DNA of 44,145 nt from the NCBI GenBank assembly GCA_019058245.1, contig JAHPZJ010000001.1, forward strand, positions 1 through 44,145, in the 5' to 3' direction. The DNA comes from Promethearchaeota archaeon (GTDB taxonomy: Archaea > Asgardarchaeota > Lokiarchaeia > Sigyniarchaeales > SOKP01). The notes below the pieces were generated by a model that was not told the DNA's origin, searched no databases, and was given only the letters and a program-made list of their open reading frames with translations. This document shows positions 1-44,145 of the stretch, in pieces. The position numbers and the translations under genes were made by a program. Positions within the stretch are counted from its first letter, which is position 1. Each line of letters begins with the position of its first letter.

Positions 1-1
1 A

Positions 2-886
2 CCTCAAATTATTGATACTTAATCTGATAATTTGCCTGACTGTTGGGAAGTTTTTCATTGATTAGATCCATTATCAGATGATACCAATAGTGATCATGAT
101 AAAGATGGACTTTTAAACTTAGAAGAATTTTATATTGGAACCTTTCCTGATGATTCTGATTCTGATGATGATAATATTCCAGATGGTGAAGAAGTTATAG
201 AAGGGTCTGATGGCTATATCACCGATCCAATCGATGATGATAGTGATAACGATGGTCTGATAGATGGTTATGAGATAACAAATTCTACAGATCCTAATGA
301 TGAGGATTCAGATGATGATATAATTCTTGATGGTGAAGAAGTTATAGAAGGGTCTGATGGCTATATTACCGATCCAACCGATGATGATAGTGATGATGAT
401 GGTCTGATAGATGGTTATGAGATAGCAAATTCTACAAACCCAAACGATGCAGATTGCGATGATGATGGGCTATTAGATGGTGAAGAGATTATTAGCTACA
501 ACACAAATCCGTGGAGTAATGACACTGATGCTGATTGGTTACCCGATGGATGGGAGATTCAATACACTTTAAATCCAAATGTTCCAAATAAAGAAGAAGA
601 TTATGATGTGGATGGATTAACAAATTACGAAGAATATCTTAATGGAACAGATCCAAGAGTAGCTGATACTGATGATGATGGATATGAGGATGGATGGGAA
701 ATAGATAATGGATATGATCCTTTAGATCCTGATAGTCATCCAAAACCGAGCTGGTGGGACCAATGGGGATTACAAATTATGATCTCAGTTGGTGGTTCAG
801 TTGCAGGTGGAATTGTTGGTCTTTTGTTTTTCTTTATTAAAAGAAATATTAAGAGAAAAGCTGAGAAAGCAGGTACGAAAGCTTAA
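2..886 (+). CDS. 5'-partial surface protein with TSP3-like Ca-binding DxDxDG repeats and a C-terminal TM anchor
   Basis: The frame of ORF 608..886 is open back to 62 and reads repeated DSDDDGLIDGYE / DTDADWLPDGWE units. It ends in a hydrophobic helix plus basic tail (KRNIKRK). Two in-frame stops (20-22, 59-61) lie at the window edge. Confidence 0.8.
182..450 (+). repeat. Near-identical tandem duplication, 147-bp period (49 codons), inside the TSP3-like gene
   Basis: gatggtgaagaagttatagaagggtctgatggctatat... starts at both 182 and 329, with only scattered substitutions over about 120 bp. Confidence 0.9.
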
Positions 887-1395
887 TTTAAATTGAAATT
901 ATTCACTATACTTTTTTTTTAATTTATATGTAGTTAAAACCTAATCAGTAAAAAATAGTTCTAGATCTTGCATTTAGTATCAATAAAACCAAAAAGAAAT
1001 ATAGCAAACATAATTATCGAATAAACTCGAACTCTCAAAATAAACTGATGAAATTACTTGTTAATTTTACATCAAAAAGCAAAAGAATTTAGTCTAAAAA
1101 TTTGTAAAGATAGACATAATGTTTAAGCTATTTTTGAATTAGTAAAAGTATTACATAATTTTCTAAGAAAGAAAGTAAATGTGATTTTACGAGGGCTGAA
1201 TTAAATATTGATGGCAAGTGTGAACACAAAACGCAGTATTCCGGAAAATAATCCAGATATTAGAGATGCGATGGAGCTTATAATGAAAGACATGCTAAAA
1301 GCTCAAAAAAAAATAATTTATCACTTTAATGTGAAAAAAAAAAAAAGAAAAAAAGTATTTGAAGAGATTGTTTACCTCAATATAGTATCCAAATG

Positions 1396-3294
1396 TTAGA
1401 TTATTTTACTCATGGATGATATACCTAGTTCTTTCAATGTTTCTTCTGTTGGCCTTCCTGTGTCCCAATCCCATCCTCGAACGTTATAATATTTCTTTAA
1501 ATTCTCTTCTAAATCGAGTTTTACGTTTTTTGTTCTTCCAGAGGTTAATACTTTCATATTATGATTGGTTAATCTATCATCTTTTCTTGTAATTCCTAAA
1601 TTACAACTAATTAACCGTTTTATATTGTTTATTCGCGCACCGACATTCATCAGAGATTTTCTGTCATAATTAAAACCTGTCGCAGCATTGATATAACCAA
1701 TAATATGTTCAAGTTTGGGGGTCGCAAAATTACAATTCACAGCAGAATCATCAATAGCTCTAAGATCTTGAAGTTTAGCAATTCCTCTTTCTCCTTTTGT
1801 GATATCATATCTATTTTTACTCCTTTTAATATGAAGAATTGGAATATTAACAGTTCCTGATTCCGCAGAATACCAATCAGCTTTATTATGATTTGCTCCA
1901 ACACATCCCGTCATATAACTTAATGCCTGTCCGGCAAATGCTCGTGGTTCATGCATCGGTATTTCTAATCCTTTTACATGTGCGGCCAATTCAGGATCTA
2001 CTTCCAATTTCTCTGCCATAATTCTTACACCTTCGGCAAGTATATTCCCAATACCTTCCCTATTGACAATCTTTTCAATTAGTTTGCATAAAACCTCTCC
2101 ATTTCCCCATTTAATATCTTCTATTGGAATATCAGTTAAGAATTGCTTTATTTTCTCAATCCCAATTTTTTTTTCAACCAAGTAAATTAGAAAAGCAATT
2201 GAAACTCCACAAGAAATAGTATCGATACCATATTTGTTACATAAGTGATTGGCAATAAGTACTGGTTTTGAATCAAAAACACCACATAAAGTACCTAACG
2301 CAGCAACAGATTCATATTCCGGACCATCACTTTCAATTTCCTTCCCATCAATTTCAATAACTGTTGATTTACCACATCTTAGTGTACAACCTGAGCATCC
2401 ATAACTAAACACAGGATATTGTTCTGTTATAGTTTTCCCTGTTAAATTTTCGGCAAAAAATTCCGTTTCTGTAAAGTAATATGCTGGCGTATCACCACTA
2501 ACCATTCCTAAATCGAGATACATGTTAGTACCATATAATGTAAAAAGTAGAGTTCCTATTTCTCCCATTGGATTTGCTTCCCTAGCAGCTTGAGCCTCTT
2601 TTCTCAGCTTTTTCCCTAATTCATTATCTGCCAGCTTAACCCTTTCTTTTCCATCTACTACTAATGCCTTCAAATTTTTTGATCCCATAAGAGCTCCCAT
2701 ACCACATCTCCCTACTACTCTCCCCTCATCATTCATTATAGCGCCATATTTAACAAGATTTTCACCACCTTGACCAATACAAGCCATCCGAGCTTTTAGG
2801 TCATTCAATTCATCTCTAATTAATTTTTGAGTTTCGTAACAATCTTTACCATGGAATTTTGAAGCATCTTTAAATTCTACGTTTCCATCATGAATATACA
2901 CGTAGGTTGGTTTATTTGCTTTTCCCAAGAAAACTACAGCATCAAATCCACTATTTCTTAGAGAAATACAAAAATATCCTCCAGAAGTTCCCTCACCCCA
3001 AATCCCGGTTAAAGGGGATATACCACTCACAGTATAGCGACCTGAATTTGGCCTAATAGTTCCTGTTATAGGTCCAGTAGCAAAAATTAAAGGATTAACT
3101 TCTGAGAAATGATCTTCTTTCAATCTCTTGTAATCATCCTCAGAAAGCAGATCATACGTTATTTTAGCACTTAATCCAGTCCCTCCTAAATAGTTTTGTG
3201 CAATATTAGGGTCTAAATCCTTCATTTTAAAACTTTCTTTGCTTAAATCCACAAAAAGGATTTTTCCATTATAGCCATTTAATTTATCATTCAT
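1396..3294 (-). CDS. aor: Aldehyde:ferredoxin oxidoreductase family (W/Mo-pterin)
   Basis: GYNGKILFVDLS N-terminus, SPLTG, GRCGMGALMGSKNLKA, CSGCTLRC, EYES, YYNVRGWD. SD GGAGTGA upstream. Confidence 0.93.
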   Translation of the reverse strand: MNDKLNGYNGKILFVDLSKESFKMKDLDPNIAQNYLGGTGLSAKITYDLLSEDDYKRLKEDHFSEVNPLIFATGPITGTIRPNSGRYTVSGISPLTGIWGEGTSGGYFCISLRNSGFDAVVFLGKANKPTYVYIHDGNVEFKDASKFHGKDCYETQKLIRDELNDLKARMACIGQGGENLVKYGAIMNDEGRVVGRCGMGALMGSKNLKALVVDGKERVKLADNELGKKLRKEAQAAREANPMGEIGTLLFTLYGTNMYLDLGMVSGDTPAYYFTETEFFAENLTGKTITEQYPVFSYGCSGCTLRCGKSTVIEIDGKEIESDGPEYESVAALGTLCGVFDSKPVLIANHLCNKYGIDTISCGVSIAFLIYLVEKKIGIEKIKQFLTDIPIEDIKWGNGEVLCKLIEKIVNREGIGNILAEGVRIMAEKLEVDPELAAHVKGLEIPMHEPRAFAGQALSYMTGCVGANHNKADWYSAESGTVNIPILHIKRSKNRYDITKGERGIAKLQDLRAIDDSAVNCNFATPKLEHIIGYINAATGFNYDRKSLMNVGARINNIKRLISCNLGITRKDDRLTNHNMKVLTSGRTKNVKLDLEENLKKYYNVRGWDWDTGRPTEETLKELGISSMSKII

Positions 3295-3317
3295 TTTTTT
3301 AAATCACTCCAAATATT

Positions 3318-4625
3318 CTAAAAATCAATGGTTCTACCATCCCAAGCATATTCAAATATTCTTTTTATTATGTCGTTATCAATATAGCGTCCAACCATGT
3401 AAGCTACAGGATCCGTTATAGCATACTGCACTAGGAGATCTAAATTTTTAAAGTATGTTTCTTCAGTAATAACAGGATTCTTCATTTCCTTTACACATAC
3501 AGGGCCATTCATTGAATGTATGAAATCTTTAACGCTTTGAAGAAATTCTGTAAATAACTCATCATCATTTTTATCTTTAGAATTAATTCCAAAAAGTGGA
3601 CATAAATCTTTCCACCTTTCCGAAATTTTCCTTTGGAAAGCAAGTGTATACGGTAGAAACAACCCAACACAAAGTCCGTGATGAACATTAAGTACCTTAC
3701 CCATACTATGGCCTAAAGCATGATCAATACCAACACGAGAATGAATAAATCCAAGTCCTCCCATAGATGCTGCTATTTGCATATGCGATCTTGCTTCTAT
3801 ATCTTTAGCTCCATATTTGTATGCACGAGGTAAATATTTTAGTATTTCTTTAATAGCATATATATTCATGGCATCGGCAAAAGGAGTTCCTATTGTTGAT
3901 ACATAAGATCCCGCTGCATGAGCTAATGCATCTAGTCCTGTAGCCATGGTTAGAAAAGGCGGCATATCTTTTACAAAATCAGTAATTAAGAATGAATAAT
4001 CTGGAATCAACTCTGGATGAGAAACAGTAAACTTTTTCGGCGGATCAAAACGCATATCAGTTAACATCGAGGCAAGAGTGGCTTCAGATCCCGTTCCTGA
4101 CGTTGTCGGAACAGCTATATAATATTTTAGTTTTTTCCGTATACCAAGAGGTGCTAAAGGTGAAATACTAAATAGATCCATTTCAGGCTTCTCGTATCTA
4201 ACCATTAAACCTTTCGTAGTATCAAGAACACTACCTCCGCCAATAGCTAAAAATACTTTAGGTTTATAATCTTCACATATTTTCGCTGCTTCATCAAGAG
4301 TATAAGTAGGTCCTTCTGGTTTCACTCCCGCCCATATTTTCGCTTCTATATTTACTTTACTTAACATATTACTAATTAGGTTCGCGTACTTTTCAGTAAA
4401 ATCGTCTGCAATTATTAAAACTCTTCTCTCTCCTTCTTCAAGATTATTATCTAAGTGTGTAATTAGCCGGGTTAATGCAGTCATTCCAAAAATAATATTT
4501 GGGGATCGAAAAGATGTTATTATACCGGAGAGTGCTCTGGCTTTTAACATAGCCATAAGTTCCATCAATTGCTCAGATGATGGTTGAGGCGCTTGTTCAG
4601 GTGCTTGTTTAGTTGAATTTTCCAT
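3318..4625 (-). CDS. Iron-containing alcohol dehydrogenase
   Basis: AIGGGSVLD, VPTTSGTGSEAT, metal ligands in DALAH, HALGH, HHG. Lies 23 bp upstream of aor on the same strand. Confidence 0.93.
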   Translation of the reverse strand: MENSTKQAPEQAPQPSSEQLMELMAMLKARALSGIITSFRSPNIIFGMTALTRLITHLDNNLEEGERRVLIIADDFTEKYANLISNMLSKVNIEAKIWAGVKPEGPTYTLDEAAKICEDYKPKVFLAIGGGSVLDTTKGLMVRYEKPEMDLFSISPLAPLGIRKKLKYYIAVPTTSGTGSEATLASMLTDMRFDPPKKFTVSHPELIPDYSFLITDFVKDMPPFLTMATGLDALAHAAGSYVSTIGTPFADAMNIYAIKEILKYLPRAYKYGAKDIEARSHMQIAASMGGLGFIHSRVGIDHALGHSMGKVLNVHHGLCVGLFLPYTLAFQRKISERWKDLCPLFGINSKDKNDDELFTEFLQSVKDFIHSMNGPVCVKEMKNPVITEETYFKNLDLLVQYAITDPVAYMVGRYIDNDIIKRIFEYAWDGRTIDF

Positions 4626-4914
4626 AAAACCACCTATTTATTTTTTTTAATATAATTTTTGATAAAACATTATAAATAAATTGTTATTTCTTAATAAATC
4701 TTAATTCACTTGAGATTGATTATTTGGTTTATTAGAATCTGGAGAATATATTTAGTAGTACTATAAACCATTATGATATGAAAAAATTTGATAAACTTAA
4801 TTCTGCTATATTAAATTGGATGGACTTCTCAAAGAGATGTTATTCAAAAGTACAAAATAAAATAATTCCATCTATAATATAAACTTAAAAAAAATAAGAA
4901 AGAATAATTAGAAA

Positions 4915-5114
4915 TTACTCCTTTTTAAAAACATTTCCACATTCCCCACACTTCATGCTCCTTGCATAGACCGGAGTTCCCTGCTTCAGTAGCATGCTGA
5001 AATAGCACTACTTATACTGTAGTAAAGCACATTATTCTTATCCGGTTCTTCATGAAGCATACGTGGATTCTCATTGCCACATTGGGGACATTTAACTCTT
5101 TTAAATTCACTCAT
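4915..5114 (-). CDS. Intron-split small zinc-ribbon protein, join(5114..5014,4984..4915), 56 aa
   Basis: Spliced translation MSEFKRVKCPQCGNENPRMLHEEPDKNNVLYYSMQGTPVYARSMKCGECGNVFKKE. ATG at 5114, TAA at 4917-4915. The two CxxC halves are in different frames unless 29 nt are removed. Confidence 0.85.
4985..5013 (-). other. Candidate bulge-helix-bulge (BHB) intron, 29 nt: AAGTAGTGCTATTTCAGCATGCTACTGAA
   Basis: Central 4-bp helix CAGU/ACUG with 3-nt bulges AU^A and AA^G. Inner stem AGUA/UGCU plus UGCU/AGCA with a 5-nt loop. Canonical cuts restore the reading frame. Confidence 0.8.
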
Positions 5115-5173
5115 AATATCTTAACTCTATAATAAAATGTTTTGAATATTTAGTAAAGTGACTGAATTTAAAT

Positions 5174-5704
5174 TTAGGTTTTTAAATATGTATTTATAAC
5201 AATCTCCCGAACTATATTCTCAATTTGTTTATCAGTAGTATCGATCACAATTTCAGCAGCTTTTTCATAAAGGGGTTTTCGGAACTTAAGAATTTTCATA
5301 ATTTCTCTCTTAGGGTTCTCTTTATCAATGAGAGGTCTTGTTTCTTTCCCGTCTTTTATTGCTCTGTTGAATATTTCATCTGGAGTCGCAGTTAATAATA
5401 CAATATGACAATTTTTCCTTAAATGTTGAATATTTATATGATTTAAAATTACTCCTCCTCCACACGAAATTACTACTTTGTTTAATTTTGATACGTACTT
5501 ACACACCGAAATTTCATACTCTCTAAATTTATCTTCTCCTTCCTCATCGAATATTCTAGGTATTGACTTATCTGCTTGTTGGACTATAAGTTGATCTGTT
5601 TCAATAAATTTGTAATCGTTATCAAGATATTTTACTAATGCTTTTCCTATTGTAGTTTTTCCAGTAGCCATAAAACCAATGAGAGCAATGGAATCTTTTG
5701 GCAT
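5174..5704 (-). CDS. aroK: Shikimate kinase, P-loop (bacterial AroK) type
   Basis: LIGFMATGKTTIG, IFDEEGEDKFRE, SCGGG, RPL, RKPLY. Confidence 0.92.
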   Translation of the reverse strand: MPKDSIALIGFMATGKTTIGKALVKYLDNDYKFIETDQLIVQQADKSIPRIFDEEGEDKFREYEISVCKYVSKLNKVVISCGGGVILNHINIQHLRKNCHIVLLTATPDEIFNRAIKDGKETRPLIDKENPKREIMKILKFRKPLYEKAAEIVIDTTDKQIENIVREIVINTYLKT

Positions 5705-5751
5705 CTCTAATAATTTTTTTATTCTTATTGCATAAATTTATCTTATAAAAA

Positions 5752-6306
5752 TCATTCCTCTGAAAAACCATGCTTTCCTAAAATACCACTTTTTATTTCA
5801 AGGTAATTACCTGCAATATAGGTTGGAAAATTAAATTGTTTAGGGTCTAAAGAATTGGTTTTAACATACTCAGGATCGGAGTGTGTTGCTATCACTTCAC
5901 CAAAATAACAGATATGTGTTCCCAACTCTATTTTATTTATTACTTTGCATTCCATATTCCACGGAAAATCTTTTATCATAGGAACTCTCACTATTGTTGC
6001 TTCTTCTTTAGTTAAATTTAACTCTTTCCATTTATTGACATCCCTACCAGAACGAGTACCACAATAATCTGCTGCTTTTAATTGATCTATTGTTGGATAA
6101 TTTATTACAAACTCACCATGTTTTTCAATTAGTTGATAGGAGTGACGTGAAGGTCTCATAGAAATAACCACGATTGGAGGATCAGCACATACTTTTCCTA
6201 CGTAACCTAATGTGATTAAATTTGCTTCCTCTCCGGTGCCTACCGAAACTACAGCTACAGGCATTGGAAATGTAGAGATTTTAGGACTTAAAGTTGTTTT
6301 TTTCAT
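5752..6306 (-). CDS. Flavin reductase family protein (DIM6/NTAB)
   Basis: FPMPVAVVS, DYCGTRSGRDVNK, MECKV, GTHICYFGEV. Confidence 0.9.
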   Translation of the reverse strand: MKKTTLSPKISTFPMPVAVVSVGTGEEANLITLGYVGKVCADPPIVVISMRPSRHSYQLIEKHGEFVINYPTIDQLKAADYCGTRSGRDVNKWKELNLTKEEATIVRVPMIKDFPWNMECKVINKIELGTHICYFGEVIATHSDPEYVKTNSLDPKQFNFPTYIAGNYLEIKSGILGKHGFSEE

Positions 6307-6475
6307 TTTTCAATTATAATTTTTATTTCTAAATAAGATATCTTAAAATTGCTATTGATCTTAAGCATATTAAATAGTCTTAAATTAAATAATCTCACTT
6401 TTTCAAATAAAACTATTAAAATTATTATCAATTCATTTATAATCAATATTTTATTCAAAAATAAAGTGGAAAAAT

Positions 6476-7099
6476 ATGATAATAAAACATCGAGGCCTTA
6501 AGCCGAAATATGATACCTCAGTATTCATTGCTCCAACAGCAGCTGTTATTGGTAATGTATCAATTGGAAAATATTCACGGGTAATGTATGGTGCCGTTTT
6601 GGATTCTGAGGATTCTGAGGTCGAAGTTGGAGAATATTCAATTATATGTGAAAATGCTGTTCTTAGAGCTACAGCGTCAGGAGATAGTAATTATCCAGTT
6701 AAAATCGGAGATCACGTCTTTGTTTCACCCCAATCAACATTAATTGGGTGTAAGGTTGAATCGAACTCCTATATTGCGACAGGTGCCACCATTTTACAAG
6801 GTGCTCTTGTTCAATCTGGTGCTGCGGTAGCGGTTGGAGCATTTGTTCATGTGAATACAGTTGTTCCTGCTAATTCTTTCATTCCTCCAAATAACATAGC
6901 AATTGGAGATCCTATTAAAATTTATCGTCCAAAGGATCAAGAATTACTAGCTAAAGCTATTAAATCAATTGGATTTGCAAAGGTGGCATTTAATGTAGAT
7001 GCAAAATGGGAAAATCGATTTGAGAGATATAGGCAAGCTACAATTGTAAGATCAAAAGAGTTTGAGGACCATTTTAATGATGAAATTATAAAGCAATAA
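6476..7099 (+). CDS. Gamma carbonic anhydrase-like left-handed beta-helix protein
   Basis: Hexapeptide repeats FIAPTAAVIGNVSIG... The usual Zn-binding His positions appear substituted. Confidence 0.85.
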   Translation: MIIKHRGLKPKYDTSVFIAPTAAVIGNVSIGKYSRVMYGAVLDSEDSEVEVGEYSIICENAVLRATASGDSNYPVKIGDHVFVSPQSTLIGCKVESNSYIATGATILQGALVQSGAAVAVGAFVHVNTVVPANSFIPPNNIAIGDPIKIYRPKDQELLAKAIKSIGFAKVAFNVDAKWENRFERYRQATIVRSKEFEDHFNDEIIKQ

Positions 7100-7112
7100 A
7101 ATTTTATTAATA

Positions 7113-7994
7113 TTGATTGATATGTCAGCGAAGGATTATATATCTGCTAGGACAAAAGTTCTTTGTGTGATGGGATATCCAATTGAACATTCAATGAGTC
7201 CCACAATGCACAATGCTGCTATTCGTGCTTTAAATCTTAATTATGTATATTTAGCATTTAGTATTTTACCTGATAACTTAAAGTCTGCCATAGATGGGAT
7301 TAAGGCATTTGATATTAAAGGTATCAATATAACTATCCCCTTTAAACAAACGATTATAAAATATTTAGATGAAGTCGATCCTGTGGCTCAAGAAATCGGT
7401 GCTGTTAATACGATAAAAAATAATGAAGGATTTTTAAGTAGTAGAAATACTGATGCAGAAGGTGCTATGAAAGCATTAGTAGATGCAGGTTATAAGGTTT
7501 CGGGAAAAAATATTTTATTACTAGGAGCAGGTGGAGCAGGAAGAGCAATAGCATTTATAGTAGCAAAAGAATCAAATAAAATAGTATTATCTGATATGGA
7601 TGAAAAAAGAGCAGAAAAACTTGCTAATGAAATAAAAAGAAAATACGGGACAAGTATCGAAGGAAAAAATAATAGTCATCATGTTTTAAAAGAAGAATCT
7701 AAAAAAGCGGATATCTTAATTAATGCTACTCCTATAGGAATGTACCCAAACATTAATAAATCACCAATTCCCTCTGAATTTTTACACAAAGATTTGTTTG
7801 TGTTTGACATCATATATAATCCATTAAAGACAAAATTATTAAAAGATGCAACTGAAAAAGGATGTACTACACTTTCTGGCTTAAATATGTTAGTTAATCA
7901 AGGAGCATTAGCATTTGAATGGTGGACTAATAAAAAACCAAATATTGATTTAATGAAAAATAAAATAATTGAAGTTCTTGGGATGGTTAAATGA
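7113..7994 (+). CDS. aroE: Shikimate dehydrogenase
   Basis: GYPIEHSMSP, NITIPFK, GAVNT, NTD, GAGGAG, NATPIGM, MLVNQG. Confidence 0.95.
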   Translation: MIDMSAKDYISARTKVLCVMGYPIEHSMSPTMHNAAIRALNLNYVYLAFSILPDNLKSAIDGIKAFDIKGINITIPFKQTIIKYLDEVDPVAQEIGAVNTIKNNEGFLSSRNTDAEGAMKALVDAGYKVSGKNILLLGAGGAGRAIAFIVAKESNKIVLSDMDEKRAEKLANEIKRKYGTSIEGKNNSHHVLKEESKKADILINATPIGMYPNINKSPIPSEFLHKDLFVFDIIYNPLKTKLLKDATEKGCTTLSGLNMLVNQGALAFEWWTNKKPNIDLMKNKIIEVLGMVK

Positions 7995-8899
7995 TAGGTA
8001 AAAATTTGTCTATTATTGGAGGTTCTGGTGGCATGGGCCAAGTTTTCGGACGATATTTCAAGCAACATGGGTTCAAAATTACTATATTTGCCCGAAATGA
8101 AGATAAATTGAAGGCTGTTGCTAAAGATTTAGAAGTTGAGTATGAGTTAGATCTCGAAAAATGCGTTGTAAATGCTGATATTGTAATGCTTTCAATCCCT
8201 ATTCATTCTACCTCAGATATGATTGAAAAGATCGCCCCGATGATGAAAAAAAATTCATTAATTTTTGATATAACTTCTCTAAAATTAGAAACCTCCATGA
8301 TCTTACATAAAGTTCATAAGATCTATCCTATTAACTGTGTATCAATTCATCCAATGTTTGGACCAGGAATCAAGAATTTGAAAAACTATGGTATTATTGT
8401 ATTAAGAATAGGTGGAACAAACCAATATGACAAAATAATTAATGAACTCCTTGAAATATTTAGATCAGATGGAATTATTATTACAGAAACAACACCGGAT
8501 ATTCACGATTCTAGAATCGCTATAACGCTTGGTGTTCCACATATGTTTAATATCTTATTCTTGAATTTACTTAAGAGGACAAATAAACCTTTAACTGAAT
8601 TAACTACTTTTACTGGTACTACTTTTCTTCTACAAAAAGTATTCGCAGAGAGCATTATTCAAAGGGAAATGGAGATGTTTGGTGAAATCCAAATAGAAAA
8701 TGAAAAATTTCATGAAATTTTAGATATTTTCGAAGATTTAATTAAAGAGTATAAAAAAGTAATTAAAAATAAAGACTTAAATCATTTTAAAAAACTCTTT
8801 TCTGAAGCATTAGAGTACTCAAAAGAAGACACACATTTTGAAGATTCATACAAATACTTTTATGAATTTATGAAGATTTTAAAAGGAAAAAAAGTATAA
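7991..8899 (+). CDS. tyrA: Prephenate/arogenate dehydrogenase
   Basis: IIGGSGGMG, DITSLK, HPMFGP, HD..IA...GVPH. ATGA overlap with aroE. Confidence 0.9.
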   Translation: MIGKNLSIIGGSGGMGQVFGRYFKQHGFKITIFARNEDKLKAVAKDLEVEYELDLEKCVVNADIVMLSIPIHSTSDMIEKIAPMMKKNSLIFDITSLKLETSMILHKVHKIYPINCVSIHPMFGPGIKNLKNYGIIVLRIGGTNQYDKIINELLEIFRSDGIIITETTPDIHDSRIAITLGVPHMFNILFLNLLKRTNKPLTELTTFTGTTFLLQKVFAESIIQREMEMFGEIQIENEKFHEILDIFEDLIKEYKKVIKNKDLNHFKKLFSEALEYSKEDTHFEDSYKYFYEFMKILKGKKV

Positions 8900-8914
8900 A
8901 AAAAAAAGTAGTAA

Positions 8915-9283
8915 TTATTGAGTTGCACTTCCACAAAGAGCACAAAATTTAGCATTTTCATTTTGATTTAGTTCAGATCCACAGCTGTGACAAAATTTTG
9001 AACCTTTTTGAATTTTATGTGATTCTAAAACAAGATTTTGACTTTGACCTTGATTAACAGTATTTATCACTTGATAGTTTGAAATTGGTTGAATCTCTTC
9101 CATTTGTTCATAACAAACTGAATTACAATGAATACATTTGGGATGATGTTCCTTATCTAAGTATACAGCAATATAAATCAATAAACCAATTCCACCAGTA
9201 AAAATAGCTAAAAAAATCGCCAAACCAATATTAAATTCATTCTTCTTGGTATATACGTTTTTATTACATGTTGGGCAATACAT
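8915..9283 (-). CDS. LITAF-like CxxC-hydrophobic hairpin-CxxC protein with C-terminal zinc ribbon
   Basis: CPTC..GLAIFLAIFTGGIGLLIYIAVY..CIHC, then FCHSCG..FCALCG. SD GGAGTGA. Confidence 0.7.
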   Translation of the reverse strand: MYCPTCNKNVYTKKNEFNIGLAIFLAIFTGGIGLLIYIAVYLDKEHHPKCIHCNSVCYEQMEEIQPISNYQVINTVNQGQSQNLVLESHKIQKGSKFCHSCGSELNQNENAKFCALCGSATQ

Positions 9284-9424
9284 TTTTCGATCACTCCATA
9301 TTGCTTTTTTTTATTTAATTAAAAAGAGATTTCAATAGAATTAAAAAAATTTGGAGTCCAATTTTTAAAATTGAGAATTAAAAGCTTATCTAAAATGTAA
9401 AAAGAATAGAAAAAGAATTTAGAA

Positions 9425-9796
9425 TTATTTTATTTTACTACCACAATTTGGGCAAAATTTTATCCCAATCTCTAATTTTTCACCGCAGAGTGGGCAATAA
9501 TTAGGAGTAGCACCAGTTATCTCTTCAGATACGTTAACTGATGCAGAATATGGAGATTGTTGAATTTGAGGTTGATATCTGTAAGGGCTTTCAGGTTGAA
9601 GAGTCGTAATTTTAGTACCGCAATGTATGCATCTATCTTCTGTTCTTCTATAATAAATAACGAGATATATTATTAAACCAATTCCTGCTGTAAAAATCAA
9701 TAATATTATTGCTAAACAAGTATCAATTTCTTCCCGTGTCAATAATACGTTCTGTTGACAGCGGGGACACCATCCAGTTGGGTTTTTAGTTGTCAT
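9425..9796 (-). CDS. LITAF-like zinc-ribbon membrane protein, paralogue 2
   Basis: CPRC..LAIILLIFTAGIGLIIYLVIY..CIHC, a P/Q/Y-rich linker, then YCPLCG..FCPNCG. Confidence 0.7.
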   Translation of the reverse strand: MTTKNPTGWCPRCQQNVLLTREEIDTCLAIILLIFTAGIGLIIYLVIYYRRTEDRCIHCGTKITTLQPESPYRYQPQIQQSPYSASVNVSEEITGATPNYCPLCGEKLEIGIKFCPNCGSKIK

Positions 9797-9849
9797 TTTT
9801 TTTTCACATATAGTTATATAATTTTGAATAGTATAGATAATACTAGTTT

Positions 9850-10242
9850 TTATTGTTTAAGAGAGGCTCCACATTTTGGGCAAATTGAGTCTTGACTACT
9901 TATTATTTCCTGACAAAATGGACAATTTGCTATATTATTCCTTAATTGTTTTTCTTGTTCGATAGTTTGAAGAATACGGTTGATTTCAGCTTTTGGTTCT
10001 GGTATATCTTCACGAGATTTATAGAAATCCAATTGATTCTGGCAATAGGGACAAAGGTTCTTTCTTATAATTACATAGTGATATATAAGAAAAGCTATTA
10101 TTCCAAATCCCAATGAAGAAATGATCACAAGAATCCAGATATTATAATACATACTATCAAATGATTTTCTTTTTGGTTTGTTAATTTCTTTCTCGCAATT
10201 ATTACAGTAGGCAAATCTCCTATTTTTACCCATATCTCTCAT
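9850..10242 (-). CDS. LITAF-like zinc-ribbon membrane protein, paralogue 3
   Basis: CNNC..hydrophobic segment..CPYC, then CPFC..CPKCG. Confidence 0.65.
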   Translation of the reverse strand: MRDMGKNRRFAYCNNCEKEINKPKRKSFDSMYYNIWILVIISSLGFGIIAFLIYHYVIIRKNLCPYCQNQLDFYKSREDIPEPKAEINRILQTIEQEKQLRNNIANCPFCQEIISSQDSICPKCGASLKQ

Positions 10243-10441
10243 TTAAAATAAGATAATTTATCCATTTAACTTTACTGATAGATTCTAAAAAAAAAAAATA
10301 TTATCTTTAATGCACCTTATTTTGTTAATCTTTTTAATTATTTGAGTTAATTAAAAATAAAAAAAATAAGTCCTTATTCATAATTATTTACCTAAGTGGA
10401 ATTGAAATTTCTTCTATAAAAAATTAATTTATCGATTTAAA

Positions 10442-11053
10442 TTGATGCACAACTCTTTATTTATTGCACTAGAAGGTGGCGATGCAGCAGGAACTACAAC
10501 TCATAGTCACCTTCTTAAAGGATTTTTAGAAAGTAAAGGTTTTAAAGTATTTTTAACACATGAGCCTTCAAATAGTAAAATCGGAGTATTGATAAGAGAT
10601 TTTTTGAAAAATAAGGAAATACCCCCTACAACAGATGCATTATTATTTGCAGCTGATAGAGATCTCCATTATAGAAATGAAATAAAGAAAAAACTCGATG
10701 AGGGGTATGTGGTTATTTCTGATAGATATATAGAATCATCAATCGTATACCAGTCAGCACAATCTGATGATATTACTGTTGATTGGATTAAAAAAATAAA
10801 TAAATTCGTTGGATTACCAGATCTTACAATAGTTTTGGATATTGATCCTGAAATTGCATTAGCGAGAAAAGAAACTGAAGAATTGGAAAAATTTGAAGTA
10901 AGTTCATTTTTGGATAAAGTAAGGAACCTTTATCTTTTACGTGCAAAAGAAGAAAATTATCATATTGTAAACTCAGATGATATCATAGAGATAGTACAAG
11001 AAAATATTCAAAAAATTGTTCTTGATAAATTCAAAAATTTGAGTAAATTATAA
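10442..11053 (+). CDS. tmk: Thymidylate kinase
   Basis: FIALEGGDAAGTTT, HEP, LLFAADR, SDRY..SS.VYQ, PDL. The P-loop Lys appears as Thr. Confidence 0.92.
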   Translation: MMHNSLFIALEGGDAAGTTTHSHLLKGFLESKGFKVFLTHEPSNSKIGVLIRDFLKNKEIPPTTDALLFAADRDLHYRNEIKKKLDEGYVVISDRYIESSIVYQSAQSDDITVDWIKKINKFVGLPDLTIVLDIDPEIALARKETEELEKFEVSSFLDKVRNLYLLRAKEENYHIVNSDDIIEIVQENIQKIVLDKFKNLSKL

Positions 11054-11136
11054 AATCAAATAATAAAACATAAATTACTCCTATAATATTATGCCTAGAG
11101 ATAATTAATTCAAAATTCACACTATTTTAGATAAAA

Positions 11137-12426
11137 TTGAATTCTGATAATTCCAAACATGAATCTTCTTTTAAGATAGATAGACTATTTAATTATGTTA
11201 AAAAATTTAGCTTTCCTCGTCTTGCTGGAACAAGCGGAGAAGTAAAAGCTGTTGATTTAGCAATAAAGACATTTAAAGATATTGGTTATGATGATCTAAA
11301 AATCCAGAAAGAACATTTTAAGTTTTCTGATTTTTACTCAACTACACTTATAAAATTAATAATGGTTATTAACTTAACTTTTTCTTTGTTTGTCTTAATG
11401 TTTACGTATATTAGCTTATATTTTACAATTATTATAGGAGGTATAATGGCTTTTGTACTAATCTTAATTATTAGAGGTTTAAAGCATCCAGAAAATCCGG
11501 GATTTTGGGGAGAATATTATGGAAAGACAATTTCTGCTACTAATGTATTTGTAAAACTACCAGCAAAAAAGTTACCAACAGATCAGGCGGGAGATATTAT
11601 CATTTCTGCACACTTAGATTCAAAATCTCAATCATTTAAAACTTATTGGAGAGTATTTTTTTATCGAGTTTGGCTATATAGTGGGATTTTTCTTGCTCTC
11701 TTTTTTATACTTTTATTTATTCGTACCTTTACTATAATAAAAATAAATCTTTTAACAATAGGAAGCGGATTATGGATCCTTACAATAATTATTTCAATCT
11801 CAAACTTTTTTTTAATATTTCTAAACACTCATAATAAATCACCGGGATCATTAGATAATGCTACTGGAATGGCAGTGGTTTTTGAATTAAGTGATTATTT
11901 TAGAGAAAAGGCACTTGAGTATTTTAATATTTGGTTTTGCCAATTCTCTGCAGAAGAGCTAGGAACAATGGGTTCTAGAATATTTGTAAATAATCGTGAA
12001 GTGAAATTTGTTAAAAAAAGAGTATTTCAAATTAATTTAGATATAATATCATGTATATGTGAATCAAAGAATCAAGTAGAATATCTAAAATCTTATGGTG
12101 TATTACCTCGGAAAAAAGTTGCACCATTACTGAGTAAATATTTAGATAATGCGGCTAAAGAAGAAAATATAAGAATAAAAGGATATCATTTATCTACAGG
12201 TGCTCACACTGATTCTGTTCCTTTTCATTTAAGGGAATTTGATTCTGTTGATCTGGTTACACGAGTAGGTGGTAGATATACTCATACTAAAGATGATACA
12301 CCTGATAAAGTAGATCCTAAAGTATTAAAGGAGGCTTGTATAATAATTAGAAGAGTTATTCTCTCATTAGATAAAGATTATCATATTTTATGTGAAAATG
12401 AGAAAGTGGTTAGTAATATAGATTAG
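11137..12426 (+). CDS. M28 family metallopeptidase with inserted TM segments
   Basis: FPRLAGT, AHLDSK, GSLDNATG, AEELGTMGS, NLD, TDSVPF, HTKDDT. Confidence 0.88.
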   Translation: MNSDNSKHESSFKIDRLFNYVKKFSFPRLAGTSGEVKAVDLAIKTFKDIGYDDLKIQKEHFKFSDFYSTTLIKLIMVINLTFSLFVLMFTYISLYFTIIIGGIMAFVLILIIRGLKHPENPGFWGEYYGKTISATNVFVKLPAKKLPTDQAGDIIISAHLDSKSQSFKTYWRVFFYRVWLYSGIFLALFFILLFIRTFTIIKINLLTIGSGLWILTIIISISNFFLIFLNTHNKSPGSLDNATGMAVVFELSDYFREKALEYFNIWFCQFSAEELGTMGSRIFVNNREVKFVKKRVFQINLDIISCICESKNQVEYLKSYGVLPRKKVAPLLSKYLDNAAKEENIRIKGYHLSTGAHTDSVPFHLREFDSVDLVTRVGGRYTHTKDDTPDKVDPKVLKEACIIIRRVILSLDKDYHILCENEKVVSNID

Positions 12427-12438
12427 TAATATAACATA

Positions 12439-12975
12439 TTACATTAAACTTTCAATTTCATTTTGAATCTTTTCAATTCTATTCTTTGATTTTATTAAGA
12501 TCTCACTTTTACCATATTTTTGAAACCAACGATTAAATCTCTCTTGAATTGATACTTCTTTGGTACCCGACATATGCTTATCTGCTAAACATATTATTTT
12601 TTCTTCTAGAGTAGTAGGTAAATAGTCTTTTATTGGTAATCCAATTTTTCCGGCATCTTCTTTGTCTATCCCTCCAAGAATATGAGTTTCACAAATCCTT
12701 GCCAGTCTTTCAGAAAAACCCCTTTGTCTTATAATTTTTCCCCCTATTAAAGCATGTTTAAAACCATGAGCTTTAGTTCTTCCAATATCGTGTAATAAAG
12801 CGCCAATCTCAATTAAATGCATATCTACTTTGGTCTTTTTTATTTTACTGCCAATTTGCATAGCTTTATCAGCAACTTTTTCTGAATGGCGTCTAACAGA
12901 AAGGGGAATCTTTAATTTCTTTAATAAATTTAATACAAATTCTCGATCGGGTAGAATGTCTTCTTTTATCACCAT
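12439..12975 (-). CDS. HDIG-domain metal-dependent phosphohydrolase (archaeal TIGR00295-like)
   Basis: HS..VA, ALLHDIGR, HALIG, ETHILGG, PTTLEEKIICLADK. Confidence 0.88.
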   Translation of the reverse strand: MVIKEDILPDREFVLNLLKKLKIPLSVRRHSEKVADKAMQIGSKIKKTKVDMHLIEIGALLHDIGRTKAHGFKHALIGGKIIRQRGFSERLARICETHILGGIDKEDAGKIGLPIKDYLPTTLEEKIICLADKHMSGTKEVSIQERFNRWFQKYGKSEILIKSKNRIEKIQNEIESLM

Positions 12976-13139
12976 TATTTTTTATAATTAATCAATTATC
13001 TTTAAGTTTTAGATATCGTTTTAATAAGAAAATCGCTGTGGTAATACAGAGATCTACTCCTTTTAGAGTATGATTAACAATTCAGTATAAGGGATTAGTA
13101 TGAAGGAAAAATTTATTGCGTGTAGTTTTTTTGCTTTTA

Positions 13140-13628
13140 TTAAATTTCTTCAAAAGGACCACTTACTAAGCCTCCAACCGATCCACCTATTAATACGCCT
13201 ATAAATGCACTAAATATTCCCCCTAATGTTTCAGTTAATTGAGTTCCTTGAAATAACGACATTAAATCTTCACCAGAAGCAATATTTAATAGAATCCACA
13301 TTAATAAAACTATAACGACTACTAATGTACTTGCTATTACACCTCTTTTTAATCCTTTTGCTATTGTACCTGTAATATAACCCATAAAAATCCATGCTAA
13401 AAGCTCTGGAGCGAAAAATCCAAAAACGGTTGGATTACCAGTAAAAAATGAGATCATATCAAAATCAAAATTTGCCCCAACTAATAAAGCAAATATTCTA
13501 AACAGTTCATCATCATCAACATATAAATTAATTTGTTCTATAATAACCATCATGTTAAAGAAAAATACTGTAAAAAAACTAAGTACAATTCCAACAATGA
13601 TTCCAATAATTAATCGATAGGACGTCAT
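13140..13628 (-). CDS. Hypothetical multi-pass membrane protein
   Basis: 162 aa with about 4 hydrophobic Gly-rich helices. Confidence 0.75.
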   Translation of the reverse strand: MTSYRLIIGIIVGIVLSFFTVFFFNMMVIIEQINLYVDDDELFRIFALLVGANFDFDMISFFTGNPTVFGFFAPELLAWIFMGYITGTIAKGLKRGVIASTLVVVIVLLMWILLNIASGEDLMSLFQGTQLTETLGGIFSAFIGVLIGGSVGGLVSGPFEEI

Positions 13629-13857
13629 GATTTAAAATGATAAATGATACTGAATAAATTATTATATTATAATTATATTTTATAGGTTATATTACTACTT
13701 AAAATTATTTTGCTATTTTAAAAATTTAGTTCTTAGGGTATTAGAAAAATCTCCTCAATAAAATATTAAAATTATCACACATTCAATAAAATAATTACTA
13801 ATTTGATTAAACAAAGATTATCAAAATCTAGTTTATATTAAAAAAAAGGCTACTAAT

Positions 13858-14667
13858 TTGGCTCGAAAGAAAAAGAAAACTGAAGAAACACATACTAAGA
13901 TAGATCAGGATGATGAAGAAGATTTTATAGAGGATTTTGAAATTGATTTCGAAGAAGATTTAGATTTAGAAGAAGAACTTGACTTATTAGATACTGATGA
14001 TTTGAGTGCGGGAATTGAAACTAAAGAGGAGTTAATTGATAAGGATGAGGAAAGAAAACAACTATATCTCAGTTGCGGTATACATATTGGAACAAAACTT
14101 TTAACTGGAGACGCTCGAAGATTTATTTATAGACAAACAAATTATGGATTGTATGTAATTGATTTAACGCAAACAGATGAACGTCTTCAAATCGCTGCTA
14201 AATTTTTAAGTAAATACGTTGAAGAAGGAAGTGATAGAGTCATTGTCACTTCTGTTCGACGATATGGAAAAGAACCTGTAAGAAAATTCTGTCAAGTATT
14301 AGGGTGCAGAGCAATAACCACTAGATTTATTCCAGGCTCACTTACAAATCCCATCATAGATACTTATATTAAAGATGCAAGTGTGGTTGTCATTGTAGAT
14401 CCTCATGCAGATAAAGTAGTCTTACGTGAAGCTAAATTAGCTCGTATTCCTGTCATATCTCTTTTTGATACAGATGATACTTTAGAGGGTATAGATCTCG
14501 CAATTCCGGCAAATAACCGAGGTAAAAAAGCATTAGGTTTAGCATTTTGGCTTTTAGCACGACAAATAATGTTAGAATTAGGAAAGATCTCAAGTGAAGA
14601 TGAGTTTCCTTATACTTTAGAAGAATTTACCTCAAAAATTGTTCCTATGTACCGACAAGAACAATAA
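13858..14667 (+). CDS. rps2: 30S ribosomal protein uS2 (archaeal/eukaryotic type) with acidic N-terminal extension
   Basis: GIHIGT, RFIPGSLTNP, DPHAD, EA...IPVISLFDTD, IPANNRG, FWLLAR. Confidence 0.95.
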   Translation: MARKKKKTEETHTKIDQDDEEDFIEDFEIDFEEDLDLEEELDLLDTDDLSAGIETKEELIDKDEERKQLYLSCGIHIGTKLLTGDARRFIYRQTNYGLYVIDLTQTDERLQIAAKFLSKYVEEGSDRVIVTSVRRYGKEPVRKFCQVLGCRAITTRFIPGSLTNPIIDTYIKDASVVVIVDPHADKVVLREAKLARIPVISLFDTDDTLEGIDLAIPANNRGKKALGLAFWLLARQIMLELGKISSEDEFPYTLEEFTSKIVPMYRQEQ

Positions 14668-14805
14668 ATATATTAATTCCCATTTCCGATTGTTATTTCT
14701 TATTATATATATTTTAAATACTTAATTTTAGAACCCTTACAGATATACTATTAATAATTTTATTGAAAAAAATTATAAATATATCCTGAATAAATATATT
14801 CTAAG

Positions 14806-15657
14806 ATGAATGAACTTATTTTATATAGTCAAATCGTATTATTTATAATTCGGATAATAGGATTCGTTGTTTCAATTGAATTCTATCATGATTTAAAGAA
14901 AAATGAGTTTATTATATTCGCAATAAGTTGGCTTTTATTTATATTATCAACTCTATTAGCTATAGTGCCGATATTTTGGGATAATCAAACAATTCTCCAA
15001 ATTCTTTTAATCATAAATGTACTTTTTACAAGTTTAGGTGTAATCTTTTATATATGGGGCATTTATATATATTTTATTTCAATAAATCCAAGATTAATGT
15101 TAATTTTTATTGGTGTATTTACAATTATAGCTTTTATTTTATATATTGCTATTAATTCTCTAACTGCAATACTTTTTATGGTAATAGGTTTCAATTTAGT
15201 ACTAGTATCTACCTTTATAATACCATCTTTAAAAATTAACCAATTTAAAAATTTTATGGGAAAAAGCATTAGATGGTATTATTCAGTATTATTCTTTGTC
15301 TTATTATATATCATTATTTCAATTTATACGAGTTTATCGGGATTTGATTATGGTTTGTATGAAAGTGATGATACTATTATGATTCTTCTTTATTATGTCC
15401 CAACAAATTTTATTTCCATTATACTAATTATATTATTAATTCACTTGGAGTATGGAATATCTACCCGGGAAGTTCATGATTTAAAAGATAAATATTCTCA
15501 TGATATAGGAAATATATTACAGGTTATTAGCACAGCAACCGAAATTTCGAATAACCAAGAGAATTTTCAAAAAGATATTTTAACAGAAATGAAAGATCTA
15601 GTGCAAAATAAGGTGAAAGAGGCCTCAAATTTAATAAAAGAAATAAGAGACTTATAA
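14806..15657 (+). CDS. About 7-TM membrane protein with a C-terminal HisKA-like helix pair and no ATPase domain
   Basis: About seven hydrophobic segments, then KYSHDIGNILQ (H-box-like). The protein ends about 45 aa later. Confidence 0.7.
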   Translation: MNELILYSQIVLFIIRIIGFVVSIEFYHDLKKNEFIIFAISWLLFILSTLLAIVPIFWDNQTILQILLIINVLFTSLGVIFYIWGIYIYFISINPRLMLIFIGVFTIIAFILYIAINSLTAILFMVIGFNLVLVSTFIIPSLKINQFKNFMGKSIRWYYSVLFFVLLYIIISIYTSLSGFDYGLYESDDTIMILLYYVPTNFISIILIILLIHLEYGISTREVHDLKDKYSHDIGNILQVISTATEISNNQENFQKDILTEMKDLVQNKVKEASNLIKEIRDL

Positions 15658-15703
15658 AAACTAATAAAATTAATAAAAATTGCATAGATATTTCCTAGGT
15701 AAA

Positions 15704-16267
15704 TTACGAGTTTCCTGAGGATAAATTTTTTCCTAACTGAAAAGCTTTTTCCATTATTTCTTTTTTTTCAGAAACTTCCCCTCTTTTAGTCACTCCAGGA
15801 ACAATTAATTTTTTAATTAATGGTATTTCTAAGTATTGAAAACTCTTCTCAAATAAAGAAATTAGAGGAGTAGCAGTATCAAAATTTACTTCTTCAAATG
15901 GTACTACCAAAATTGCTTTTTTTCCCTTAAGTTTTTCTCGATTTTCAGGACAATTAAAAAAAACAAATCGATCCAAGAATAATTTCATGAGACCTGTTGG
16001 ACCATACCAATATACAGGTGTCCCAAAAATAAGAATATCACTTTCAATTATTTTTTGATAAATATTTATCATATCATCATTCTTATTACATTGGTTCACT
16101 TCCCAACATACATGACATCCATCGCATTCTTTTATATTCAATTTATTTAAAAAAATCATATCTATTTTGGCATTCAGTTCCTTTGCACCATCAAGAATTT
16201 TTGAAACCAAAACATGAGTATTTCCATTAATGCGTGGACTTCCCACAATACCTAAAATCTGTTTCAT
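15704..16267 (-). CDS. Flavodoxin / iron-sulfur flavoprotein family
   Basis: GSPRINGNT, CDGCHVC....C, DDM, GTPVYWYG, KLFLDR. Confidence 0.9.
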   Translation of the reverse strand: MKQILGIVGSPRINGNTHVLVSKILDGAKELNAKIDMIFLNKLNIKECDGCHVCWEVNQCNKNDDMINIYQKIIESDILIFGTPVYWYGPTGLMKLFLDRFVFFNCPENREKLKGKKAILVVPFEEVNFDTATPLISLFEKSFQYLEIPLIKKLIVPGVTKRGEVSEKKEIMEKAFQLGKNLSSGNS

Positions 16268-16373
16268 ATTTTACATCCTTAAATGACAATTGAATATTTT
16301 AATAATTAAAAATTATTAACTAAAGAAGTTTATTAAAAGAAATGAAAAGAATCGATAAATATTCTAATGGGTT

Positions 16374-17648
16374 GTGGATAATTTGGAATTAAATATTTTA
16401 TTAATAAATCCGAATAGAATGAAAAATCCCCCTGTAATTCCAATTGGTTTAGAGTATATAGCAACTGCCTTGGAAAACCAAGAATACAATGTTGATATAA
16501 TTGATTTATGTTTTATATCCTCTCCAATAGAAGAATTGGCTAAATTATTTGAAAAGAAAAAATATGATATTATTGGGTTCTCTATTCGAAATATTGATTC
16601 ATGTATATTTTTTAATAACGAGTTTTATCTATATGAATTCAAAAAATTGATTGAATTTATAAAAAAATATGAAATTCCTATTGTTTTGGGAGGTTCAGGA
16701 TTTTCAGCAGCACCTAATGAAGTTATGGAATTTTTACAAGCAGATTATGGAATTATTGGTCCTGGAGAAAAAGTATTTCCTACATTCTTAAAACAATGGC
16801 AAAATAAACAATTATCTCCTACTATTTTTAATGGTTGGGATCATGGAATAGATGAAAATTTGATTGCTGCTAGAGGAAACAAAATAAATTATCAAGATTA
16901 CTTAGAAAATAATGGAATTGTGGGATTCATTACTCATACTGGTTGTAAAAGCCATTGTCCTTATTGTATTGAAGCTAATACAAAAGTAACTTTTAGAAAA
17001 ATAGCTAATATAATAGAAGAACTCGCAACTCTAGTTAATCAAGGCTATACGCATTTTCATTTATGTGATAGTGAATTCAATGAAAATCTTGATTATTCTA
17101 TTGAATTTTGTAAAGAATTGACAAAATTATCTTTACCACTTAAATGGACATTATATATGAAGCCCTATCCTTATAATGAAGAATTATTTCGAGTATTACA
17201 TGAGTCTAATGCCTATTTAATCACTCTTTCCGTTGATAGCGATAAAAAAATTCAAAATCTCAATAATTACACATATAATGATTTGGTAAAAATAATTGAT
17301 TATTGTAATAAATATAAAATTGAATTAGCTATTGATATGTTAACGGGTTATCCGTATGAATCCAAAGAATCTACTATAGAAATGCTAGACTTTTTTAAAA
17401 AAAACCTTCCTAAAACTGTAGGAATTAGCTTTTATTACCGTATTCATAAGAATACTGTCTTAGGTAATTTAATTAAAAATAACCCTGAATTGCATAAATT
17501 TCTAACTAAACCATATTCAGATAAAGAGAATTTTTTAGAACCTGTATTTTTTAGTCAATATCATCAGAAAGAGATGGAAGCACTTATTGTAGAAGATCAA
17601 CTTTTCAGAATCTCTGGACTTATTCCTGGAGTCAATTATCAGTTATGA
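16374..17648 (+). CDS. Cobalamin-binding radical SAM protein
   Basis: N-terminal PIGLEYIA..DLC..SIRNID, GGSGFS. GCKSHCPYC motif, DSEFN. Confidence 0.9.
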   Translation: MDNLELNILLINPNRMKNPPVIPIGLEYIATALENQEYNVDIIDLCFISSPIEELAKLFEKKKYDIIGFSIRNIDSCIFFNNEFYLYEFKKLIEFIKKYEIPIVLGGSGFSAAPNEVMEFLQADYGIIGPGEKVFPTFLKQWQNKQLSPTIFNGWDHGIDENLIAARGNKINYQDYLENNGIVGFITHTGCKSHCPYCIEANTKVTFRKIANIIEELATLVNQGYTHFHLCDSEFNENLDYSIEFCKELTKLSLPLKWTLYMKPYPYNEELFRVLHESNAYLITLSVDSDKKIQNLNNYTYNDLVKIIDYCNKYKIELAIDMLTGYPYESKESTIEMLDFFKKNLPKTVGISFYYRIHKNTVLGNLIKNNPELHKFLTKPYSDKENFLEPVFFSQYHQKEMEALIVEDQLFRISGLIPGVNYQL

Positions 17649-17689
17649 GATTATCAATAAATATAATTTTTATTATAATAACACTATAA

Positions 17690-18139
17690 TTAAAAATCAG
17701 AAGGATAGGCAATAAAACCCGTTTTGATTCCCTTTTTAAACCCAGCATTTTCATAAAATTGATAAATTGCGGGATCCTTTGAGCCTGTTAATAACATAAC
17801 TTTATAACAATTATTTTTCCACGCAAAATCTAACGCATATCGAAGAATAGATGTTCCAAATCCCCGATTACGATAGTCAGTATGGGTTACCACATTTTCT
17901 ATTACTCCATAAGGTCTTGCTCCTCTTGTTAAATTTGGAATGATTGAAAGGGTACACGATGATACTATTTTATTGTCATCCTCTACTACAAAATAATGTA
18001 AGAGGGAATTTCGGGTGACTTCTTTCCAAATCGATTTTACTATTGATTTCTCCGGAAGAGGGGCATCTTGATGATGTAGGTGGGTATAAAGGTTTAATAA
18101 TTCTTCCAGTTCATTTTCTTTAATGTGACGTATTAACAT
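17690..18139 (-). CDS. GNAT N-acetyltransferase
   Basis: IIPNLTRG, IENVVT..YRNRGFG, CYKVML, FYENAGF. Confidence 0.92.
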   Translation of the reverse strand: MLIRHIKENELEELLNLYTHLHHQDAPLPEKSIVKSIWKEVTRNSLLHYFVVEDDNKIVSSCTLSIIPNLTRGARPYGVIENVVTHTDYRNRGFGTSILRYALDFAWKNNCYKVMLLTGSKDPAIYQFYENAGFKKGIKTGFIAYPSDF

Positions 18140-18300
18140 ACTTTCGCTGTTTTTTTTATTTTTTATTAATATCTCTTCAAAATCCCTTTATTTTTCTTAT
18201 TACTAGGCAGTTTATTCTTTTCAATTATTTATAATAAATTTATTATCTTAATTCAATTTTCTTTATATATAGATTATTCACTGGTTTCGAGTCAGTTTTT

Positions 18301-19080
18301 ATGAAAAAAATTATCTCATTTTCTGGAAAGGGTGGTGTTGGGAAATCGACACTCCTTGTCCTAATGCTTAAATATCTTCTTGAAAAATTTAAAGATCTCA
18401 ATATACTAGTCATAGATGCCGACCCCGATGCAAATATCGGAGATATCATTGGCAAAGAAATCCATTTCAAAGAAACTATTGGGGGAAAAATGGCTGAATT
18501 TAAACAGAAAATCCAAAAAAGACTAATCCCTCTCGATGTATCAAAAGATCAAATCGTTGAATCAGAGGTATTTGATGCCCTTATTGAAATGGATCAGTTC
18601 GATATTCTAGAAATGGGACGAGGAGAAGGAGAAGGTTGCTATTGTAGTATCAATAATTATCTAAAGCGCATCATTGACATATTAGCGAAAAATTATGACG
18701 TCGTACTTATCGATGCCCCTGCTGGACTTGAGTTTTTTTCCCGAAAAACTGGTCAAACCGTTACTGACTTAGTTATTGTGTCCGATCCGAGTAAAATGGG
18801 CATTCATACCATGAAACGAATATTAGAAGTTACCAAAGAGGTAGAATTAAAATTCGAAAATATATGGATACTCGGAAACAGGTTTCCTGAAAATTCTCTA
18901 AGAGATATTTTAGAAAAAGAAGTTGCTAATGTTAAAGAAGAGTATGTAAAACTTCTAGGGTTTATCGCAAATAGTGATGAGATTAGTAAAATGAATATAA
19001 TTGGAGAAAATTTGTTACAACTCTCTACAGAGAGTTTAGCTTATCAAACAGCAAAACAGTTATTTGTAAAAATCATATAG
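18301..19080 (+). CDS. cooC: CooC/AcsF-type Ni-insertion ATPase
   Basis: GKGGVGKST, DADPDAN, EGCYC, DAPAGLE. Confidence 0.88.
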   Translation: MKKIISFSGKGGVGKSTLLVLMLKYLLEKFKDLNILVIDADPDANIGDIIGKEIHFKETIGGKMAEFKQKIQKRLIPLDVSKDQIVESEVFDALIEMDQFDILEMGRGEGEGCYCSINNYLKRIIDILAKNYDVVLIDAPAGLEFFSRKTGQTVTDLVIVSDPSKMGIHTMKRILEVTKEVELKFENIWILGNRFPENSLRDILEKEVANVKEEYVKLLGFIANSDEISKMNIIGENLLQLSTESLAYQTAKQLFVKII

Positions 19081-19097
19081 TACCAGATGGATATATT

Positions 19098-19606
19098 TTA
19101 TATGATATTGTGTATATTATTTCTATTCAAACAACGGATTAAGGAACATTTGATGTCATCATAATTATATAGACTATCAGTTTTTTGGGACATTAAAATC
19201 GAATTGATATTTTTTTCATCGCATATCTGTTCAGAAATTCCTTCTATCCATGACTCAAGGATTTCTATATTATCTAAAATGTTATTAAGATATTCTTTTT
19301 TAGACATATTAGTATGTTTTACAAAAAGAATAGAGATCATCAAATCGTGACATCCTCCTCGAGCTTTGCTGTCTTCTATTGCAAAACAATGATTTAAAGA
19401 AAATAAATTATTATATTGTACATAACAATGGCTAAATGTCTCACCATCTGTATGGAATTCCATCAAATTTATAATCTCATTTTCTGGAATGCCAATTCCT
19501 TTTTCTGGGACGTCAATTCCAAATCTAGTCAACACAATTGGGCCTATTTTTACATCATAATAAAAAAAAAAACCATTTCATATGGTAACCCTATAATTTC
19601 AATCAC
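19098..19606 (-). CDS. Folliculin/uDENN-like longin protein, frameshifted at a T11 run
   Basis: FAIEDSKARGG resembles the folliculin/SMCR8 F.I.DS.ARG motif. In-frame YYDVKIGP lies upstream of the called GTG (19535). The upstream starts (19606, 19576) are offset by the homopolymer at 19562-19572. Confidence 0.55.
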
Positions 19607-19650
19607 TTCAAATTAATTATTATCTAATAAGAAAATCATTCATATTTTTT

Positions 19651-20232
19651 TTAGATGTATTCATCAAACTCCCTTCGAATTTTCATATATCCAAAATCAG
19701 TAACAAATGTTCCTATAATTTCCCTAATTCTGTCAATAAAATAGAAACTATGATTAACAATATGTTTTAAATCAACAGAGTCATCAAATTCAATCGTCAA
19801 AACCGCTTTTTTTCCTGCCCATATACAAATTATTATACCTTTTGCTGAACTAATAATAGTTGATTGCAGATCTCCGTGTTCAACTTCAATTCCAACACGT
19901 TCACTTAGTGAGATAATTGCTTTTGTCATTGCCGCAACACGACTTTGATCCCACCCACCTCTAGGCCCTTCAAGTTTAAAAGCAATTGGAATAAATGCAT
20001 CATAACTTAATAAGGAAATATTTTGTACTCCCTCAATCAACTTCAGCATATTTAAACAAGAATCAATTTTTTCTTCAAATTGAGTTTTAGTTTTAGTATA
20101 GTCTTTTTTAGACCACCTTGCTAGCGTTGTTTGACTTACCTTAAACTCATTTTGAGTTTCCTCATATGTATGATTTTTTAAATATTCCAATATTTTTTGC
20201 TTTTCTTCTCTTGAATATCGTTTTCCTTGCAC
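19651..20232 (-). CDS. N-terminal HTH fused to a Roadblock/LC7 domain
   Basis: KRYSREEKQKIL..FKVSQTTLARW (HTH). RVAAMTKAIISLSERVGIEVEHGDLQSTIISSAKG (Roadblock). Confidence 0.8.
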   Translation of the reverse strand: MQGKRYSREEKQKILEYLKNHTYEETQNEFKVSQTTLARWSKKDYTKTKTQFEEKIDSCLNMLKLIEGVQNISLLSYDAFIPIAFKLEGPRGGWDQSRVAAMTKAIISLSERVGIEVEHGDLQSTIISSAKGIIICIWAGKKAVLTIEFDDSVDLKHIVNHSFYFIDRIREIIGTFVTDFGYMKIRREFDEYI

Positions 20233-20299
20233 TTTGGATCACTGATAATATTAAGGAAGTATTAGTATATAAAATTATCTATTTGGAAATTGAAGATAA

Positions 20300-20352
20300 A
20301 GTGTTAGTAAAAGTTAGTAAACGATAAAAAAAATACAAAATAGTGTTAGTAA
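20300..20352. repeat. Three direct GTTAGTAA repeats upstream of the HTH-Roadblock gene
   Basis: AGTGTTAGTAA at 20300 and 20342, AAGTTAGTAA at 20311. Confidence 0.5.
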
Positions 20353-20493
20353 CTGATAATTGACACCTAAATGCCCAAATAATGGATCTACACAAAAACT
20401 TTTAAATTTAATTAGAGGAAATCTTTCAGATATACAAAATATTATTATTTCTCATAGAAAGGTAAGAGAAAATAAGGCTTAAATTTTGTGAAA

Positions 20494-21156
20494 TTATAAA
20501 AATTCATTAATCCTTTTATTTCGAAATCGTTTTTCTACACCGTGTCTCATCCCTGGTAGTTCAAAACATTTATCAGGAATCATACGTTTAAAATAACTTT
20601 TGTTTTCTCTTTCAGAAATAAATTGAGATTTATAAAGAGTTTCGAAGATTTCTTTACCAGAAAATTGGATATCATCAAAATAAGGAATAACTGGTCGATT
20701 TTTACTAACCTTTTCTACAACACTTTTTAGAGGAGCATCAATCTCTTGAATTGTTCCTTTTTCATTAATAACACCAGTTTTACAGGAATATTCATTATAT
20801 AAACAAATTATACATTGGGGCCATCTTTCATGAAAATAATTTAAAACTGAATCCAATACTTTATGTTTGAGTAGTACAACTCCAAATAGTACTCCCCGAT
20901 TATTTATTTCAGTTCGAGTAAATTGTTTAGCTCGATATGCTTCAGTAGTTACCTCTCTCATCATTCTATTTATCTTTTTTGCGAATGGAGTTCCTGAATT
21001 GCGTAAAATGACTTCTGGTATATTTTTAACCTGGTCGATAAGATAAGGTGAAAATTTACAATGTCGAGGCAATTTATCTATTATTTCTCTATACGAATGA
21101 CCCTTTGCACGTCCAATAATTTCTAAAGGATCCTTTTTAATTGTTGAGTTTTTCAT
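20494..21156 (-). CDS. DUF4130-like DNA metabolism protein
   Basis: EAYRAKQFTR, HKVLD..YF.ERWP, ISEREN...KRMIP. 4-bp overlap with the radical SAM gene. Confidence 0.75.
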   Translation of the reverse strand: MKNSTIKKDPLEIIGRAKGHSYREIIDKLPRHCKFSPYLIDQVKNIPEVILRNSGTPFAKKINRMMREVTTEAYRAKQFTRTEINNRGVLFGVVLLKHKVLDSVLNYFHERWPQCIICLYNEYSCKTGVINEKGTIQEIDAPLKSVVEKVSKNRPVIPYFDDIQFSGKEIFETLYKSQFISERENKSYFKRMIPDKCFELPGMRHGVEKRFRNKRINEFL

Positions 21157-22493
21157 ATCATTTCCTCCTGTGGAGCACTATTGTTATCTTGGTAAATAAA
21201 ATTTTGTAGAGTAGTTTGATTTTTTCCATTTATTAATAGGTAAGGCTCAGCTCGTTTCAATACAACACCAACAGATTTTAGATCTTGGCGACGTCTAAAT
21301 TTAAATTTTTTAGATCGCAAATTGATTATCCTTTTAGCTGAAATTGGACCAATCCCAGGAACCCTTAGTAAATCGCTATAAGATGCTTGGTTTGGATCTA
21401 CTAATCCATGATCTTTAAAATATAGTCTTGCTAAGTGAATTTTTGGATCTCCAATAGGTAAATTATCATCTTCAATTAATATTTCTTTCAAATCCTTTAG
21501 TTTATAATGGTAAATTCGTAATAACCAATCACTTTGATATAGTCGATGCTCTCTTGCTAATGGTGCTGCTTGTTTACATGCAAGGGGTGTTCCTTCTATT
21601 GGAATGAAAGAAGAAAAATAAGCTCGCCTAAGATCAACTTCTTTATATCCCCAATCAATCCTTTTTAGTAAATCATAATCACTCTCATTTTCAGCAGCTC
21701 CAACTACAAACTGGGTTGTTTGTCCGCTATTTAGAATTGGTGCTCCATCCCATCTAAATTTTTTATACCCATTATTTCTTCTATCTTTAATCATTTTTTC
21801 TTGATATTTTAACTGAGCATCCTGTTTTAAATCTTTAATAACTTTAAGCGTTTCATCATTATGCTTGATACGAATTTCTTTTAACCAGCGTTGACGCATA
21901 ATTATATCGTTCTTAAAATCTTTTTGTTCCGCAATTTCAGCCAAATAATCTTTAGTAGATGCTTCTGTATTAATGGATATACGATCTGATAAACTTATTG
22001 CTTCCTTAAGAAGATATTGACTAACACCGGGTAAACACTTAAAATGTACATAACCCTGAAAATTATATTTAAATCGGAGAAGCTTAATTGCTTCTAACAT
22101 TTCTTCCGTGGTATCATCAGCGCTACCACAAACCCCAGATGAGATGAATACACCCTCAACTACATTCATCGAATAAAGTTTCATAAATGTACGAGCATAT
22201 TCTTCTGGTGTAAAACTCAATTTCTTCTTACAATTATGTGAGAAGCAATATTTACAATTATATATGCACTTATTAGTGTATAAAGTTTTGAAAAGACTCA
22301 TGCATCGACCATCTGGAGTATAACTATGGCAAATTCCAGCACTTGCTGTTGTACCTATCCAATTTTTGGAATCTCCAAAAAGTTTTGGATACTTATCTGT
22401 ACGACTGGAAGCAGTACTGGCACATATATCATACTTAGAATTTTCTCCCAATACTCGAATCTTTTCTAAGACAGAAGGCACTTTGATCAACAA
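21153..22493 (-). CDS. Putative DNA modification/repair radical SAM protein with HhH (TIGR03916-like)
   Basis: KYDIC, GICHSYTPDGRC, CIYNCKYC, REHRLYQSDWLLRIY, LLRVPGIGP. Confidence 0.92.
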   Translation of the reverse strand: MLIKVPSVLEKIRVLGENSKYDICASTASSRTDKYPKLFGDSKNWIGTTASAGICHSYTPDGRCMSLFKTLYTNKCIYNCKYCFSHNCKKKLSFTPEEYARTFMKLYSMNVVEGVFISSGVCGSADDTTEEMLEAIKLLRFKYNFQGYVHFKCLPGVSQYLLKEAISLSDRISINTEASTKDYLAEIAEQKDFKNDIIMRQRWLKEIRIKHNDETLKVIKDLKQDAQLKYQEKMIKDRRNNGYKKFRWDGAPILNSGQTTQFVVGAAENESDYDLLKRIDWGYKEVDLRRAYFSSFIPIEGTPLACKQAAPLAREHRLYQSDWLLRIYHYKLKDLKEILIEDDNLPIGDPKIHLARLYFKDHGLVDPNQASYSDLLRVPGIGPISAKRIINLRSKKFKFRRRQDLKSVGVVLKRAEPYLLINGKNQTTLQNFIYQDNNSAPQEEMI

Positions 22494-22775
22494 AAAAATA
22501 ATTACTTCTTACAGTGTATATATTTAATCTTTAGGATTTAACTTATAAAAAGAAGGGGGACATTGAATTATCAAAAAAAAATAATAAAAAAAGAATTTCC
22601 TATTTACTTTTGATTTTTTATATCTTTTAGTAGATTCCTCCTTACTTTTCTAAAATTTTCTCTCTTTTCAGCAAAAGCAGGAATATCTCCATGAGGGGGC
22701 TCATAAGAATCCATTTTCATTCGAAAATGTGTACGAATGATATACGTAGAATGACAGTAGTATTTTTTATTATTG

Positions 22776-24290
22776 CTATTCTCTCGAATAAATTGAATAC
22801 CCTTTATCTAATTTTTCTTTTAATTCAATGGGTAGGCCAAATTTTTTAGTATAGAAGTTAAATATCAAACCATCAATCAATTTTTGTTCTTTTACATAAT
22901 CATAGTTTAGGTTTTTCTCTAGATTTTTAATGATAGATGATACTAAGGTTTCAATTTTTTCTTGAATCTCTTTTTCTGGTTTAATAAAGGGTAGGGCATT
23001 AATTCCTGTAATTTGAATACTACTGGTATTATTTATAATCCCCTTTGCCAAATAATTATATAAAGAACTGTTTAGCAAACCTAAAATATATTGAATTGAA
23101 ACGGATTTATTTTTAATTATAAATCCAATAGCTTTATTAGAATCCCAATAACATCCTTCTGGCATATAACGAACAGCTAATTTTGAACTTACTCCGCTAA
23201 TTATAATACCTTCTTTTTCAAATGGTACATTTTTTGGAATATCGTAATTTTTTTTTGATTCTGTTTTCCAATCCAATGCTTCCATTATTGGTCTATAATA
23301 TTGATCTGCACCACCTCTTTTTAAATAAGGTTTCCACTGATAAGAATCTAAATTATCACGAGAAATTATTCTGTATTTTTTATCCAGATTTTTAATTTTT
23401 TCATTTCGCTTCTTAAAGACTTCTGCAAGTCTTGTATCATCAATTGCAGCTATAAATTTTTTATTATTATGAGTATGCATCCCAATAAACCCCTGTATAT
23501 AATTATTCAATTTAGGGCTCTTTTCAAATAGATCAAGGATTTCTTCTTCAATATCAGTAAAAAATATGTTATAAGATAAAGAATTATATTTTTCTTGTCT
23601 TATTTCATTAATAATAGAGGGATTATAATAATTATCTTCGCTATTAATCCGAGGAATTATTCTCATAATGTTATTTTCTCTAAAATTTTTATTTTTTTGA
23701 CCAGAGTACTTTGATAAAATAATTATTACTGGACTAGTACTTACTTTTTGATTAGAAAACAAATTTTTAGGAGCTAAAAGAATTTCATTAATTTTGCAAT
23801 TATTAAGAATAAATTTCCTTAACTTTTTATGAGTGCTTAGAGTTAGAAATGAATCGCTTGTTATAAAACCTAATTTTCCTCCTTCTTTTAATCTCCAAAT
23901 ACTATTAATAATAAACATAGCATATGTTTCATGAGCGTTAATTCTCCCATAAATTTTTTTGAGTTTATTTTTGTGTTTGCGTACATAAGCACTAGCTTTA
24001 TTTAGATATGGCGGATTTCCGATAATAAAATCAAATTCATTATAAGAATCAGGATATAATGCTATAAGAGAATCCTGTTTTTTAGTTGTAATCCCTAATT
24101 TTTCAATGTCAACTAAAAAGTTAGAATTTATATCGTATGCGAATATTTGGGACTTATCTATTCCATTCTCTATTAATTTTTTTACAAAAATCCCCGGTCC
24201 GACGCAAGGATCTAAGATTTTCTGTCCATTCTTTATTTCCCCAATCCTTGATAATATATATTCAACCGTCTTAGGGGGAGTAACAACCAC
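22776..24290 (-). CDS. N6-adenine DNA methyltransferase (TaqI-like, gamma class); true start probably a few codons upstream
   Basis: TP, LDPCVGPGIF, IIGNPPY, LKEGGKLGFI, C-terminal YILGLLNS. Confidence 0.88.
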   Translation of the reverse strand: MVVTPPKTVEYILSRIGEIKNGQKILDPCVGPGIFVKKLIENGIDKSQIFAYDINSNFLVDIEKLGITTKKQDSLIALYPDSYNEFDFIIGNPPYLNKASAYVRKHKNKLKKIYGRINAHETYAMFIINSIWRLKEGGKLGFITSDSFLTLSTHKKLRKFILNNCKINEILLAPKNLFSNQKVSTSPVIIILSKYSGQKNKNFRENNIMRIIPRINSEDNYYNPSIINEIRQEKYNSLSYNIFFTDIEEEILDLFEKSPKLNNYIQGFIGMHTHNNKKFIAAIDDTRLAEVFKKRNEKIKNLDKKYRIISRDNLDSYQWKPYLKRGGADQYYRPIMEALDWKTESKKNYDIPKNVPFEKEGIIISGVSSKLAVRYMPEGCYWDSNKAIGFIIKNKSVSIQYILGLLNSSLYNYLAKGIINNTSSIQITGINALPFIKPEKEIQEKIETLVSSIIKNLEKNLNYDYVKEQKLIDGLIFNFYTKKFGLPIELKEKLDKGYSIYSRE

Positions 24291-24336
24291 ACCTAATTCT
24301 TTCCTATTAAACTCGATTAAAAATCCACACTCTGTA

Positions 24337-25491
24337 TTATTTTTTTAAATTCATATCGACTTCACTTAATAGGATAGTATAAAAATGACATAGTTTTTTT
24401 ATAACCCCTGTGTCAATTTTATCCATATCATCATTAACAGAATGTACATACTTATATGAGGTTTTATCACCATTTCCTAAACCTTGAAATTTTTTATTAC
24501 GAAGAAATAATCCATCACTGTATGTACCAATGTAAAATCTTCTTGCTTTTTCTAAACTCATTATATTATTATTTTCTAAAATATAATTAAGAGCTTTAGT
24601 ATTATTATTTGTGAGGAGACCATGATCCCATAGGATTACTTGATTTGCTATTGAATCAAAATTGATTATGTAGGTCTTTTCTCTATCAAAATTTTTTATA
24701 TTTTTATAGAAATTTCTTATTCCCATAGTACCAGATTCTTCTGCACCAGTAAATACAAAACAAAGATTGTAATTTTTAAGCCTATTTTTCGGATATGAAT
24801 AATAATATAGTAATTCTAAGACAATTGATAATCCTGATGCATTATCGATTGCTCCTTTAGATTTATTATTAGTTATATTTAACCATAATATTAAAGATGC
24901 CATACAATTAATTATTAAGATAATAATTGAAAAGCTATATAATAATATAAAATCCTCAATTGATACAAAAAAATTGAAAATGATTAATAAAAGACTCAAA
25001 GGGAATGAAATTAACCATGCATAATATAATAGAATACGAAATTTTATTGAAAATGTTTGTCCTTTTGAATCTAAATGTGAAAAAAAGAAAATATTATGAT
25101 TTGAATCCTTAATTGTAGGTTGGGAATTTATTGTTATATATAGGTTTTGAGAATGATATTTTTTTCCTAATTTTATTTTCTCAGGATTCCTTGTGAGTAA
25201 AATAAGAATAGAAATTGAAATCAAAATTAATAAAAGATTAACTAATGTAAACGTTATATTGATATTTAAAAATAAAACCAAAAGTAGCCAACTTAATAAT
25301 GTTAAAGAAATTTTAGGATAAATCCTTGAATAAAACGCACTATATGAAAATTCTTGAACAATTGGGGCAAGATTAATATTATCTATCTTCTTTTTAGTAA
25401 TATTGAAACATTTCCTCTCATATTTAGTTCCTGATAACCTTGGAAAAGACAATTCTTCTAAATTATCTCTTATACGTGTTTCATGAATCAT
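24337..25491 (-). CDS. M28 family metallopeptidase with inserted TM segments (paralogue of 11137..12426)
   Basis: FPRLSGT, SHLDSK, GAIDNASG, GAEESGTMG, NFD, HSVNDD. Confidence 0.88.
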   Translation of the reverse strand: MIHETRIRDNLEELSFPRLSGTKYERKCFNITKKKIDNINLAPIVQEFSYSAFYSRIYPKISLTLLSWLLLVLFLNINITFTLVNLLLILISISILILLTRNPEKIKLGKKYHSQNLYITINSQPTIKDSNHNIFFFSHLDSKGQTFSIKFRILLYYAWLISFPLSLLLIIFNFFVSIEDFILLYSFSIIILIINCMASLILWLNITNNKSKGAIDNASGLSIVLELLYYYSYPKNRLKNYNLCFVFTGAEESGTMGIRNFYKNIKNFDREKTYIINFDSIANQVILWDHGLLTNNNTKALNYILENNNIMSLEKARRFYIGTYSDGLFLRNKKFQGLGNGDKTSYKYVHSVNDDMDKIDTGVIKKLCHFYTILLSEVDMNLKK

Positions 25492-25717
25492 AATTGATAA
25501 TATTATAGTAATTATAATACATATTTTTCAAAACTTATGATTTTTTTATATTCAAAAATTCTGTCTCTTATAAAATTCTTTTAGTTTATTAGAATAAATA
25601 CTTATTATGAAAATAAGAAATTTAATAATGACTTATTAAAAAGAATAACAATAAAGTTTCTTAATAAAGATATTGTTAATTCTAATTTTTTTAGGTATTT
25701 CAATCAATTAGTATACT

Positions 25718-26737
25718 TTAATTGAATAGAGTCTTAAGAAATTCATTTAAAAAATGCTCTAAAATATTTTTTAGATCTTTAATCCAAGCAGATCCATCTA
25801 ATTTTTTGATTTTATTTGAACTTTTATATTGGCTCAAGGTAGAAAAAATATCGGATTTTAGGGTTTCTATAGTTTTAATATTCTTAAACTCCTCAGTCAA
25901 ACCAGAATATATATGATCTACTAAATTTTTTATTAAAGTTTCTTCAAATTCTTCGAATCTATATATTACACCAATTTGAAAATAAGATGATAAAAATTGC
26001 TCAATTGACATTTCAAGCTCTCTTTTTTGAATTTTATTCTTATTGAAACAATAAAACTTTATTAACCTCTCTATCATCGTTCCATCAAATATGGTTTTTT
26101 TTGGATGTATAAAATTTTTTTGTCTCATTGTTCTTGTTAAATTTTTTGATTTTGACACCGCTACTTCATTATAATCATTTTGAATTATCTCTGATAATCC
26201 AGAACGTATTGTAAATAAGTTTGTATTAATTTTTTTATTGTTATAAAAAATTGTTGGGACATTTACTTTATTTTTTTCAAGAATTTCATTTAACCATAGA
26301 GAATCTTTATCGAATGGTGAGAAGAATATTTCATAAAGAGCGCTAAATTCAAACTCTTTCATATCTTTTTTAAATATGTTTCGTATATATTCATCATATT
26401 CAAGAAAAAATAGAGAAATACAGTCATCAATAGCAGTATGGTAGTCTGTATATTGTTCTTTAATAAGATGTTTTTTATATTCTGATCTGAATTGATGGGC
26501 CCGAATCCACTCAAAAGCAAGATCTAATACTTGTTTTTCATTGATAATTTTACTCTTATAGTAGTTAATGATCTCTACTACCTCCAAAGTTGAATTTCTT
26601 ATTGACTGATTAACAAGAAATTCTGCTATAATTTCAACTGGCGTTAACGAATTGGATTGACTTTTTATTCTCTCATAATAACTTAATAAACGTTTTTTAT
26701 CAATCTTTAGAGCATGTTCAAAGTTTTTTTTTTCCAA
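25718..26737 (-). CDS. Hypothetical protein, probably helical
   Basis: 339-aa ORF in AT-rich DNA, no motif recognised. Confidence 0.7.
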   Translation of the reverse strand: MEKKNFEHALKIDKKRLLSYYERIKSQSNSLTPVEIIAEFLVNQSIRNSTLEVVEIINYYKSKIINEKQVLDLAFEWIRAHQFRSEYKKHLIKEQYTDYHTAIDDCISLFFLEYDEYIRNIFKKDMKEFEFSALYEIFFSPFDKDSLWLNEILEKNKVNVPTIFYNNKKINTNLFTIRSGLSEIIQNDYNEVAVSKSKNLTRTMRQKNFIHPKKTIFDGTMIERLIKFYCFNKNKIQKRELEMSIEQFLSSYFQIGVIYRFEEFEETLIKNLVDHIYSGLTEEFKNIKTIETLKSDIFSTLSQYKSSNKIKKLDGSAWIKDLKNILEHFLNEFLKTLFN

Positions 26738-26763
26738 AGTATTTACATTCTTTTAATTTTTAT

Positions 26764-27798
26764 TCAATTTTTAACATCAAGAACACTTTGTATTTTTGAA
26801 AGAGAAATTTGGGAATTTAGGTTCCATTTTTTAAACGGATTAATATTTGGATTAATTTCTATCAATGTTTCTTCGAAATTTTTATTTTTATCTAAAATTA
26901 ATCTAATTTTTTGCTTATAAAATATTAAGTCATTTGAATCCTTACTGTTAATTTCATTATTAATTAAAATCATACCATAGCTTTTTTTTTCATCGTTATT
27001 AATTGAAAATTCTTCCAAATATAAAACCTTCTTATTCTTACAGCTTAAATCAATCAATCTTATACTAGGATGAATATTCATCTTATTAAATAATCTTAAT
27101 GCCTCGACAATTCGGTCTTCATAATAGTCTGGTAATATTGCCATGACATAATAAGATGGAATTGATGATCGATATTTATCCTTCAAAGGATTATCAGAAT
27201 CAAAAGTGTATAGATTAGATACTTTTAAATCCTCAGAGTCAATTCGTTCTATTATTCCTATACAATAATAATTCTGTTTCTCATTCCAATACATCTTTCT
27301 AGCTGAACCAAGAGAATGTTCAATTAGGTTTATGCCTCTTGTTAATTCAACATCAATAAAATTGTTAAAATTAAATTCATTTCTATTTATACTTTCATTT
27401 ACAATTTTTCCTTGTAAAATACTCGGATGAATATATTTAATCAATTTATAGTAAATTAAGTTGATATCTTCCGTATAAGGTGAACCAATTATTGTGAACA
27501 GATTTGTTCTAATCCCATCAGAAAATTTTGAAGAATTAAGACATATAAAAGATTGAATTATTTCACTTTCAGTAATCTTTTTATATGAAGTCAAAGTTGA
27601 CTCCACTCTATTTAGTGTCCACTCCTTCTCTTTAATTAATCCCTCTGCCAGAAGTAAAGGTCCAAGAAACTTTAACGAGAGAGTTCTAATCATAGATTTA
27701 CGTTCATTAGATAAAGGCTCATAATATTTTATTTTATCAAAGACTCGTTTTTCTTCGTCAGAATAGAATAAGCATAGAATTAAGTTTTTATCCTGCAT
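26764..27798 (-). CDS. Hypothetical alpha/beta protein
   Basis: 344-aa ORF with ATG start, 26 bp upstream of the next gene. Confidence 0.7.
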   Translation of the reverse strand: MQDKNLILCLFYSDEEKRVFDKIKYYEPLSNERKSMIRTLSLKFLGPLLLAEGLIKEKEWTLNRVESTLTSYKKITESEIIQSFICLNSSKFSDGIRTNLFTIIGSPYTEDINLIYYKLIKYIHPSILQGKIVNESINRNEFNFNNFIDVELTRGINLIEHSLGSARKMYWNEKQNYYCIGIIERIDSEDLKVSNLYTFDSDNPLKDKYRSSIPSYYVMAILPDYYEDRIVEALRLFNKMNIHPSIRLIDLSCKNKKVLYLEEFSINNDEKKSYGMILINNEINSKDSNDLIFYKQKIRLILDKNKNFEETLIEINPNINPFKKWNLNSQISLSKIQSVLDVKN

Positions 27799-28024
27799 CT
27801 AATTTTACTTTTCCAGAGTAACTTTATTTTATAAGTTTTACTAAGAAATTTCAGTTTAAAAATCTACTTTTATATTAGTATAATAAAGATAAAGTTATTT
27901 AAAGATAATATTCCTTTTTATCCTAACTGCTCAAATCGATTGTTGTAATTGTATTTATATCTTAAATATGAGAAATGAGAGAAACAAATTAGATGAAGTT
28001 AAGAACTTTAATTCAATAATAATT

Positions 28025-28252
28025 TTATTGTTCAATAGACTTGTAAGTATGATTCCACTCAAATATTTTTAATTCTGATAAATCAATTTCAATTATTCTA
28101 GGCCTTTTAAAATCCTGATATATAAACATGAAATTATTAAATTTGATACTATAGGCACTATAAATTTTATTTTTATCAATTTTTACAATTCGAGAAAGGC
28201 TTGATAATCTGGTTGAAATTTCTTTAATCTTTTCAAATTTCTTAACATTCAC
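28025..28252 (-). CDS. Small hypothetical protein
   Basis: 75-aa ORF with GTG start in an otherwise empty gap. Confidence 0.45.
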   Translation of the reverse strand: MNVKKFEKIKEISTRLSSLSRIVKIDKNKIYSAYSIKFNNFMFIYQDFKRPRIIEIDLSELKIFEWNHTYKSIEQ

Positions 28253-28398
28253 TTACTCTCTTAAAATTTTGCGCCTTAAAACCTTAAAAATTTAATATAT
28301 TATTAAGATTCGTAAAATTCGTAAAAATATGCTCTGTAATAAAGTCTTTAAAGTAAGAATACTTTTTTGGTTTAATAAATAAACGATAAGATACTGAA

Positions 28399-29148
28399 AT
28401 GGGTAACATTTTCACAGATCTTGGAATTGTCGGGATTACATACTTTTATGTGCTCTTAACAATTTTTATTCCCCTAATTTTGTACAAGAAAGATACTATT
28501 TCTAAATTTACAGCTAGAAAAACCATTCATATATTTGCTGGATTAGCAATATTAAGTGCACCATTCTATTTTTGGCCATTTTGGCCTACTATTATAGCAG
28601 GTACACTAACGATTTTTGTATTTTTAAGCTCAAAAGAATCAAAATTGAAGCAGTTTAAAGACTTATATGATGCAATATCTGAGGAACAAGAAGAGGGTTT
28701 AAAAAGAGCTTTTCTTCAAGGTCCTTTTTTTTATTGTCTATCAATTACATTTTTAGTTTTCATTTTTGGAATACTCGCTCCAAATCAATTCTATTTTCCA
28801 ATCGCTGGAGTATTATTAATGATTTTTGCTGATACATTAGCTTCAATTATAGGAAAACGTTGGGGAAAGATAAGTGTAAGTCTTTTTTGGACTAATTCAA
28901 AAAGAACGCTTGAGGGATCTCTCACATTCTTTATAACTGCATTGATCTTATGTTATCTATCGTTTTACCTATTTGGCACTCTTATTCCAACCTTTCAAGA
29001 AGCATTAGATATCCCTTCTGTCTTGATATATTCTCTAATTACTAGTGCTATTGCAACTGTCATCGAATTAATTTCTCCAAGCACTTATGACGATTTAACG
29101 GTTCCGATTGGAAGTACAATAACTATATATCTTTTAACGTTCCTCTAA
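28399..29148 (+). CDS. CTP-dependent polyprenol (phytol/dolichol-type) kinase
   Basis: RKTIHI, ADTLASIIGKRWG, KRTLEGS, E....DDLTVP, multiple TM segments. Confidence 0.85.
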   Translation: MGNIFTDLGIVGITYFYVLLTIFIPLILYKKDTISKFTARKTIHIFAGLAILSAPFYFWPFWPTIIAGTLTIFVFLSSKESKLKQFKDLYDAISEEQEEGLKRAFLQGPFFYCLSITFLVFIFGILAPNQFYFPIAGVLLMIFADTLASIIGKRWGKISVSLFWTNSKRTLEGSLTFFITALILCYLSFYLFGTLIPTFQEALDIPSVLIYSLITSAIATVIELISPSTYDDLTVPIGSTITIYLLTFL

Positions 29149-29162
29149 TTAAATTAAATTTA

Positions 29163-30599
29163 TTGATTTATCTCAAAAAAATAAAAAGAAAAAGATCTTC
29201 TATTATGGAAAACATAGAAAAAACCTTTGATGTGATCGTAATCGGAGCTGGTACAGGGGGTACTACAGCAGCAAGATTTACAGCTAAAAAAGGTTTAAAT
29301 GTATGTTTAATAGATAGAAAGAAAAAGGAAGATATAGGGAATAAAATATGTGGTGATGCAGTAGGGAATGAGATTTTTGACCTTCTAAAAATAGCCCATC
29401 CTAAAGATGAAGAACTTTCTTGTCATATAAAAGGAGCAAAATTATATTCCCCTGATCTTAAAAAATGTATAACCCTTCTCGATCCAAAACAAGCTGGTTA
29501 TATTGTAAATAGATTAGAATTTGGACAGAGATTATTGAATGAAGCTCTTGATGCTGGTGTAAAGCAATTTTTGGATAAAACTATGGTGTTAGATTTATTA
29601 TATTCCAATGGGACGGTAAATGGAGTCCAAGTTAAATTAGCAAATGGTGAAAAAGTTAACCTTAATGCTAAAATTGTCATTGATGCTAGTGGTTTTTATA
29701 CTCCTTTAAGAAAAAAAGTAAGAAGCACCTTAATTGAGAAAAATATTCAAAAAGAAGATAGTATTTTATGCTATCGTGAAATAGTAAAATTTTCACCATC
29801 AGATCTAGAAGTACAAGATCCTGAACATATTACAATTATTCTTGATCAAAAGAAAGCACCAGGGGGATATATCTGGTATTTTCCCAAAAATCAATCATCA
29901 GTCAACATAGGAATTGGTACTTTTATGGATTATAGAGGTAAAGTTAAAGATCTCTATAGATCTAATGTATATAATAAATTTATTAAAACATCTAAAGTTG
30001 AGATTCTCTCCTCTGGAGGCGGTGTAGTTCCAGTGAGAAGACCATTATGGTCATGTGCGGACAATGGATTTATGCTAATAGGAGATGCTGCTTGCCAAGT
30101 CAATCCACTTCATGGTGGTGGAATTGATCCATCCATGCGGGCGGGATATTATGCAGCTAATTCAGCACTTCAAGCTCTAGAAAATAATAATTATTCCATT
30201 AATCAATTATGGGATTATAATTATAAAGTAATGACAAGTTTTGGAGCAGAATTTGCTTCATTAGATTTATTAAGAATTGTTCTTCAATCACTTTCAAACG
30301 AAGCTCTCAATTTTGGATTAGGACGTGAGTTATTAAGTGGAGAAGAAATTTTAGAAATTTCTTCTAAAGGTGGATTAAATTTATCTTTAATAGATATGGC
30401 AGTTAAAGCTTTTAAGGGAATTTCGAATCCGAATTTACTATTGGATTTAAATTATCTTAGAATAAGAATGAATGAAATATCTAAACTTTATAAAAATTTC
30501 CCCAGAAATTTAAGTCAATTTTCCAATTGGAAAGAAAAAGCAATTGGAATTTATGAAAAAATTAAAACAATGTTTGTAGGTTCTAAAAAAATTAAATAA
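29163..30599 (+). CDS. Digeranylgeranylglycerophospholipid reductase (GGR); start probably at the internal Met (MENIEK)
   Basis: DVIVIGAGTGG, KICG, PGGYIWYFP, GDAACQVNPLHGGGI. Confidence 0.9.
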   Translation: MIYLKKIKRKRSSIMENIEKTFDVIVIGAGTGGTTAARFTAKKGLNVCLIDRKKKEDIGNKICGDAVGNEIFDLLKIAHPKDEELSCHIKGAKLYSPDLKKCITLLDPKQAGYIVNRLEFGQRLLNEALDAGVKQFLDKTMVLDLLYSNGTVNGVQVKLANGEKVNLNAKIVIDASGFYTPLRKKVRSTLIEKNIQKEDSILCYREIVKFSPSDLEVQDPEHITIILDQKKAPGGYIWYFPKNQSSVNIGIGTFMDYRGKVKDLYRSNVYNKFIKTSKVEILSSGGGVVPVRRPLWSCADNGFMLIGDAACQVNPLHGGGIDPSMRAGYYAANSALQALENNNYSINQLWDYNYKVMTSFGAEFASLDLLRIVLQSLSNEALNFGLGRELLSGEEILEISSKGGLNLSLIDMAVKAFKGISNPNLLLDLNYLRIRMNEISKLYKNFPRNLSQFSNWKEKAIGIYEKIKTMFVGSKKIK

Positions 30600-30600
30600 T

Positions 30601-31437
30601 TTGAAAAATGTGAAAGGTATGGTTGATATATTAATTGATGGGTGTATTGAAAGAAATACTTATGAATATTTAATAAAAAAAATTAATAGTGACGGATCTT
30701 TGCATTTTTCCTTGATAGATCCAGATCCATTAAGGCAAGGACCAAGTAAAGCAGCAAAAATGGCTAAATATGCTGAAGACGCTGGAACCGATGCTATTTT
30801 AATTGGAGGAAGTACTGTTTTTGATCAAAGTTTTGTTGATAAAACAATTCAAGCAATAAAAAGCAAAACTGAAGTACCTATTATTATTTTTCCTGGAGGT
30901 ATTAGTAATGTTTCTCAATATGCAGATGCTATTTTCTTTATGTCTTTATTGAACTCATCAGATCCTTATTCTATAGTGGGACAACAAGCGCTTGCTTCTT
31001 ATACAATTAGATCATTCAACCTAGAATATATTTCAATGGCATATTTAATAATAGAACCTGGAGGAAGTGCAGGATGGATTGGAAACGCGAAATTATTACC
31101 AAGAAATAAACCCAAATTAACAGCTGCTTATGCTTTAGCAGCAGAAATGTTTGGTTTTAAAATTGTTTATTTAGAGGCAGGTTCTGGAAGCGAAAAAATT
31201 CCATTAGATCATATAAAAACTTGTAAATCCATTTTAAATATTCCAATAATTACTGGGGGAGGCGTTGATAATAAAGAAGATGCTAAAAATTTTGTGGAAG
31301 CGGGAGCAGATATTATTGTAATGGGAACTTTCATTGAAAATCACATCCTTAAAGATAATGGTAACTCTTTAAAAGAAATAATTGATGAAATTAAAAATAC
31401 TGGTAAAACTCAGACTAAGAAATTTAATTTTAAATGA
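30601..31437 (+). CDS. Geranylgeranylglyceryl phosphate synthase (group II)
   Basis: LIDPD, IGGST, FPG, SLLNS, GWIG, YLEAGSG, GGG. Confidence 0.93.
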   Translation: MKNVKGMVDILIDGCIERNTYEYLIKKINSDGSLHFSLIDPDPLRQGPSKAAKMAKYAEDAGTDAILIGGSTVFDQSFVDKTIQAIKSKTEVPIIIFPGGISNVSQYADAIFFMSLLNSSDPYSIVGQQALASYTIRSFNLEYISMAYLIIEPGGSAGWIGNAKLLPRNKPKLTAAYALAAEMFGFKIVYLEAGSGSEKIPLDHIKTCKSILNIPIITGGGVDNKEDAKNFVEAGADIIVMGTFIENHILKDNGNSLKEIIDEIKNTGKTQTKKFNFK

Positions 31438-31450
31438 GATGTGAATTTTA

Positions 31451-32329
31451 ATGAATTTTAAAGATGCTATCGGGATTCTTCGACCAATTAATGATATAAT
31501 GGGAAGTTTAACGGTCATAATTGGAGTTTTGGTGACTAGACAAGGAATTGGATATGAAAAAATTATTATTAACATTATACTAGGTGTATTAACCTATTTT
31601 TTTATCGCTGGTTCTGGAATGATCATAAATGATATATATGATGTTGAGATTGATAAAATAAATAGACCAGAACGACCAATTCCTAGTGGTGCAATAACAT
31701 TACTTCAAGCAAAATACTTATTTGTAGGTGTTTTTATTTTAGGGATAATTCTTTCGATTATTCACAGTATTATTTTTAATTTACAATTTATAAATGTAAT
31801 TGTAGTAATATTTTTCGGTTTTATGGGATGGGTATATGCAAAATGGGGAAAAAAAAGTGGTTTTTTTGGTAATATTATTGTTAGTATTTCTTTTTCTATT
31901 GGTTTTATATATGGAGCAATTTTGAATAGCTCAATAATTCCTATATATATATATTTCTTCTTTCTAAATAGTATTTTTGGCTTACTATCTCGAGAAATTA
32001 TAAAGGGTTGCGAAGATATAGAGGGGGATAAAGAATTGGGAGTTAATACTTTAGCTATTAAATTAGGCTTAGAAAAAACTCCTTACATCTCTATGATTTG
32101 TGCATTTCTATCTATACTATTTTTTATACTTGCGGCATTCACAGATTTAATTAATCGCTTAGCTTTTTCAATTTCAATGATTTTTGGCATAGTTGTAGTA
32201 TTATATGCAGCATTATTAATGCCTAAAAAGAATTTAGAAAAAAAGGATTTCTCAAAAATTAGTTTATTATTAAAAATAGCCATGCTTTTAGGATTAATTG
32301 CAATTCTTTTAGCTAGTATTAGTTTTTAA
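31451..32329 (+). CDS. Digeranylgeranylglyceryl phosphate synthase (UbiA family)
   Basis: NDIYDVEIDKINRPERPIPSG, REIIKGCEDIEGD. Confidence 0.92.
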   Translation: MNFKDAIGILRPINDIMGSLTVIIGVLVTRQGIGYEKIIINIILGVLTYFFIAGSGMIINDIYDVEIDKINRPERPIPSGAITLLQAKYLFVGVFILGIILSIIHSIIFNLQFINVIVVIFFGFMGWVYAKWGKKSGFFGNIIVSISFSIGFIYGAILNSSIIPIYIYFFFLNSIFGLLSREIIKGCEDIEGDKELGVNTLAIKLGLEKTPYISMICAFLSILFFILAAFTDLINRLAFSISMIFGIVVVLYAALLMPKKNLEKKDFSKISLLLKIAMLLGLIAILLASISF

Positions 32330-33774
32330 ATATATCTATCTTTACTTTTTTTGAATTTATTTAAAAACAGAATTACTCCGTTAAAATCCTTACTACTTAT
32401 TAATTCTTTTAGTATTAATTTATCATTTGAATTCATACTAATAATCGGAAGTGTTTCTATCAAAGATCTAACTTGAGTTAATCCTAAATATTTTCTTGTA
32501 TATTCAGCATCAGAATATTTATAAGTTGTTAGAAATTCACTATCTAATTTTTTTCTGAATATTTCCAAAATAAAATTAAAGTAATTTTTCAATAAAATTT
32601 GATCCTCTATATTGATGGTTGGTTCCAAAAAGAGTTGAATTGGATGAGTTCTGTATGTATTTCCCGACACATAAATCCCATCAACTCCAAAATCCTCAGA
32701 GAGAATTCCTAATCCAACTCTCCCAATGTAAGAACCAGTATCAACAGTTCGAACACATAAAATATTAGATTCTACTTTATGTTTTAAAAAATCATTAATA
32801 TGAAGTATTTTCTTTTTATATTCATTGTTTTGATAATTATTCGCATCTATTACTATAATTTCATTATTCCCTTTATTTTCAATTACATCTGAATTTAATA
32901 GATAAAAATTTACCTTTAGGGGTATTTGAGTATGATATTCTTTGAGAAACTCATCAAATTCAGACCCAGCTCGAAATTTAAATTCTGGTTTAAGAATATA
33001 TCGTTTTTCGAATATAGTATTTTTCTTTTTAATTTTAATACCATCAAATTCTATACTTTCAACTTTTGGTTCTGCTTTCCTTTTAAAGAAACTAATACAG
33101 ATATTTGTGCCTGTAAATTCAAATATTTTTGTCTCAAATATGATCATTTTTTTTATTTTATAATATTCAAGAAAATCTTTCCGAAACTTATTTGAAACTG
33201 ATGCTCCAAATAAAAAGTTTGATGGAATGATGTAAATTAAATTCTCAATTTTATTTCTCAAATCATTTATCATTGCAATTTGGTATAAATCTTGATAGCC
33301 TTCATTTTTACCCTTAAATAATTCTAAGTATTTTTGAGTTTCTCTATGCTTTCTAATATATCCTAAATAGAGATAAGGTGGATTTGTTATATGGAACAAT
33401 GGAAAATGAGCACGTTTCATAAACTCTGGAAAATTTTCTAGATTATTTCTTAATTGAATGTTCAATTTAGCTAATTTTGAAGGTATTTTATATTTCTCAG
33501 CATTTCTAATGCACTTCTTTACCATCTCTGGTTGAATGTCAAATAAAAAAATATGTTCCGTAAAAAATTGAGTTCTCTTTTCAATTGGAATTGAATTTAA
33601 TATTGGCAAGATTAGATTTCCTTCTCCAGCATATAAATCAATCCATGAATGTTTCCAAAGTCTTGATTTTATTTCAGGAAATATGTATTTTACAAAGATA
33701 TCTCTTGATGTCAAATGAACACCTAAAGATCTCCGATGTTTAGTATTTTCCATTTTTTGGGTTTGATTTCCCAT
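32326..33774 (-). CDS. N6-adenine DNA methyltransferase-like protein
   Basis: LGVHLT, DLYAGEGNL, ITNPPY, DLY, IIPSNFL. Confidence 0.8.
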   Translation of the reverse strand: MGNQTQKMENTKHRRSLGVHLTSRDIFVKYIFPEIKSRLWKHSWIDLYAGEGNLILPILNSIPIEKRTQFFTEHIFLFDIQPEMVKKCIRNAEKYKIPSKLAKLNIQLRNNLENFPEFMKRAHFPLFHITNPPYLYLGYIRKHRETQKYLELFKGKNEGYQDLYQIAMINDLRNKIENLIYIIPSNFLFGASVSNKFRKDFLEYYKIKKMIIFETKIFEFTGTNICISFFKRKAEPKVESIEFDGIKIKKKNTIFEKRYILKPEFKFRAGSEFDEFLKEYHTQIPLKVNFYLLNSDVIENKGNNEIIVIDANNYQNNEYKKKILHINDFLKHKVESNILCVRTVDTGSYIGRVGLGILSEDFGVDGIYVSGNTYRTHPIQLFLEPTINIEDQILLKNYFNFILEIFRKKLDSEFLTTYKYSDAEYTRKYLGLTQVRSLIETLPIISMNSNDKLILKELISSKDFNGVILFLNKFKKSKDRYI

Positions 33775-33834
33775 TTTCAGTTGAACTTTCTTGTGTTTTT
33801 AGATGATTTAATGTAAAAAAAACAAAAAAAAGAA

Positions 33835-34896
33835 TTAATATAAATATTTAGATTTATATTTTTCAGCTTTATAGATTCTGTAGAAGTCCTCAATCGTACT
33901 TAAAGCAACTAAAGCAATTATCAAACCAGCAATTCCTCGAAAAATGCCATAATATTCAGGCGAAATTCCAATATTGACAAGAGTATTTGTGTCACCATCA
34001 ACAAATAAAATTGGGAATATTTCTGGTCGATTCATTATCAAAATTACCACAGATATGGATGCTAATTTTACACCAATTGTAATACCATGAAGAATTTGGT
34101 GCGTAACCATTTGTCTATTTCCAATTAAACCTCGATTTAAATCTAAGATACTTTCAATTAAGATAAATATACCTGCAAATTGAAGGTAAGTAAGAAATTC
34201 AGGGGCGATTAACACTCTTACTACGGGAATAGGTAATATTATTAAGAATATTCCACCTATAATTCCTATAAATCCACCAATTATTACTCCTACAGGTTTT
34301 ATATATGGCTTTAATGGTTTTTTCTTAATTTCTGAAATTAGAATTCCCTTTTCCCTTGCGATCTCAAGTTGTTGTTTTTCTTCCTCCCGGGTCTTCTTTG
34401 ATTTAAAATCTTCAGGAAAATACCCTTCCATCGATAATGCAACAAAGATTACGGTAATTATAGCAAAAGTTGAAAGGCATCCAATCTGTATTCCTTGAAA
34501 TATATTTACGAAGAATTCACCGATATCTACATTCCCAAAAATAATATCTATCACCTGTGAACCGATTGAAATTCCAATTATCACAGCAAAAACAATTCCT
34601 AACACTTTTAAATAACTTGACCATAGTTCCTCTGTGATATAATACTTTGGTGTACCTCGACGTTTGTATTCTTTAGCAATATTCTCTGGTTTTCCCATAT
34701 GAGATACTGCTAATTCTACAGATTGTAGTGTGGGTTGACCCATTCCTGATAATTCTTCCGCCTTACTCCAAATATGCTCTTCAAGTTCTTCTAGGATATC
34801 ATTATGTTCTTTTTTTTCTTTAAGCCAGTCAGGTAATTTTGATTTCACTTCCTTTAGATATTCTTTTACTATATAGTTCATTTCTTTTTCACTCAT
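33835..34896 (-). CDS. HAAS-domain membrane protein
   Basis: YLKEV..LP...DILEELEEHI...MGKPENIAKEY, followed by TM helices. Overlaps the PadR stop. Confidence 0.8.
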   Translation of the reverse strand: MSEKEMNYIVKEYLKEVKSKLPDWLKEKKEHNDILEELEEHIWSKAEELSGMGQPTLQSVELAVSHMGKPENIAKEYKRRGTPKYYITEELWSSYLKVLGIVFAVIIGISIGSQVIDIIFGNVDIGEFFVNIFQGIQIGCLSTFAIITVIFVALSMEGYFPEDFKSKKTREEEKQQLEIAREKGILISEIKKKPLKPYIKPVGVIIGGFIGIIGGIFLIILPIPVVRVLIAPEFLTYLQFAGIFILIESILDLNRGLIGNRQMVTHQILHGITIGVKLASISVVILIMNRPEIFPILFVDGDTNTLVNIGISPEYYGIFRGIAGLIIALVALSTIEDFYRIYKAEKYKSKYLY

Positions 34897-35446
34897 TTCT
34901 TAAACCTCTATCTTTTAATTCTTTTTCTATATTATGACCACATACATCACAAAAACGAAGTTCTAAATTAGTAAGTTCAATTTTGTTAGCACACATAGGG
35001 CAAAATAAATATTTCTCCGATTTTAAATCAACACTTACATCGAATAAAGGTGCAATAGCCTCTGTTAATTTACTGTAAAATCCAGCAAGGTGGTTAAAAA
35101 TCTTTTTCCCATACTCTGTAATACTATAGAATTTTCTTTTTCTTCCCGTTTCTTCTCTTCTTGATTTTATAATATTATCATCCTCTAATTTTCTCAAGAT
35201 GGGGTAAAGAGTACCTTCTTCAATTACTAACATCTCATTTGTTTTTTCTGTTAGATCTTTTAATATCTTATATCCATGCAACCCTTCATTTCCAGCTTGT
35301 GAAAGAATAGACAATATACAAAGTAAACTTATACCTCTATTTATCTCTGTCTCTTGTTTTTCAACGTAATCTCTAAAGTCTTTTGATGCAATCATTGCAT
35401 TTGGATCCAATTCTTTTACACGTTTTATCATATTTTTTGACTCCAT
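34889..35446 (-). CDS. PadR family regulator with C-terminal zinc ribbon
   Basis: HGYKI, EGTLYPILRKLE, RKFYSITEYG, FCPMC..FCDVCG. Confidence 0.92.
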   Translation of the reverse strand: MESKNMIKRVKELDPNAMIASKDFRDYVEKQETEINRGISLLCILSILSQAGNEGLHGYKILKDLTEKTNEMLVIEEGTLYPILRKLEDDNIIKSRREETGRKRKFYSITEYGKKIFNHLAGFYSKLTEAIAPLFDVSVDLKSEKYLFCPMCANKIELTNLELRFCDVCGHNIEKELKDRGLRNE

Positions 35447-35471
35447 GCGGTTTATTCCATTTTTTTATTAT

Positions 35472-35496
35472 ATATAGTATTTTATGAATACTATAT
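35472..35496. promoter_or_regulatory. Perfect 10-bp inverted repeat, candidate PadR operator
   Basis: ATATAGTATT-ttatg-AATACTATAT, between a minus-strand TTTATATA box (35506-35513) and the padR ATG. Confidence 0.6.
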
Positions 35497-35521
35497 CACT
35501 CATAGTATATAAATCTTTGTA

Positions 35522-37105
35522 TTGCAATTTTTGTATTATTTACAATTTACAGTTTCCAATAGCATTTTAAGAAAAGAAAAATTTAAGATCGTTAAAATGG
35601 TTATGAATACTCCTGTAATTATTGGAGCAGCTCAAATTACACAGCGAAAAGACGTGGATCTACCTCTTGATCCTCTCACTTTAATTGCAAATGCTACCAA
35701 AAAAGCAATTCTAATGTCAGGTGCGGATGGTTTACGAGATGTTATTGATACATTATATATGTCAACAATATCTAGTTGGAGTTATGAGGATGCTTCAGAA
35801 AAACTTAGTACTATTCTTGGAATAAAACTTATTCAGCAATATACAGCTCCAATTAGCGGGAATGCACCTCAATTATTAGTAAATAAATCTGCTAGAGCAA
35901 TTTCTTTAAATAAGAATAAGGCTATACTCATTGCAGGAGGGGAGGCATCCTATTCCAGATATCGAGCATATAAAGGTAAAATCATTTTAGATTGGCCAAA
36001 AATGCCAAGAAGAGCAATGAATAAAATTCTTGAAGCAGCAAATTTTTATACAAGTAAGTTTGAAATTAATTATCGATTTACTGCAGCTAGTTATGTTTAC
36101 GCTTTGATTGAAACAGCTCTAAGGGCAAAATCAGGTAGGAGCTTAAAAGAAAATTTAAACATCATTGGAAAACGGTATGAATCTTTTTCTAAAATCGCTT
36201 CTGAAAATCCGTATGCTTGGGACCAAAATCACTTTAATGCTGGAGAAATAATTACTCCTAATTCTGATAACCGTATTATCTGCCATCCATATACTAAAAG
36301 AATGGCTGCTAACCTTTATGTAGATCAAGCGGCAGCATTAATTATAACAAACGAAAAAATTGCTTCTAATCTTGGTATTGATCGAAAAAATTGGGTTTAT
36401 CCAATGGGAGGTGCTGATCTAAATAATATTTTTTATATAAGCCGACGTCCTAAGTTATACAATTCACCAGCTATTCGAGAATCATCAAAATTGGCTTTAA
36501 AGCAAGCAGGACTTAATCTTGGTGATATAGATGCTTTTGATCTCTATAGTTGCTTTCCTTGCATGGTTGAAATTGCTAGACAAGAGATTGGAATTCCTGA
36601 AGACGATCCGCGTGATTTAACAATTACTGGCGGACTCTCTTTTTTTGGAGGACCTTTCAGCAGTTACTCTATGCACTCAATTGTAACTGGAATTGAACTG
36701 ATTCGCAAAAACCCAAGTATGAAAATAATGATACTAGCTAATGGAGGATTCAACACATCAGAGTCAATTGGAATTTATGGGAGTGAACCTCCTGCTAAAA
36801 ATTGGACAAAACAAGTATCTAATGATGTTCAACAAAAAATTGAAATGGATATTTTGCCAGAACCGATCGAAAAAGCAAATGGAAATCTTACAATAGAAGC
36901 ATATACCATTATATATAATAGAAAAGGATTACCAGAATATGGTATTGTAATTGGATTGCTAGAGAGTGGGGAGCGAACTTTAGCTTTTATTTCAGAAGAT
37001 TCGGAGAAACTACTGAGTCTTGAGAAACAGGAACTTGTAGGAAAAACTTATGTAATAAAACATAACTCTAAGTTAAAGAGAAATATACTATTAATTGGTT
37101 CCTAA
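35522..37105 (+). CDS. Thiolase-like acetyl-CoA acetyltransferase family protein; start probably ATG near 35597-35603
   Basis: PVIIGAAQ, GNAPQ, GGEA, PYTKRM, VDQAAA, DLYSCFP, TITGGLSFFGGP. Confidence 0.85.
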   Translation: MQFLYYLQFTVSNSILRKEKFKIVKMVMNTPVIIGAAQITQRKDVDLPLDPLTLIANATKKAILMSGADGLRDVIDTLYMSTISSWSYEDASEKLSTILGIKLIQQYTAPISGNAPQLLVNKSARAISLNKNKAILIAGGEASYSRYRAYKGKIILDWPKMPRRAMNKILEAANFYTSKFEINYRFTAASYVYALIETALRAKSGRSLKENLNIIGKRYESFSKIASENPYAWDQNHFNAGEIITPNSDNRIICHPYTKRMAANLYVDQAAALIITNEKIASNLGIDRKNWVYPMGGADLNNIFYISRRPKLYNSPAIRESSKLALKQAGLNLGDIDAFDLYSCFPCMVEIARQEIGIPEDDPRDLTITGGLSFFGGPFSSYSMHSIVTGIELIRKNPSMKIMILANGGFNTSESIGIYGSEPPAKNWTKQVSNDVQQKIEMDILPEPIEKANGNLTIEAYTIIYNRKGLPEYGIVIGLLESGERTLAFISEDSEKLLSLEKQELVGKTYVIKHNSKLKRNILLIGS

Positions 37106-37354
37106 ACATTTCTATTTCATTTTAAAATACTTAATCTTTTGCCATTTTACAATTAAGATTTTTTTTTATTTTAAATACTAATTTTTATTAATGTTGTACT
37201 ATAAAGTATTAAAATCAGTGATATCAAAACAAATAAATAGCGGTAATTAAATTTTATATTTAAGGAGTCGTATTAAGAGTAATTTAAATTTAGTTTTTGT
37301 TAGAATAAATTATATATTTGTAAAAACCTATTAGATTAGTAAGAATGAAAAAAA

Positions 37355-38134
37355 ATGGGCCAAAAAAGAGTGTTTAAACAATATATTGATCCAATTTTGC
37401 TTAAAATGAAAAGAAACAGTAAGTACATCTATGATCAACTTACAAAACCTAAGGTTGTTAAAATTTCAATATATGTTAGTATATTAACTTTTTTGCCTGG
37501 ATTAATTTTTGGTCTAATCATTGCAATGCAATTTGGTGGTTTTAAGTATAGTATTTGGTATAACTGGATAAGTGATTTAGGTTCAGCGAGATATACACCT
37601 GCTCCTTTCATTTTGGATCTTACATGTATTCTAAGTGCAATTTTCATTATTCCCTTGATTTTAAATTTAAGCCGATTATATAGTTCCCATCAAAACCTTA
37701 AATTAGACGACACTAAGAAAGAACACTATATTGTGCTATTTAGAAGAATTTTCGGTTATTTAGGAGTAGTAAGTTTGATGATTGGAGTTATAGGCATGTT
37801 TTTTGTTGGAGTTTTTAGTTTAGATCGTTCTCCATTTGATTTACATTATTATTTCTCTTCATCTGCATTTGGTGGATTTGCTATTGGAGCATTTTTCACA
37901 GGCTTGGCAATAATATTAAGAAAAAGAATATTTCCTAAACCTGTTGGATACTTTATGATTTTTGGACCATCAACAGCAGCTATTCTATATATAATAGCTC
38001 CAGCACCATTAACACGACAATTTCTTGAATGGATTCTGATGTTCTCCTCTTTAGCATGGTATTATGTTGTAGTTTTCATTACACTACAAAAATTAAATTC
38101 ACTTCTCTTTTTCAATCCCAATTTTAAATGGTAG
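37355..38134 (+). CDS. DUF998-like membrane protein
   Basis: YSIWYNWISDLG, VGVFS, LH, LEW, about 6 TM segments. Confidence 0.75.
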   Translation: MGQKRVFKQYIDPILLKMKRNSKYIYDQLTKPKVVKISIYVSILTFLPGLIFGLIIAMQFGGFKYSIWYNWISDLGSARYTPAPFILDLTCILSAIFIIPLILNLSRLYSSHQNLKLDDTKKEHYIVLFRRIFGYLGVVSLMIGVIGMFFVGVFSLDRSPFDLHYYFSSSAFGGFAIGAFFTGLAIILRKRIFPKPVGYFMIFGPSTAAILYIIAPAPLTRQFLEWILMFSSLAWYYVVVFITLQKLNSLLFFNPNFKW

Positions 38135-38294
38135 AAAATTAGCTTTTTTTAAATATCCTTTTTTATCTGAAAGTATAAAATAATAAATTTTTGTTAATCA
38201 ATTTTTTAAAAATAATCAAAAACCTTATTTCTTTTCTTTTTTTTTAAGACTGTGAAGAAAAGGTCTAAATAAGATCATTATATAAATATCGAAA

Positions 38295-39125
38295 ATGAAT
38301 ATGGAATTATCAAACGATTTAAATCTTAAGCTTAAAGAACTTATATCTTTTCTAAGTGGAAAAAAGATTATTATAGCTTTTTCGGGAGGTGTAGATAGTT
38401 CCCTTTTAGCATTTTTATCAAAAAAATATGCTAAAGAAACACTGCTTATAACTGAAAAATCAATTCTTTATCCTGAAGAAGAAATTGAATTAACATCTCA
38501 ATTTGCCAATAAATATGATATAGACCATGTGTTTATCGAACGAAATCCTTTAAAAGACGAAGAATTCCAAATTAATCCCTCAAATAGATGTTATATTTGT
38601 AAAACAGGTCTTTATAGGGATATAATTGAAATTAGAAATTCGAAAGATTTTGATTTGATACTAGATGGTTCAAATATAGATGATCTTTCGGATTATAGAC
38701 CAGGTTTGCAGGCATTAAAAGAATTGAAAGTCTCCACGCCTTATATTGATTTTAATATAAATAAAAATGAAATAAGAGAAATTTGTAAATTCTATGATCT
38801 TGATGTGCAATCTAAGCCGTCAATGGCTTGTTTTTCATCTCGTATTCCTTATGGTCAAATTATCAATGAAAAGAAGTTATTTATGATTAGAGAATCTGAA
38901 AAATTTCTTAAGAAAAAATTTAATTTAACTCAACTAAGAGTTAGATTACATGAAGAGACTCTCGCACGTATCGAACTTCTCCCAGAAGATTTATCAAAAG
39001 TCCTAACTGTAGAAAATTTGGAATTAATTAAACGTAAATTAAAAGAACTTGGCTTTACATACATCACTATCGATATTGAGGGTTTTAGGTCAGGTTCAAT
39101 GAATGAAGTTTTAGCTTTAAATTAG
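38295..39125 (+). CDS. larE: ATP-dependent sulfur transferase, LarE family
   Basis: AFSGGVDS, RCYICK, DGSNIDD..DYRPG, ACFSSRIPYG, RVRLH, GFRSGSMN. Confidence 0.92.
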   Translation: MNMELSNDLNLKLKELISFLSGKKIIIAFSGGVDSSLLAFLSKKYAKETLLITEKSILYPEEEIELTSQFANKYDIDHVFIERNPLKDEEFQINPSNRCYICKTGLYRDIIEIRNSKDFDLILDGSNIDDLSDYRPGLQALKELKVSTPYIDFNINKNEIREICKFYDLDVQSKPSMACFSSRIPYGQIINEKKLFMIRESEKFLKKKFNLTQLRVRLHEETLARIELLPEDLSKVLTVENLELIKRKLKELGFTYITIDIEGFRSGSMNEVLALN

Positions 39126-39137
39126 TTTTCAATATTA

Positions 39138-40547
39138 TTAATTTTGCTTTCTAATAAAGTTGATTATCTTTTTACGCTTCTTTAATGCTTCTAACGCTGC
39201 TTTTTCTATATCTCTTTCCATTATTTCAAGCGATTCAGGAGTATCTTCTCCAATCTCTTTTTTTATTTTCGTATAGGCAGATTCTCTGAATTTTGGAAGA
39301 ATTTCTTTTTCCCTTTTATCCGCATACGTCAAAGAGACTTGCATTGAGTTATCTACATAGCCTATTTCGGCGCATTTGATATTTATTCTTTTAAGATCAG
39401 AAATAATTTTCTCTGATACAGTTTCAGAACAATATATTAAAAGAGCATCTAAAGAAACTCCCAAATAATCAACTCCAACCTTTTCTAACATGCTTAACAC
39501 ATTTGGATTTACCAAGTTTCTTATTTTTTCCTCAAATATATTAACTCCACAATTAGCTTCATAGTTTATCTCATATAAATCTCCTCTTAAACCCCCATTT
39601 GTAACATCGCACATTGCTCTAATCTCATCAATGTAATCCGAATTTAAAATAATTTCACAAGCTTTTAAGAATTTAATATTCATAGTTTCTTTGACAATAT
39701 CATGATTTCCAGAATAAATTGCAGTAGTGGTAATTGTTCCGCCCCCTGCACCTTCAGTCATTAAGATTCTATCTCCATTTTGAATATTTCTTCTAGCTAG
39801 TAGGTTATTACATAGACCAACTGCACTTATTCCTCCTACCAATCTATTACCAATTACCATATCTCCTCCAATTCTTAAAGTTGAACCCGCAGTTATTGGG
39901 ACTTTGGCTAAATCAGAAATTGTGGCTACACCCGCTATGAAATCAAACAATTTACCTACATCAGCATCATCTCCAAGATGAATGTCAATCATTATAGAAA
40001 TTGGTTTTGCGCCTTTAACAAATAAGTCTCTTAAAGCAGCCCGTGTTACATGAAATCCACAAATAAATGGAAAATCACTAAGTCGTGAATGAATGCCTTC
40101 CATCTTTGAAACTATTATTAAATCCTCAAGTTTATAGGATTGATTTTTAAATCCTTTAATATCAATCAACCGTACTGCTCCTGCATCATCTAATGAAGAA
40201 GGTGATAAAAATGCTTTATAGTCGGTTTCTGATAATTCTGCGATTAATTTATGCACAAAGAAATCTCCTGCACCTCTACAACCAACACCTTGCTTCCCTA
40301 TCGAAATATTCGCCTTATTAATTTCAAGTATTTCTTTTAAAAGAGGTTCTGAAACAGTATTAAGGTCACTCTTTCTACATTCTTCAAAAATTGCTTTAGC
40401 AAATTTAATTGCCAAATTCTCATCAATATCTCTAAAATCATGGTATTCTTGGACTATCCTTTCAAGAATCTGTTGTTCAGTGTATCCTTTTTTCATTAAA
40501 TTCCGGGTTAAACCTTCTAAATCACTCAAATTGCTCAAATCCTTCAA
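39138..40547 (-). CDS. AIR synthase (PurM/HypE)-like archaeal protein
   Basis: GVGCRGAGDF, DDAG, HSRLSDFPF..GFHVTRAALRD, EGAGGGT, DVTNGG. Confidence 0.85.
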   Translation of the reverse strand: MKDLSNLSDLEGLTRNLMKKGYTEQQILERIVQEYHDFRDIDENLAIKFAKAIFEECRKSDLNTVSEPLLKEILEINKANISIGKQGVGCRGAGDFFVHKLIAELSETDYKAFLSPSSLDDAGAVRLIDIKGFKNQSYKLEDLIIVSKMEGIHSRLSDFPFICGFHVTRAALRDLFVKGAKPISIMIDIHLGDDADVGKLFDFIAGVATISDLAKVPITAGSTLRIGGDMVIGNRLVGGISAVGLCNNLLARRNIQNGDRILMTEGAGGGTITTTAIYSGNHDIVKETMNIKFLKACEIILNSDYIDEIRAMCDVTNGGLRGDLYEINYEANCGVNIFEEKIRNLVNPNVLSMLEKVGVDYLGVSLDALLIYCSETVSEKIISDLKRINIKCAEIGYVDNSMQVSLTYADKREKEILPKFRESAYTKIKKEIGEDTPESLEIMERDIEKAALEALKKRKKIINFIRKQN

Positions 40548-40644
40548 ATTTTCTAAAAACTATGAATAAAAGTATATAATAGATTTAAATTATTTTGAAA
40601 ATTCTTATTTATAGTCTAAAATTCCTTAAATTTCAAAGATAAAT

Positions 40645-41655
40645 ATGACTTCTTTAAGGATAACAACCCCTTGTAGAATTCATCTATCCTTAATAGATGA
40701 AAATGGATATACTGGTAGAGTAGATGGAGGTATTGGTCTTATGTTAGACCGCCCTAATGTAGTTTTTGAAGCCTCTAATAGTGCTGAAGAATTTAAAATT
40801 GAAGCTCATAGATATTATCGAGAATCTATTGAGGTCATCAATGAAATAGCTTCAAAAGTATTTAAGAAATACAATATTAGTAATAAGAATTTTCATTTTA
40901 ACCTCAAAAGATATTTCCCTTCACATGTAGGATTGGGCTCTAAGACACAATTATCCTTAGCTATAGCTATAGCCATAACGAAATTGAAAAATTTTAATAA
41001 TTTAACTCATAAAACTCTTACTAAATTAGTAGAAAGGGGTGGAACATCTGGAATTGGATGGAAAGGTTTTGAAACAGGGGGCTTCATTTTGGATGGAGGA
41101 CATGATTTTGGCATAGGGAAAGAGAAGGAAACCTTTTTACCATCTTCCGCTTCAACTTCTGTTAATCCTGCATTAACAATCTTTAGACATGAAATACCAG
41201 AAAATTGGAGATTTGTATTAGTTATCCCAAATATAAAAAAGGGAGCTTATGGAGATGAAGAAATCTCTGTTTTTAAAGATTTTACGCCAATTCAAAGAAG
41301 TGAAGTCAATGAAATATCAAATCAAGTGATAATGAAGATTTTACCTGGTATCATAAAAAAAGATTTAGCCTGCTTTGGAGAAGGATTAAAACGAATTCAG
41401 AACTTAGGTTTTAAAAAAATCGAAATTGCTTTACAGCATAAAGTTGTTAAAGGTTTATTACATTTTTTTGAAAATTATGGACTAAAAGCTTATGGTATGT
41501 CCTCATTTGGTCCAAGCATTGTTGGAATTGTAGAATCAGATTCAGAAGCAGAAATCCTCTTAAGAAAAGTTCAAATAAATCAAATGCATCGTGGAGGTCA
41601 TATCTATATTTGTAAACCTAATAATACTGGAGCCAAAATAGAATATATAGATTGA
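40645..41655 (+). CDS. Beta-ribofuranosylaminobenzene 5'-phosphate (RFAP) synthase
   Basis: TPCRIH.SLID, RVDGGIG, HVGLGSKTQ, RGGTSGIG, GGFILDGGH, GMSSFGP. Confidence 0.92.
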   Translation: MTSLRITTPCRIHLSLIDENGYTGRVDGGIGLMLDRPNVVFEASNSAEEFKIEAHRYYRESIEVINEIASKVFKKYNISNKNFHFNLKRYFPSHVGLGSKTQLSLAIAIAITKLKNFNNLTHKTLTKLVERGGTSGIGWKGFETGGFILDGGHDFGIGKEKETFLPSSASTSVNPALTIFRHEIPENWRFVLVIPNIKKGAYGDEEISVFKDFTPIQRSEVNEISNQVIMKILPGIIKKDLACFGEGLKRIQNLGFKKIEIALQHKVVKGLLHFFENYGLKAYGMSSFGPSIVGIVESDSEAEILLRKVQINQMHRGGHIYICKPNNTGAKIEYID

Positions 41656-41661
41656 TATTAT

Positions 41662-42054
41662 ATGCCGAAAACAAATGAAAAAATTTTTTTCTCACCTAAT
41701 TTAACTGAGAGGGAAAGAGCTTGTTTTGAGGCAGGAATTAAATTGGGAGCTTTATATCATATCCTCAGTGGTATTCCTATTCAAAATAATGAAAAAATAA
41801 TTAAATCTATAGAAACAGGAATAGAGTCAGCTATTTCATGTCAGCCATTTGTAAAATCTGTAAAAGTTAATTTAGATAGAACTAAAATTATAGGTCAAAA
41901 AGATTCAGAATTCGATTATGATGAAATTTCTGGTAAAATTATTAGAGCGGAAGTATTACTTCAGTATGAATCTATTACTCTTGTTGCAAAAGTAGAATGG
42001 AAAGATGAATTGGAATACCCACTAATGTATATTGAAAAAATTCAAGGAGAATGA
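41662..42054 (+). CDS. mptD: Archaeal dihydroneopterin aldolase
   Basis: ERACFEAGIKLGALYH, QPFV, LEYPLM. Confidence 0.88.
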   Translation: MPKTNEKIFFSPNLTERERACFEAGIKLGALYHILSGIPIQNNEKIIKSIETGIESAISCQPFVKSVKVNLDRTKIIGQKDSEFDYDEISGKIIRAEVLLQYESITLVAKVEWKDELEYPLMYIEKIQGE

Positions 42055-42753
42055 TTATTTCAATAATTCATTAGTATATTTGTTTACAAGTTCTGTCGTT
42101 TTAAGTGCTTTTTTATTTTTCCCAAATCTTTTAATATTTTTATTATAATAATCTATTTTCTCATAGATTTGGGAGAAGAGAGTTTCATTTTTATTTTCCT
42201 TAGCAATTTTTAATCTAGTTGCTAAAATAATCATCTCTAGTGCTAAATTTTCTGCTCTATTAAATAACTTATGAGATTCTTGAAGTTTTTCAGAAAAAAT
42301 AACTTTCAGTTTAAACACTGGTATAATTACTTCTCCAAAATCGTCAGTCTTAGTTTTTTGAAATTCTCGTGATATTTCACCTATTAAAATTCCCCATGCT
42401 TTCTTGATATAAGGTACATCCATTGAACGAGACTCTAAATATTTAAAATCATAATATTTTGAGGGAAATTCTGTCAAATTAATCGGAGACTCTGGTTCTT
42501 TTAAAGCAGCTAGAGCATATAAAAATACATCATCAACGAAATTGATCGCAATTGTATTATAATCCTTCAAGTTTTTATACGTAATAGTACTATAGAAAGG
42601 AGATAATTGAATTTGTTTTCCTTCTATCCTTCTAATACCCATACAAGAAGCATTCGGTACAATTTTCAATCCATTTCCTGTTATTGAATAGGTTGTGGCT
42701 ATAATCTCATATAAATTCCCTTCTTTTAGTCCAAAATCTTGAAAATTAAACAT
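42055..42753 (-). CDS. DUF447 family protein
   Basis: YEIIATT, PNASCMGI, TYKNL, NFVDD, FNRA..LE..ILATR. Confidence 0.8.
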   Translation of the reverse strand: MFNFQDFGLKEGNLYEIIATTYSITGNGLKIVPNASCMGIRRIEGKQIQLSPFYSTITYKNLKDYNTIAINFVDDVFLYALAALKEPESPINLTEFPSKYYDFKYLESRSMDVPYIKKAWGILIGEISREFQKTKTDDFGEVIIPVFKLKVIFSEKLQESHKLFNRAENLALEMIILATRLKIAKENKNETLFSQIYEKIDYYNKNIKRFGKNKKALKTTELVNKYTNELLK

Positions 42754-42958
42754 TTTTCTCTTAACTCAAAATCTAACTCTACCTTAATTATCTTTTAAAA
42801 ATCTTTGAATTATATTAGTAATCAACTTTAATTCAAAATTGCGTTATTAATTTTACGATTGTATTTCTTACATCTAGATCTAAAAAGAAATATGAGAAGA
42901 AATAAGTTTAGGTTGAGAAAAATAATAAAAATGAGAATTAATAATTAATTTTTAAGTC

Positions 42959-43489
42959 TTACTTAAGTCTTGCTTCTGAGAGGTGCAAATGGTCAGTTTC
43001 TACTTCGACAAAAGCTTCAAAAATCTCTTTTACTCTAGCACTTTCAGCATCAACAGCAGCTTGGCTATAGAATTTTATAGCTCTATCTTCTCTTGAGTGA
43101 GATTCTTCTAAATTTGGCTTATATTCTGCTGCACACTTATCATATTTAGGAAAATCAACTTTATCTAGCTTAAGTATTTTTTTCCAGACTGATGCATGTT
43201 CACCTTCAACTTTAGCAAGTATTTTAAAAATTTTTTGACCATCTAATTCTGGTGTCTTCGTACTAGCACATTTGTAAAATATGTTATTTGATACTTCTAC
43301 TTCTAGAGCTTTTTCAACGTTAGTTTTATCTTTTTCATTTAGTTCAACATCCCAAGCCCCACTGTCATCATATTCTGTTGATTCCACAAAATATTTTTTG
43401 AAAGCTCCACAAAAGGGACATCGACTTGGAGGTTCTTCGCCGATATATGCTTCTCCACATATCTCACATACAAAAACTTTAACAAAAAT
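42959..43489 (-). CDS. Rubrerythrin-like protein: N-terminal rubredoxin-type domain plus ferritin-like domain
   Basis: The frame extends upstream of the called GTG: VKVFVCEICGEAYIGEEPPSRCPFCGA. Diiron motifs EVE..FY, EGEH, E..A..FY, ETDH. Start codon uncertain (ATT at 43489). Confidence 0.85.
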   Translation of the reverse strand: MFVKVFVCEICGEAYIGEEPPSRCPFCGAFKKYFVESTEYDDSGAWDVELNEKDKTNVEKALEVEVSNNIFYKCASTKTPELDGQKIFKILAKVEGEHASVWKKILKLDKVDFPKYDKCAAEYKPNLEESHSREDRAIKFYSQAAVDAESARVKEIFEAFVEVETDHLHLSEARLK

Positions 43490-43711
43490 CTTTTTTCACC
43501 ATGTTGATAATATAATTTATCTATTTAATGACTTACAACTTAGTATAAAAAATTAAGTCTAAATTAAATTATTAGAAATTATTACAATTTTTATAGTTTC
43601 AACTTAATTTTTAAAAATAGATTTCTTTTAAATACAATTATTAAAAAAAAATAGAATATAAAAACAATTATAGATTCTTTAAAATTTTTAATAGTTTTAG
43701 TTTGATTATCG

Positions 43712-44145
43712 TTGCGCTGCCTAGGTATAGACCCTGGATCGAAGAGTTGGGATTTCTTCGGCTTAGAGGATAATAAAATAATTTTAGATACATCTTTACC
43801 CACTAAAGAAATTATTAATGACCCTCAAAAAGTAATAGTCATTATAAAATCAGTAAAAGATATAGATTTAATGGTAGCTCCAAGTGGATTTGGGCTTCCC
43901 TTAAAAAACGTGAATGAATTAACAGAACAAGATATATTTTTTACATTATTAAAATTTGATCAAAAGGAGAAGGATAAATTAGTGGGGCTTGGAAAGGTTC
44001 TAAGATTAATTAAAGCCCAAAATATCCCCGGGATTATTGTTCCTGGAGTTAAGCATTTACCTACAGTCCCTAAATATCGAAAAATTAATAAAATTGATAT
44101 GGGTACAGCAGATAAAATTTGCACAGCTGTTACTGGAATTAAAGA
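43712..44145 (+). CDS. DUF1464 family ASKHA-fold (butyrate kinase-like) protein, 3'-partial
   Basis: TTG start. MRCLGIDPGSKSWD..APSGFGLP..PGVKHLPTVP.YRKINKIDMGTADK runs off the window. Absent from the ORF track. Confidence 0.85.
   Translation, partial: MRCLGIDPGSKSWDFFGLEDNKIILDTSLPTKEIINDPQKVIVIIKSVKDIDLMVAPSGFGLPLKNVNELTEQDIFFTLLKFDQKEKDKLVGLGKVLRLIKAQNIPGIIVPGVKHLPTVPKYRKINKIDMGTADKICTAVTGIK

What the first reader, a model, noticed from the sequence alone, without database searches (positions are those of the whole stretch)
4915..5114. Candidate bulge-helix-bulge intron in a protein-coding mRNA of an Asgard-like archaeon
Seen: the minus strand reads ATG AGT GAA..TGT CCC CAA TGT..TAC TAC AGT AT[AAGTAGTGCTATTTCAGCATGCTACTGAA]G CAG GGA ACT CCG GTC TAT..TGT GGG GAA TGT..GAG TAA. 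Unspliced, it gives 42 aa ending at a TGA inside the insert, with only one CxxC. The insert (4985..5013, 29 nt) folds as a 4-bp central helix CAGU/ACUG with 3-nt bulges AUA and AAG on opposite strands and an inner stem-loop. Cutting after the 2nd nt of each bulge removes exactly these 29 nt, creates the codon AUG and restores a 56-aa CxxC..CxxC zinc ribbon. The outer helix next to the 3' bulge is imperfect (relaxed BHB/BHL type). Established: EndA cuts BHB motifs and RtcB ligates, in tRNA and rRNA; the well-known archaeal mRNA case is crenarchaeal cbf5. Inference: mRNA splicing gates expression of a non-cbf5 gene in an Asgard lineage. This is conceptually like RtcB-ligated, frame-shifting XBP1/HAC1 splicing, and gene callers would miss such genes.
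Basis: partly seen in the sequence, partly recalled or inferred. Interest (0 to 1): 0.95.

Follow-up and report, generated by a model that had tools for sequence, protein, structure and literature searches.

The report
tRNA-type intron in Asgard zinc-ribbon gene
A tiny zinc-binding protein gene of a Lokiarchaeia (Asgard) archaeon is broken by a 29-base insert shaped like the introns that archaea cut out of tRNAs; relatives keep the shape or lack the insert precisely, so the messenger RNA is very probably spliced, which the papers I could search report inside an archaeal coding sequence for one gene only (cbf5).

Summary
Confirmed. Removing 5013-4985 restores a 56-aa CxxC..CxxC protein. 35 genomes of the same genus carry a 29-nt insert at the identical AT|G site and 20 same-family genomes lack it precisely. 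The bulge-helix-bulge fold covaries (97.6% paired, 7 of 11 pairs changed on both sides). Both exons are under purifying selection (dN/dS 0.06), and no shared frameshift window exists. The genome encodes RtcB and an (alpha-beta)2 EndA with the crenarchaeal-type loop that cuts relaxed motifs.

New here: orthologues carry inserts at three more sites 17, 21 and 24 nt downstream; those at +17 are copies of this intron sitting in a second CAGU-AU target. The intron was lost precisely at least twice. The product is a stand-alone copy of the Zn domain of Loki2DGel gelsolin. At least seven more genes of this genome show similar inserts.

No spliced transcript was found. A regulatory 'gate' is unsupported: the competing fold shows no covariation. 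This scan reported the same intron, and the class, earlier on other genomes; I found no paper on it. New variant of the cbf5-type mRNA intron.

The parts
5014..5114 (-). Exon 1 (ATG to the first two bases of the Met35 codon), with the first CxxC knuckle
   Evidence: dN/dS 0.063 among 35 intron-bearing orthologues
4985..5013 (-). 29-nt BHB-type intron; carries the in-frame TGA (4988-4986) and shifts the frame
   Evidence: same length and site in 35 genomes and 25 JGI contigs; absent precisely in 20 same-family genomes
4915..4984 (-). Exon 2 (third base of the Met codon to TAA), with the second CxxC knuckle
   Evidence: dN/dS 0.062
5016..5019 (-). Central helix, exon strand CAGU (Tyr third base plus Ser codon)
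   Evidence: 99.3% paired; Ser codon AGY in 35/35 intron-bearing against 8/20 intronless genes
5013..5015 (-). 5' bulge AU|A; predicted cut after the second base
   Evidence: first two bases invariant in 35 sequences
4991..5012 (-). Inner stem-loop of the intron (4 bp, small internal loop, 3 bp, 5-nt loop)
   Evidence: 6 of 7 pairs show changes on both sides, 96.6% paired
4987..4990 (-). Central helix, intron strand ACUG (GCUG in most relatives)
4984..4986 (-). 3' bulge AA|G; predicted cut after the second base
   Evidence: first and third base invariant
5024..5029 (-). Outer exon-exon helix, 5' arm; offset from the central helix by 4 unpaired bases
   Evidence: 93.6% paired over 6 pairs, one pair with two-sided changes; predicted independently by RNAalifold
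4977..4982 (-). Outer exon-exon helix, 3' arm
   Evidence: Gln codon CAG in 32/35 intron-bearing against 3/20 intronless genes
5174..5704 (-). Upstream shikimate kinase (aroK) gene; conserved neighbour that establishes orthology, not part of the intron system
   Evidence: Pfam SKI E 6e-42; nearest upstream ORF in most same-family loci

Best explanation
The 29 nt are an endonuclease-type (BHB) intron. The pre-mRNA folds into a relaxed bulge-helix-bulge motif. The host's (alpha-beta)2 EndA cuts after the second base of each bulge and RtcB joins the exons, creating the Met codon and the 56-aa Loki-type zinc ribbon; unspliced RNA gives a 42-aa stub with one knuckle. The intron most likely persists as a tolerated insert that is removed constitutively, one of a genome-wide class in this family that is gained and lost repeatedly. 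Shown: insert, boundaries, covarying fold, selection on both exons, presence of the enzymes. Inferred: cutting, ligation, translation, and constitutive rather than regulated removal.
For: Boundary fixed by protein homology coincides with the BHB cut rule. Covariation: 23 cells with two-sided changes against 5.6 in shuffles, 0/500; slid controls 16-51% paired. Synonymous codons in the exons are constrained where they pair. dN/dS 0.06 on both sides. Inserts of 30, 30, 31, 32, 37, 41 and 42 nt at three other sites of the same gene all have BHB geometry (3-4 of 4 central pairs) and all restore the protein. EndA alpha aligns best to Aeropyrum EndA (E 4e-35) with no gap across the specificity loop and with its Lys; a second subunit lacks the catalytic His; RtcB is present. 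This enzyme type cleaves relaxed motifs (PMC5829648). A motif-free insert search of G000 gave two strong inserts, this one and one in ahcY, both with perfect central helices.
Against: No spliced RNA, circular intron or junction peptide was seen. The fold is marginal in energy (z -0.06) and a competing fold dominates the prediction in 14 of 35 sequences. The outer helix is not adjacent to the 3' bulge. The genomes are related, so the shuffle test overstates significance. All genomes are metagenome assemblies.
Confidence: 0.88

Rival explanations
1. Regulated splicing: the intron is a switch. A competing fold hides both cut sites, and a condition or a binding factor decides whether the 56-aa protein is made. 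This presupposes the best explanation.
For: The intron length is fixed at 29 nt in all 60 site-1 copies seen. Some loop positions are conserved beyond pairing needs. An alternative two-hairpin fold is 85.9% paired and wins in 14 of 35 ensemble predictions.
Against: The alternative fold shows no covariation (1 two-sided change; 420-475 of 500 shuffles do as well) and has probability 0.01 in this genome. The intron is lost in nested clades. Similar introns lie in unrelated genes.
Confidence: 0.15
2. Programmed -1 ribosomal frameshift inside the insert gives a 66-aa protein; no splicing.
For: 29 nt is equivalent to a -1 shift; in G000 both frames are open over 19 nt of the insert.
Against: The windows open in both frames do not overlap among orthologues (a single base in two genomes, a different 4-nt stretch in two others), there is no conserved slippery run, and insert-encoded residues are not conserved. 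Inserts at the other sites have lengths of all three phases, including in-frame ones with stops.
Confidence: 0.03
3. Pseudogene: an old insertion destroyed the gene in one clade, or the 42-aa stub is the functional product.
For: Other Zn-domain paralogues exist in G000, so loss might be tolerated.
Against: Exon 2 keeps dN/dS 0.062, and all 35 joined products keep an open frame and all four cysteines. The unspliced tail varies in length and sequence.
Confidence: 0.03
4. The insert is removed at the DNA level or bypassed by the ribosome (hop), or is an assembly artefact.
For: No transcript evidence either way; hairpin inserts can be excised from DNA or bypassed.
Against: Dozens of independent assemblies hold it with diverged sequences (32 distinct among 35), which excludes artefact. 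There are no matching take-off and landing codons or terminal repeats. The fixed 4-bp/3-nt geometry is what EndA reads.
Confidence: 0.04

Closest known systems
cbf5 pre-mRNA intron of Desulfurococcales and Sulfolobales (Yokobori 2009, PMC2738675)
   Same: Short BHB intron inside a coding sequence, splitting a codon; relaxed motif; hetero-oligomeric EndA; one gain followed by lineage-specific precise losses.
   Different: Different gene and phylum. cbf5 of this genome is uninterrupted at its catalytic Asp. Here four sites within 24 nt of one gene are used, with apparent copying of the intron, and many genes per genome carry such inserts. cbf5 splicing is proven by cDNA; this is not.
HVO_1309 5' UTR intron of Haloferax volcanii (PMC7714728)
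   Same: BHB intron in an mRNA, cut by EndA and found as a circle.
   Different: 46 nt, untranslated region, does not affect a reading frame.
Non-canonical tRNA introns of Thermoproteales and Asgard archaea (bioRxiv 10.64898/2026.10.13.758758; PMC11291895)
   Same: Same motif and enzymes; repeated gains at sites that allow BHB formation; copying of intron sequences proposed for Thermoproteales.
   Different: Those are in tRNA genes; the preprint never mentions mRNA (0 occurrences) and found almost no copying in Asgard tRNAs, whereas the +17 inserts here are clear relatives of the site-1 intron.
XBP1/HAC1 unconventional splicing (from my own knowledge)
   Same: Short frame-shifting intron, endonuclease cut, RtcB or tRNA-ligase joining.
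   Different: IRE1 cuts two separate stem-loops on a stress signal. Here the motif is BHB and no regulation is evident.
Loki Zn domain of Loki2DGel gelsolin and stand-alone Loki Zn proteins (PMC9433394)
   Same: Profile of the product hits the C-terminal domain of 7whg_G at E 4.7e-8, residues 288-333; same CxxC..CxxC with an extended hairpin; the paper notes stand-alone copies.
   Different: Hairpin 3 residues longer (YYSMQGTP type); no gelsolin part; function untested, so no link to actin is shown.

Membership tests
Archaeal BHB (EndA-type) intron | 4-bp central helix made of exon and intron strands | tested here: met
   4/4 in G000; 99.3% of cells paired in 34 distinct rows
Archaeal BHB (EndA-type) intron | Two 3-nt bulges, with cuts after the second base giving the exact exon junction | tested here: met
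   Cut rule reproduces the junction fixed by intronless orthologues
Archaeal BHB (EndA-type) intron | Flanking intron helix kept by compensatory change | tested here: met
   6 of 7 pairs with two-sided changes
Archaeal BHB (EndA-type) intron, strict hBHBh' form | Exon-exon helix directly next to the 3' bulge | tested here: not met
   Helix present but offset by a 4x4 loop; the motif is the relaxed HBh'/BHL form
Archaeal BHB (EndA-type) intron | Host has an EndA able to cut relaxed motifs, and a ligase | tested here: met
   Two EndA paralogues, alpha with the specificity loop and its Lys, and RtcB; activity inferred from PMC5829648
Archaeal BHB (EndA-type) intron | Excision from RNA and exon ligation | not testable with these tools
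   No transcript reads available; none of the proteins fetched equals a predicted spliced product
cbf5 intron family | Located at the catalytic Asp codon of cbf5 | tested here: not met
   Different gene; host cbf5 is a continuous 342-codon frame across GTLD
Loki Zn domain (2DGel C-terminal type) | Two CxxC knuckles around an extended hairpin; sequence homology to the Loki2DGel tail | tested here: met
   E 4.7e-8 to 7whg_G; 42% identity to the host's own 2DGel tail; model with a hairpin at 21-33/39-47
Loki Zn domain (2DGel C-terminal type) | Zinc binding | not testable with these tools
   Proposed only, also in PMC9433394
TFIIS/TFS zinc ribbon | Fold match and acidic Asp-Glu hairpin tip | tested here: inconclusive
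   Only weak fold likeness (Z about 3); the hairpin tip reads SMQG, not Asp-Glu
Programmed -1 frameshift site | Shared slippery site open in both frames | tested here: not met

The most novel reading that the evidence does not exclude
In this Asgard family, tRNA-type introns are a spreading class in mRNAs. An excised intron re-inserts where the exon offers the 4-base partner of its own 3' helix strand plus a bulge (shown here by copies in a second CAGU-AU site 17 nt away), is fixed in DNA through an RNA intermediate, and is lost the same way. That would be a spliceosome-free system of intron gain, copying and loss in protein genes of the closest archaeal relatives of eukaryotes.
Probability: 0.4. 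Interest if true: 0.9.

Novelty: new variant of a known kind. Interest (0 to 1): 0.74.

Why it matters
The papers I could search give two archaeal mRNA substrates of EndA, cbf5 and a Haloferax 5' UTR (PMC10485636, PMC7714728). A family of Asgard archaea with such introns in many coding genes changes what their genomes encode: this gene is deposited as a 42-aa stub. It also makes the open question of how BHB introns arrive testable, because a 24-nt stretch of one gene shows four insertion sites, apparent intron copying into a matching target, and repeated precise loss. The short substrate can be tested in vitro at once.

Tried and rejected
Genome-wide scans for BHB motif plus frame repair gave no excess over decoys (55/53/58; 562/572/559). 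They are noise-dominated, and the first missed this very intron, so they say nothing about abundance; a first version timed out. The search for spliced transcripts found none: 25 of 26 JGI contigs carry the intron and the one without is genomic DNA with genes on both strands; no fetched protein equals a predicted spliced product. The pattern search for second-site copies was uninformative: my gap range excluded the known case. Fold searches gave no clear match (best Z 3.4, no Foldseek hit at E 0.001), and the Atlas search gave only unnamed clusters. Pfam gave only sub-threshold zinc ribbons. Rfam gave nothing. No second copy of this intron sequence was found in G000. The bacterial promoter scan matched chance. 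No insert was found in 71 kb of aligned DNA of the complete genome G074, too little to say absent. The competing 'switch' fold was rejected on covariation.

Full report
Observation. The minus strand holds exon 1 (5114-5014), a 29-nt insert (5013-4985) and exon 2 (4984-4915). Joining them gives 56 aa with two CxxC knuckles; unspliced, the frame stops after 42 aa. On its own the fold is unremarkable in energy (z -0.06), but a shuffled insert reproduces the geometry in only 87 of 200,000 trials.

Organism. Records of orthologous loci are titled mostly Promethearchaeota or Promethearchaeia; one same-genus genome is Loki_b32. The host is therefore a Lokiarchaeia-type Asgard archaeon.

Orthologues. 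A search of 101 related genomes gave two kinds of match: full-length, and split at residue 35. 35 genomes of the genus carry exactly 29 nt between the second and third base of the Met codon, with 32 distinct sequences; 20 same-family genomes and the more distant order members read straight through. aroK lies directly upstream in most same-family loci, which supports orthology. In JGI metagenomes 25 of 26 matching contigs have the insert.

Structure test. On the gap-free alignment the BHB structure is 97.6% paired; 7 of 11 pairs change on both sides (23 cells against 5.6 in shuffles, 0/500), and slid controls reach only 16-51%. The sequences are related, so the shuffle count is not a probability. 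RNAalifold finds the same helices unaided. An exon-exon helix is kept (93.6%) but is offset by a 4x4 loop, giving a relaxed motif. Exon codons that pair are constrained: Ser is AGY in 35/35 intron-bearing genes against 8/20 intronless, Gln is CAG in 32/35 against 3/20.

The gene is alive. dN/dS is 0.063 before and 0.062 after the insert, and every joined product keeps its frame and cysteines. A programmed frameshift fails because no window is open in both frames in all orthologues.

Machinery. G000 has two EndA paralogues and RtcB. One subunit matches Aeropyrum EndA alpha best (E 4e-35), without a gap across the specificity loop and with its Lys; the other lacks the catalytic His. PMC5829648 reports that Asgard EndA is of this (alpha-beta)2, loop-bearing type and that this type cuts relaxed motifs. 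Cutting of this substrate is inferred, not shown.

History. On an RpoB tree the intron is absent from other genera and from a basal clade of the genus, and intronless genomes (G002 and seven relatives) nest among intron-bearing ones. A local aroK-plus-exons tree adds an intronless lineage (L238) as sister to a double-intron contig. Holding all intron-bearing rows in one clade is rejected (p-AU 1.5e-5). The simplest reading is one gain and at least two precise losses; some deep branches are weak, and gene exchange between lineages is not excluded.

A hot spot. Orthologues carry further inserts at +17 nt (31, 37, 41 and 42 nt; G016 and four contigs, two of them identical), +21 nt (32 nt in G030; 30 nt in G159 of another genus) and +24 nt (30 nt in G017). 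All have BHB geometry and all restore the protein. The +17 inserts resemble the site-1 intron better than any of 200 shuffles, share its 3' end, and sit in a second CAGU-AU site; in G016 both introns end in the same rare variant. They contain no duplicated exon sequence, which argues against simple tandem duplication. I infer target-directed re-insertion, probably through RNA; this step is not shown. The G017 and G030 inserts are unrelated to site 1 in sequence; the G159 insert was not compared.

Not an isolated case. A motif-free comparison with about 1.2 Mb of related DNA gave two strong inserts in G000, this one and a 32-nt one in a gene I recognise as ahcY, both with perfect central helices; 17 weak candidates had none. 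RNase HII was flagged as a 30-nt stop-containing insert. Following earlier notes of this scan, I confirmed BHB geometry and a repaired frame in elf1, an ABC ATPase, a response regulator and a nucleotide-sugar dehydrogenase, and BHB geometry alone in cdhA; these five were not tested against orthologues. The reverse scan found 29-35-nt inserts with full or partial BHB geometry in G002 and G051.

The product. Its profile hits the C-terminal Zn domain of Loki2DGel (7whg_G, E 4.7e-8). PMC9433394 describes this domain as Loki-specific, found at protein C-termini and as stand-alone proteins, with an extended loop. G000 has such copies on its gelsolin and on coiled-coil proteins. The intron falls at the tip of the predicted hairpin. 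I infer a small interaction module; its partner is unknown.

Regulation. A competing two-hairpin fold that would bury both cut sites is energetically favoured in 14 of 35 sequences but not in G000, and it shows no covariation. With repeated loss and similar introns in housekeeping genes, constitutive splicing is more likely than a switch.

Prior knowledge. The papers found name cbf5 and the HVO_1309 5' UTR as the archaeal mRNA cases; the 2009 paper says introns in other genes had been predicted but not confirmed. Asgard papers treat tRNA introns only. The library lacks most subscription journals. This scan already reported this same intron and the class in other genomes; those notes are not independent evidence.

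Verdict. A real feature, very probably a spliced BHB intron (0.88); a new variant of a known kind; interest 0.74. The missing piece is a spliced read or an in vitro cut.

Noticed in passing
L277 (G000 C10, minus strand, insert begins at 121094): 32-nt insert with a perfect BHB in the GHFDxEI motif of an adenosylhomocysteinase-like gene; absent in the G002 orthologue.
   Followed up: partly
G000 C25 + 92012; C25 - 73734; C3 - 41590; C23 + 13253; C23 + 15430; C28 - 106949: 30-34-nt BHB-like inserts in RNase HII, elf1, an ABC ATPase, a response regulator, a nucleotide-sugar dehydrogenase and cdhA.
   Followed up: partly
L047, L254, L259, L260, L267: Second intron 17 nt downstream of the first, related to it in sequence and sitting in a second CAGU-AU site.
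   Followed up: yes
L040 (G030) and L271 (G159): Different-looking 32- and 30-nt introns at the same +21 site in two genera that lack the site-1 intron; possibly independent gains.
   Followed up: partly
G002 C1 + 204867 (in L180): 35-nt insert in a gene whose G000 orthologue looks like ribosomal protein uL11 (recognised from memory); BHB geometry only partial at the best junction.
   Followed up: no
L272:4968-5972 (G000 C7, minus): 335-aa Loki2DGel gelsolin, nearly colinear with 7whg_G, ending in the same Zn domain family as the spliced product.
   Followed up: partly
G000 whole genome: ARAGORN finds only 19 tRNA genes, many with odd introns or anticodons, in 3.1 Mb; many tRNA genes are probably missed because of non-canonical introns or incomplete assembly.
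   Followed up: no
window 8915-10242: Three tandem small proteins, each with CxxC, a hydrophobic stretch, CxxC and a C-terminal zinc ribbon.
   Followed up: no
window 5120-5175 and 4880-4905: A+T-rich element upstream of the start codon and a T-rich tract after the stop are similar among orthologues; candidate promoter and terminator.
   Followed up: no
window 5174-5704, 7113-8899: P-loop shikimate kinase near shikimate dehydrogenase and a prephenate-dehydrogenase-like gene; in several relatives aroD lies on the other side of the zinc-ribbon gene.
   Followed up: no
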